64,000 nt of DNA, from assembly GCF_003334785.1 (NCBI RefSeq), contig NZ_QOWV01000004.1; one strand, given 5' to 3'. Both the position numbers and the translations under genes were made by a program. This DNA is from Escherichia coli. GTDB taxonomy: Bacteria; Pseudomonadota; Gammaproteobacteria; Enterobacterales; Enterobacteriaceae. Shown in pieces: positions 1 to 64,000 of this stretch. How positions within the stretch are numbered: position 1 is the stretch's first letter; the number at the start of each line of letters is the position of its first letter. The notes beneath the pieces are model-generated. The model saw nothing but the letters and a program-made list of their open reading frames with translations. It searched no databases and was not told the origin of the DNA.

Positions 1-383
1 CAAAAACAGTAGCATGAAACGTCATTACCAATTAAGGCAGTATAAAATGCTGGTTTTGTCGTCAGTTCAAGGCAGGATAAGGGTTAACACACCTTTATGA
101 CAGTCAGGAATTGACTGTTTCTCTAACGACTTCCCTTTTAGCCTTAAAGATAAAATCCATTTTAATTTCAGTCATTTAATAAAGAATTTTGCGCTAAAGC
201 ACATTTCTGTACCAATAAGCTTGCCATTTGACCTGTATCAGCTTTCCCGATAAGTTGGAAATCCGCTGGAAGCTTTCTGGATGAGCAGCCTGCTCATCAT
301 ATTTATGCAGTAATTGAGATCCCCTCTTCACCGTATTAACCGATGCGAAAAGGACAACAAGGGGGCGAATGCGAGGCGCGCGT

Positions 384-3300
384 ATGACACGCAAACCCCG
401 TCGCCACGCTCTTTCTGTGCCCGTGCGCAGCGGTTCGGAAGTGGGGTTCCCGCAGAGCCTGGGGGAGGTTCACGATATGTTGTACGATAAATCCCTTGAG
501 AGGGATAACTGTGGTTTCGGCCTGATCGCCCACATAGAAGGCGAACCTAGCCACAAGGTAGTGCGTACTGCAATACACGCACTGGCCCGCATGCAGCACC
601 GTGGCGCGATTCTCGCCGATGGTAAAACCGGCGACGGTTGCGGCTTGCTGTTACAAAAACCGGATCGCTTTTTTCGCATCGTTGCGCAGGAGCGCGGCTG
701 GCGTTTAGCAAAAAACTACGCTGTCGGGATGCTCTTCCTGAATAAAGATCCTGAACTCGCCGCTGCCGCACGCCGCATCGTTGAAGAAGAACTGCAACGC
801 GAAACCTTGTCGATTGTGGGCTGGCGTGATGTCCCCACTAACGAAGGCGTGCTGGGTGAAATCGCCCTCTCCTCTCTGCCACGCATTGAGCAAATTTTTG
901 TGAACGCCCCGGCAGGCTGGCGTCCACGCGATATGGAGCGCCGTCTGTTTATCGCCCGCCGCCGCATTGAAAAGCGTCTCGAAGCCGACAAAGACTTCTA
1001 CGTCTGTAGCCTGTCGAATCTGGTGAACATCTATAAAGGTCTGTGTATGCCGACGGATCTGCCGCGCTTTTATCTGGATCTTGCGGACCTGCGTCTGGAA
1101 TCGGCCATTTGCCTGTTCCACCAGCGCTTCTCCACTAACACCGTACCGCGCTGGCCGCTGGCGCAACCGTTCCGCTATCTGGCGCATAACGGTGAAATCA
1201 ACACCATCACCGGTAACCGCCAATGGGCGCGTGCGCGTACTTATAAATTCCAGACACCGCTTATCCCTGACCTGCACGACGCCGCACCGTTCGTCAACGA
1301 AACCGGCTCTGACTCCAGTTCGATGGATAACATGCTGGAACTGCTGCTGGCAGGCGGGATGGATATCATCCGCGCCATGCGTCTATTAGTACCACCCGCC
1401 TGGCAGAACAACCCGGATATGGACCCGGAACTGCGTGCCTTCTTTGACTTTAACTCCATGCATATGGAGCCGTGGGATGGCCCGGCGGGCATCGTGATGT
1501 CCGACGGTCGTTTTGCCGCCTGTAACCTCGACCGTAACGGTCTGCGTCCGGCGCGCTACGTCATCACCAAAGATAAGCTCATCACCTGCGCCTCTGAAGT
1601 CGGTATCTGGGATTACCAGCCTGACGAAGTGGTCGAAAAAGGCCGCGTCGGGCCAGGCGAACTGATGGTTATCGACACCCGCAGTGGGCGTATTCTGCAC
1701 TCGGCAGAAACCGATGACGATCTGAAAAGCCGCCATCCATATAAAGAGTGGATGGAGAAAAACGTCCGCCGACTGGTACCGTTTGAAGATCTGCCCGATG
1801 AAGAAGTGGGTAGCCGCGAACTGGACGACGACACGCTTGCCAGCTACCAGAAACAGTTTAACTACAGCGCGGAAGAGCTGGACTCCGTAATTCGCGTACT
1901 GGGCGAAAACGGTCAGGAAGCGGTCGGTTCGATGGGCGATGATACCCCATTCGCCGTGCTCTCCAGTCAGCCGCGCATTATTTACGACTACTTCCGCCAG
2001 CAGTTTGCCCAGGTGACTAACCCGCCAATCGACCCGCTGCGTGAAGCGCATGTTATGTCGCTCGCCACCAGTATCGGTCGTGAAATGAACGTCTTTTGCG
2101 AAGCAGAGGGCCAGGCGCACCGTTTAAGCTTTAAATCGCCGATTCTGCTCTACTCCGATTTCAAACAGCTCACGACGATGAAAGAGGAGCACTACCGCGC
2201 AGATACGCTGGATATCACCTTTGACGTCACTAAAACCACGCTCGAAGCGACAGTCAAAGAGCTGTGCGACAAAGCCGAAAAAATGGTACGTAGCGGCACC
2301 GTGCTGCTGGTGCTCTCCGACCGGAATATCGCTAAAGATCGCCTGCCGGTTCCAGCCCCGATGGCGGTTGGCGCGATCCAGACCCGTCTGGTCGATCAAA
2401 GCCTGCGTTGCGATGCCAACATCATCGTCGAAACCGCCAGCGCCCGCGATCCGCACCACTTCGCCGTGTTGCTGGGCTTCGGCGCGACGGCTATTTATCC
2501 ATACCTTGCCTATGAAACGCTGGGCCGCCTGGTAGACACCCATGCGATTGCCAAAGATTATCGTACCGTGATGCTCAACTACCGTAACGGCATCAACAAA
2601 GGCTTGTACAAAATCATGTCCAAAATGGGCATCTCCACCATCGCCTCTTACCGCTGCTCGAAACTGTTTGAAGCGGTCGGTCTACACGATGATGTAGTGG
2701 GCCTGTGCTTCCAGGGGGCGGTCAGCCGCATTGGTGGAGCAAGCTTTGAAGACTTCCAGCAGGATCTGCTGAATCTGTCGAAACGTGCCTGGCTGGCGCG
2801 TAAGCCCATCAGCCAGGGCGGTCTGCTGAAATACGTCCACGGCGGCGAATACCACGCCTACAACCCGGACGTGGTGCGCACGCTGCAACAAGCGGTACAA
2901 AGCGGCGAGTACAGCGACTATCAGGAATACGCGAAGCTGGTTAATGAGCGTCCGGCAACCACGCTGCGCGATCTGCTGGCAATTACGCCGGGTGAAAACG
3001 CGGTCAACATTGCTGATGTTGAACCGGCAAGCGAACTGTTTAAACGCTTTGATACCGCCGCGATGTCTATCGGCGCGTTAAGCCCGGAAGCCCACGAGGC
3101 GCTGGCGGAAGCGATGAACAGCATCGGCGGTAATTCGAACTCCGGTGAAGGCGGCGAAGACCCGGCGCGCTACGGCACCAACAAAGTGTCGCGCATCAAG
3201 CAGGTGGCTTCCGGTCGCTTTGGGGTTACTCCGGCGTATCTGGTCAATGCCGACGTCATTCAGATTAAAGTCGCCCAGGGCGCGAAGCCAGGCGAAGGCG

Positions 3301-4937
3301 GTCAGTTGCCGGGTGATAAAGTCACGCCTTACATCGCCAAACTGCGCTATTCGGTGCCCGGAGTGACGCTGATCTCCCCGCCGCCGCACCACGATATCTA
3401 CTCTATCGAGGACTTAGCGCAGCTCATTTTCGACCTCAAGCAGGTTAACCCGAAAGCGATGATCTCCGTGAAGCTGGTTTCCGAACCGGGAGTAGGCACC
3501 ATCGCGACTGGCGTGGCAAAAGCTTATGCGGACTTGATCACCATCGCAGGCTATGACGGCGGCACCGGCGCAAGTCCGCTTTCATCGGTGAAATACGCAG
3601 GCTGTCCGTGGGAGCTGGGGCTTGTTGAAACCCAGCAGGCGCTGGTTGCTAACGGCTTGCGTCACAAGATCCGTTTGCAGGTCGATGGCGGCCTGAAAAC
3701 GGGTGTCGATATCATCAAGGCGGCGATTCTCGGCGCAGAAAGCTTCGGCTTCGGCACTGGCCCGATGGTGGCGCTCGGCTGTAAATATCTACGTATTTGC
3801 CATCTGAACAACTGCGCAACGGGTGTAGCAACTCAGGATGACAAACTGCGTAAGAACCACTATCACGGCCTGCCATTCAAGGTGACGAATTACTTTGAGT
3901 TTATCGCCCGTGAAACCCGCGAGCTGATGGCACAGCTTGGCGTAACACGTCTGGTGGATCTGATTGGTCGCACCGACCTGCTGAAAGAGCTGGACGGTTT
4001 CACCGCCAAACAGCAGAAGCTGGCGCTGTCGAAGCTGCTGGAGACTGCCGAACCGCATCCAGGTAAGGCACTCTACTGCACCGAAAACAACCCGCCGTTT
4101 GATAACGGCCTGCTGAACGCGCAGTTGCTGCAACAGGCGAAACCGTTTGTCGATGAGCGCCAGAGCAAAACCTTCTGGTTCGATATTCGCAACACCGACC
4201 GTTCTGTCGGCGCGTCGCTTTCAGGCTATATCGCCCAGACGCACGGCGATCAGGGGCTGGCAGCCGATCCTATCAAAGCGTACTTCAACGGCACCGCAGG
4301 CCAGAGCTTCGGCGTGTGGAACGCGGGCGGCGTGGAACTGTACCTGACCGGTGATGCCAACGACTATGTCGGTAAAGGCATGGCGGGCGGCTTAATCGCC
4401 ATTCGTCCTCCGGTTGGTTCCGCCTTCCGCAGCCATGAAGCAAGCATTATCGGCAACACCTGCCTGTATGGCGCGACCGGTGGTCGTCTGTATGCCGCAG
4501 GCCGCGCGGGTGAACGTTTCGGCGTGCGTAACTCCGGTGCTATCACCGTGGTAGAAGGCATTGGCGACAACGGTTGTGAATATATGACGGGTGGTATCGT
4601 CTGCATTCTGGGTAAAACCGGCGTTAACTTCGGTGCGGGCATGACCGGCGGTTTCGCTTACGTTCTCGATGAAAGCGGCGATTTCCGCAAACGCGTTAAC
4701 CCGGAACTGGTCGAGGTCTTAAGCGTTGACGCTCTGGCGATCCATGAAGAGCATCTGCGTGGTCTTATCACCGAGCATGTGCAGCATACCGGCTCTCAGC
4801 GCGGTGAAGAGATTCTGGCGAACTGGTCAACCTTCGCCACTAAATTTGCGCTGGTTAAACCGAAGTCCAGTGATGTAAAAGCACTGCTGGGTCACCGTAG
4901 TCGTAGCGCAGCTGAGTTGCGCGTGCAGGCGCAGTAA
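384..4937 (+). CDS. gltB: Glutamate synthase (NADPH) large subunit, 1517 aa
   Basis: ORF 369..4937; ATG at 384 (MTRKPRR...) preceded by GAGG; Ntn-amidotransferase N-terminus, FMN and 4Fe-4S regions recognised in translation. Confidence 0.95.
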
Positions 4938-6368
<1,431 letters not shown>

Positions 6369-6383
6369 GCGAGGTAACAATGA

Positions 6384-6408
6384 ATTCGCCAGACTGTGTC
6401 TGGCGAAT
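6384..6408. repeat. 25-bp palindrome attcgccagac-tgt-gtctggcgaat, 16 bp after gltD stop
   Basis: Perfect 11-bp inverted arms read directly; same family as the copies in and after yhcG. Confidence 0.6.
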
Positions 6409-6927
6409 CAAATTACTGACGAAGTGCGCGTTGTTTTCTGGCAAATGCGGCATGAGCGTTTGACCTTTCCTATAATAGGGATAATTTTCAATAAATTGTG
6501 CTTTGTTCACCAAGTCTGATGAGTGAAGCACATCAAGCAATTTCTCATTTACAATCCGTCTCAATTACTTGTTAACACCTCTGACAATACCGATTCTGCA
6601 AGCTATTCAGTCTTTTCATTCCATGTAAATTGTCTCGATATTAATATACAAAATATGAATATAAAAAACCAATATATTATCCTTAATTATCTATATATTT
6701 TCCTATTTTTCAGCGCAAACATTCATGTAATGAATAATTATCACCACAAACCACCTCACCAGCACCTTATTATTCACATGATCGTAACTATAAAATTCAT
6801 TAAATAAATACATCCCAGCAAGTTGGCTATTTCTGAACGAGTTATTTATTTACATTCACAAACAGATATATATACTGCTTCAGCTTTTTATTTTAAAAAA
6901 TAAATTTGTTATTAAGGATATGTTCAT

Positions 6928-7692
6928 ATGTTTTTCAAAAAGAACCTCACAACAGCTGCTATTTGTGCAGCACTTTCTGTTGCAGCATTCAGTGCCATGG
7001 CAACAGATTCAACTGATACAGAATTAACTATCATCGGCGAGTATACCCCTGGTGCATGTACCCCAGTTGTTACGGGCGGCGGCATTGTTGACTATGGGAA
7101 ACATCATAACAGTGCGCTGAATCCGACCGGTAAAAGTAATAAACTGGTTCAACTGGGCCGCAAAAACAGCACATTAAATATAACCTGCACAGCACCAACG
7201 CTAATTGCTGTAACCTCCAAGGATAACCGTCAGTCGACCATTGTAGCGTTAAACGACACATCCTATATTGAAAAAGCTTATGATACTCTCGTAGATATGA
7301 AGGGAACGAAAAACGCCTTTGGTTTAGGTTCTGCGCCTAATGGACAAAAAATTGGCGCTGCATCCATTGGTATTGACAGGTCTAATGGTGGGATTCACGC
7401 GGCGGACGATACAGGTGAAATTCCTGTCGACCTGATTCAAACTGACCACTGGTCAGCAGCGACCCCCACATGGAAAGCCTCATCTAATGGCGCATTCTGC
7501 TCGCTGACAAGTTGCTCAGCAATCGAGCGCGGTTATTCTGTTGCAAAAACAGGGGAACTGACACCTGTTGCCATTACAGCGGTCACCTTCCCGTTACTGA
7601 TTGATGCTGCGGTAAATGACAATACTATTCTTGGTTCTGATGAAACGATCAAACTGGATGGTAACGTCACTATCAGCGTTCAGTATTTATAA
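6928..7692 (+). CDS. gltF: Periplasmic DUF1120-type fimbrial-like protein, 254 aa, signal peptide
   Basis: ORF 6928..7692; N-terminal signal peptide; paralogous to downstream YhcE/YhcF (shared ACTP..GG.V.YG and C-terminal LDGxxxISVxYL). Confidence 0.85.
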   Translation: MFFKKNLTTAAICAALSVAAFSAMATDSTDTELTIIGEYTPGACTPVVTGGGIVDYGKHHNSALNPTGKSNKLVQLGRKNSTLNITCTAPTLIAVTSKDNRQSTIVALNDTSYIEKAYDTLVDMKGTKNAFGLGSAPNGQKIGAASIGIDRSNGGIHAADDTGEIPVDLIQTDHWSAATPTWKASSNGAFCSLTSCSAIERGYSVAKTGELTPVAITAVTFPLLIDAAVNDNTILGSDETIKLDGNVTISVQYL

Positions 7693-7863
7693 GAACTTGT
7701 AATACAGTTTTTATTTTTACGCATTAACCAGTTAGCTATAACTCGGACAGATTATGCCCTATGACATGGTCTGTCTTAATCAATCTCATCGCAAACAGTG
7801 CATAACATATATTAACAATATGTTTCTGCGTTATTTATCATTATTACAGGAGTTTTAATTTAA

Positions 7864-8538
7864 ATGCTCAGACACATTACATTCACTGTATTTATAACAA
7901 CATCAATGAATACCTTAGCCACAGGGATGGTTCCTGAAACATCAGTATTGCTGGTTGATGAAAAGCGTGGTGAAGCTAGTATTAATATTAAGAATACAGA
8001 TGATCATCCTTCATTGCTTTACACCACCATTGTTGATTTGCCTGAAAGCAATAAATCAATTCGTTTAATCCCGACTCAGCCCGTTATTCGTGTTGAAGCC
8101 GGTCAAGTACAACAGGTTCGATTTTTACTTCAGGCGACTGTTCCTCTGCAATCAGAAGAGCTGAAACGCGTAACGTTCGAAGGTATTCCACCAAAAGATG
8201 ACAAGAGCAGCAGAGTTACTGTTTCAATTCGTCAGGATCTACCTGTACTGATCCACCCGGCTTCCCTGCCGGAAGAGCGAGAGACCTGGAAATTCCTGGA
8301 ATGGCGTAAAAATGGCGACCAAATTGAGATTAGCAACCCCAGTAATTATGTCGTTCGTATGACCTTACAATTTAAAACGCTCCCTTCAGGAAAAACGGGG
8401 GCTATAAATAAGACCTATTTTCTACCACACACCAGTACAACTACTGCATTAACAAACGCTACGGATACAAAAGTCGAGTTTTACCCAGCCAGCCGATATG
8501 GTTATCGCGGTAATAAATATGTCACTGACTTAAAATAA
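7864..8538 (+). CDS. yhcA: Fimbrial periplasmic chaperone (PapD-like), 224 aa
   Basis: ORF 7864..8538; signal peptide; chaperone-like fold recalled for YhcA. Confidence 0.85.
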   Translation: MLRHITFTVFITTSMNTLATGMVPETSVLLVDEKRGEASINIKNTDDHPSLLYTTIVDLPESNKSIRLIPTQPVIRVEAGQVQQVRFLLQATVPLQSEELKRVTFEGIPPKDDKSSRVTVSIRQDLPVLIHPASLPEERETWKFLEWRKNGDQIEISNPSNYVVRMTLQFKTLPSGKTGAINKTYFLPHTSTTTALTNATDTKVEFYPASRYGYRGNKYVTDLK

Positions 8539-8558
8539 CTTTGCCTGGAGCGACAAGG

Positions 8559-10940
8559 ATGTTAAAAAAAACGTTACTGGCCTACACCATTGGTTTTGCC
8601 TTTTCTCCCCCAGCCAATGCAGATGGTATAGAGATTGCCGCTGTTGATTTTGATCGGGAAACATTAAAATCACTAGGTGTAGATCCTAATATATCGCATT
8701 ATTTTTCCCGTTCAGCCCGTTTTTTGCCAGGTGAATATTCACTGATAGTATCAGTAAATGGCGAAAAAAAAGGCAACATTGCTACGCGCTTTGATGAAAA
8801 TGGCGACATTTGTCTTGATCAGGCATTTCTGCAACAAGCCGGTTTAAAAATTCCTTCTGAAGAAAAAAATGGCTGTTACGACTATATATTGTCCTACCCG
8901 GGTACCACAATCACACCATTACCTAACCAGGAAGCGTTAGATATTATCGTTTCACCACAGGCGATCATTCCCATAGGGTTGGATCTCACAAACGCAGCAA
9001 CTGGTGGAACAGCTGCGCTGCTAAACTACTCTCTGATGAGCAGCCGTGCAGAATTTTCTAATGGGAGTTCGGACTACTCCCAGGCTGCACTTGAAGGCGG
9101 GATTAATATTAATGACTGGATGTTACGCAGCCATCAGTTCCTTACACAAACAAATGGCACATTCAGTAACCAGAACTCGTCAACCTACCTTCAACGTACC
9201 TTTACAGATCTTAAAACACTCATGCGAGCAGGTGAAGTTAACCTCAATAATAGCGTGTTGGAAGGAGCCAGTATTTACGGTATCGAAATCGCACCGGACA
9301 ACGCATTGCAAACCAGCGGCAATGGTGTGCAAGTTACTGGTATAGCCAACACCTCTCAGGCTCGTGTCGAGATTCGTCAACAAGGAGTTTTAATTCATTC
9401 CATTCTGGTTCCTGCGGGCGCATTCACTATCCCTGATGTACCTGTTCGCAATGGTAATAGTGATCTTAATGTCACCGTTGTCGAAACAGACGGTAGTTCG
9501 CACAACTATATTGTTCCCTCCACCCTGTTTAATCAGCATGTAGAAAGCTTCCAGGGTTATCGCTTCGCGATAGGGCGGGTAGACGATGACTATGACGAAT
9601 CACCTTGGGTAATTAGTGCATCGAGCGGATGGAATCTGACACGCTGGAGTGCAATGAACGGCGGCGTTATCGTAGCAGAAAATTATCAGGCGGCATCAAT
9701 CCGGTCGAGTCTGGTTCCCCTGCCCGATTTAACAGTGAGCAGCCAAATTAGTACATCGCAGGATACGAAAGACTCACTGCAAGGACAGAAATATCGTCTT
9801 GACGCGAACTACAATCTCCCATTTTCACTTGGGCTAACAACCAGCCTCACTCGATCTGATCGCCATTATCGCGAACTGTCTGAAGCGATTGATGATGATT
9901 ATACCGATCCGACTAAAAGCACTTATGCGCTTGGTTTAAACTGGTCTAACTCCATTCTGGGTGGTTTCAACATCAGTGGCTATAAAACATATAGTTACGA
10001 CGGTGACAATGACTCAAGCAACCTTAATATTAACTGGAACAAAGCGTTCAAACACGCCACGGTTTCCGTCAACTGGCAGCATCAACTTAGTGCTTCAGAA
10101 AATAATGAAGACGATGGTGATCTGTTCTACGTCAACATCAGTATTCCATTTGGCAGATCAAACACCGCCACACTGTATACTCGCCATGACGATCATAAAA
10201 CCCACTATGGTACTGGTGTCATGGGAGTCGTCTCAGATGAGATGTCCTACTATGTGAATGCTGAACGAGATCACGACGAACGTGAAACGAGCTTGAACGG
10301 CAGTATCAGTTCCAATCTCCATTACACCCAAGTCAGCCTTGCCGCAGGAGCAAGCGGCAGTGATAGCCGTACTTACAACGGTACGATGTCAGGTGGTATT
10401 GCCGTACATGATCAGGGAGTGACCTTTTCACCGTGGACTATCAATGACACTTTCGCCATCGCAAAAATGGATAACAATATTGCAGGTGTCAGAATTACAT
10501 CTCAGGCAGGCCCAGTATGGACAGATTTTCGGGGTAATGCCGTCATTCCATCAATCCAGCCGTGGCGAACATCAGGAGTTGAGATCGATACCGCCAGCTT
10601 GCCAAAAAATGTCGATATCGGTAACGGCACAAAAATGATCAAACAAGGCCGTGGTGCAGTAGGGAAAGTCGGATTCAGTGCGATAACACAACGCCGTGCA
10701 TTACTCAATATCACACTTTCCGACGGCAAAAAACTGCCCAGAGGCGTTGCGATTGAAGATAGTGAAGGCAACTATCTGACAACATCAGTGGATGACGGTG
10801 TTGTATTCCTCAATAACATCAAACCGGACATGGTGCTAGATATAAAAGATGAGCAGCAATCATGCCGTATTCACCTTACATTCCCAGAAGATGCACCAAA
10901 AGATGTGTTCTATGAGACAGCAACAGGAGAGTGCCAATGA
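8559..10940 (+). CDS. yhcD: Outer-membrane fimbrial usher, 793 aa
   Basis: ORF 8541..10940 (TTG); ATG at 8559 after AAGGA gives MLKKTLLAYTIGFAF...; usher size; C-terminal Cys pair. Confidence 0.85.
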   Translation: MLKKTLLAYTIGFAFSPPANADGIEIAAVDFDRETLKSLGVDPNISHYFSRSARFLPGEYSLIVSVNGEKKGNIATRFDENGDICLDQAFLQQAGLKIPSEEKNGCYDYILSYPGTTITPLPNQEALDIIVSPQAIIPIGLDLTNAATGGTAALLNYSLMSSRAEFSNGSSDYSQAALEGGININDWMLRSHQFLTQTNGTFSNQNSSTYLQRTFTDLKTLMRAGEVNLNNSVLEGASIYGIEIAPDNALQTSGNGVQVTGIANTSQARVEIRQQGVLIHSILVPAGAFTIPDVPVRNGNSDLNVTVVETDGSSHNYIVPSTLFNQHVESFQGYRFAIGRVDDDYDESPWVISASSGWNLTRWSAMNGGVIVAENYQAASIRSSLVPLPDLTVSSQISTSQDTKDSLQGQKYRLDANYNLPFSLGLTTSLTRSDRHYRELSEAIDDDYTDPTKSTYALGLNWSNSILGGFNISGYKTYSYDGDNDSSNLNINWNKAFKHATVSVNWQHQLSASENNEDDGDLFYVNISIPFGRSNTATLYTRHDDHKTHYGTGVMGVVSDEMSYYVNAERDHDERETSLNGSISSNLHYTQVSLAAGASGSDSRTYNGTMSGGIAVHDQGVTFSPWTINDTFAIAKMDNNIAGVRITSQAGPVWTDFRGNAVIPSIQPWRTSGVEIDTASLPKNVDIGNGTKMIKQGRGAVGKVGFSAITQRRALLNITLSDGKKLPRGVAIEDSEGNYLTTSVDDGVVFLNNIKPDMVLDIKDEQQSCRIHLTFPEDAPKDVFYETATGECQ

Positions 10941-11482
10941 AACGGATAATAACAGGATGCCTGCTGCTGAACTTCGCCATGGCCGCTCAGGCAGAGTGTA
11001 ATATCTCCAGTAGCATACAAAATATCGACTATGGCAAACGAAGTGCTGCCATGCGCCAAGTTGACCGGGGTAAAACAACACAATTAGCAGACAGAACAAT
11101 CACGCTGGTAATGCAATGCGATCAGGACGCTCATATTCGTGTTCAGTTGAATACCGCTAATATTTCCAACAACGGATTTGGATTTGGCCCGAATGGTTCA
11201 TTAAATCTGATCGCCAGCGATGCATTTTCAGGTAGTAACAATCTCGACCTGGCGTTAGCCAGTGGCAAAAATGACAATCCGGGCAGCACAGGAACAGCAT
11301 CAATTAGTACTTCCCCCAATAATTGGCTGGTGTTTATGCAAAATGGTCAAGAAGTGGTAATTGATAGCGGTAAAAGCGTTAGCCTCACACTGACAATGGC
11401 TCCAGCTTTTAAGGATGAAGGGGAACTAACCGACATGACAGATATTACAGGCAATCTGACGGTCCTGGTGGAGGCAAAATGA
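10937..11482 (+). CDS. yhcE: DUF1120-type fimbrial-like protein, uninterrupted, about 181 aa
   Basis: ORF 10931..11482 (GTG); ATG at 10937 overlaps yhcD stop (ATGA); signal peptide; paralog of GltF/YhcF. Confidence 0.7.
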   Translation: MKRIITGCLLLNFAMAAQAECNISSSIQNIDYGKRSAAMRQVDRGKTTQLADRTITLVMQCDQDAHIRVQLNTANISNNGFGFGPNGSLNLIASDAFSGSNNLDLALASGKNDNPGSTGTASISTSPNNWLVFMQNGQEVVIDSGKSVSLTLTMAPAFKDEGELTDMTDITGNLTVLVEAK

Positions 11483-12195
11483 ACAATGTAAAATTACTGA
11501 TTGCCGGAAGTGCCTTTTTTGCCATGTCAGCGCAAGCCGCTGATAGAGTATCAATTGACGTTAAGGTGACTCTGGAAGCTGCAGCTTGTACTCCAATACT
11601 AAGCAACGGCGGAGTTGTTAACTTCGGTAGTCATTCAGTCAATAGACTTTCAACGCAGCACTACACACAGATTGGAACACGTAATATTAATATGACTATA
11701 ACTTGCGAATCCGCTACCGGCATTGCGATTACCGCTCGTGATACACGAATGGATAGTATGACCACCGGAAAAGATAGTGGGGGTCAGAGTGGTGTAAAAT
11801 ATACCTTAAATGGCGGAGGTTATATTAGCCAGACAACGCGCTTATTCGGCTTAGGGAAAACAAAAGATAATAAAAATATCGGTAGTTATGCCGTGTTAAT
11901 TGATAGCAACAACATTAGTGCCAGCAATGGTAGCCAGACGTTAGCTGTATCAATAGCAGGTGCAGATGCCGTCATAACAGGGCAAAAAAGAGCATGGCAA
12001 ACGCTCACCGCTTATCCGCTTGCAGTCGATCAAAGCTATTATTACACCTTTGTAAAACCAGGTGAAACAACCCCAACTCCTGTAACGAACGCCATTATAC
12101 CGCTTCAGGTGAGCGCATCTATCGCGAATGATTTAGGCGGTTCAGAAAAAATCGAACTTGATGGGAAAGCTGTGATAAGCGTAGTCTACTTGTGA
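11479..12195 (+). CDS. yhcF: DUF1120-type fimbrial-like protein, 238 aa
   Basis: ORF 11479..12195; ATGA overlap with yhcE stop; signal peptide; C-terminus LDGKAVISVVYL resembles GltF. Confidence 0.8.
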   Translation: MNNVKLLIAGSAFFAMSAQAADRVSIDVKVTLEAAACTPILSNGGVVNFGSHSVNRLSTQHYTQIGTRNINMTITCESATGIAITARDTRMDSMTTGKDSGGQSGVKYTLNGGGYISQTTRLFGLGKTKDNKNIGSYAVLIDSNNISASNGSQTLAVSIAGADAVITGQKRAWQTLTAYPLAVDQSYYYTFVKPGETTPTPVTNAIIPLQVSASIANDLGGSEKIELDGKAVISVVYL

Positions 12196-12379
12196 TAACA
12201 ATGCCGGACAGGAGTACTATCAGGCATTCGTTTTATACGATCGGTTAATGTTTCAGGAAAGCTCTTCGCATATCTTGGGGAAAGTAAATGTAATACGCTG
12301 TTCTTAATTGTTCAGTGCTCACCCCCCAGAGTATAGCTCATTCCATTATTCAACTTAGCTCCATATAAAGGGACAGATA

Positions 12380-25295: not shown

Positions 25296-26663
25296 ATGAA
25301 AAAACAAACCCAGCTGTTGAGTGCATTAGCGTTAAGTGTCGGGTTAACTCTCTCGGCGTCATTTCAGGCCGTCGCGTCGATTCCAGGCCAGGTTGCCGAT
25401 CAGGCCCCTCTCCCCAGTCTGGCTCCAATGCTGGAAAAAGTGCTTCCGGCAGTGGTGAGCGTACGGGTGGAAGGAACGGCCAGTCAGGGACAGAAAATCC
25501 CGGAAGAATTCAAAAAGTTTTTTGGTGATGATTTACCGGATCAACCTGCACAACCCTTCGAAGGTTTAGGCTCCGGTGTCATCATCAACGCCAGTAAAGG
25601 CTATGTGCTGACCAACAACCATGTGATTAATCAGGCACAGAAAATCAGTATTCAGCTCAATGATGGGCGCGAGTTTGATGCAAAACTGATTGGTAGCGAT
25701 GACCAGAGCGATATCGCCCTGTTACAAATTCAAAACCCGAGCAAATTAACGCAAATCGCTATTGCCGACTCCGATAAATTGCGCGTCGGTGATTTTGCCG
25801 TAGCGGTCGGTAACCCATTTGGCCTTGGGCAAACCGCCACCTCTGGCATTGTTTCCGCATTAGGCCGCAGCGGGTTGAATCTTGAAGGTCTGGAAAACTT
25901 TATCCAGACAGATGCTTCCATTAACCGCGGTAACTCCGGCGGTGCACTATTAAACCTTAACGGTGAGTTAATTGGCATCAACACTGCAATCCTTGCGCCT
26001 GGCGGCGGGAGCGTCGGGATTGGATTTGCCATCCCCAGTAATATGGCGCGAACACTGGCGCAGCAGCTTATCGACTTTGGTGAAATCAAACGCGGTTTGT
26101 TAGGCATCAAAGGCACCGAGATGAGTGCCGATATCGCCAAAGCCTTCAACCTTGACGTGCAGCGTGGCGCGTTTGTCAGCGAAGTGTTGCCAGGTTCTGG
26201 CTCGGCAAAAGCGGGCGTCAAAGCGGGCGATATTATTACCAGCCTCAACGGCAAACCGCTGAATAGCTTTGCTGAGTTGCGCTCTCGTATCGCGACCACC
26301 GAGCCGGGCACGAAAGTGAAGCTTGGCCTGCTGCGTAACGGCAAACCACTGGAAGTAGAAGTGACGCTCGATACCAGCACCTCTTCGTCGGCCAGCGCTG
26401 AAATGATCACGCCAGCGCTGGAAGGTGCAACGTTGAGCGATGGTCAGCTAAAAGATGGCGGCAAAGGTATTAAAATCGATGAAGTTGTCAAAGGAAGCCC
26501 AGCTGCTCAGGCTGGCTTGCAAAAAGACGATGTGATCATTGGCGTCAACCGCGATCGGGTGAACTCGATTGCTGAAATGCGTAAAGTGCTGGCGGCAAAA
26601 CCGGCCATCATCGCCCTGCAAATTGTACGCGGCAATGAAAGCATCTATCTGCTGATGCGTTAA
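25296..26663 (+). CDS. degQ: Periplasmic serine endoprotease DegQ (HtrA family), 455 aa
   Basis: ORF 25254..26663; start trimmed to ATG at 25296 (MKKQTQLL...); GNSGGAL serine-protease motif. Confidence 0.9.
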   Translation: MKKQTQLLSALALSVGLTLSASFQAVASIPGQVADQAPLPSLAPMLEKVLPAVVSVRVEGTASQGQKIPEEFKKFFGDDLPDQPAQPFEGLGSGVIINASKGYVLTNNHVINQAQKISIQLNDGREFDAKLIGSDDQSDIALLQIQNPSKLTQIAIADSDKLRVGDFAVAVGNPFGLGQTATSGIVSALGRSGLNLEGLENFIQTDASINRGNSGGALLNLNGELIGINTAILAPGGGSVGIGFAIPSNMARTLAQQLIDFGEIKRGLLGIKGTEMSADIAKAFNLDVQRGAFVSEVLPGSGSAKAGVKAGDIITSLNGKPLNSFAELRSRIATTEPGTKVKLGLLRNGKPLEVEVTLDTSTSSSASAEMITPALEGATLSDGQLKDGGKGIKIDEVVKGSPAAQAGLQKDDVIIGVNRDRVNSIAEMRKVLAAKPAIIALQIVRGNESIYLLMR

Positions 26664-26752
26664 TGTCGTAAACCGGGCATCAGGCTTACGTGTGATGTCC
26701 GGTTAACTCGTGGTATGCTGCTGCCGTTCCCTTTTTTAATGACGCCTCCATC

Positions 26753-27820
26753 ATGTTTGTGAAGCTCTTACGTTCCGTTGCGATTGGATTAATTGTCGGC
26801 GCTATTCTGCTGGTTGCCATGCCTTCGCTGCGCAGCCTTAACCCGCTTTCCACTCCGCAATTTGACAGTACCGATGAGACGCCTGCCAGCTATAATCTGG
26901 CGGTTCGCCGCGCCGCGCCAGCGGTGGTTAACGTTTACAACCGTGGTTTGAACACCAACTCTCACAACCAGCTTGAGATCCGCACCCTGGGATCCGGTGT
27001 AATCATGGATCAACGCGGTTATATCATCACCAATAAACACGTCATCAACGACGCCGATCAGATCATCGTCGCCTTACAGGATGGACGTGTATTTGAAGCA
27101 TTGCTGGTGGGATCTGACTCTCTAACCGATCTGGCGGTACTTAAAATTAATGCCACTGGCGGTTTACCTACCATTCCAATTAATGCACGTCGCGTACCGC
27201 ACATTGGCGACGTAGTACTGGCGATCGGTAACCCGTACAACCTCGGGCAGACCATTACCCAGGGGATTATTAGTGCCACGGGTCGAATCGGTCTGAACCC
27301 GACCGGGCGGCAAAACTTCCTCCAAACCGATGCTTCCATTAACCACGGTAACTCTGGCGGCGCGCTGGTGAACTCGCTGGGCGAACTGATGGGCATTAAT
27401 ACGCTGTCGTTTGATAAGAGTAACGATGGCGAAACGCCGGAAGGTATCGGCTTTGCGATTCCTTTCCAGTTAGCAACCAAAATTATGGATAAGCTGATCC
27501 GCGATGGTCGCGTGATCCGCGGCTACATTGGTATCGGCGGACGTGAGATCGCACCACTGCACGCGCAGGGCGGTGGTATAGATCAACTGCAAGGGATCGT
27601 GGTTAATGAAGTGTCACCTGACGGCCCGGCGGCGAATGCGGGTATTCAGGTCAACGATCTGATTATTTCGGTGGATAACAAACCGGCCATCTCTGCTCTG
27701 GAGACGATGGATCAGGTGGCGGAAATTCGCCCTGGTTCGGTGATCCCTGTAGTAGTGATGCGTGATGATAAGCAGTTAACGCTGCAGGTCACCATTCAGG
27801 AATATCCGGCAACCAATTAA
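26753..27820 (+). CDS. degS: Envelope-stress sensor protease DegS, 355 aa
   Basis: ORF 26753..27820; N-terminal TM anchor, GNSGGAL motif, one PDZ-like region. Confidence 0.9.
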   Translation: MFVKLLRSVAIGLIVGAILLVAMPSLRSLNPLSTPQFDSTDETPASYNLAVRRAAPAVVNVYNRGLNTNSHNQLEIRTLGSGVIMDQRGYIITNKHVINDADQIIVALQDGRVFEALLVGSDSLTDLAVLKINATGGLPTIPINARRVPHIGDVVLAIGNPYNLGQTITQGIISATGRIGLNPTGRQNFLQTDASINHGNSGGALVNSLGELMGINTLSFDKSNDGETPEGIGFAIPFQLATKIMDKLIRDGRVIRGYIGIGGREIAPLHAQGGGIDQLQGIVVNEVSPDGPAANAGIQVNDLIISVDNKPAISALETMDQVAEIRPGSVIPVVVMRDDKQLTLQVTIQEYPATN

Positions 27821-27836
27821 GTCGTGCGCTCAAAAC

Positions 27837-27866
27837 AAAAAACCGGAGTCTGTGCTCCGGTTTTTT
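27837..27866. terminator. Bidirectional terminator between degS and mdh
   Basis: aaaaaa-ccggag-tctgtg-ctccgg-tttttt. Confidence 0.6.
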
Positions 27867-27882
27867 ATTATCCGCTAATCAA

Positions 27883-28896
<1,014 letters not shown>

Positions 28897-29193
28897 TTAC
28901 AATGACCACATCTCAAGAATGTGTAGTCACGCAAGTTTAGCGTTTATGCATTTAATTGCCGTAATCAGGAACCTAACTTACGTAATTAACAGTCGCTTAT
29001 GCATTAGCGCAACATTCCAACAGGTGGTGACAATATACCCTACCGTTCAGCCAAAACAACATCAATTTGATAACAATTAATTTACTTTTAAGCAGAATTT
29101 GCATGCCGTGACGCAGGCATGTTTCTCAATAACGAAATTTGATAAAATCCCGCTCTTTCATAACATTATTTCAGCCTTCTTCAGGGCTGACTG

Positions 29194-29233
29194 TTTGCAT
29201 AAAAATTCATCTGTATGCACAATAATGTTGTAT
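29194..29233 (+). promoter_or_regulatory. Tandem ARG boxes (ArgR autoregulation) in the argR promoter
   Basis: tttgcataaaaattcatc and tatgcacaataatgttgtat match the TGAAT-N-ATTCA ARG-box consensus just upstream of argR. Confidence 0.6.
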
Positions 29234-29252
29234 CAACCACCATATCGGGTGA

Positions 29253-29726
<474 letters not shown>

Positions 29727-30090
29727 TCTCTGCCCCGTCGTTTCTGACGGCGGGGAAAATGTTGCTTATCCCTCTCAACCCCCTGCTTTCCCCTGCGATT
29801 AATTTAACGAATAGTGCGTTTTACTGCGACATGTCATTCACACAATGAATACATAAGGTAAAAAAAGCACATTATGCAAAATTCATTATCTAATTGAAAA
29901 AACTAGAATTAACGATAAATAACCGTATTTTTAATTCTTTTTTGTTATTAAAATTCACATTTTTAACACTTAGTATCAACTGAAACAGTTAGCGCGGTAT
30001 TAATTAGCTCAATAATTAGTGTATACTTGATTTTGTGATATGGGTCACGAAACAAAGGCCCAGCTAAAAGATTATGTCGAGGTAAAAATC

Positions 30091-30354
30091 ATGAAAATCA
30101 AAACCACTGTTGCTGCATTAAGCGTACTTTCTGTTCTCTCTTTCGGTGCATTCGCTGCCGACTCCATTGATGCTGCACAAGCACAAAATCGTGAAGCAAT
30201 CGGGACCGTATCCGTAAGTGGTGTGGCGTCTTCGCCAATGGATATGCGTGAAATGCTGAACAAAAAAGCGGAAGAGAAAGGCGCAACGGCCTACCAGATT
30301 ACTGAAGCTCGTAGCGGTGACACCTGGCACGCTACGGCTGAACTGTACAAATAA
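30091..30354 (+). CDS. yhcN: Small periplasmic stress protein (YdgH/BhsA/McbA-like, DUF1471), 87 aa
   Basis: ORF 30040..30354; start trimmed to ATG at 30091 (MKIKTTVAALSVLSVLSFGAFA...). Confidence 0.8.
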   Translation: MKIKTTVAALSVLSVLSFGAFAADSIDAAQAQNREAIGTVSVSGVASSPMDMREMLNKKAEEKGATAYQITEARSGDTWHATAELYK

Positions 30355-30381
30355 ACCCTCATCGTCTTGTCCGACGATATT

Positions 30382-30407
30382 GCCCCCGGTTCGGGGGCTT
30401 TTTTTTG
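30382..30407 (+). terminator. Rho-independent terminator after yhcN
   Basis: gccccc-ggttc-gggggc followed by eight T. Confidence 0.6.
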
Positions 30408-30409
30408 CG

Positions 30410-30682
30410 CTAATGACGAACATTAAAACGCAAATGCCCTTCCAGCTCTTCCTCTGCCTCATCAAACAGCAATATTAACGCGCCAAAACGGCGACGCGTT
30501 TTCTCTCCCAGATGAACAAATTCAATCTCAAGTGGTAGCGGCAGGACATCGTTCATTAACACATCCCATAGTGAGTCGAGATCGCGTACCTTATCTTTCG
30601 CCAGACCAAAGGTTTGGCTAAAGTCACGATAAAAATCCTCCTGACTCTCAATCTCATCAAAATCAAAGGTATAAATATTCAT
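30410..30682 (-). CDS. yhcO: Barstar-like (RNase inhibitor family) protein, 90 aa
   Basis: ORF 30410..30682 minus; small acidic protein; family assignment from recalled YhcO annotation. Confidence 0.75.
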
Positions 30683-30773
30683 CTGTTGCCACCGTCACGT
30701 TTCGCGGCGAGTTCTGCCGTGCATCGCTAAGTATAGCCATGAAAAAACCGACGCTTTTGGCGTCGGTTTTGAC

Positions 30774-32741
30774 TTAACTATCGGTCAACGCATGTTGATA
30801 CTTATGGAGCATCCCCGCCAGCCGATTTACCGGTTCCGTCACCTGCGGTGGCGCTTGCCAGATGCGTAGCTTTTCCTGGTAGATTTCCAGTTCTTCCAGC
30901 AACTGGCCAAAGTACCGACGACGTTTATCATCGCTACGGGCAGATATCACATGGTCTGCTGTGCGGCGCATTTGTCGGTGAAACGCCGATAAATCCTCGT
31001 TAACCGGGATCGGTGCATCACGCAGGCGCTGGTGCGCGATAATCATCGTCAGCGCCAGGCGAAATTTCGGCAAATCCCCTGGGAACTTATTCATCAGCAA
31101 AAACAGCTGCTGATAAAGTGCCGGGAGGTGGTTCTCTTTACGACGTGCCACATTGGTAGTCATCGCGGAAACAGCGGCAGAAACAAACTGATTAAGCAGT
31201 ACACGTCCGGTCCTGTCGCGCGATTTATCCCGCACCAGCAAAATAACGGTGAACGCGAGCACACAGCCGACGATTTGCCCTAATGCGCTGTCGAGAAACT
31301 GACTGAAATGGAAAGTCATCGGGTTATCCAGCACGATAATATTTATGGTGCTGGCCAGTGCCCCCATCGAGCCCAGTCGCCGTTTCTGTACTTCTATACC
31401 GAGGAAGAATCCCAGCACTGCCAGGCTAATGCACAGCAGCAACATGCTCTGTTGGGTATTAGGGATAATCACCAAAAAGTAGAGCAGCCCTAACGGCAGC
31501 GCGGCCAGCGTCCCGTAGATAAAGTCGATCGCCACCATGCGTGGATTCGGCAAACGCATTGCCAGTGACGTCACTACCGCAATCATCACCATTGCACCAC
31601 TGCCGGAAGTCCAGCCCGTCCACAGCCAGAAAAGCGTGCCCAGAATGCAGGAAAGTGTGGTTCGCCAGAAGTTAACCATTGCATGATGACGTTCGGCTGA
31701 CTCTACTTTTACTTCCGGTTCGCCTTGCAGGATCTCTTCTTCGGTGGCGTTGATTTTTGTGTTACTGATAACGCCGCGCTTGAGAAGCTGATAACGCGTT
31801 GCCGCCGCGACCCAGCTATAAATGGTGACAGGCGTTTCCCGTTCCCCGGTCCAGGCGATAACTCTCCGCAGGCGTTTGAGCTGCTTGTGGACGTCCTGCG
31901 CGGTTTCTACCGGCGTGTCAAAAAATTCGCGGAAAGTATCAGTGATCAATTCCGGGCGCGTATTCTGAATAAGATAAGTTTCGCAGGATTGGGTAATCAG
32001 CGTCAGCGATAGCGTATTGATCGCTTTTAAACGTCGATTGGCCCGCGCCCAGCGGGAAGATTCCATATTCAGGTTGCTGCGCATGCCTTGTAGCGCCGTG
32101 GTGCGTCGCACCAGGTCGCCCCAGGCTTTATCGACAACTTCACCATCGCCATGCTTGATACAGAGTTGCATTAATTGATATTGCGCGACCAGCAAACTTT
32201 CCAGCTCTCGATCCACTTCTTGTTTGATCGATCGCGGAGAAAAGAGCAAATCCGCCATAATCGCACACACAATACCGATAACGATCTCGCTACAACGTTC
32301 GACGGCAAACTGCGGCGTAAGCAATGGTTCCGGCTGAATGGTGATCACAATGATCAGCGCGGTATAACCGGCCAGCCCCCACGCATACGAGTTTTCTATT
32401 CGTACCAGCGAGGATATCCAGGTACAAAAACCGGCCCAGATACAGCACACCAGAATCATCAATAATGGTGCGCGGATCATCGCAATGATGATCACCAGTC
32501 CGGCAATACAGCCAATAAATGTGCCGATGATGCGCAAAAAGCCACGATAGCGAATAGCGCCAGAATACGGTTCACCTCCCGCAGCAAAGGCCGGACCGGC
32601 GGCAACAATCGCCGCTGTCAGTACCGCCCAGCGTGGCGTTTCCAGCTGGAAGTGAAAGCCAACAAACAGCGCCAGTACAATGGCGGTCGCCAGTTTTACC
32701 GCAAAGCGAATATGTTGGTTAGCAATGGAGAAAATACCCAT
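30774..32741 (-). CDS. aaeB: p-Hydroxybenzoic acid efflux pump subunit AaeB, 655 aa
   Basis: ORF 30774..32741 minus; two hydrophobic blocks. Confidence 0.9.
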
Positions 32742-32746
32742 CGTGA

Positions 32747-33679
32747 TTAACCAAACTCACGCAGGCGATGGGCCATTTTACGGAAGAACGAATCCTGGCT
32801 TTCGTCGCGATCTTGTTTGCCAGTGACCACCACTGTAGCAGTGGTGCCCGCAGGCCAGATGTTCTCTTGCTGGTTGTCGAGACGAATACGAACCGGAACA
32901 CGTTGCGCAAGACGCACCCATTCAAGGTTAGAGTCTATAGTCGCCATCCCTTTGTCGTCACGCGTGCTGCTGGCGTTGGTGACCCCTGCGGCAACACTAT
33001 CAACAGTCCCTTTCAGCACTTTGTTACTGCCAAGCGGCGTGATCTCTGCACGATACCCCGGACGCACCCCTTCCAGCTTAGTTTCTTCCATATAGGCCAG
33101 TACATAGAAGGAGTTCTGTTTCACCAGCGCAACCGCCGTTGATCCTCGAGTAATAAACTCACCGGTATAGACGTTGAGGTTGGTCACCCAGCCATCTGCT
33201 GGCGCGCGGATCACCGTGCGTTCAAGATCCAGTTTTGCCAGATCGCGGGTCGCCTGCGCTTTCGCTAACTGATGCAGAACCGTTTGTAGTACGTTGTTGG
33301 CCTGGTCGATCTCTTCGCGAGACATCGCCTGCACACCGAGACGGTTACGACGTCCGGCCTCCTGGCGTTTCTCCTGTGCCAGTACCTGATAATAAGCAAC
33401 ATCGGCTTGCGCTTCCTCAAGCGCCTTTTGATAGCGCGGCTGGTCGATGGTGAACAGTATCTGTCCTTTTTTCACCAGCTGGTTATCATGAACATTCACC
33501 TGGGTAATGAGTCCAGAAACGTCCGGCGCGATCGCAACGACGTCAGCGCTAAAGCGCGCGTCACGCGTCCAGGGGGATTCGGTGTAATAGACCCAGGCAT
33601 TAAAAATTGCGATGAAGGCCAGAATGACTAATACGACCGTGATGGCCGTACGGGAGAATTTTCTTATTAGTGTTTTCAC
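32747..33679 (-). CDS. aaeA: Efflux pump membrane-fusion subunit AaeA, 310 aa
   Basis: ORF 32747..33679 minus; N-terminal TM then HlyD-like region. Confidence 0.9.
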
Positions 33680-33686
33680 TTCAACC

Positions 33687-33890
33687 TCAAACGAACAGTC
33701 GCGATATCAAATAAAACAAGCAGCAATAGAGCGCGGTGTTGAACAACGCCGGATGCCAGACAAAGTCGTAGATACCTGTTGGCACAAGTACCCGGCGCAC
33801 CAGCCAGAAAATCGCCAGTGATAAAAGCAATTCAAAAAATATCGGTGGGAAGGACAGCCCAAACACCACGATAACGGGAAACAGACTCAT
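33687..33890 (-). CDS. aaeX: Small membrane protein AaeX, 67 aa
   Basis: ORF 33687..33959; start trimmed to ATG at 33890 ([14 protein letters not shown]...). Confidence 0.75.
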
Positions 33891-34072
33891 GTTGACCTTG
33901 GTTGTAAAGAGAGAGCAGGCGTTATTATTTTCAGCATCTGTCGCCGCAGAGAAGGGCATGGAAAGCCGGGCGAGAGCAACATTGCTGTAGATTGATATTT
34001 AATATATTAGCGTAACTGTTATGCTGTTATCTATATTATGTGATCTAAATCACTTTTAAGTCAGAGTGAATA

Positions 34073-35002
34073 ATGGAACGACTAAAACGCATGTCGGTGT
34101 TTGCCAAAGTAGTTGAATTTGGCTCTTTTACCGCCGCCGCCAGACAGCTACAGATGAGCGTTTCGTCCATCAGTCAGACGGTATCAAAACTGGAAGATGA
34201 GTTGCAGGTAAAGCTGTTAAACCGTAGCACACGCAGCATTGGCCTGACCGAAGCCGGTAGAATTTACTACCAGGGCTGCCGTCGTATGCTTCATGAAGTG
34301 CAGGATGTTCATGAGCAACTGTATGCCTTCAATAACACCCCCATCGGGACGCTACGCATTGGCTGTTCTTCAACTATGGCACAAAATGTTCTCGCCGGGC
34401 TGACAGCCAAAATGCTGAAAGAATACCCAGGTTTGAGCGTCAATCTGGTTACCGGAATTCCAGCCCCCGACCTGATTGCCGACGGTCTGGATGTGGTGAT
34501 CCGCGTCGGCGCGTTGCAGGATTCCAGCCTGTTTTCCCGCCGTCTGGGCGCGATGCCAATGGTGGTGTGCGCCGCGAAAAGCTATCTCACACAATACGGC
34601 ATACCGGAAAAACCCGCCGATTTGAGTAGTCATTCATGGCTTGAATACAGCGTGCGGCCCGACAATGAATTTGAACTGATCGCACCGGAAGGGATCTCGA
34701 CTCGCCTGATCCCACAAGGAAGATTTGTGACTAATGATCCGATGACGCTGGTGCGCTGGCTGACGGCGGGTGCCGGGATCGCCTACGTGCCGCTGATGTG
34801 GGTGATCAACGAGATCAATCGTGGGGAGCTGGAGATCCTGCTGCCGCGTTACCAGTCAGATCCACGCCCGGTTTATGCGTTATATACCGAAAAAGATAAG
34901 CTGCCGCTGAAGGTACAGGTCGTGATCAACTCGCTGACGGATTATTTTGTTGAGGTCGGTAAATTGTTTCAGGAGATGCACGGGCGCGGGAAAGAGAAGT
35001 AA
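34073..35002 (+). CDS. aaeR: LysR-family activator of aaeXAB, 309 aa
   Basis: ORF 34073..35002; divergent from aaeXAB; N-terminal HTH. Confidence 0.9.
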   Translation: MERLKRMSVFAKVVEFGSFTAAARQLQMSVSSISQTVSKLEDELQVKLLNRSTRSIGLTEAGRIYYQGCRRMLHEVQDVHEQLYAFNNTPIGTLRIGCSSTMAQNVLAGLTAKMLKEYPGLSVNLVTGIPAPDLIADGLDVVIRVGALQDSSLFSRRLGAMPMVVCAAKSYLTQYGIPEKPADLSSHSWLEYSVRPDNEFELIAPEGISTRLIPQGRFVTNDPMTLVRWLTAGAGIAYVPLMWVINEINRGELEILLPRYQSDPRPVYALYTEKDKLPLKVQVVINSLTDYFVEVGKLFQEMHGRGKEK

Positions 35003-35059
35003 TTCATATTGTACTGTTACGTTGTACAAACCTGTGCCAACGGGTTCCCCTCACCCTAA

Positions 35060-35083
35060 CCCTCACCCCAAAGGGGCGAGGGG
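35060..35083. repeat. GC-rich hairpin ccctcacccc-aaa-ggggcgaggg between convergent aaeR and tldD
   Basis: 10-bp arms with one mismatch; related to copy at 17198..17229. Confidence 0.4.
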
Positions 35084-35135
35084 ACCGTTCGTGCACGTAG
35101 AAAGATTAATTATCCTTCTGAAAATAGTGAAATTA

Positions 35136-36596
<1,461 letters not shown>

Positions 36597-36625
36597 TTAG
36601 TTACTGCAGTAGAGGATTTTTTACG

Positions 36626-36848
36626 GCTGCCGGATGCGGCGTGAACGCCCTATCCAGCCTACGGTTATGTTCCGGTTTGTAGGCCTGATAAGACGCACAG
36701 CGTCGCATCAGGCAACGGCTGTCGGATGCGGCGTAAACGCCTTATCCGACCTACGGTTATGTTCCGTTTGTAGGCCTGATAAGACGCACAGCGTCGCATC
36801 AGGCAACGGCTGCCGGATGCGGCGTGAACGCCCTATCCGACCTACGGT
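36626..36848. repeat. BIME: five REP units in alternating orientation
   Basis: Repeated gccggatgcggcgtgaacgcc(c/t)tatccgacctac alternating with tgtaggcctgataagacgcacagcgtcgcatcaggca; canonical E. coli REP sequence. Confidence 0.85.
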
Positions 36849-36919
36849 TATGTTCTGGCTCGTTGGCCTTTGGCAACGATTATCCTATGAGATTGGGGCA
36901 ATTACGCGCCCTCGTCAAA

Positions 36920-39900
36920 TCATTGCGCTTTTTCTTTACGCGGTTGGCGCAACACTTCGTTGATTTGCGGATCGTCCAGCGGACCCGAAATGTGATAGCG
37001 CAAAATGGAGACTTTGCTCCACAGCGGCCCCAGCACTTTACTGGCGGCAAACACTGCCGCGCCAACAATGGGGTTAACCGCAAAAGCCGCAGCCACGCCC
37101 ACCGTCGCAGAAATCTCTGGTGCGACAACCGCTTCCATATTCAGGTCGCGACGTACCAGATTTACCGACCCTTTCATGGCGATATCCGCCTCCAGGCCAT
37201 CCACCAGCGTGTCGTCGGTGTGCATAACGCCGTCTTTAATCCACGCGGTGCTGCGAATGGAGTCAAAATAGAACCCTTCGCCAAAAGTGTCTCTGAAATC
37301 AAAACGCAGCTTACGCATCAGGGCATCTACGCTCAATAAGCGCAGCAATTGCCCGGCATGTCCGGTATTGATTTCGGTAATTTCGCCTTTACCCAGTTGA
37401 GTATGAATGATGCCATTCAACGTCGCTTCATCTGGCTGCCAGGGTGCTTTGCGCCAGTGTAAATCGTAATCCACATTAAATGACGACTGGCGTATGGGCG
37501 TCGTGACACCAAAAAATTCTGCGGCGGCATCAATTTTCTGCCCGCGCAGTTTTCCTTTCAGCGAGGTACGTTCATTCCCCGGATTATTAACCCATTCACC
37601 ATCGGCAGTAAGCCGCGAGAAACCAGTATCAATCAGTCCATTGGTCAGCGTTAACGTATCGCCAGAAATGGTGATATCACTGTCAATGCGACCGAATTTT
37701 TGCCCCCAGAACCAGCACTCTGTGCATCGTATTTGGGCGTCCGGCCAGCCACGGAAGTTAATGCGCTCCGTTGTCGGGAAAGGTGATGACGGCGTTGAAT
37801 CACCACGAGTTTTCGCCACGCTCGGGTTGTAATAAAGATATTTGATATTCGCCAGCCACGGCGCGTTATTACGCATCGCTAGCGTGGCGTTGATTTCACG
37901 CCCTTGCGCTTCAACCAGGGTGCCATTTGCCGTCGGTTGCGAAACAATACTCAGGTTATTCCATTGCTGATTTCCCAGTGACAACATAGGCGTACGTAAC
38001 GTTATGTGTTGTGGGAAACTCGCTGCACCACCGACACTCTCCGCAGCGCCTTTCTGGAACAGGGCCAGCCACTCGGCACCATTCATCGGCGGCATATTGA
38101 GTTCAACGCCACTTTGTTCCGGCAACGGCGGGAGCGTTTTACTGTCTGCCGCCCAAATAGCACGATCGAGCGTCAGCTTTTGACCGAGCAACCAGCGGCT
38201 ATTGAAATGATTATCCGCACCAGCCTGTCCGGTTAATTCAAAGCTGTTGAGATTGCCATCAACCTTAACGTTTACCGCTAGTGGTTCACCCGCAGGTTTG
38301 GCTAACGGTGAAGGTAAGTGACTGCTCACATTCTTTAGATCGCCGTTCAGCTCTATGTTATAGGTCGCACCAGCATGATAAGGCAGATCAATGCCCACTT
38401 TACCATCCCACGCCACGCTGCCACTCAATGCTTCGTTCACCGCTTCAGGCAGAACGCCGGTTTTCGCCGGTTGCCAGTTACCGTTGAGGTTTACCGCTAC
38501 CTGGTAGGCTTTTGCCCCTTCTTTGGTGGAAAAATCCACGTTCAACGGCTGATTAAACCAGCTTGCTGTCAGTGGTTCACTTTGCAGATCGCTATTGATA
38601 AAGCTGAATTTACCGCTCAAATTTTTCAGGGTGCTGTCGAGTGGTTTGATAAACAGACTGTTATTACGCAGCGTCACTTCACCTTTCGCGGTTACCAGTT
38701 CGCCGTTCAGCGGGATATCAAGATGTAAGCGAGCATTCACATCGCCGTCGAGCTGGAGTTCTTGCAGGGTCGCACCCAGAGAATCTTTCAGCGGTGTCTC
38801 ATCAAAGTAAGGGCCAACGGCTTTACCCGGACCTTTAATGTCAGCGTCAATCAGCAGTTTTTCTTTTGAGTAGTCAGGGATCACTGCGGTAAGATTACTC
38901 GCGCGCACGCCGCCCAGATTAACGCCATCGGTTTTCATCCATAAACCGTCGTTAATAAAGTCCAGTTCAATATCAAGGTTAGTTAATGCAGGCCAGTCCG
39001 GCTGGAAGGCAAACTTCGCGTTGCGCAGCGGCACCAGCACTTCAAACTGACCTTCGTTGTGTTTATAGGGGAAGAGTTGCGGATTGCCACCATAAACCAG
39101 CGTCGCGTTATCCGCTTCACCGCCCTGAATCGCGCCACTTAAGTAATCAACCAGGTCTTTACCCATCAAGTTTTCCGGGAAATAGCGCCAGGCTTGTGAA
39201 CCATCATCGGTACTGATGCCAGCCAGAATACCCAGCCAGGGTTCATCGTTAGCAGGTTGCAGGTAACGAAAACCGCCGCGCGCATGGACGGCTTTGGCTT
39301 TAACGTCAATATTACGCCCATCCAGCTGGAAACCTTTGTTATTGTTCAGCCAGCTTATAGTTGCCTGGCCGTCGGCGATTTCTAGTGGCGCACGGAATAC
39401 CGTTTCGTAAGGCATCTTTGCCTGCTTCATCGACGCGGTAAGCAAACCATTTTCAACGCTGCCGGAAAGCGTCCCGGAGAAGTGTTCCGCACCCGGTAAT
39501 AATTTCCATTGCTTCCAGGCCAGATCGCTCCACGATGCCTGAAAACGGGTCTTGTCTGCCGCCTGAAGCGGGATATCCAGCGCCAGAGTGTTAATCTTGC
39601 CGCTCGGTTGTGTGGAGCGCCAAACATCACCCAGTGCAGGTGAAAGTTTCGCGGCCAGCGGGCGTATGCCCTCCAGGCCTGCCAGCTCCAGATTACTGGC
39701 GCGAATCCGGAGTTCGTCACTGCGTTTATTGTCTTTGCCGCCAACGTCCTGTTCCGGTATCCAGGCCAGCGTCAATGCTCCGCTCGGCCAGGGTTTGCCG
39801 TCCATCGTGATCCGTGTATCGGGAATAGAGAACTGCCAGCCCGGATTTTCACGCGTAATATGCGCGGTCAGATTATCCACCGACAGCGTATGCGTTTGCT

Positions 39901-40720
39901 TCTCGCCCAACCAGCTGGCACCGCCCTGTTTCAGCCAGACGTCACCGCCGGTTACATCGCCTTTGTCGATCGTCATCCAGCCTTCAAGGGAGAACTGTGC
40001 CGTTTCCAGCGCAATATTGTCCTGCATCCATTTACCGAGCCACGGCTTCAGGTCGATGTCATCCGCCTGGAGCCAGACGCGACCATTGCTTAACAACCCC
40101 TCATCATCGCGCAAATCCATGCGCACCTGCATCACGCCGTGCTGTCCGGTAAGGCTGGAGAGGCTTACCAGGCCTTCCGCACGGTGTCGACGTGGATCGT
40201 TCAGCCAGGTGAGTTGTGGGATCGCCAGCTCGGCGCGCTGACCGGATGGCGTCAGGAAACTGACTTCACTGTCGCGAAGATCGAAATGGTCAAATTGACG
40301 AAGAAACAGATCGCTGATGTGACTGGCTTCCAGACTGTCATCACTACCACCGCTGGTGATAGGAGTGTTGGTGCGAAAGCGCAGCTGCCAGAAAGTGAGG
40401 TCGCGAAACTGCCAGCGCATATGTAACAGGCTCTGCCAGACATCCAGCGCCAGAGTAACGCGTTTAACCGAAAATTCGCCGCCATCTTTTAGTTCTGCAC
40501 GGATGTCGTGTGCTTCAAGCGTCGGGCCAAAATTCTGCCAGCTGGCTGAGAGCTGACTGGCTTCTACCGGCATGCCAGTCGCGGATTCTATTTTGTTGAG
40601 GATTTCCGGACGCCAGGCGTCAAGATGCGGTAAAGCAATACGCAGGCCGCTAACCAGCAGGGCAGCGATCACAACGAGCGCGGCTCCAGTAAGCAGTAAA
40701 ATCCCCGGCAATCGCCTCAC
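36920..40720 (-). CDS. yhdP: AsmA-like inner-membrane-anchored envelope protein YhdP, 1266 aa
   Basis: ORF 36920..40720 minus; N-terminal TM; C-terminal ...QPRKEKAQ. Confidence 0.9.
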   Translation of the reverse strand: MRRLPGILLLTGAALVVIAALLVSGLRIALPHLDAWRPEILNKIESATGMPVEASQLSASWQNFGPTLEAHDIRAELKDGGEFSVKRVTLALDVWQSLLHMRWQFRDLTFWQLRFRTNTPITSGGSDDSLEASHISDLFLRQFDHFDLRDSEVSFLTPSGQRAELAIPQLTWLNDPRRHRAEGLVSLSSLTGQHGVMQVRMDLRDDEGLLSNGRVWLQADDIDLKPWLGKWMQDNIALETAQFSLEGWMTIDKGDVTGGDVWLKQGGASWLGEKQTHTLSVDNLTAHITRENPGWQFSIPDTRITMDGKPWPSGALTLAWIPEQDVGGKDNKRSDELRIRASNLELAGLEGIRPLAAKLSPALGDVWRSTQPSGKINTLALDIPLQAADKTRFQASWSDLAWKQWKLLPGAEHFSGTLSGSVENGLLTASMKQAKMPYETVFRAPLEIADGQATISWLNNNKGFQLDGRNIDVKAKAVHARGGFRYLQPANDEPWLGILAGISTDDGSQAWRYFPENLMGKDLVDYLSGAIQGGEADNATLVYGGNPQLFPYKHNEGQFEVLVPLRNAKFAFQPDWPALTNLDIELDFINDGLWMKTDGVNLGGVRASNLTAVIPDYSKEKLLIDADIKGPGKAVGPYFDETPLKDSLGATLQELQLDGDVNARLHLDIPLNGELVTAKGEVTLRNNSLFIKPLDSTLKNLSGKFSFINSDLQSEPLTASWFNQPLNVDFSTKEGAKAYQVAVNLNGNWQPAKTGVLPEAVNEALSGSVAWDGKVGIDLPYHAGATYNIELNGDLKNVSSHLPSPLAKPAGEPLAVNVKVDGNLNSFELTGQAGADNHFNSRWLLGQKLTLDRAIWAADSKTLPPLPEQSGVELNMPPMNGAEWLALFQKGAAESVGGAASFPQHITLRTPMLSLGNQQWNNLSIVSQPTANGTLVEAQGREINATLAMRNNAPWLANIKYLYYNPSVAKTRGDSTPSSPFPTTERINFRGWPDAQIRCTECWFWGQKFGRIDSDITISGDTLTLTNGLIDTGFSRLTADGEWVNNPGNERTSLKGKLRGQKIDAAAEFFGVTTPIRQSSFNVDYDLHWRKAPWQPDEATLNGIIHTQLGKGEITEINTGHAGQLLRLLSVDALMRKLRFDFRDTFGEGFYFDSIRSTAWIKDGVMHTDDTLVDGLEADIAMKGSVNLVRRDLNMEAVVAPEISATVGVAAAFAVNPIVGAAVFAASKVLGPLWSKVSILRYHISGPLDDPQINEVLRQPRKEKAQ

Positions 40721-40787
40721 CCGTCACTCCTTGTCTGCTAAAAATGTGACTCAAAAACCCTTTGCCGGATGGCGGCCCAGCATCTGT

Positions 40788-42257
40788 TTACATCATTACG
40801 ACGTCAAACTGCTCCTGGTTATAGAGCGGTTCAATTTGTACTTTAACCTGTTTGCCAACGAAAATTTCCACTTCCGCCAGCGAGTGTGACTCTTCGCCTT
40901 TCAAGGCTTCAGCTACTGCCGGAGAAGCATAGACCAGGAAACGGTCGGAGTCGTAAGCATGGTGGACACGAACAATCTCGCGCATGATTTCATAGCATAC
41001 CGTTTCCACGGTTTTCACCGTTCCGCGACCGTGGCAGGTTGGGCATTCGTTACACAGTACGTGCTCAATGCTTTCGCGGGTGCGTTTACGCGTCATCTCC
41101 ACCAGCCCCAGCGCCGAAAAACCATTAACGCTGGTTTTCACCCGGTCTTTGCTCAACGCCTGCTCCAGCGAGTGCAGCACTCGGCGGCGGTGATCTTCAT
41201 TATTCATATCGATGAAATCAATAATGATAATCCCGCCCAGATTACGCAACCGTAACTGGCGAGCGATAGCCTGCGTCGCTTCAATATTGGTATTGAAAAT
41301 GGTGTCGTCCAGATTGCGATGACCGACAAACGCTCCGGTATTGATGTCCACGGTGGTCATCGCTTCGGTCTGGTCGATAATGAGATAACCACCGGATTTC
41401 AGTTCTACTTTGCGTTCCAGCGCTCGCTGGATTTCGTTTTCGACATCAAAGAGATCGAAAATCGGCTGGCGTCCTGTGTAATGCTCCAGCTTGCTTGTCA
41501 TCTCGGGAATGTACTCCGAGGTGAACTCAAGTAACGCTTCGTAAGTCAGGCGTGAGTCAACGCGAATGCGGTCCAGTTCGGCATCGGCGAAATCACGCAG
41601 AACACGCTGCGCCAGCGCCAGTTCGCCGTACAGCTGATAACGGGTCTGCGGGCGTTTTTTACGCTCCATAACTTTGGTCCAGACGCGTTTCAGATAAGCG
41701 GCATCGGAGGCCAGTTCAGCCTCGCCAACCCCTTCCGCTGCGGTACGGATGATAAACCCGCCCTGCTCGTCGCAATACTCTGCGACCACTTTTTTCAGGC
41801 GTTCACGTTCTGATTCGCTTTCAATACGTTGGGAAACCCCAACGTGAGAAGCCCCTGGCATAAACACCAGATAGCGAGAAGGGAGCGTGATATCGGTGGT
41901 CAGGCGCGCACCTTTAGTGCCAAGCGGATCTTTCACCACCTGCACCATCAGATCTTGCCCCTGACGAACCAGTTCCGAGATGTCGCGCACCGTGAATTGC
42001 TTTTGTTCTTCACCCGCCACACATTCGGTGTGCGGCATGATGTCGGATGCATGAAGAAACGCGGCTTTATCCAGCCCAATATCTACAAAAGCCGCCTGCA
42101 TACCCGGAAGTACACGACTTACACGACCCTTGTAGATATTGCCTACTATTCCGCGTCGCGCCTCACGTTCAATATGAATTTCCTGCAGAATACCGCCATC
42201 AATATACGCCACTCGCGTTTCCGAAGGCGTTACGTTTACTAACAATTCAGCCGTCAT
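40788..42257 (-). CDS. rng: Ribonuclease G, 489 aa
   Basis: ORF 40788..42275; start trimmed to ATG at 42257 ([15 protein letters not shown]...). Confidence 0.9.
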
Positions 42258-42840
42258 GTTTATCCCTTTTCTCACGCAGTGCGTTAAAATTACTTAATAA
42301 TTCATACGTTTCAACCAGCGGTAAGCCGACTACGGCGTGATAGCTGCCATTTATCTTCCTGACAAAACAGCCACCCAGCCCCTGAATACCGTATGCACCT
42401 GCTTTATCTAACGGTTCATCGCTGGCGACATAGCCCGCGATGTCTTCGTCTGTTAACGTTCTGAAAGTCACATCGGTGACCACCAGGCAATCGAGAATGT
42501 GCTGGCTGTCGGCCAACGCCACTGCTGTCATCACCTGATGGGTCTGACCCGATAATTTGCGCAACATCTGCGCCGCATGCTCTGCGTCGCGCGGTTTCTC
42601 CAGCACTTCTCCGTTCAGGATAACGATAGTATCCGCACCCAGCACCGGGAGATCCTTCGCCGTTTGCGCGACACCTGCCCGTGCTTTCTCGCGCGCCAGA
42701 CGCACAACATACTGCTGCGCGCTCTCCTGCGGCTGACGCTGCTCCTCAATGCCCGTAACAATACGTTCAAAGGTCACGCCAAGTTGCGCAAGTAACTCCT
42801 GACGACGCGGAGAACCGGAAGCTAAATACAGAGAAGTCAT
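42247..42840 (-). CDS. yhdE: Maf-like nucleoside triphosphate pyrophosphatase, 197 aa
   Basis: ORF 42247..42900; start trimmed to ATG at 42840 ([17 protein letters not shown]...). Confidence 0.85.
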
Positions 42841-42848
42841 AGAAACCT

Positions 42849-44440
<1,592 letters not shown>

Positions 44441-44505
44441 AAGTTATGCGTATTCTCGTATCAGACCAGGCAGGGTAAACAGACACTTCCCCTGCCTGCA
44501 TCCGA

Positions 44506-45675
<1,170 letters not shown>

Positions 45676-45853
45676 TTACAAATCTCTGCCTGAGTCCAGA
45701 AAGGCTTAATGCATCAGCAGCATTCCTCGCCTGTTTGCAACCGCGTAAGGTCATTCATCTGCATATGTGCTGCAACAATCTGGCGAGCAGACAAGCACAC
45801 TCCCATGAGACGCAGCGCGCGTTATTCTACGTGAAAACGGATTAAACGGCAGG

Positions 45854-47794
45854 TTAAACCGAGTATCTTTGTGAATATTTTTTCACGTTAGTATCAAGTG
45901 GCTGTGAGGACGCGAAAAAATCCCCTTGCCCGCCTGTAACACCGCGCTGAATCAGGGTCTGCCACTCGCTTCGCGAACGCACGCCGGTGGCGTAAACCTG
46001 GGTGCTGGTCCCGGAGCAGGCTTCCACCAGGCTTTGAACCAGCAGCTGGTTCTCCGTTCGCTTCTCAATGTTTCTGACCAGCCCCGGATGGAGCTTGAGT
46101 AACTCAACATTAAGTTCTTTGATCCAACTGGTACTTACCAGCGTCAAACCAGCCTGGTTGACGGCTACCCGTACCCCTAAAGCATTCACTAAACGAATAA
46201 CAGGTTGTAAACGACTGATATGTTGACCTACATCGGCCTCTGCAAGTTCAATAATTATGCGTTTTCGTTGTGATTTTTCACATTGCATTAACGTATCGCG
46301 CAGCCAACGCTGAAAACGCGGGCGAATCAGCGACTCAACGGTAACCTGAATCGCCAGATTTTCCTCTGGCCAGTAACGCAATAGTGGAATAAGACGGCTG
46401 ATTTGCAGACGGTCATACTCTTCCGATAAGCCAAACTGCAAGACCATCGGCATATACTCCGCCGAGCTAACCTCTTCATTACCATCGAAGATGCGGCACA
46501 TGAGTTCGCGATGATGAACCTGACCTTCGCGAGTAACCGCCGGTTTTTGATAAAGGCGCGGGCCGCCGCGACTGAGCATTTGCTCGATAAGCGTACGCCA
46601 GCGAACATTACCGCGTCCTTTTTCAGGCAACGAGTCATCGTAAATAGCCCAGCTATTGCCGCCCTGCAATCCCGCATTACGCGTGGCAGACTCTGCATGT
46701 TCCATTACCTGCTCGGTATCCTGACCACTACGCCAGGCGCAGATACCAATGTGGATCATATCGTCGCGATCGAGCATTTTATTGTTCGGCAAGGTATCAA
46801 CGGCTTTGATTAACTGACCGGCGATGCTCTCTGCCTCTTTTAACGTCCGGTGCGGTAACAGCGCAGCAAAATCACTGCGGTGGTAACGCGCCAGCAGTGC
46901 GCCAGGGTAGCGCATCATAAATGTCGACAGCAGATTCGTCAGAGTGAAGAACTGTTCTTCAACCTGGCTGTGCCCCCAGGTATCGCTCAACATATTGAAA
47001 TCCGGCAGACGAATCATCATCACGATCCCGTGGGTACCTACTTTCTCCTGATCTTCCAGTAACGTTGCTAACTGATTATCGAAAAAGAGTCGGTTATTGA
47101 GGCCGGTTTTCACGTCCTGGGCGGCATAAGAGCGGATCAGCGTATCAAGACGGCTGTGTTGTTCGCGTGCGTTCTGAATTTCACGAAGCAGCGTATCCAG
47201 CGCACTGCTGGTTCTGGGCGGCCATTCATAGATGGTTCCCAACACATTAGAGCCACGCTCACCGTTTAAGATACGAGTAGCCCGGGTTTCCAGCAATTCT
47301 TGCCCGGCAAGTTGCCGTTGTAACCAGCGTACCGCCAGGAAGAGCATAACAATGATAAAGCCAATCGCCCCCGTGAGCGGCGCGGTGGTCATCAACGAAT
47401 GGAAATAGTTGCCCATCGGATCCTGATAAACCAGACGCAACGACATCCCCGGATGCTTTATCAACGGAACGCTCAGTTCGCGAAACAGATCGCTGGAGCC
47501 AACTGGACGATAACTACCATTTCTGGCCAGGGTATAAACCTGTTTATCACCATGGAGCAGGTCTACACGAACGATATCTGCCGACATCATTAATTCGGTA
47601 ATTTGTGGCCTTAATACGCTGAAGTCATTCGACACAAGGTGGGTATCAATCGCCGTCGCCACCGCCTGAACGCGATGACTAAACTTATACTGAATGGCGT
47701 TGTAGAAACTTAGCGAACAGCCCAGCAAAGTCACAAAAATTGTTAACCCGGTGAGCAGCGTAACAAAGGCCGAAAATTTCGTCGTTAATCTCAT
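45854..47794 (-). CDS. csrD: CsrD, degenerate GGDEF-EAL regulator of CsrB/CsrC turnover, 646 aa
   Basis: ORF 45854..47794 minus; N-terminal TM segments. Confidence 0.9.
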   Translation of the reverse strand: MRLTTKFSAFVTLLTGLTIFVTLLGCSLSFYNAIQYKFSHRVQAVATAIDTHLVSNDFSVLRPQITELMMSADIVRVDLLHGDKQVYTLARNGSYRPVGSSDLFRELSVPLIKHPGMSLRLVYQDPMGNYFHSLMTTAPLTGAIGFIIVMLFLAVRWLQRQLAGQELLETRATRILNGERGSNVLGTIYEWPPRTSSALDTLLREIQNAREQHSRLDTLIRSYAAQDVKTGLNNRLFFDNQLATLLEDQEKVGTHGIVMMIRLPDFNMLSDTWGHSQVEEQFFTLTNLLSTFMMRYPGALLARYHRSDFAALLPHRTLKEAESIAGQLIKAVDTLPNNKMLDRDDMIHIGICAWRSGQDTEQVMEHAESATRNAGLQGGNSWAIYDDSLPEKGRGNVRWRTLIEQMLSRGGPRLYQKPAVTREGQVHHRELMCRIFDGNEEVSSAEYMPMVLQFGLSEEYDRLQISRLIPLLRYWPEENLAIQVTVESLIRPRFQRWLRDTLMQCEKSQRKRIIIELAEADVGQHISRLQPVIRLVNALGVRVAVNQAGLTLVSTSWIKELNVELLKLHPGLVRNIEKRTENQLLVQSLVEACSGTSTQVYATGVRSRSEWQTLIQRGVTGGQGDFFASSQPLDTNVKKYSQRYSV

Positions 47795-47945
47795 CCTTGT
47801 GTTAACTCCGATAGTGAGGAAGCGGGCATACTAGCAAATCAGATTTATCTCGCAATTTATTGCGCTTCATCGGCTTTGCTTTTCCATTAGCGAGTATAGT
47901 CTTCAGAAATTATTTTCCAATCCATCATGCACATGAGGACCACTT

Positions 47946-48920
47946 ATGCAGGCGTTACTTTTAGAACAGCAGGACGGCAAAACTCTCGCATCAGTACAGA
48001 CTCTGGACGAAAGTCGCCTGCCGGAGGGCGATGTCACGGTCGATGTTCACTGGTCGAGCCTGAACTATAAAGATGCGCTGGCGATTACCGGTAAGGGAAA
48101 AATCATCCGTAATTTTCCGATGATTCCTGGGATCGATTTTGCCGGAACTGTACGCACCAGCGAAGATCCGCGTTTTCATGCCGGTCAGGAGGTGTTACTC
48201 ACTGGCTGGGGCGTTGGTGAAAACCACTGGGGTGGGCTGGCGGAGCAGGCGCGAGTGAAAGGTGACTGGCTGGTTGCCATGCCGCAAGGGCTGGACGCGC
48301 GTAAAGCAATGATTATCGGTACTGCCGGTTTTACCGCCATGCTGTGTGTGATGGCGCTGGAAGATGCCGGTGTTCGCCCGCAGGACGGGGAGATTGTCGT
48401 GACGGGTGCCAGTGGTGGCGTCGGCAGTACCGCCGTGGCGCTGCTGCATAAGTTGGGTTATCAGGTCGTTGCCGTTTCCGGTCGCGAAAGTACCCATGAA
48501 TATCTGAAAAGTTTAGGTGCTAGCCGTGTTCTCCCTCGTGATGAGTTTGCCGAATCCCGTCCTCTGGAAAAACAAGTCTGGGCTGGGGCAATTGACACCG
48601 TTGGCGACAAAGTGCTGGCAAAAGTGCTGGCGCAAATGAATTACGGCGGCTGCGTGGCGGCCTGTGGTCTGGCGGGTGGTTTTACTCTGCCAACCACGGT
48701 CATGCCATTTATTCTGCGTAATGTCCGTTTGCAAGGGGTGGATTCAGTAATGACGCCACCAGAACGCCGCGCACAAGCCTGGCAGCGACTGGTCGCCGAT
48801 TTACCGGAATCATTCTATACCCAGGCGGCAAAAGAGATATCTCTGTCAGAGGCACCGAACTTTGCCGAGGCCATCATTAATAACCAGATCCAGGGTCGCA
48901 CGCTGGTGAAGGTTAACTAA
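47946..48920 (+). CDS. acuI: Acrylyl-CoA reductase AcuI (YhdH, MDR family), 324 aa
   Basis: ORF 47946..48920; GASGGVG NADPH-binding motif. Confidence 0.85.
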   Translation: MQALLLEQQDGKTLASVQTLDESRLPEGDVTVDVHWSSLNYKDALAITGKGKIIRNFPMIPGIDFAGTVRTSEDPRFHAGQEVLLTGWGVGENHWGGLAEQARVKGDWLVAMPQGLDARKAMIIGTAGFTAMLCVMALEDAGVRPQDGEIVVTGASGGVGSTAVALLHKLGYQVVAVSGRESTHEYLKSLGASRVLPRDEFAESRPLEKQVWAGAIDTVGDKVLAKVLAQMNYGGCVAACGLAGGFTLPTTVMPFILRNVRLQGVDSVMTPPERRAQAWQRLVADLPESFYTQAAKEISLSEAPNFAEAIINNQIQGRTLVKVN

Positions 48921-49589
48921 CCATTTAGCAGGGAATAATAAGAGAGGGAACTCATTTTGAAATCATTATTCAATCGGTTAACGGGAAAAGCGGTTAGCCG
49001 GACAGCTTTCGTCGAACACCTTGGTCAGGAAGTTATACAACATCATCCAAACTGGAAAGTCATGATTTCGACTGACCACAAATTGATGCGCATTGATACT
49101 CCACTAAACAGCTATTATTGATACGCCTCCGTCGCCTGTTAGGTTTATGGTGCTTTGCCTGGGCGACGCTACGCTTAGCCCCTTACTTATTTCTGGTACC
49201 ATGGGGTGAATAATCTGATTTTGTTTGACTACAAATTAATCACTCGAACCTATTTAATGCTGAGCATTGTCAATCGGTTAATTTTGCGTGCTTTAGCATT
49301 CACATCTATCCAGACGATGCAGTGAAAATTGGGTAATCCCCAGCAACCGCTGCGTAATGTCGTCTATCTTGTCGCGATCCTGGCATCCCTACATTATTTG
49401 TGGTCTGTGAAGATTATCTCATTGCAGCCCCTCATCTTCGCAGGGCTGGCTTTTCAGCTTTTCACCTTACGTTATAAGAAGTTCCGTCGATGATGGCGCT
49501 AATTTCGTGAATTGTGCGGCTTGTTGCAAATTACACGGTGTTGAAGGTTATTTACATGTTAGCTGTTGATTATCTTCCCTGATAAGACC

Positions 49590-49635
49590 AGTATTTAGCT
49601 GCCAATTGCTACGAAATCGTTATAATGTGCGACCT
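49590..49635 (+). promoter_or_regulatory. Candidate sigma70 promoter upstream of accBC (perfect TATAAT at 49621..49626, weak -35)
   Basis: tataat read at 49621; no good TTGACA at 17 +/- 1 spacing; would give a leader of about 265 nt. Confidence 0.3.
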
Positions 49636-49897
49636 CGTCCTCCCTGACGCAGTTTTTGCGCTGCGGAAAAGGTGACATTGGCGCAACGAAGGTATATTTT
49701 GTTTTTTGCCGGAGGATAGCAGCAGATCGCTGCACAATGTCCGTCAAGTCTAACATTGACACTCTGGGGCAAAATAGACCGGCGTCCCGGCCTGCTGGAA
49801 TTTATCGCTATGCATACAGCTGTCGGGGCATACGCTTTACAGACGGCGGTGAAACGCCTGTCACAATCACACTAAACAAAGAGTACGGAACCCACTC

Positions 49898-50368
49898 ATG
49901 GATATTCGTAAGATTAAAAAACTGATCGAGCTGGTTGAAGAATCAGGCATCTCCGAACTGGAAATTTCTGAAGGCGAAGAGTCAGTACGCATTAGCCGTG
50001 CAGCTCCTGCCGCAAGTTTCCCTGTGATGCAACAAGCTTACGCTGCACCAATGATGCAGCAGCCAGCTCAATCTAACGCAGCCGCTCCGGCGACCGTTCC
50101 TTCCATGGAAGCGCCAGCAGCAGCGGAAATCAGTGGTCACATCGTACGTTCCCCGATGGTTGGTACTTTCTACCGCACCCCAAGCCCGGACGCAAAAGCG
50201 TTCATCGAAGTGGGTCAGAAAGTCAACGTGGGCGATACCCTGTGCATCGTTGAAGCCATGAAAATGATGAACCAGATCGAAGCGGACAAATCCGGTACCG
50301 TGAAAGCAATTCTGGTCGAAAGTGGACAACCGGTAGAATTTGACGAGCCGCTGGTCGTCATCGAGTAA
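49898..50368 (+). CDS. accB: Biotin carboxyl carrier protein, 156 aa
   Basis: ORF 49898..50368; biotinylation motif EAMKMMN. Confidence 0.95.
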
Positions 50369-50378
50369 CGAGGCGAAC

Positions 50379-51728
50379 ATGCTGGATAAAATTGTTATTG
50401 CCAACCGCGGCGAGATTGCATTGCGTATTCTTCGTGCCTGTAAAGAACTGGGCATCAAGACTGTCGCTGTGCACTCCAGCGCGGATCGCGATCTAAAACA
50501 CGTATTACTGGCAGATGAAACGGTCTGTATTGGCCCTGCTCCGTCAGTAAAAAGTTATCTGAACATCCCGGCAATCATCAGCGCCGCTGAAATCACCGGC
50601 GCAGTAGCAATCCATCCGGGTTACGGCTTCCTCTCCGAGAACGCCAACTTTGCCGAGCAGGTTGAACGCTCCGGCTTTATCTTCATTGGCCCGAAAGCAG
50701 AAACCATTCGCCTGATGGGCGACAAAGTATCCGCAATCGCGGCGATGAAAAAAGCGGGCGTCCCTTGCGTACCGGGTTCTGACGGCCCGCTGGGCGACGA
50801 TATGGATAAAAACCGTGCCATTGCTAAACGCATTGGTTATCCGGTGATTATCAAAGCCTCCGGCGGCGGCGGCGGTCGCGGTATGCGCGTAGTGCGCGGC
50901 GACGCTGAACTGGCACAATCCATCTCCATGACCCGTGCGGAAGCGAAAGCTGCTTTCAGCAACGATATGGTTTACATGGAGAAATACCTGGAAAATCCTC
51001 GCCACGTCGAGATTCAGGTACTGGCTGACGGTCAGGGCAACGCTATCTATCTGGCGGAACGTGACTGCTCCATGCAACGCCGCCACCAGAAAGTGGTCGA
51101 AGAAGCGCCAGCACCGGGCATTACCCCGGAACTGCGTCGCTACATCGGCGAACGTTGCGCTAAAGCGTGTGTTGATATCGGCTATCGCGGTGCAGGTACT
51201 TTCGAGTTCCTGTTCGAAAACGGCGAGTTCTATTTCATCGAAATGAACACCCGTATTCAGGTAGAACACCCGGTTACAGAAATGATCACCGGCGTTGACC
51301 TGATCAAAGAACAGCTGCGTATCGCTGCCGGTCAACCGCTGTCGATCAAGCAAGAAGAAGTTCACGTTCGCGGCCATGCGGTGGAATGTCGTATCAACGC
51401 CGAAGATCCGAACACCTTCCTGCCAAGTCCGGGCAAAATCACCCGTTTCCACGCACCTGGCGGTTTTGGCGTACGTTGGGAGTCTCATATCTACGCGGGC
51501 TACACCGTACCGCCGTACTATGACTCAATGATCGGTAAGCTGATTTGCTACGGTGAAAACCGTGACGTGGCGATTGCCCGCATGAAGAATGCGCTGCAGG
51601 AGCTGATCATCGACGGTATCAAAACCAACGTTGATCTGCAGATCCGCATCATGAATGACGAGAACTTCCAGCATGGTGGCACTAACATCCACTATCTGGA
51701 GAAAAAACTCGGTCTTCAGGAAAAATAA
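50379..51728 (+). CDS. accC: Biotin carboxylase, 449 aa
   Basis: ORF 50340..51728; start trimmed to ATG at 50379 ([16 protein letters not shown]...). Confidence 0.95.
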
Positions 51729-51743
51729 GACTGCTAAAGCGTC

Positions 51744-51770
51744 AAAAGGCCGGATTTTCCGGCCTTTTTT
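51744..51770 (+). terminator. Rho-independent terminator after accC
   Basis: aaaa-ggccgg-atttt-ccggcc-tttttt, 16 bp after stop. Confidence 0.65.
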
Positions 51771-51836
51771 ATTACTGGGGATCGACAACCCCCATAAGGT
51801 ACAATCCCCGCTTTCTTCACCCATCAGGGACAAAAA

Positions 51837-52079
51837 ATGGACACTCGTTTTGTTCAGGCCCATAAAGAGGCGCGCTGGGCGCTGGGGCTGACCCTTTTGT
51901 ATCTGGCAGTTTGGTTAGTAGCCGCTTACTTATCTGGCGTTGCCCCCGGTTTTACCGGCTTTCCGCGCTGGTTTGAGATGGCCTGCATCCTGACGCCGCT
52001 GCTGTTTATTGGACTGTGCTGGGCGATGGTGAAATTTATCTATCGCGATATCCCACTGGAGGATGACGATGCAGCTTGA
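51837..52079 (+). CDS. yhdT: Small membrane protein YhdT (DUF997), 80 aa
   Basis: ORF 51837..52079; overlaps panF start. Confidence 0.75.
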   Translation: MDTRFVQAHKEARWALGLTLLYLAVWLVAAYLSGVAPGFTGFPRWFEMACILTPLLFIGLCWAMVKFIYRDIPLEDDDAA

Positions 52080-53520
52080 AGTAATTCTACCGCTGGTCGC
52101 CTATCTGGTGGTGGTGTTCGGTATCTCGGTTTATGCGATGCGTAAACGGAGCACCGGCACCTTCCTTAATGAGTATTTCCTCGGCAGCCGCTCTATGGGC
52201 GGTATTGTGCTGGCGATGACGCTCACCGCGACCTATATCAGTGCCAGTTCGTTTATCGGCGGGCCAGGAGCTGCTTATAAATACGGGCTGGGCTGGGTAT
52301 TGCTGGCGATGATTCAGCTTCCTGCAGTCTGGCTTTCACTCGGTATTCTCGGCAAGAAGTTTGCGATTCTTGCGCGCCGCTACAATGCAGTGACGCTGAA
52401 CGATATGCTGTTTGCCCGCTACCAGAGTCGTCTTCTGGTGTGGCTGGCGAGTTTGAGTTTGCTGGTTGCGTTCGTTGGTGCGATGACCGTGCAGTTTATC
52501 GGCGGTGCGCGCCTGCTGGAAACCGCGGCGGGTATTCCTTATGAAACCGGGCTGCTGATTTTTGGTATCAGCATTGCGTTATATACCGCCTTTGGTGGCT
52601 TTCGCGCCAGCGTGCTGAACGACACCATGCAAGGGCTTGTGATGCTGATTGGCACCGTTGTGCTGCTTATTGGCGTAGTACATGCCGCTGGCGGCTTAAG
52701 TAACGCAGTACAGACCTTGCAAACCATCGATCCGCAACTGGTTACGCCACAAGGCGCTGACGATATTCTGTCGCCTGCCTTTATGACGTCGTTCTGGGTA
52801 CTGGTGTGTTTTGGCGTGATTGGCCTGCCGCATACTGCGGTGCGCTGTATCTCTTATAAAGACAGCAAAGCCGTACATCGGGGGATCATCATCGGTACGA
52901 TTGTGGTCGCAATTCTGATGTTCGGTATGCACCTGGCCGGAGCGTTAGGTCGGGCGGTGATCCCCGATCTCACCGTACCGGACCTGGTGATCCCAACGTT
53001 AATGGTAAAAGTGCTGCCACCGTTTGCTGCCGGGATCTTCCTGGCTGCACCGATGGCTGCGATCATGTCGACAATTAACGCCCAACTGCTGCAAAGTTCC
53101 GCTACGATCATTAAAGATCTCTATCTGAATATCCGTCCGGATCAAATGCAAAACGAGACGCGTCTGAAGCGGATGTCGGCGGTAATTACGTTAGTTCTCG
53201 GCGCGTTGCTGCTGCTTGCCGCCTGGAAGCCGCCAGAAATGATCATCTGGCTGAATTTGTTGGCCTTCGGTGGGCTGGAAGCCGTTTTCCTGTGGCCGCT
53301 GGTGCTGGGTCTTTACTGGGAACGCGCCAACGCCAAAGGCGCGCTAAGTGCGATGATCGTTGGCGGCGTGCTGTATGCCGTACTCGCGACGCTGAATATT
53401 CAGTACCTGGGCTTCCACCCTATCGTGCCCTCGTTACTACTAAGTTTGCTGGCTTTCCTGGTCGGAAACCGTTTCGGTACATCCGTCCCGCAAGCTACCG
53501 TTTTGACTACTGATAAATAA
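52069..53520 (+). CDS. panF: Sodium/pantothenate symporter, 483 aa
   Basis: ORF 52063..53520; start trimmed to ATG at 52069 ([13 protein letters not shown]...). Confidence 0.9.
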
Positions 53521-53531
53521 AGAGTTTTGCC

Positions 53532-54413
53532 ATGCCTTGGATCCAACTGAAACTGAACACCACCGGCGCGAACGCGGAAGATCTTAGCGATGCGCTGATG
53601 GAAGCGGGTGCCGTTTCTATCACTTTTCAGGATACCCACGATACGCCAGTATTTGAACCGCTGCCGGGCGAAACGCGCCTGTGGGGCGACACCGATGTGA
53701 TTGGTCTGTTCGACGCTGAAACCGATATGAACGACGTGGTGGCGATTCTGGAAAACCATCCGCTGCTCGGCGCAGGCTTCGCGCATAAAATCGAACAACT
53801 AGAAGATAAAGACTGGGAGCGCGAATGGATGGATAATTTCCACCCGATGCGCTTTGGTGAACGACTGTGGATCTGCCCTAGCTGGCGTGATGTGCCGGAC
53901 GAAAACGCCGTCAACGTGATGTTAGATCCAGGGCTGGCGTTTGGTACGGGTACCCATCCAACCACCTCTCTGTGCCTGCAATGGCTCGACAGCCTCGATT
54001 TAACCGGTAAAACAGTCATCGACTTTGGCTGTGGTTCCGGCATTCTGGCGATCGCGGCGCTGAAACTGGGTGCAGCAAAAGCCATTGGTATTGATATCGA
54101 TCCGCAGGCGATTCAGGCCAGCCGCGATAACGCCGAACGTAATGGCGTTTCTGACCGTCTGGAACTCTACTTACCGAAAGATCAGCCAGAAGAAATGAAA
54201 GCCGACGTGGTGGTCGCTAACATCCTTGCAGGCCCATTACGTGAACTGGCACCGTTAATCAGCGTCCTGCCGGTTTCAGGCGGTTTGCTGGGCCTTTCCG
54301 GTATTCTGGCAAGCCAGGCAGAGAGCGTTTGTGAAGCTTATGCCGATAGCTTCGCACTGGACCCGGTCGTGGAAAAAGAAGAGTGGTGCCGTATTACCGG
54401 TCGTAAGAATTAA
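53532..54413 (+). CDS. prmA: Ribosomal protein L11 methyltransferase, 293 aa
   Basis: ORF 53532..54413; SAM-binding DFGCGSGIL. Confidence 0.9.
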
Positions 54414-54673
54414 CCTTCGCATCGCCGTAGGGTGACGCGGGGCGAAGTGCGAGCAAGCTCACAAAAGGCACGTAAATTTGCCGATTATTTACGCAAATTT
54501 GCGTGCCAAAATTTTCATTCATAAAGAAAAATTGAGAACTTACTCAAATTTCTTTGAGTGTAAATTTTAGTCACTATTTTCTAATATGATGATTTTTATG
54601 AGTAATTATCGCACCACGCTCATTTTAAATGCAATTCTTTGATCCATCTCAGAGGATTGGTCAAAGTTTGGCC

Positions 54674-54710
54674 TTTCATCTCGTGCAAAAAATGCGTAAT
54701 ATACGCCGCC
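54674..54710 (+). promoter_or_regulatory. dusB-fis promoter (-35 ttcatc, -10 taatat, GC-rich discriminator gccgcc)
   Basis: ttcatc-N16-taatat-acgccgcc read at 54675..54710; matches the recalled stringently controlled fis promoter. Confidence 0.55.
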
Positions 54711-54741
54711 TTGCAGTCACAGTATGGTCATTTCTTAACTC

Positions 54742-55707
54742 ATGCGCATCGGACAATATCAGCTCAGAAATCGCCTGATCGCAGCGCCCATGGCTGGCAT
54801 TACAGACAGACCTTTTCGGACGTTGTGCTACGAGATGGGAGCCGGATTGACAGTATCCGAGATGATGTCTTCTAACCCACAGGTTTGGGAAAGCGACAAA
54901 TCTCGTTTACGGATGGTGCACATTGATGAACCCGGTATTCGCACCGTGCAAATTGCTGGTAGCGATCCGAAAGAAATGGCAGATGCAGCACGTATTAACG
55001 TGGAAAGCGGTGCCCAGATTATTGATATCAATATGGGTTGCCCGGCTAAAAAAGTGAATCGCAAGCTCGCAGGTTCAGCCCTCTTGCAGTACCCGGATGT
55101 CGTTAAATCGATCCTTACCGAGGTCGTCAATGCAGTGGACGTTCCTGTTACCCTGAAGATTCGCACCGGCTGGGCACCGGAACACCGTAACTGCGAAGAG
55201 ATTGCCCAACTGGCTGAAGACTGTGGCATTCAGGCTCTGACCATTCATGGCCGTACACGCGCCTGTTTGTTCAATGGAGAAGCTGAGTACGACAGTATTC
55301 GGGCAGTTAAGCAGAAAGTTTCCATTCCGGTTATCGCGAATGGCGACATTACTGACCCGCTTAAAGCCAGAGCTGTGCTCGACTATACAGGGGCGGATGC
55401 CCTGATGATAGGCCGCGCAGCTCAGGGAAGACCCTGGATCTTTCGGGAAATCCAGCATTATCTGGACACTGGGGAGTTGCTGCCCCCGCTGCCTTTGGCA
55501 GAGGTTAAGCGCTTGCTTTGCGCGCACGTTCGGGAACTGCATGACTTTTATGGTCCGGCAAAAGGGTACCGAATTGCACGTAAACACGTTTCCTGGTATC
55601 TCCAGGAACACGCTCCAAATGACCAGTTTCGGCGCACATTCAACGCCATTGAGGATGCCAGCGAACAGCTGGAGGCGTTGGAGGCATACTTCGAAAATTT
55701 TGCGTAA
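54742..55707 (+). CDS. dusB: tRNA-dihydrouridine synthase B, 321 aa
   Basis: ORF 54742..55707; co-oriented and immediately upstream of fis. Confidence 0.9.
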
Positions 55708-55732
55708 ACAGAAATAAAGAGCTGACAGAACT

Positions 55733-56029
55733 ATGTTCGAACAACGCGTAAATTCTGACGTACTGACCGTTTCTACCGTTAACTCTCAGGATCAGGTAAC
55801 CCAAAAACCCCTGCGTGACTCGGTTAAACAGGCACTGAAGAACTATTTTGCTCAACTGAATGGTCAGGATGTGAATGACCTCTATGAGCTGGTACTGGCT
55901 GAAGTAGAACAGCCCCTGTTGGACATGGTGATGCAATACACCCGTGGTAACCAGACCCGTGCTGCGCTGATGATGGGCATCAACCGTGGTACGCTGCGTA
56001 AAAAATTGAAAAAATACGGCATGAACTAA
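55733..56029 (+). CDS. fis: Nucleoid protein Fis, 98 aa
   Basis: ORF 55733..56029; C-terminal HTH ...[24 protein letters not shown]. Confidence 0.95.
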
Positions 56030-56054
56030 TTCAGGTTAGCTAAATGCTTGATTA

Positions 56055-56090
56055 AAAAGGCGCTACTCGGCATGGGGAAGCGCCTTTTTT
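56055..56090 (+). terminator. Rho-independent terminator after fis
   Basis: ggcgct ... agcgcc stem followed by six T. Confidence 0.6.
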
Positions 56091-56114
56091 ATAGGTGTCA
56101 CAAAGGGAGTGACC

Positions 56115-56999
56115 ATGAGAACAGGATGTGAACCGACCCGGTTTGGTAATGAAGCTAAGACCATTATTCACGGTGATGCGCTTGCCGAACTTAAAAAGAT
56201 CCCCGCCGAAAGTGTCGATCTGATCTTTGCCGACCCACCATATAACATCGGTAAAAATTTTGATGGTCTGATCGAAGCCTGGAAAGAAGATCTGTTTATC
56301 GACTGGCTGTTTGAAGTGATTGCAGAGTGCCACCGCGTTCTGAAAAAGCAGGGCAGCATGTACATCATGAACAGTACGGAAAACATGCCCTTTATCGATC
56401 TCCAGTGCCGCAAGCTTTTTACCATCAAAAGTCGCATCGTCTGGTCATATGACAGTTCTGGAGTGCAGGCGAAAAAACACTACGGCTCCATGTACGAACC
56501 CATCCTGATGATGGTGAAAGACGCAAAGAACTACACATTCAACGGTGATGCTATTCTGGTAGAAGCCAAAACCGGATCGCAGCGCGCGTTGATCGATTAT
56601 CGCAAAAATCCTCCACAGCCTTACAATCATCAAAAAGTACCGGGTAACGTTTGGGATTTTCCGCGCGTGCGTTATTTGATGGATGAATATGAAAACCACC
56701 CGACGCAAAAACCGGAAGCCTTACTGAAACGCATTATTCTCGCCTCTTCCAACCCAGGCGATATCGTTCTCGACCCGTTTGCTGGTAGCTTTACTACCGG
56801 TGCCGTAGCCATCGCCAGCGGACGAAAATTCATTGGTATTGAGATCAACAGCGAGTACATCAAAATGGGGCTTCGACGGCTGGATGTCGCGTCGCATTAC
56901 TCTGCGGAAGAACTGGCGAAAGTGAAAAAAAGAAAGACCGGCAACCTGTCAAAACGAAGCCGGTTAAGCGAAGTTGACCCCGATCTCATTACAAAGTAA
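56115..56999 (+). CDS. yhdJ: Orphan DNA N6-adenine methyltransferase, 294 aa
   Basis: ORF 56109..56999 (GTG); ATG at 56115; DPPY motif (IFADPPYNIG) precedes FxGxG-like motif (FAGSFTTG), i.e. beta-class permuted order. Confidence 0.85.
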   Translation: MRTGCEPTRFGNEAKTIIHGDALAELKKIPAESVDLIFADPPYNIGKNFDGLIEAWKEDLFIDWLFEVIAECHRVLKKQGSMYIMNSTENMPFIDLQCRKLFTIKSRIVWSYDSSGVQAKKHYGSMYEPILMMVKDAKNYTFNGDAILVEAKTGSQRALIDYRKNPPQPYNHQKVPGNVWDFPRVRYLMDEYENHPTQKPEALLKRIILASSNPGDIVLDPFAGSFTTGAVAIASGRKFIGIEINSEYIKMGLRRLDVASHYSAEELAKVKKRKTGNLSKRSRLSEVDPDLITK

Positions 57000-57082
57000 A
57001 GGATGTGTAAGCCTGGTTTTCAGATTATTCATTTCGTGTATATTTCCTGCCAGACTTGGTTAAACATGCACAGGCTCAGGTA

Positions 57083-57262
57083 ATGATTCGCAAGTATTGG
57101 TGGCTCGTCGTTTTCGCTGTCTTCGTTTTTCTGTTTGATACTTTACTGATGCAGTGGATTGAACTGCTGGCAACAGAAACAGACAAATGCCGCAATATGA
57201 ACTCAGTTAATCCACTAAAACTGGTTAACTGTGACGAACTGAATTTTCAGGACAGAATGTGA
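57083..57262 (+). CDS. yhdU: Small membrane protein YhdU, 59 aa
   Basis: ORF 57056..57262; start trimmed to ATG at 57083 (MIRKYWWLVVFAVFVF...). Confidence 0.6.
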   Translation: MIRKYWWLVVFAVFVFLFDTLLMQWIELLATETDKCRNMNSVNPLKLVNCDELNFQDRM

Positions 57263-57264
57263 AT

Positions 57265-57927
57265 TTACATGACACTTAATTCATTCGTTTGATGAATTAA
57301 TTTCGTTATGTTTTCATCTGGCATGAACATTCTTAATACGTTATCGACCAGAGCGGGGGCTTGTTTATAAAGATCATAACCCGCCATATTCATTAACCAG
57401 TTTTGAACAATTCCGCTGAAGGCACCATCAATAATAATCATCACAACATCTAAATCGAGGTTATTTGCTACACAACCTTGTTGCTGACACGCCTGCAATA
57501 CTTCGCGGAGAGTCTGCGGATTAAAGCCCATCTTTTCGCGTATCACTCCCTCGGCCAGCATCTCATCATTAAATTCACATTTGTGATATAAGATTTTCAG
57601 CAACGCCTGCTGGCGGGGAATTTTGGCAATATATTGCAAGCCGACAATCAATTTTTCACGCAATTGTTGAAACGGGTCATGCTCTAATCCAGCCGTCAAG
57701 TGTTCCTGGATTAACTCCCGCAATGAAGGCTGTTGCAACCACATCTCATTAAACAGTTGAGTCTTGTTTTCGAAGTGCCAGTAGATAGCGCCACGCGTAA
57801 CGTTAGCGGCGTCGGCAATGTCGTTGAGCGTCGTCTTGCTTACGCCATGCTGCGCAAACTGGGCGATGGCAGTTTCAATCAGTTCTTGCCGGGTCTTCAG
57901 AGCTTCGGCTTTGGTTCTTTTTGCCAT
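57265..57927 (-). CDS. acrS: TetR-family repressor AcrS (EnvR), 220 aa
   Basis: ORF 57265..57927 minus; divergent from acrEF; N-terminal TetR HTH. Confidence 0.9.
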   Translation of the reverse strand: MAKRTKAEALKTRQELIETAIAQFAQHGVSKTTLNDIADAANVTRGAIYWHFENKTQLFNEMWLQQPSLRELIQEHLTAGLEHDPFQQLREKLIVGLQYIAKIPRQQALLKILYHKCEFNDEMLAEGVIREKMGFNPQTLREVLQACQQQGCVANNLDLDVVMIIIDGAFSGIVQNWLMNMAGYDLYKQAPALVDNVLRMFMPDENITKLIHQTNELSVM

Positions 57928-58325
57928 GATTAATTATTCAGGAAATAAATATATTCGACACAGAGTGAGAAAATAGCGAAGGTTAATCTATCACCTAATG
58001 TGTATTTATACGAGAGGCTAATATTGAGTTGCTATAAATCGTTAAATAAATAATATATATTATTTACCTAAGATACATTCACTACATCAATATATATTTC
58101 AATTTACGAGGTTTTAATTCTGCCTCTTTCAACCCGCGTCAAAATAAAACAGTAGAATATTAATCTTTTTTTGTGTTTATGTGCCTTGAGATGCCTGTAT
58201 TCATAACTATTCCTTACATCGACGAATGATAATTTGTAGGATAGCGAACTGTATTTTTCTTTCTGCGAGTTAACGCGTTGCCTTTTTGGGTAAATAACGC
58301 GCTTTTGGTTTTTTGAGGAATAGTA

Positions 58326-59483
58326 ATGACGAAACATGCCAGGTTTTTCCTCCTGCCCTCCTTTATTCTGATCTCCGCGGCTTTAATCGCCGGTTGTAAC
58401 GATAAGGGAGAAGAGAAAGCTCACGTCGGTGAACCGCAGGTTACCGTTCATATTGTAAAAACGGCCCCGTTAGAAGTTAAGACTGAATTACCAGGCCGCA
58501 CCAATGCTTATCGTATAGCCGAAGTTCGCCCACAGGTTAGCGGGATCGTACTGAATCGCAATTTCACTGAAGGCAGCGATGTGCAAGCAGGCCAGTCCCT
58601 GTACCAGATCGATCCCGCGACCTATCAGGCAAATTATGACAGCGCGAAAGGCGAACTGGCGAAAAGTGAAGCCGCCGCCGCCATCGCGCATTTGACGGTA
58701 AAACGTTACGTTCCGCTCGTGGGTACGAAATACATCAGCCAGCAGGAGTACGACCAGGCCATTGCTGATGCTCGTCAGGCCGATGCCGCCGTGATTGCCG
58801 CAAAAGCCACAGTCGAAAGCGCTCGCATCAATCTTGCTTATACCAAAGTCACTGCGCCAATTAGCGGACGTATCGGCAAATCGACTGTGACCGAAGGCGC
58901 TCTTGTCACTAATGGGCAAACGACTGAACTGGCGACTGTCCAGCAGCTCGATCCTATCTACGTTGATGTGACCCAATCCAGCAACGATTTTATGAGGCTG
59001 AAGCAATCCGTAGAGCAAGGAAATTTGCATAAGGAAAACGCCACCAGCAACGTAGAGTTGGTCATGGAAAACGGTCAAACCTATCCCCTGAAAGGTACGC
59101 TGCAATTCTCCGATGTGACCGTTGATGAAAGCACCGGCTCCATAACCCTACGTGCTGTCTTCCCTAACCCGCAACATACGCTTTTGCCGGGTATGTTTGT
59201 GCGTGCACGGATTGATGAAGGCGTCCAACCTGACGCCATTCTTATCCCGCAACAAGGCGTTAGCCGCACACCGCGTGGTGATGCAACCGTGCTGATTGTT
59301 AACGATAAAAGTCAGGTTGAAGCGCGCCCTGTCGTTGCCAGTCAGGCGATTGGCGATAAATGGTTGATTAGTGAAGGACTGAAATCTGGCGATCAAGTCA
59401 TTGTCAGCGGCCTGCAAAAAGCGCGTCCGGGAGAGCAGGTTAAAGCCACTACCGATACCCCCGCAGATACTGCATCGAAGTAA
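58326..59483 (+). CDS. acrE: RND efflux membrane-fusion lipoprotein AcrE, 385 aa
   Basis: ORF 58326..59483; lipobox ...AGC. Confidence 0.9.
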   Translation: MTKHARFFLLPSFILISAALIAGCNDKGEEKAHVGEPQVTVHIVKTAPLEVKTELPGRTNAYRIAEVRPQVSGIVLNRNFTEGSDVQAGQSLYQIDPATYQANYDSAKGELAKSEAAAAIAHLTVKRYVPLVGTKYISQQEYDQAIADARQADAAVIAAKATVESARINLAYTKVTAPISGRIGKSTVTEGALVTNGQTTELATVQQLDPIYVDVTQSSNDFMRLKQSVEQGNLHKENATSNVELVMENGQTYPLKGTLQFSDVTVDESTGSITLRAVFPNPQHTLLPGMFVRARIDEGVQPDAILIPQQGVSRTPRGDATVLIVNDKSQVEARPVVASQAIGDKWLISEGLKSGDQVIVSGLQKARPGEQVKATTDTPADTASK

Positions 59484-59494
59484 GGTAATCTGAC

Positions 59495-62400
59495 ATGGCA
59501 AACTTTTTTATTCGACGACCGATATTTGCATGGGTGCTGGCCATTATTCTGATGATGGCGGGCGCACTGGCGATCCTACAATTGCCCGTCGCTCAGTATC
59601 CAACAATTGCACCGCCTGCGGTTTCTGTTTCAGCAAACTATCCGGGCGCTGATGCGCAGACCGTGCAGGATACGGTGACGCAGGTTATCGAACAGAATAT
59701 GAACGGTATCGATAACCTGATGTATATGTCCTCCACCAGCGATTCCGCCGGTAGCGTGACAATTACCCTTACCTTCCAGTCCGGGACCGATCCTGATATC
59801 GCGCAAGTGCAGGTGCAGAACAAACTCCAGCTCGCCACGCCGTTGCTGCCGCAGGAGGTTCAGCAGCAGGGGATCAGTGTTGAAAAGTCCAGTAGCAGCT
59901 ATTTGATGGTGGCGGGCTTTGTCTCTGATAACCCAGGCACCACACAGGACGATATCTCGGACTATGTGGCCTCTAACGTTAAAGATACGCTTAGCCGTCT
60001 GAATGGCGTCGGTGACGTACAGCTTTTCGGCGCACAGTATGCGATGCGTATCTGGCTGGATGCCGATCTGCTAAACAAATATAAACTGACACCGGTTGAT
60101 GTGATTAACCAGTTGAAGGTACAGAACGATCAGATCGCTGCCGGACAGTTGGGCGGAACGCCAGCGTTACCAGGGCAACAATTGAACGCCTCGATTATTG
60201 CTCAGACGCGGTTTAAAAATCCGGAAGAATTCGGCAAAGTGACCCTGCGCGTAAACAGTGACGGCTCGGTGGTACGCCTGAAAGATGTCGCACGGGTTGA
60301 ACTTGGCGGTGAAAACTATAACGTTATCGCTCGTATCAACGGAAAACCGGCGGCGGGCCTGGGGATTAAGCTGGCAACCGGCGCGAATGCTCTCGATACC
60401 GCGAAAGCCATTAAGGCAAAACTGGCGGAATTACAGCCATTCTTCCCGCAGGGAATGAAGGTTCTCTACCCTTATGACACCACGCCATTCGTCCAGCTTT
60501 CTATTCACGAAGTGGTAAAAACGCTGTTCGAAGCCATTATGCTGGTGTTCCTGGTGATGTATCTGTTCTTGCAGAATATGCGAGCAACGCTGATCCCCAC
60601 CATTGCGGTACCCGTGGTGTTGTTAGGGACGTTTGCCATCCTCGCCGCTTTTGGTTACTCCATCAACACACTAACGATGTTCGGGATGGTGCTTGCCATC
60701 GGGCTGCTCGTCGATGATGCGATAGTGGTGGTGGAGAACGTCGAGCGCGTGATGATGGAGGATAAGCTCCCGCCAAAAGAAGCGACGGAAAAATCGATGT
60801 CGCAAATTCAGGGCGCACTGGTGGGTATCGCGATGGTGCTGTCAGCGGTATTTATTCCGATGGCATTCTTCGGCGGTTCTACTGGGGCAATTTATCGCCA
60901 GTTCTCTATCACCATCGTTTCGGCAATGGCGCTTTCTGTTCTGGTGGCATTGATTCTTACCCCTGCGTTATGTGCAACGCTGCTTAAACCCGTCTCTGCT
61001 GAGCATCACGAAAATAAGGGCGGTTTCTTCGGTTGGTTTAATACCACCTTCGATCATAGCGTTAACCACTACACCAACAGCGTCGGCAAAATCCTCGGAT
61101 CCACAGGACGATATTTACTGATCTATGCGCTGATTGTTGCAGGAATGGTGGTGTTGTTTTTACGTCTTCCGTCTTCCTTCTTACCTGAAGAGGATCAGGG
61201 TGTCTTTCTGACCATGATTCAGTTACCCGCTGGCGCGACGCAAGAGCGGACGCAAAAAGTGTTGGATCAAGTTACGGATTACTATCTGAAGAACGAGAAA
61301 GCGAACGTTGAAAGTGTCTTTACGGTTAACGGCTTTAGCTTCAGCGGCCAGGCACAAAACGCCGGTATGGCCTTCGTCAGTCTGAAACCGTGGGAAGAGC
61401 GTAATGGTGACGAAAACAGTGCGGAAGCGGTAATCCATCGTGCCAAAATGGAATTGGGCAAGATCCGCGACGGTTTTGTCATTCCATTCAATATGCCAGC
61501 CATTGTTGAACTGGGCACGGCAACGGGTTTCGACTTTGAGTTAATTGATCAGGCTGGGCTGGGTCACGATGCCCTAACCCAGGCCCGTAACCAGTTGCTT
61601 GGTATGGCGGCGCAACATCCTGCCAGCTTAGTCAGCGTGCGCCCTAATGGCCTGGAAGACACCGCGCAGTTTAAACTGGAAGTTGACCAGGAAAAGGCGC
61701 AGGCATTAGGTGTTTCACTTTCTGACATCAATCAGACCATTTCAACGGCGCTGGGTGGGACTTACGTTAACGACTTCATCGACCGTGGTCGCGTGAAAAA
61801 GTTGTATGTTCAGGCGGATGCCAAATTCCGTATGCTGCCAGAAGATGTCGATAAACTTTATGTCCGCAGCGCCAACGGCGAAATGGTGCCATTCTCGGCC
61901 TTTACCACTTCACATTGGGTGTATGGCTCTCCGCGACTGGAACGCTACAACGGTCTGCCGTCAATGGAGATTCAGGGGGAAGCCGCGCCAGGAACCAGTT
62001 CCGGCGATGCCATGGCGTTGATGGAAAACCTTGCGTCAAAATTACCTGCGGGCATTGGTTATGACTGGACGGGTATGTCGTATCAGGAACGCTTATCGGG
62101 AAACCAGGCTCCCGCTCTGGTAGCAATTTCCTTTGTGGTTGTTTTCCTGTGCCTTGCTGCACTCTATGAAAGCTGGTCAATTCCTGTCTCGGTTATGTTG
62201 GTAGTGCCGTTAGGGATTGTCGGCGTGCTGCTGGCGGCGACACTCTTTAATCAAAAAAATGACGTCTACTTTATGGTGGGCTTGCTAACGACAATTGGCT
62301 TGTCGGCCAAAAACGCTATTTTGATCGTTGAGTTCGCTAAAGATCTCATGGAGAAAGAGGGTAAAGGTGTTGTTGAAGCGACACTGATGGCAGTACGTAT

Positions 62401-62599
62401 GCGTCTGCGTCCTATCCTGATGACCTCTCTCGCCTTTATTCTCGGCGTATTACCGCTAGCTATCAGTAACGGTGCCGGCAGTGGCGCGCAGAACGCTGTG
62501 GGTATCGGGGTAATGGGAGGAATGGTCTCTGCAACGTTGCTGGCAATCTTCTTCGTACCGGTGTTCTTTGTGGTGATCCGCCGTTGCTTTAAAGGATAA
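59495..62599 (+). CDS. acrF: RND multidrug efflux transporter AcrF, 1034 aa
   Basis: ORF 59495..62599; [19 protein letters not shown]... N-terminus typical of AcrB/AcrF. Confidence 0.95.
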
Positions 62600-62610
62600 A
62601 TCAGAAACAT

Positions 62611-62640
62611 AAAGGCGCTTTCGGGTGCCTTTATTATTTC
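62611..62640 (+). terminator. Putative terminator after acrF
   Basis: aaaggcgc-tttcgg-gtgccttt followed by T-rich run. Confidence 0.45.
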
Positions 62641-62851
62641 CAGTGAAACCCATAAAAATTAATAAGATATTCTTCTGCTCACTCTTTAAAAGCTTTCTAT
62701 AGTTCCCGCTCCCTTCACTATTTTTACAATTCACATAATTTGTCATTATTCATTCCGCAAGATTTATAACCTCCGGTGATAAAATGGCATTCAGCTCGTT
62801 AATAAGAGAGTTAACTTATTAAGCGTTAGCGTTTATTACTGAGGTAACACC

Positions 62852-63073
62852 ATGAAAAGATTAATTCCTGTGGCATTGCTCACCGCATTGCTGGCGGGCT
62901 GTGCTCACGATTCGCCCTGCGTTCCGGTTTATGACGATCAGGGTCGTCTGGTTCACACCAATACCTGTATGAAAGGCACGACTCAGGATAACTGGGAAAC
63001 GGCTGGGGCTATTGCCGGCGGGGCAGCTGCTGTTGCTGGCCTGACGATGGGGATCATCGCTCTATCGAAATAA
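62852..63073 (+). CDS. yhdV: Small lipoprotein YhdV, 73 aa
   Basis: ORF 62852..63073; lipobox LLAGC; Gly/Ala-rich C-terminus. Confidence 0.7.
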   Translation: MKRLIPVALLTALLAGCAHDSPCVPVYDDQGRLVHTNTCMKGTTQDNWETAGAIAGGAAAVAGLTMGIIALSK

Positions 63074-63081
63074 CTGAACAG

Positions 63082-63107
63082 GGCGCGGAGTTCCGCGCTC
63101 TTTTTAA
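63082..63107 (+). terminator. Rho-independent terminator after yhdV
   Basis: gcgcgg-agtt-ccgcgc then tcttttt. Confidence 0.5.
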
Positions 63108-63503
63108 CGATACAGTATCTCTCCATAAGATAAAATATTGCTATATTCTGCTGGGTAATTCCCTGCTGATTTAGCATGTTACATCGCGTTATTTCGCTGC
63201 TTTCGAAATAACGCATCAATTTAATTTTCACACTTCCCACCAGAAATATACTCACGCTAACAATCATTATTCTGCTTAGTAAAACACGCGTAAATATTTT
63301 GCGCCAAAATGTGGCGCATGTTTCATTTTCGCACCATTGCGGGGCGCTGTTTTTATTATTTCCTGTCTACACTCAGCTTATTGCGACGCGAAATCGTGCG
63401 CAAAAGCTGGCACTACTTTTGCTTATAAGAGGATGGCCACAGACAGGTAAAAGACGTTTCCCAAACGTCCTATAACGATAATTTTCGCCTCACAGGAAGC
63501 ATT

Positions 63504-64000
63504 ATGAAAAAGATGATGATAGCCACACTGGCTGCCGCCAGCGTGCTGCTTGCCGTTGCAAATCAGGCGCATGCTGGCGCGACGCTTGATGCCGTTCAGA
63601 AAAAAGGTTTTGTGCAATGCGGGATCAGTGATGGATTACCTGGGTTCTCTTATGCCGATGCTGACGGTAAGTTTTCAGGTATTGATGTTGATATTTGTCG
63701 TGGTGTTGCCGCTGCTGTATTTGGTGACGACACGAAAGTGAAATATACCCCGCTCACTGCAAAAGAACGCTTCACCGCTTTACAGTCAGGGGAGGTGGAT
63801 TTGCTCTCCCGTAATACGACCTGGACTTCATCTCGCGATGCCGGGATGGGAATGGCATTTACCGGCGTCACTTATTACGACGGCATTGGCTTCCTGACGC
63901 ACGATAAAGCGGGGCTAAAAAGCGCGAAAGAACTGGATGGCGCTACCGTCTGTATTCAGGCGGGTACTGATACCGAACTCAACGTCGCCGACTACTTCAA
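63504..64000 (+). CDS. yhdW: Periplasmic amino-acid ABC transporter substrate-binding protein, 5' partial (runs off window)
   Basis: ATG at 63504 (MKKMMIATLAAASVLLAVANQAHA...) open to window end; absent from ORF track because no stop is reached. Confidence 0.75.
   Translation, partial: MKKMMIATLAAASVLLAVANQAHAGATLDAVQKKGFVQCGISDGLPGFSYADADGKFSGIDVDICRGVAAAVFGDDTKVKYTPLTAKERFTALQSGEVDLLSRNTTWTSSRDAGMGMAFTGVTYYDGIGFLTHDKAGLKSAKELDGATVCIQAGTDTELNVADYF

Follow-up and report, generated by a model that had tools for sequence, protein, structure and literature searches.

The Yhc chaperone-usher fimbrial operon of E. coli, gltF-yhcA-yhcD-yhcE-yhcF, lies within the stretch of DNA analysed here (64,000 nucleotides, hereafter the window), where it takes its ordinary wild form, free of the IS5 element of K-12 (Table 1). 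All five genes are full-length, and the annotated regions for them in many E. coli genomes are 100% identical to the window. The genotype, its beta class, the IS5 in K-12 and intact natural alleles are already published (Del Canto 2017, Krol 2019, Wurpel 2013). The gltF-yhcADEF genes are one of 12 chaperone-usher operons in MG1655 (PMC8174762), and usher trees place YhcD in the beta clade (PMC3559732, PMC5216030). Consistent with this placement, YhcD passes the NCBIfam subfamily model PRK15304, as does the usher of L005, a further DUF1120 cluster.

Table 1. Features of the Yhc locus, in window coordinates
Feature	Position	Strand	Description
Accessory island	6371-12250	+	Carries the whole Yhc cluster; 5.9 kb, low GC, between gltD and yhcG
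Non-coding leader	6371-6927	+	AT-rich, 5' of gltF; presumed regulatory; GC 0.31 at 6500-6999
gltF	6928-7692	+	254 aa; encoded first; secreted pilin-like DUF1120 subunit, candidate major subunit
yhcA	7864-8538	+	224 aa; PapD-like periplasmic chaperone
yhcD	8559-10940	+	793 aa from the RefSeq ATG; outer-membrane usher
yhcE	10937-11482	+	181 aa from ATG, uninterrupted; predicted pilin-fold protein without N-terminal extension
TTAG target site of the K-12 IS5	11304-11307	+	Empty here; window continuous across the site
yhcF	11479-12195	+	238 aa; secreted DUF1120 pilin-like subunit

The ATGA overlaps proposed for the yhcD/yhcE and yhcE/yhcF junctions are both present in the sequence, at 10937-10940 (...GAGTGCCAATGAAACGG) and 11479-11482 (...GCAAAATGAACAAT), where each stop codon runs into the next ATG, and Shine-Dalgarno-like AGGAG and GGAGG stand 5' of the two overlaps. 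Translational coupling at these 4-nt overlaps, as suggested by the initial annotation, would fit the recurrence of the same overlaps in distant relatives. In the yhcD frame, a TTG at 8541, upstream of the RefSeq ATG, is also open.

We further compared the locus with genomes lacking it. In an island-less O111:H8 genome, homology ends at 6370 and restarts at 12251, with 53 bp in the island's place, and yhcG directly adjoins gltD in island-less E. coli genomes. The island has a GC content of 0.31-0.49, compared with 0.55-0.60 in the flanks, and is carried by 1114 of 5426 complete E. coli genomes; a search for plasmid copies found none. Within the leader, a 26-nt palindrome (6383-6408) follows immediately 3' of the gltD stop, and a candidate sigma-70-like site (TTTACA-16-TATACT, 10/12 match) lies at 6849-6876. 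When 6300-12450 was scanned for promoters and terminators, the counts did not exceed those of shuffled controls; that site and another at 7812-7841 are candidates only. An Rfam search of 6300-13700 at a permissive threshold returned no match. A 72-aa minus-strand ORF (6346-6564) that reads IRQTQSGEF like YhcG was considered as a possible relic of an inverted second gene of the yhcG (DUF1016) type, a reading that was rejected, given that it has no Pfam DUF1016 match and that the likeness is limited to the 26-nt palindrome.

Base-by-base comparison with K-12 RP437 revealed a 1195-bp IS5 within its yhcE at the site listed in Table 1, with TTAG duplicated on both sides, and the K-12 annotation gives yhcE as two pseudogene pieces around the IS5 transposase. 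Outside the element, K-12 and the window differ by three SNPs in all over the other 6.2 kb. One of these falls inside yhcD (9322), in line with which the usher protein accession differs from that of K-12, while GltF, YhcA and YhcF are the same proteins in both. The junction alignment thus confirmed the earlier claim that K-12 yhcE is disrupted by an IS5 absent here. The claim of a continuous 181-codon yhcE was likewise confirmed: the protein aligns over its full length with orthologues of E. albertii and E. ruysiae, among others, each of 181 aa, with no truncation or frameshift. The accompanying description of a normally cryptic system, however, was K-12-centred, since an uninterrupted yhcE is the normal state, found in 783 of 1142 complete E. 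coli genomes that have the gene. The K-12 IS5 junction sequence occurs in its exact form in 341 of the same 1142, and the split-allele genomes, among those listed, are for the most part K-12 laboratory derivatives. The intact allele is the common natural state. Across E. coli, yhcE copies share at least 99% identity, and a second, independent insertion in the cluster, of IS1, was seen in strain 1283. Intact loci in phylogroup A ETEC, as well as the insertion in K-12, were previously reported (PMC5216030); E. coli C has no IS5 at yhc (PMC6805351), BW25113 carries it in yhcE (PMC11677980), and a laboratory evolution study recorded IS5 in the gltF-yhcA spacer (PMC8403718).

The assembly proteins bear out the view of the locus as a chaperone-usher cluster. 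YhcD contains PapC_N (31-159), Usher (176-706, E = 3e-150) and PapC_C (715-777) domains and matches PRK15304 over its full length (1271.6 bits, cutoff 723). YhcA matches the fimbrial chaperone model PRK09918 (319.7 bits, cutoff 183), its significant PDB sequence relatives are Caf1M, DraB, CupB2, PapD and SfaE, and the identical cluster, like its homologues, carries a PF00345 record. Classical chaperones anchor the subunit C-terminus through Arg8 and Lys112 (PapD/FimC numbering). This canonical pair is absent in YhcA, which has Val28 at the Arg8/Arg20 position and Pro127 at the Lys112/Lys139 position. The phmmer alignment with Caf1M set Pro127 opposite Lys139 with high posterior probability (IKLLVRP versus LPVLIHP), and a MAFFT alignment with FimC set it opposite Lys112 and Val28 opposite Arg8, although at 17% identity the Arg8 register is less certain than that of Lys112. 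Across 16 YhcA-family sequences, Pro127 is nearly invariant and the Arg8 equivalent is Val, Ile or Leu in every one. R76, R86, R102 and R123 of YhcA are conserved. Given the missing pair, subunit capture by YhcA may differ from the textbook mechanism.

Among the putative subunits, GltF and YhcF both match DUF1120 (PF06551) significantly (E = 1.8e-45 and 2.3e-47, respectively) and, with 30% identity to each other (E = 6e-26), are clear paralogues. The initial annotation had counted YhcE as a third paralogue and all subunits as DUF1120-type, which held for GltF and YhcF but not in full for YhcE: its pairwise comparisons with the other two are weak (E = 0.017 and 0.22), and it relates to DUF1120 only remotely, below the Pfam threshold (E = 0.11, residues 30-70 only). 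The proposed C-terminal motif LDGxxxISVxYL is exact in GltF and YhcF. The N-terminal motif is also shared, but its form is ACTP-x4-GG-x-V-x-[YF]-G rather than ACTP..GG.V.YG. In GltF, the signal peptide is followed by the segment TDSTDTELTIIGEYTPGAC and then the conserved Cys44, and the C-terminus is LDGNVTISVQYL; the N-terminal peptide of YhcF is ADRVSIDVKVTLEA. Both segments contain the alternating-hydrophobic pattern of a putative donor strand (ELTIIGEY in GltF, VSIDVKVTLE in YhcF). The Cys-Cys spacing is 43 residues in GltF, 39 in YhcF and 40 in YhcE. Searches of PDB sequences with YhcF and with the YhcE-family profile found no meaningful relative, and we therefore turned to fold prediction. 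The predicted structure of YhcF (pLDDT 84) has FimA and the FimH pilin domain as its top matches, and GltF probably shares this fold, judging from its identity to YhcF. GltF, YhcF and YhcE also gave sub-threshold matches to PRK15301-15303, which we take to be Salmonella-derived models, probably built on stj genes; stj is another beta-class cluster.

Only 2 of 79 YhcE relatives reached E <= 0.001 against Pfam DUF1120, and 26 reached E <= 0.1. Alignment of the YhcE family to DUF1120 with hhalign gave a probability of 96.6% (E = 5e-10) over the N-terminal 60 columns, spanning the Cys...DYG...Cys core, and YhcE has AFDB neighbours with a DUF1120 annotation. Its AlphaFold model is confident, with chaperone-usher pilin domains as the top structural matches. 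Profile-profile comparison and the model together show YhcE as a predicted pilin fold and a distant relative of DUF1120. Its predicted mature N-terminus begins one residue before the first conserved Cys, as in most of 78 relatives. A stretch of 15 or more residues separates the signal-peptide core from the first conserved Cys in only 4 of 78 YhcE-type proteins (median 5.5 residues), compared with 28 of 29 YhcF/GltF-type proteins. The C-terminus, LTVLVEAK, lacks the penultimate Tyr present in GltF and YhcF. The orthologues are all exactly 181 aa; even at 48-59% identity, as in E. albertii, E. ruysiae and others, the alignment runs over the whole protein, and 50 positions are invariant.

Gene order adds to this pattern. 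A YhcE-type gene stands directly 3' of the usher in five diverse clusters. The YhcE-like gene follows the usher with a 4-nt overlap, as in the window, and with DUF1120 genes nearby, in L004, L005-L007, L011 and L012. In L009, it encodes a two-domain version of 375 aa, unlike the single-domain protein of the window, and starts 5 nt after the usher stop. L005, L009, L011 and L012 further resemble the window in having several DUF1120 subunits, a PapD_N chaperone and a PRK15304-subfamily usher, at sequence identities to the E. coli proteins of ~20-50% in the clusters sampled. The clusters differ in how many DUF1120 genes they have and where these lie, from three in L005, all upstream of the chaperone, to four or five in L011, all downstream. 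The tip subunits FimH and PapG have a pilin fold with no donor strand. The missing strand and the place directly after the usher thus fit YhcE as a distal tip or initiator subunit, a role suggested by sequence pattern, predicted fold and gene order.

Taken as a whole, the locus is best explained, with a probability of roughly 85%, as an intact wild-type Yhc operon, the only beta-class one of the species, that would assemble a fibre as follows. GltF, YhcE and YhcF would be exported by Sec and held in the periplasm by the PapD-like YhcA, and donor-strand exchange would polymerise them as they pass through the usher YhcD. GltF and YhcF, each with a putative donor strand, would form the fibre, its major subunit probably being GltF, encoded by the first gene. 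YhcE, able to accept a strand and not to donate one, would be the first subunit through the usher and would sit at the distal tip. The IS5 of K-12 would then deprive the system of its initiating or tip subunit and would probably lower expression of the translationally coupled downstream yhcF as well. Like other cryptic fimbrial operons of E. coli, this one lies in AT-rich DNA, and it probably stays silent under laboratory conditions. For any beta-class system, a fibre, surface protein or adhesion has never been shown (PMC5216030, PMC3373541), and in the one published test, deletion of yhc in ETEC left Caco-2 adherence unchanged (PMC5216030). More tentatively, and with somewhat less than even odds, we propose that beta-class systems have a dedicated tip or initiator after all, contrary to the view in reviews. 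This would be the YhcE family, a strand-less, usher-coupled pilin-fold protein sometimes duplicated to two domains. On the same proposal, Val and Pro in place of Arg8 and Lys112 would mark a variant mode of subunit capture, and the K-12 IS5 would have hit exactly the initiating subunit.

It is unlikely, though worth weighing, that YhcE is instead an accessory periplasmic or outer-membrane factor, such as an assembly regulator or anchor, which shares the Ig-like fold, leaving GltF and YhcF alone to form a tip-less thin fibre or an afimbrial layer. Beta clusters are described in reviews, as relayed by the articles consulted (PMC5216030, PMC3373541), as having no typical adhesin gene, and YhcE stays below the DUF1120 threshold and has a C-terminal strand without the Tyr-containing motif of its neighbours. 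However, the structures it matches best are specifically pilin domains of chaperone-usher systems, its profile similarity to DUF1120 spans the cysteine core, and its Cys-Cys spacing is close to those of GltF and YhcF. Moreover, its place after the usher and the two-domain variant resemble tip adhesin genes, and a strand-less pilin fold is the look of FimH and PapG.

Two further readings concern the locus as a whole. The cluster could be an evolutionary remnant, a silent island that is being lost and makes nothing useful, its intactness owed only to a recent ancestor shared with other phylogroup A strains. Such a reading would account for the absence of the island from ~79% of complete E. coli genomes, the near-identity of yhcE copies (leaving little time for decay), the separate IS hits in K-12, in strain 1283 and in the gltF-yhcA spacer (PMC8403718), and the lack of an adherence phenotype in the deletion (PMC5216030). 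We nevertheless consider it improbable, because the constant length of YhcE orthologues at 48-59% identity, the conservation of chaperone, usher and DUF1120 partners in Enterobacter, Klebsiella, Leclercia and other genera, and the usher/YhcE-like overlap retained in distant clusters indicate purifying selection on the whole system. The historical annotation, by contrast, treats gltF as the third gene of a gltBDF glutamate synthase operon, encoding a nitrogen-metabolism regulator that has nothing to do with the yhc genes. It draws on the position of gltF 3' of gltD on the same strand and on a name and operon assignment that persist in the literature (PMC8403718). GltF, however, is a paralogue of YhcF, with a signal peptide and a DUF1120 domain; 559 bp of AT-rich spacer, opening with a hairpin, separate it from gltD; and in related clusters DUF1120 genes neighbour a chaperone and usher, while glt genes are absent from the vicinity. 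The distribution of the island, missing from ~79% of E. coli genomes that all keep gltBD, already effectively refutes this assignment.

The intact Yhc operon thus occupies the same locus, in the same gene order, as in K-12 and phylogroup A, with the difference that in K-12 the 1195-bp IS5 splits yhcE. With the classical type 1 (Fim) and P (Pap) pili, the system shares the three usher Pfam domains, a PapD-like chaperone, subunits with a predicted fold like FimA, the FimH pilin domain and PapE, and, near the N-terminus of GltF and YhcF, a segment resembling a donor strand; its strand-less YhcE can be likened to the pilin domains of the tip adhesins FimH and PapG. It differs in that its subunits belong to DUF1120 and not to Pfam Fimbrial (PF00419), YhcE consists of one domain and so has no separate lectin domain, and the canonical Arg8/Lys112 pair is missing from the chaperone.

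The additions of the present analysis are small, namely a YhcE without donor strand, its post-usher position in five clusters and a YhcA family without Arg8/Lys112; we put forward as hypotheses that YhcE is a strand-less pilin whose gene follows that of the usher and that the chaperone does without the canonical pair. Among the classes of chaperone-usher fimbriae in E. coli, that of Yhc is the only one still uncharacterised, and the practical value of these findings lies in the reminder that K-12 is the exception, so that an intact strain like the present one, or E. coli C, would be a better start than K-12.

We put the probability at about 0.85 that the locus at 6928-12195, which is occupied by five ORFs on one strand, is an intact, probably silent beta-class chaperone-usher operon. 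A megablast search (query 6500-12700) of 5426 complete E. coli genomes returned 100% identical regions annotated gltF/yhcA/yhcD/'YhcE family protein'/yhcF, which identifies the window as E. coli chromosomal DNA and bears out the gene names of the initial annotation. Both overlaps that it had described were found, each an ATGA common to the stop codon of one gene and the start codon of the next (yhcD/yhcE and yhcE/yhcF), with AGGAG and GGAGG close 5' of the two. YhcD contains the Pfam domains PapC_N, Usher (E = 3e-150) and PapC_C and matches NCBIfam PRK15304, an usher subfamily model, above its cutoff along the whole protein, and YhcA passes the NCBIfam fimbrial chaperone model PRK09918.

Coordinates of the Yhc genes and of neighbouring features
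Feature	Position	Strand	Remark
Island	6371-12250		53 bp here in the island-less strain
Spacer ORF	6346-6564	-	72 aa
Palindrome 1	6383-6411		15 nt past gltD stop, within island left edge
Spacer ORF	6523-6807	+	94 aa
gltF	6928-7692	same as other four	254 aa
gltF-yhcA spacer	7693-7863
yhcA	7864-8538	same	224 aa
yhcD	8559-10940	same	793 aa from RefSeq ATG; TTG at 8541 also open
yhcD/yhcE overlap	10937-10940		ATGA
yhcE	10937-11482	same	181 aa counted from ATG
K-12 IS5 site	11304-11307		target TTAG
yhcE/yhcF overlap	11479-11482		ATGA
yhcF	11479-12195	same	238 aa
Palindromes 2-4	12682-12710, 12721-12749, 12760-12788		tandem, 39-nt period, in frame within yhcG
Palindrome 5	13522-13550		15 nt past yhcG stop

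The disruption of K-12 yhcE by IS5, stated in the initial annotation, was confirmed in strain RP437, where yhcE is annotated as two pseudogene fragments flanking an IS5 transposase. Base-by-base comparison revealed a 1195-bp insertion with duplication of its 4-bp target and only 3 SNPs in the remaining 6.2 kb. In the window YhcE is neither truncated nor frameshifted, aligning end to end, at 48-84% identity, with 181-aa orthologues of other Escherichia lineages. With yhcE alone as the query, the gene was present in 1142 of the 5426 genomes and formed a single uninterrupted piece in 783, a count that includes at least one IS1 insertion whose two sides the search tool had joined. A complete match to an 80-nt probe spanning the junction of yhcE and IS5 in K-12 was obtained in 341 genomes, and the split-allele records listed are mostly K-12 laboratory derivatives (e.g., J53, BW2952, HB101, ER2796, and Origami). 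The intact allele is thus not unusual. Independently of the K-12 IS5, an IS1 lies in yhcE of the canine strain 1283 (H31), and a laboratory evolution study describes a further IS5 newly inserted between gltF and yhcA (PMC8403718); insertion sequences seem to be attracted to the island.

The observation of an intact Yhc genotype is correct, but the genotype is common and already published. Del Canto et al. (2017, PMC5216030), the source of the explicit beta-class label, reported 13 phylogroup A ETEC genomes with complete yhc loci lacking the IS, hundreds of database matches to intact YhcE, and Caco-2 adherence unaltered by yhc deletion. The yhcE IS5 is absent from E. coli C (Krol et al. 2019, PMC6805351), the yhcE copy of IS5 has been catalogued in BW25113 (PMC11677980), and gltF-yhcADEF is one of 12 chaperone-usher operons of MG1655 (PMC8174762). 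Wurpel et al. (2013, PMC3559732) included the usher of Yhc in a six-clade tree of ushers and counted Yhc among sporadic, under-represented fimbriae. Only two points described below, both hypotheses, are mildly new: how YhcE is interpreted structurally and the substitution in the chaperone.

The genes form an accessory island: yhcG comes straight after gltD in an O111:H8 genome, GC content is 0.31-0.49 within the island versus 0.55-0.60 outside, and the whole island occurs in ~1114 of the 5426 genomes (21%), with no plasmid-borne copy found among its carriers. Historically, gltF was assigned to the glutamate synthase operon, as its third gene, and viewed as a glutamate synthase regulator. This view is effectively excluded because an AT-rich spacer puts 559 bp between gltD and gltF, the gltF product is a secreted DUF1120 protein, and the gene is missing from ~79% of E. 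coli genomes, all of which keep gltBD. Two ORFs in the spacer are probably not genes, and a Pfam search with the 72-aa product gave no meaningful match.

A 26-29 nt palindrome, AATTC(G/C)NCAGAC-NNN-GTCTGN(G/C)GAATT, is present in five copies, all at the locus edges. None matched Rfam; a looser core had 6 matches versus 2.7 expected in the 64-kb window, five of them the edge copies. The tandem copies encode IRQTMSGEL, IPQTPSAEF, and IWQTLSAKS within YhcG, a predicted PDDEXK nuclease. Between strains yhcG differs in length by ~80 bp, roughly two 39-nt units (window 12714-12761 versus 6432-6463 of the O111:H8 locus), and in O111:H8 the gene is the shorter one and carries a frameshift annotation. 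The tandem palindromes seem to mark a site of variable length through which yhcG can be inactivated.

The initial annotation assigned all subunits to DUF1120, which holds for GltF and YhcF (Pfam E about 1e-45; 30% mutual identity) but not directly for YhcE (Pfam E = 0.11). Of the motifs it gave for GltF and YhcF, the C-terminal LDGxxxISVxYL stood, while the N-terminal spacing was two residues short, the actual pattern being ACTP-x4-GG-x-V-x-[YF]-G. By BLASTP, YhcE matched YhcF at E = 0.017 and GltF at E = 0.22, and sequence searches of the PDB with YhcF and a YhcE-family profile detected no solved structure. When 1.84 billion representative proteins were searched with a profile of Escherichia YhcE sequences, 119 relatives emerged. 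An alignment of these (79 sequences) matched a DUF1120 alignment over the Cys...DYG...Cys core in hhalign (96.6% probability, E = 5e-10), with weak individual DUF1120 matches in 26 of the 79. Neighbours in AFDB of the confidently predicted YhcE model (pLDDT 92.2, pTM 0.85) carry the annotations 'Fimbrial protein' or 'DUF1120 domain-containing protein'. YhcE is thus of pilin type and remotely related to GltF and YhcF.

Between signal peptide and first conserved Cys, YhcF and GltF relatives share a conserved ~15-residue segment with alternating hydrophobic positions (ADRVSIDVKVTLEAAAC in YhcF, TELTIIGEYTPGAC in GltF), a putative donor strand by its pattern. YhcE relatives have a Cys almost immediately after the signal-peptide cleavage region. 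The distance from signal-peptide core to this Cys is at least 15 residues in 28/29 DUF1120 sequences of YhcF/GltF type (median 17) and in 4/78 of YhcE type (median 5.5). In donor-strand exchange, a subunit of pilin fold that has no donor strand can accept a strand and cannot donate one, and so belongs at the distal tip, first through the usher; YhcE would thus take this place. Gene order agrees: a YhcE-like gene lies directly 3' of the usher gene, with DUF1120 genes near, in all five sampled contexts with an identifiable upstream gene. Among the sampled distant clusters, this junction is a 4-nt overlap in L005-L007, L011, and L012 and a 5-nt gap in L009; in L004 the 4-nt overlap is with an unannotated upstream gene. 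Some YhcE relatives are ~375-395 aa long, with two domains and two matches to the YhcE profile. The 375-aa form in L009 (8001-9128), whose gene immediately follows that of the usher among DUF1120 and chaperone genes, resembles tip adhesins, which are often two-domain. Against such a role, YhcE lacks the C-terminal Tyr motif present in GltF and YhcF.

YhcA and YhcD would assemble a thin fibre from GltF and/or YhcF, which YhcE might start or cap, a role we hold tentatively, at slightly under even odds; a rival reading makes YhcE an accessory protein outside the fibre. Another regards the whole locus as a decaying remnant without function, against which stands the conservation of all Yhc parts across genera.

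By sequence, YhcA clearly belongs to the PapD-like family, with Caf1M, DraB, CupB2, PapD, and SfaE as its relatives among solved structures, despite departing from one textbook feature. Classical chaperones anchor the subunit C-terminus through Arg8 and Lys112, and this pair is absent from the 16 aligned YhcA-family sequences. Pro127 of YhcA aligns with the invariant Lys (phmmer against Caf1M; MAFFT with FimC), LPVLIHP replacing IKLLVRP or IKLYYRP, and Val28 occupies the Arg8/Arg20 position by equal spacing from the conserved 'KN/TN' motif. Within the family Pro127 is nearly invariant, and Val, Ile, or Leu fills position 28 in 16/16. These alignments suggest that chaperones of beta-class systems may hold their subunits in a variant mode.

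Follow-up and report, generated by a model that had tools for sequence, protein, structure and literature searches.

The yhcO gene of Escherichia coli encodes a cytoplasmic barstar-fold protein. Judged from homologous sequences and gene order, it is most plausibly what remains of an ancient barnase–barstar pair on the chromosome, the partner RNase gene having been lost. It is a core gene under purifying selection and is not decaying. The gene and its family assignment were already known; because yhcO is annotated as barstar family and two crystal structures have been deposited (2CX6 and 5F4C), its identity is not new. What the present analysis adds is the proposed origin from a tldD-linked barnase–barstar pair, the age of the orphan state, which would date to the common ancestor of two families, and the finding that selection maintains yhcO with an altered contact loop. 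As far as our literature searches show, this synteny-based origin and the pattern of constraint have apparently not been described before: no paper on structure 2CX6 was found, nor anything joining barstar with orphan immunity. A y-gene thereby becomes a specific question, namely whether its product inhibits barnase-type RNases or has a new partner.

YhcO is a single barstar domain

The yhcO coding sequence is an open reading frame of 90 amino acids with an ATG start, located at 30410..30682 on the minus strand of the window, the 64,000-nucleotide stretch of E. coli DNA that was analysed. RefSeq annotates it as "yhcO: barstar family protein", and its product is 100% identical to PDB entry 2CX6 ('hypothetical protein yhcO'). 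The Pfam profile PF01337 (Barstar) matches residues 1–81 with an E value of 2.4e-9, and BLASTP aligns YhcO with Bacillus amyloliquefaciens barstar at 27% identity over 81 residues (E 2e-6). No NCBIfam model matched YhcO, and the PADLOC models for anti-phage defence returned no family for YhcO and none for the Xenorhabdus RNase described below.

A single-sequence AF2 model of YhcO reached a pLDDT of 68.6 and was replaced by an alignment-based model with a pLDDT of 95.6, which Foldseek matched to 2CX6, the crystal structure of YhcO itself, with a TM-score of 0.99. The model has the barstar α/β fold, comprising a three-stranded parallel sheet and four helices. The same search returned 26 barstar chains at E ≤ 1e-3 (TM 0.72–0.82, rmsd about 2 Å) and, besides barstar, no fold at E 1e-3. 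By profile and fold the whole protein is one barstar domain. The initial annotation had described YhcO as a barstar-family protein and suggested a fold comparison; the comparison gave a TM-score of about 0.8, and the family membership is borne out by both the Pfam profile and the fold. B. amyloliquefaciens barstar (PF01337; PDB 1BRS, 1A19) thus shares with YhcO its length of 90 residues and its α/β fold, although the two are only 21–27% identical and YhcO has no adjacent barnase gene. The barstar-like protein of Salmonella Typhimurium in PDB entry 5F4C is the YhcO orthologue, being 77% identical by structural alignment, with the same fold and encoded at the same locus.

The likeness to barstar extends to the residues of the inhibitory face. 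Both proteins carry the helix-2 motif LD(A/S)LWD: L35-D36-S-L-W39-D40 of YhcO aligns with L34-D35-A-L-W38-D39 of barstar, which places the two aspartates of the DxxxD motif and the intervening tryptophan of YhcO (D36, W39 and D40) on barstar D35, W38 and D39. In helix 4, the acidic residues E75 and E79 fall on the barnase-contact residues E76 and E80 of barstar. DxxxD has been published as the signature motif of the Imm-Barstar family (PMC3482391). The contact loop is different, reading Tyr29/Tyr30-Gly31-x-Asn33 in barstar and 'KDKVRD' in YhcO. YhcO therefore belongs to the barstar family by profile, fold and motif, but it lacks the Tyr29-type loop ([YW]-F/Y-G-x-N before helix 2) and its gene does not lie directly downstream of a barnase-type RNase gene, which is the order of a toxin–immunity pair.

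The yhcO locus and its transcription

The window is chromosomal DNA of the E. coli K-12 type; its region 29900–30900 matches E. coli MG1655 at 100% and occurs in each of the 5,426 complete E. coli genomes. The gene order is degS, mdh, argR and yhcN (plus strand), followed by yhcO, aaeB, aaeA and aaeX (all on the minus strand), aaeR (plus) and tldD (minus). Convergent with yhcO is yhcN (30091..30354, plus; RefSeq), whose small periplasmic product is a YdgH/BhsA-family stress protein. Upstream of yhcO, open reading frames and RefSeq annotation place aaeB at 30774..32741, aaeA at 32747–33679 and aaeX at 33687–33890, all on the minus strand, together with aaeR (34073..35002, plus), the gene for the LysR-type activator of aaeXAB, within the block that extends to tldD. 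The tldD gene itself (35136..36581, minus; from tblastn and gene tables) is the conserved anchor of the comparisons below; the aaeR-aaeXAB block separates it from yhcO, which is encoded on the same strand 4.5 kb further downstream. The neighbours yhcN and aaeBAX are as the initial annotation had named them, and its remark that nothing nearby resembles a barnase-type RNase also stands, as tblastn of the 64-kb window with three enterobacterial barnase homologues and barnase itself found no such gene (E ≤ 1e-4). Two tandem matches to Rfam naRNA4 (CssrE, a REP-derived nucleoid-associated RNA), with scores of 77 and 71 bits, sit just upstream of tldD at 36682–36751 and 36773–36842 on the minus strand.

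The spacer between aaeB and yhcO in E. coli is only 91 bp long (30683–30773) and holds a terminator and a promoter-like element. The intrinsic terminator of aaeB (30742..30770, minus), identified by RNA folding and as an inverted repeat, has an 11-bp stem (AAAACCGACGC/GCGUCGGUUUU) that lies inside a U-run extending two further bases, directly after the aaeB stop codon. Folding of the RNA from 30683–30790 (minus strand) predicts a hairpin with a free energy of −39 kcal/mol (z = −4.3). Because of this hairpin, yhcO should be insulated from the aaeXAB transcript. Downstream of yhcO, a GC-rich hairpin at 30382..30398 with a T-run on the plus strand lies between the convergent genes and is the predicted yhcN terminator, while the terminator scan placed weaker terminator-like sites for yhcO at 30359–30379 on the minus strand.

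A C at −13 before the −10 element is the typical form of a σS promoter. Between the aaeB hairpin and the yhcO start codon, 47 nt upstream of the ATG, the sequence CTATACT (30730..30736, minus) provides TATACT with a C at −13 and so resembles the σS −10 element of a putative yhcO promoter; a generic σ70 promoter scan did not report it. Such a reading fits the reported RpoS dependence of yhcO expression in O157:H7 (PMC2907692). A rapid acid shift induces yhcO together with yhcN (PMC2270276), and LldR activates yhcO in a study that calls its function unknown (PMC10272880). With a σS-type promoter of its own, yhcO would be expressed chiefly in stationary-phase and stressed cells.

yhcO is an intact core gene at a fixed locus

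All 5,426 complete E. coli genomes (5,426 of 5,426) carry yhcO at a DNA identity of at least 95%. For a broader comparison, one genome was taken per species and the best 80 of 239 confirmed loci were kept; two tiny contaminant contigs were removed, leaving 78 loci, all from Enterobacteriaceae or Erwiniaceae. They represent Escherichia, Salmonella, Citrobacter, Klebsiella, Enterobacter, Kluyvera, Buttiauxella, Kosakonia, Cedecea, Erwinia, Pantoea, Mixta and other genera, and since only the best 80 of the 239 loci were kept, Yersinia, Hafnia, Pectobacterium and others were not directly covered. The two discarded contigs are a 241-bp scaffold filed as Corynebacterium lipophiloflavum (L057), with a yhcO of 100% protein identity, and a 422-bp contig filed as Hydrogenophaga intermedia (L081), with a yhcO of 71% protein identity beside the end of aaeB; both are almost certainly enterobacterial contamination of those public assemblies.

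In all 78 loci from the best 80 of 239, the gene order is tldD-aaeR-aaeXAB-(aldH)-yhcO-yhcN-argR-mdh, and yhcN is syntenic with yhcO in each of the 77 loci whose context reaches beyond yhcO. No barnase-like gene lies within 8 kb of yhcO in any of these 78 species. The yhcO reading frame is intact and full length in every one of them, and its median pairwise dN/dS is 0.166 (78 orthologues from the best 80 of 239 loci), compared with 0.031 for argR, 0.052 for tldD, 0.088 for aaeB and 0.141 for yhcN. Constraint on yhcO is therefore weaker than that on argR, tldD and aaeB and similar to that on yhcN. As yhcO is intact in every related species checked, it presumably still does something.

The spacing around yhcO varies between genera. 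An aldehyde dehydrogenase gene of about 484 codons (aldH) stands between aaeB and yhcO in 64 of the 78 species (for example at L019:6500-7951), and its stop codon precedes the yhcO start by roughly 20–65 nt (loci L019–L091), so that co-transcription of aldH and yhcO may occur in most genera. The gene is missing from Escherichia, Salmonella, Klebsiella, Pseudocitrobacter and two Erwinia species. Next to yhcO on the other side, many genera have two tandem genes of the yhcN family (YdgH/BhsA-like; for example L009:6330-6975, L010, L011 and many further loci), where E. coli has one. The aaeB–yhcO spacer of E. albertii is enlarged to about 790 bp (L014:7212-8000) and contains some four tandem REP/BIME-like repeats, the translations of which show a recurring 'LIRPT..CKFNIMQFPCRPDKRSASG'. 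An RNase remnant was considered for this gap and rejected, the sequence being tandem REP-like repeats with no gene fragment.

The examined paired-type relatives adjoin secreted RNases

Searched exhaustively, a set of 1.84 billion representative proteins yielded only 112 clusters of YhcO relatives at E ≤ 1e-3. Full-length relatives of 30–47% identity share a near-invariant "FGxNLDALWD". In each of the 11 relative clusters whose context was examined, a PF00545 RNase gene lies immediately upstream of the barstar gene, which either overlaps it or starts at most about 20 nt downstream. The partner RNases keep the catalytic residues of barnase, the Xenorhabdus enzyme being 61% identical to barnase over 100 residues, and they carry an N-terminal hydrophobic signal or anchor, which indicates that they are secreted enzymes. 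The 11 examined relatives are thus real barnase–barstar pairs. Two cysteines are conserved in the Gram-negative barnase homologues (in 'NLC' and 'NYxCG') and absent from Bacillus barnase, which suggests a disulfide suited to a periplasmic or extracellular life. Among the metagenomic relatives, a 255-residue protein (P0214) has its barstar domain at residues 173–251, fused to an N-terminal region of 170 residues.

The position of these pairs is informative. In six lineages (Xenorhabdus, Proteus mirabilis, Pragia fontium and the loci L005, L006 and L095) the pair lies downstream of tldD and on the same strand, either immediately after it or with one or two genes in between, and the series reads yhdP, CN-hydrolase, tldD, RNase, barstar. 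Pairs in Erwinia, Pantoea and Duffyella occupy other sites. The tldD-linked pairs of Xenorhabdus, Proteus mirabilis and Pragia fontium thus have the same upstream anchor, in the same orientation, as yhcO, and, its orthologue group aside, YhcO has no closer relatives than the paired barstars (36–53% identical). They differ from YhcO in having both an adjacent signal-peptide-bearing barnase homologue and a [YW]FGxN loop. The paired barstar nearest to the YhcO clade is itself tldD-linked: the Xenorhabdus barstar, which like YhcO has an acidic C-terminal helix, is 44–48% identical to enterobacterial YhcO and 51–53% identical to YhcO of Erwinia and Pantoea. Two 4.08-Mb Proteus mirabilis records that hold tldD, RNase, barstar and pmbA (NZ_OL790811.1 and NZ_OL790812.1; L097) are filed as 'plasmid unnamed' and are evidently chromosomes.

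Since the outgroups have tldD-linked pairs and E. coli has yhcO downstream of tldD on the same strand, yhcO appears to be what survives of such a pair. We propose that its ancestor was the barstar gene of a chromosomal pair, next to a gene for a secreted barnase-like RNase, and that other Enterobacterales still carry this pair downstream of tldD. Most simply, the common ancestor of Enterobacteriaceae and Erwiniaceae lost the RNase gene and retained the barstar gene, which became a core gene transcribed on its own and kept by purifying selection. The aaeR-aaeXAB block, in most genera followed by aldH, now stands between tldD and yhcO where the RNase gene vanished, and the synteny comparison shows the aaeXAB efflux operon filling the site that the barnase-like RNase gene occupies in outgroup genomes. 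The initial annotation had offered a remnant of a lost toxin–immunity pair as one of its two explanations. The lost pair gains support from the pairing of all 11 examined relatives, six lineages being tldD-linked, while the notion of a mere relic does not agree with a dN/dS of 0.166. Its suggestion to look for a toxin gene beside yhcO in other genomes gave a divided result, with none at the 78 strict orthologues and one at all 11 of the next-closest homologues.

Invariant inhibitory residues and an altered contact loop

D36 and D40 are invariant in the 45 members of the family alignment. The YhcO orthologue alignment has 29 invariant positions; those conserved at 100% in the 77 distinct sequences include L35, D36, L38, W39 and D40 in helix 2 and R64, R65, G67–L69, L71–F73, E75–E79, G82, L84, F86 and N87 in the C-terminal half. 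At these C-terminal positions the paired relatives are only 15–88% conserved. The N-terminal third and loop residues 26–33, in contrast, are free to vary among the orthologues. The pattern in the loop is the reverse of that in the paired relatives, which keep [YW]-F(95%)-G(93%)-x-N(98%) and with it the equivalent of barstar Tyr29, whereas in YhcO orthologues the loop is variable and never has Gly, and Asp replaces Asn in 86%. Compared with the paired relatives, the orphan clade is without the Tyr29-type piece of the barstar interface.

Possible targets of YhcO

We rank first, with low confidence and at a probability that we put a little short of even, the reading that YhcO is a fixed stand-alone protective inhibitor whose likeliest targets are barnase-family (N1/T1) RNases arriving from outside the cell, because this requires no new assumption about the role of the conserved motif. 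YhcO would still work as barstar does, as a one-to-one protein inhibitor of an RNase, with an acidic face formed by helix 2 (D36, W39 and D40) and helix 4 (E75 and E79) pushed into the basic, phosphate-binding active-site cleft of the enzyme so as to plug it. The invariance of these acidic inhibitory residues is in keeping with such a role, and Imm-Barstar proteins are specifically tied to barnase-like toxin domains (PMC3482391). Candidate targets would include Rhs/T6SS effectors with a 'microbial RNase' tip, since Salmonella SPI-6 is predicted to encode PAAR-Rhs-'Microbial RNase' effectors together with Barstar immunity (PMC10469887). Barnase homologues are also common in other Enterobacterales. 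Of 2,713 barnase homologues found in all, the best 120 include sequences named from Serratia, Xenorhabdus, Erwinia and Pseudomonas. If YhcO does protect against RNases delivered by Rhs or T6SS systems, it would be a fixed, species-wide resistance gene against one class of toxin; if it does not, it would be a case of the re-use of an immunity protein. The analysis gave no supporting evidence for a target of the EndoU type.

Several observations count against a role in blocking foreign RNases. Orphan immunity genes of polymorphic-toxin systems usually lie in variable arrays beside toxin loci and differ between strains. Like yhcO, these genes (cdiI, rhsI and T6SS immunity genes, including Imm-Barstar; PMC3482391) have no cognate toxin, but yhcO is a single fixed core gene set among housekeeping genes, with no toxin locus or array, and it is neither strain-variable (5,426 of 5,426 genomes) nor rapidly diversifying (dN/dS 0.166), which is atypical for that class. 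All orthologues have lost the Tyr29-type contact loop. The structurally characterized CDI toxins exclude the barnase subfamily (PMC9086364), and tblastn with a barnase-like domain found nothing in 50,697 phage records and no match on an enterobacterial plasmid; the only plasmid matches came from Bacillus, Clostridium, two other Gram-positive genera and the two mis-filed Proteus chromosomes. Moreover, bacterial expression hosts do not survive active barnase unless they also express Bacillus barstar (PMC8625414), which means that chromosomal yhcO does not protect at native levels, although low yhcO expression in the face of an overproduced enzyme could explain this failure. Erwinia sp. JUb26 and Pantoea coffeiphila retain yhcO (L085 and L083, respectively) alongside a separate, complete RNase–barstar pair, so YhcO is not simply redundant with a canonical barstar. 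A type II antitoxin was also considered and rejected, as there is no adjacent toxin, the protein is a single barstar domain and the partner RNases of its relatives are secreted.

These same observations lend some weight to a second, possible but less probable explanation, in which the inhibitor was repurposed: after loss of the RNase, the barstar scaffold would have been kept for a conserved endogenous partner acquired later, such as a basic RNA- or nucleotide-binding protein of the σS or acid stress response, with YhcO acting as a housekeeping regulator. A core gene with fixed synteny in two families and with purifying rather than diversifying selection would be expected of such a protein, and its retention beside a complete pair in Erwinia sp. 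JUb26 and P. coffeiphila, the lethality of barnase to expression hosts without co-expressed barstar, and regulation by RpoS, acid and LldR all point the same way. So does the loss of the Tyr29-type loop while C-terminal-half positions became 100% invariant (15–88% in paired relatives). Deletion of Salmonella STM3363, which encodes a barstar-like protein, increases swarming in pure culture (PMC4534456), a phenotype that hints at an endogenous role and speaks against foreign RNases as the target; STM3363 is probably the yhcO orthologue, an equation that rests on locus numbering and the domain description. We would entertain, tentatively, a domesticated barstar whose scaffold was retargeted to a conserved endogenous protein as the Tyr29 loop was lost and the R64–R65 and E75–E79 surface became fixed, and which now serves as a σS-controlled regulator. 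If so, YhcO would be the first protein of the barstar fold to serve in housekeeping and not in immunity, and a long-standing y-gene would gain a function. Against repurposing, no partner is known or predicted, the stronger C-terminal conservation may follow merely from the smaller span of taxa in the orphan set, and the C-terminal-half sequence stretch is already present in the paired Xenorhabdus barstar. The invariant DxxxD, furthermore, is exactly what plugging an RNase active site needs.

It is improbable that YhcO acts in trans on a barnase-type or other RNase of the cell's own that is encoded elsewhere in the E. coli genome. The inhibitory motif is strongly constrained, as this would predict, and rearrangement can split pairs; the region is indeed rearranged relative to the outgroups, in which yjgA-pmbA follows the pair. 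However, blastn in distant mode with an enterobacterial RNase–barstar cassette found nothing in the 5,426 E. coli genomes, which is weak evidence given the low sensitivity of that search, and no protein from Escherichia, Salmonella or Klebsiella is named among the best 120 of the 2,713 barnase homologues, a result likewise of limited sensitivity. E. coli K-12 is not known to encode a PF00545 protein. For Erwiniaceae, trans-inhibition of an unlinked RNase was rejected, as every barnase homologue there adjoins a barstar gene of its own.

That yhcO is a functionless relic yet to decay, for which one may cite the absent partner gene and a literature on E. coli mutants in which no growth phenotype was found reported, is very improbable and is effectively refuted by the intact full-length reading frames in 78 of 78 orthologues across two families (from the best 80 of 239 loci), a median dN/dS of 0.166 close to the 0.141 of yhcN, the 29 invariant positions and the regulated expression of the gene.

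Follow-up and report, generated by a model that had tools for sequence, protein, structure and literature searches.

The Escherichia coli locus studied here raises the question of what occupies the 977 bp between the stop codon of acuI (TAA, 48918–48920) and the start of accB (49898), an interval that the initial annotation had described as gene-free. The window, by which we mean the whole stretch of 64,000 nucleotides that was analysed (contig NZ_QOWV01000004.1), differs from K-12 MG1655 by one SNP across approximately 2 kb, and a window coordinate is converted to its NC_000913.3 counterpart by adding 3,355,538. The spacer was found in all complete E. coli genomes searched (5426/5426). Very probably, it consists of the remains of decayed genes together with one live promoter. 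The homologies, the synteny, the transcription start site and the polymorphism of a repeat within the spacer, described below, form the demonstrated part of this explanation.

The spacer did not prove to be gene-free. The RefSeq annotation of K-12 places two pseudogenes in it, yrdF and yrdE, both of which have been termed pseudogenes in the literature (PMC7648144), and the fossil of a third gene, aroQ, was located at 49737–49875. The G + C content of the spacer was 41–48%, as against 52–62% for the flanking genes. The remains of yrdF and yrdE (yrdF' and yrdE', together 48957–49502) take up 546 of the 977 bp, or approximately 55%, and the remaining 404 bp contain a conserved promoter block, a transcription start site (TSS) and a leader of 264 nt. 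The single listed ORF in the interval, 49656–49925, overlaps accB out of frame, as had been described. The upstream part of the spacer and the gene that follows it are made up as follows.

48921–48956, plus strand: spacer between acuI and yrdF', 36 bp, with the Shine-Dalgarno-like AAGAGAGGGA of a DUF1444-like gene.
48957–49099, plus strand: pseudogene yrdF' (b4697; RefSeq K-12 3404495–3404637), the TTG start and first 48 codons of a 276-aa DUF1444-like gene.
49100–49502, plus strand: pseudogene yrdE' (b4646), msrQ from approximately codon 69 to its original stop; the RefSeq K-12 annotation covers 49100–49493.
49898–50368, plus strand: accB (biotin carboxyl carrier protein), followed by accC, according to the ORF list and the K-12 annotation.

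The 36 bp between acuI and yrdF' also precede an intact copy of the DUF1444-like gene in two other loci (L003 and L087). Comparison with L003 showed 98.8% identity between yrdF' and the 5' end of the intact gene, with the homology ending at 49099 and the match resuming at 49201; between these points the window has 101 bp and L003 has 856 bp. Of the 5426 E. coli genomes, 670 had the internal 856 bp of the intact allele, as did E. albertii, and in some RefSeq E. coli records an intact protein of 276 aa, labelled "DUF1444 domain-containing protein", begins at the start codon of yrdF. The match of this protein to Pfam DUF1444 (PF07285) was weak (i-E 0.0063, 16.5 bits), and it scored 23 bits against NCBIfam PRK13668 (cutoff 221), covering model positions 15–254. 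In a set of 5.8 billion proteins, 11 relatives were found. One homolog with 63% identity sits amid KfrA_N and Aca2 genes, which suggests that the DUF1444-like gene is a mobile accessory gene. A role in defence or in a phage was considered for it and rejected, as PADLOC, PHROGs and PDB gave zero matches.

The second pseudogene, yrdE', showed 67% identity to MsrQ in tblastn and, read in three frames, aligned from approximately residue 69 of MsrQ to its end. A frameshift near 49205, an in-frame TGA at 49323–49325 and a premature TGA at 49491–49493 identify it as a pseudogene and not a gene. Its reconstructed translation of 128 aa scored 96.2 bits against the NCBIfam model for MsrQ (NF003831, cutoff 130), covering profile positions 70–193 only; the full length of MsrQ is approximately 200 aa, and some 69 N-terminal codons are missing from yrdE'. 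No MsrP partner was found in the window by tblastn. Other RefSeq E. coli records label the region as a frameshifted YedZ/MsrQ or as a cytochrome b pseudogene. In K-12, yrdF and yrdE are annotated with the same position and extent as 48957–49099 and 49100–49493 of the window; this annotation ends yrdE at the premature TGA and leaves its origin unstated, whereas the ancestral msrQ stop is the TAA at 49500–49502, giving a C-terminus RYKKFRR*WR* versus RYKKFRQWWR* in the ortholog.

To place these remains, 80 accB loci from other species (one genome per species) were compared. In approximately 45 Enterobacterales loci csrD, acuI, msrP and msrQ were found upstream of accB, and the ancestral order in the accB loci is csrD (in reverse orientation), acuI, msrP, msrQ, aroQ, accB, accC. 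Because msrPQ lie upstream of accB in these approximately 45 loci, yrdE' is the positional ortholog of msrQ; it occupies the same place as the orthologous msrPQ (yedYZ), the interval between acuI and aroQ. The functional msrPQ of E. coli is located elsewhere, at 44 min beside hiuH/hprRS, whereas at the accB locus msrP has been wholly lost and msrQ is frameshifted. The MsrQ encoded at 44 min has a different C-terminal tail, RSLFNRLRKQVHNKLSV as compared with RQWWR. At the DNA level yrdE' was 74% identical to E. coli msrQ at 44 min and 68% identical to that of Citrobacter, and in a neighbour-joining tree, based on approximately 400 nt and giving yrdE' a long branch, it clustered with the 44-min msrQ. 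This grouping fits a duplication or relocation of msrQ within the Escherichia lineage, with subsequent decay of the original. The last residues of the 44-min MsrQ (...RSLFNRLRKQ) resemble the start of YrdF (MKSLFNRLTGK), and the shared SLFNRL was considered as a recombination junction; this was rejected as a coincidence, the DNA alignment scoring no better than shuffled sequences (a fraction of 0.43–0.67 of the shuffles scored equally well or better).

The second allele found in E. coli and E. albertii, which carries the intact DUF1444-like gene, has a decayed 5' stub of msrP behind that gene. The idea that either of the two E. coli alleles was simply derived from its counterpart was rejected, since each carries sequence that the other is missing. 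A metagenomic contig of 2 kb (L090, SRR33454298), 85% identical to E. coli at the DNA level, contains acuI, DUF1444 and msrP in this order, as predicted for the ancestor, and it is on this contig alone, and only in part, that an ancestor with DUF1444 and the full msrPQ at the accB locus was seen. Based on the order on L090 and on the msrP stub of the alternative allele, the two alleles appear to be independent deletions from an acuI-DUF1444-msrP-msrQ ancestor. In the window, yrdF'::yrdE' is a single deletion junction that joins codon 48 of the DUF1444-like gene to approximately codon 69 of msrQ.

A gene between msrQ and accB, present in most species, was revealed by aligning that interval in 19 of them. 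An ORF at this place in one of the loci (L010) was identified as aroQ by its score of 207 bits against TIGR01088 (cutoff 169.85), and intact aroQ was found directly upstream of accB in approximately 70 of the 80 loci, including those of Vibrio, Aeromonas and the Pasteurellaceae. What is left of it in the window is the following.

49737–49875, plus strand: aroQ fossil (type II 3-dehydroquinate dehydratase), 139 nt, unannotated, recognised by similarity at the DNA level.
49829–49897, plus strand: strongly conserved, probable translation-initiation region of accB, the former 3' end of aroQ and a 22-nt spacer with AAAGAGTA.

The fossil consists of the ATG and approximately 7 codons (49737–49757), a filler of 71 nt (49758–49828) and the last 15 codons with the TAA (49829–49875). 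A full AroQ was not found in the window, where tblastn gave nothing at E < 0.01 and the remnant falls short of the approximately 150 aa of the equivalog. In a block comparison, the upstream region with the first 21 nt of aroQ (49700–49757) showed 76–81% identity, and 49829–49900, which comprises the last 47 nt, the 22-nt spacer and the accB ATG, showed 94–97% identity to Enterobacter, Kluyvera and Pseudocitrobacter. The aroQ gene had been lost from E. coli, from E. albertii and from three species of Citrobacter, and it was decaying in Superficieibacter and Phytobacter. Its Shine-Dalgarno sequence GGAG has become GCAG in the window and was mutated in each lineage without aroQ. The dehydroquinase of E. 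coli is the type I enzyme AroD.

With the aroQ-accB-accC cluster of other Gammaproteobacteria the window shares the promoter block, a leader of 103 nt and the 22-nt spacer before accB; the ATG of aroQ stands at the same position in both, and the 3' end of the gene is also the same. E. coli, E. albertii and Citrobacter differ from this cluster in that approximately 385 nt of the aroQ body are gone, with 68–71 nt of unalignable filler in their place. The filler of the window could be aligned neither to aroQ nor to the filler of Citrobacter (z = -0.3), and it could be foreign DNA. In the Citrobacter species that lack aroQ the stretch 49829–49897 has also been kept, while the adjoining filler has been randomised, and these last 69 nt presumably serve the initiation of accB translation. 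An aroQ remnant was annotated neither in the RefSeq record of K-12 nor in five other RefSeq E. coli records, and a literature search yielded no published description of it, so that the remnant may add a minor new item to the annotation.

The part of the spacer that is still in use starts with the promoter region, of which the following elements were distinguished.

49566–49627, plus strand: conserved promoter block of the ancestral aroQ-accBC operon, TTGATTATCTTCCCTGATAAGACCAGTATTTAGCTGCC...TATAATG.
49599–49626, plus strand: accBC promoter P1, -35 CTGCCA, 16-bp spacer, -10 TATAAT (10/12 in the promoter scan).
49634, plus strand: accBC TSS (NC_000913.3 3405172; SMRT-Cappable-seq, PMC6131387 Suppl. 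Data 1).
49634–49736, plus strand: ancestral aroQ leader, 103 nt, with the invariant motifs GGTGACAA and GGTATATTTTG and a variable hairpin at 49648–49665.

The block, TTGAT(T/A)ATCTTC.CTGATAAGACCAGTATTTAGCTGC...TATAATG, was nearly invariant in approximately 55 Enterobacterales loci and could be recognised in Vibrio, Aeromonas, Photobacterium, Zobellella and Aliiglaciecola (Vibrionales, Aeromonadales and Alteromonadales). The TATAAT reported by the initial annotation is indeed present at 49621–49626. The accompanying remark that it lacks a good -35 is right in so far as CTGCCA matches the consensus at only 4 of 6 positions, but at the spacing of 16 bp the two hexamers together give the 10/12 promoter match. 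In the SMRT-Cappable-seq table, which covers M9 and Rich conditions, the TSS is supported by 97 and 104 reads in two listings, of which 42 and 49, respectively, end at the known terminator past accC, with b3255 and b3256 given as the genes (PMC6131387). P1 thus combines sigma-70 hexamers at 16 bp with a capped-RNA start 8 nt downstream, as seen in one TSS dataset. The Cronan laboratory reportedly placed the accBC promoter approximately 300 bp upstream; the start defined here by capped reads lies at 264 nt.

Within the promoter block, GACCAG at 49586–49591 is the reverse complement of CTGGTC, the half-site of FadR operators, and judged from this match it may be a FadR half-site near P1. At the FadR-activated fabA and fabB, too, a CTGGTC half-site immediately precedes a promoter whose -35 is weak. 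The FadR operator is a 17-bp imperfect palindrome, of which the site at P1 matches only approximately 10 of 17 positions of the consensus, with only one half-site present. A passage in PMC11602165, citing My et al. 2015, refers to a proposed direct action of FadR on the acc operons. According to the same article accBC is autoregulated by AccB and may depend on FadR, and AccB autoregulates transcription despite having no DNA-binding motif (PMC11602165).

Because transcription still starts at P1, the old aroQ promoter, the accBC mRNA carries a leader of 264 nt, composed of the ancestral aroQ leader (103 nt), the aroQ fossil (139 nt) and the former spacer between aroQ and accB (22 nt). This composition explains the unusual length of the leader and why the promoter of accBC, an essential fatty-acid operon, is 264 nt away from its first gene. 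The aroQ leader has a constant length of 102–105 nt in approximately 55 species. Conservation shows the motifs of the 103-nt leader, together with the last 69 nt, as the parts of this "fossil" that appear to be under selection. For experimenters this may serve as a guide: the leader is probably dispensable at 49758–49828, and 49566–49736 and 49829–49897 are the stretches likely to be under selection. The initial annotation had proposed that the region holds a long regulated leader or an unannotated small RNA or small protein. A long leader does exist, with its 264 nt; as a description of the whole spacer the proposal does not hold, most of it (48957–49502) being pseudogene DNA, and a small RNA, an attenuator or a small protein found no support.

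From the comparisons we infer the following order of events in the Escherichia lineage. The ancestor would have had the order acuI, msrP, msrQ, aroQ, accB, accC, with aroQ-accBC transcribed from the conserved promoter approximately 103 nt before aroQ. A rare and probably mobile DUF1444-like gene would first have been inserted behind acuI, after which a functional copy of msrPQ would have become established at 44 min. The redundant msrPQ at the accB locus would then have been destroyed, in the allele of the window by one deletion running from codon 48 of the DUF1444-like gene via msrP to approximately codon 69 of msrQ. The resulting yrdF'::yrdE' fusion would have decayed later by frameshift, stop codons and drift to A+T. 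Finally, aroQ would have been gutted, leaving its start and last 15 codons; its old promoter P1 is still active and now drives accBC. The locus would in this way record that msrPQ departed in Escherichia from the place it held ancestrally. As a finding this is unremarkable, and most of it was known before; its value is mainly for annotation, and no mechanism is understood differently by it. Pipelines that omit pseudogenes will go on flagging a gap of approximately 1 kb at this place.

Within the leader a second possible promoter was detected.

49672–49700, plus strand: P2-like sigma-70 match, GTGACA, 17-bp spacer, TATTTT (9/12 in the promoter scan).

If this is a second sigma-70 promoter, P2, it would originally have produced an aroQ-accBC transcript with a short leader and might still feed accBC. 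Besides the 9/12 match, the hexamers and their spacing of 17 nt are kept across the Enterobacterales while the sequence of the spacer varies, and this combination of fixed spacing and variable spacer sequence suggests that the leader motifs are a DNA signal, possibly a promoter, rather than an RNA structure. However, the SMRT-Cappable-seq table (coordinate prefix 34052) shows no TSS near 3405245–3405250 (PMC6131387), and the motif is missing from the leaders of Vibrio and Aeromonas. On balance we consider P2 a tentative candidate, doubtful but with a real chance of being correct. Its existence would be compatible with the explanation of the spacer as gene remains with one live promoter. A broader possibility, which seems unlikely, is that the 103-nt leader is a conserved cis-regulatory module derived from aroQ-accBC, acting as the internal promoter P2 or as a nucleic-acid target of AccB, with the Yersinia RNA Ysr190 as its short transcript.

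That the leader's 5' segment (from 49634 to approximately 49707) is itself a small RNA or attenuator equivalent to Ysr190, and perhaps the target of AccB autoregulation, is improbable. The idea derives from a weak Rfam match at 49601–49700, to a model that ends in a U-run, and from the invariance of the leader length and of its two motifs in approximately 55 species; many species have a hairpin of varying sequence in this part, and a protein that autoregulates without a DNA-binding motif (PMC11602165) would be consistent with an RNA target. The match to Ysr190 (Yersinia sRNA 190, RF02764), which was the sole Rfam match in the spacer, where none reached threshold, scored 25.3 bits with E = 0.27, where 66 bits are required by the gathering threshold, and what matched best was the promoter DNA that precedes the TSS. 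The family covers homologous DNA, namely the -10 region of P1 and the first approximately 70 nt of the aroQ-accBC leader, but its proposed hairpin is not conserved in E. coli.

Folding of the leaders argued in the same direction. RNAalifold on 50 leaders returned zero consensus pairs, the 5' segments of 14 species folded differently with unremarkable z-scores, and the 5' hairpin was present in only part of 42 species (mean z -0.63); the fold of the full 267-nt leader had z = -1.5. A terminator scan found no terminator-like site in the spacer. In E. coli Term-seq data no 3' end, and hence no end of a short transcript, was located at the U-run at 49697–49707; the spacer contains two weak orphan plus-strand 3' ends in these data, at 3404827 (49289) and at 3405373 (49835, Rho-independent) (PMC7815308). 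Full-length reads span the distance from the TSS to the accC terminator (PMC6131387). With the terminator scan, Term-seq and inconsistent folds taken together, the leader lacks the marks of an intrinsic terminator or attenuator.

It is even less probable that the spacer encodes a small protein, for which two ORFs were considered: the 54-aa YrdF'-YrdE' fusion ORF (48957–49121) and a uORF of 21 codons (ATG at 49810) that ends at the old aroQ stop. The fusion ORF retains its Shine-Dalgarno sequence and TTG start and was called by PGAP in GPEC1210, and the weak plus-strand 3' end at 49289 indicates that some transcription crosses the region. Nevertheless, this ORF is the stump of a deletion, with a tail of out-of-frame msrQ and no family match, and in E. 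albertii indels and a TAG disrupt the uORF. In some genomes the fusion ORF is annotated as "hypothetical protein". A leader peptide from a GTG ORF of 15 codons at 49672 was likewise considered and rejected for lack of conservation, the ORF meeting a stop after 4 codons in Serratia. A conserved short ORF was not found in the spacer.

The last feature to be explained is an exact repeat of 12 nt, TCAATCGGTTAA, which occurs exactly twice in the 64-kb window, with the copies 300 bp apart, as initially described.

48970–48981, plus strand: copy 1, codons 5–9 of yrdF' (SLFNRLT region).
49270–49281, plus strand: copy 2, within yrdE' at the MsrQ residues IISWVI.

The flanks agree less well than had been claimed. 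The letters before copy 1 are ATTAT and those before copy 2 are CATTG, and a shift of 1 nt is needed to obtain the common att(a/g)t. Copy 1 was present in every Escherichia copy examined, intact genes included, and its conservation is therefore coding conservation. At the position of copy 2, Citrobacter msrQ has TCAGTTGGGTCA, E. coli msrQ at 44 min has TCAGCTGGGTAA and yrdE' of E. albertii has TCAGTGGGTTGA; within E. coli, Nissle 1917 and GPEC1210 have TCAGTCGGTTAA, and K-12 and the window have TCAATCGGTTAA. This stepwise series indicates that the repeat became exact through drift, the last step being a recent G>A substitution carried by only some E. coli. Copy 2 is thus kept neither by E. albertii nor by B2-type E. 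coli, and a lack of conservation in related species had been named from the start as evidence against a function of the repeat. From these alignments the two 12-mers appear to be unrelated and their identity a matter of chance.

A pair of binding sites, for instance for a regulator controlling accBC or a transcript of the spacer by forming a DNA loop of 300 bp, is scarcely credible in spite of the 12/12 match at exactly 300 bp and an expectation of 0.03 such pairs within 977 bp, since copy 2 differs in Nissle 1917, GPEC1210 and E. albertii through successive substitutions in msrQ codons, copy 1 is DUF1444-like coding sequence, both lie inside pseudogenes 350–660 bp upstream of the TSS, the 12-mer is not palindromic and the window contains 20 similar pairs; the lack of conservation largely refutes this reading. 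The expectation of 0.03 applies to the 977 bp alone, but the pair was picked post hoc. With two copies in 64 kb, a polymorphic copy 2 and no further members, the repeat also falls outside the known repeat families (REP/BIME, IS ends, CRISPR, iterons). The 20 pairs are exact direct repeats of at least 12 nt within 1 kb, compared with 3.4 in Markov-1 random sequence; 7 of them lie in a REP-like cluster at 36.6–36.8 kb and 13 outside it. A neighbouring pair of the same class, CTGCGTAATGTC, is found at 48714 and 49350.

The homology between the yrdE' pseudogene in the acuI-accB spacer and the msrQ gene at 44 min in E. coli K-12 ends precisely at ...AAGAAGTT(G/C)CGT, and therefore the relocated msrQ has a new 3' end. 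The C-terminus of this MsrQ reads ...RYKKLRSLFNRLRKQVHNKLSV (positions 4566-4619 of L086, the K-12 msrQ region), whereas the MsrQ orthologs encoded at the accB locus all end in RYKKFRQWWR. SLFNRL is common to the C-terminal end of the 44-min MsrQ and the N-terminus of YrdF; at the DNA level, the similarity between the SLFNRL regions of the 44-min msrQ and yrdF was no higher than chance. Within the spacer, the sequence ATTGATAC(T/G)CC occurs twice (49092-49102 and 49117-49127, 25 bp apart), the pair straddling the yrdF'/yrdE' junction. This repeat may be microhomology linked to the yrdF'/yrdE' deletion; its positions and the deletion junction do not coincide.

A gene on Logan contig ERR11172932 (L088, 3898-4731) encodes a product 63% identical to the DUF1444-like protein. 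It adjoins KfrA_N, Aca2_YdiL and ResIII-like genes, surroundings that are plasmid- or phage-like. In E. coli 14EC017 (NZ_CP024134.1), the spacer is interrupted by an IS1A insertion, and the match consists of two pieces, together spanning 1754 bp.

Decayed aroQ remnants were also found 5' of accB in Superficieibacter electus (L014, 5718-6000), where the start codon is ATA and the Shine-Dalgarno sequence is mutated, and in Phytobacter massiliensis (L025, 5630-6000), where the identity of the remnant is 32%. The decay in these two genera was independent, and loss of aroQ at the accB locus is thus recurrent. Upstream of the -10 of aroQ-accBC lies a conserved block:

49566-49600, with an equivalent in approximately 60 loci: GATAAGACCAGTA(T/A)TT(A/T)GCTGC block, 5' of the aroQ-accBC -10

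Conservation of this block spans the Enterobacterales to Vibrio, Aeromonas and Aliiglaciecola, and the CTGGTC inside it is a FadR-like half-site.

Published Term-seq data contain two weak orphan 3' ends on the plus strand of the spacer, at 3404827 and 3405373, corresponding to 49289 and 49835 in the window (PMC7815308). The first is located within yrdE', 8 nt past the second copy of the repeated 12-mer, and the second 63 nt 5' of accB, where the filler meets the conserved segment. Processing or pausing is a candidate origin of both ends.

The frequency of exact 12-mer pairs here is exemplified by CTGCGTAATGTC, present at 48714-48725 (acuI coding sequence) and again at 49350-49361 (yrdE'). Elsewhere in the window, at 36620-36850, the 12-mers CGGATGCGGCGT, CCTACGGTTATG, GTTTGTAGGCCT and TATCCGACCTAC recur as a cluster with a period of approximately 91-92 bp. 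This cluster looks like a REP/BIME array, judging by the REP consensus.
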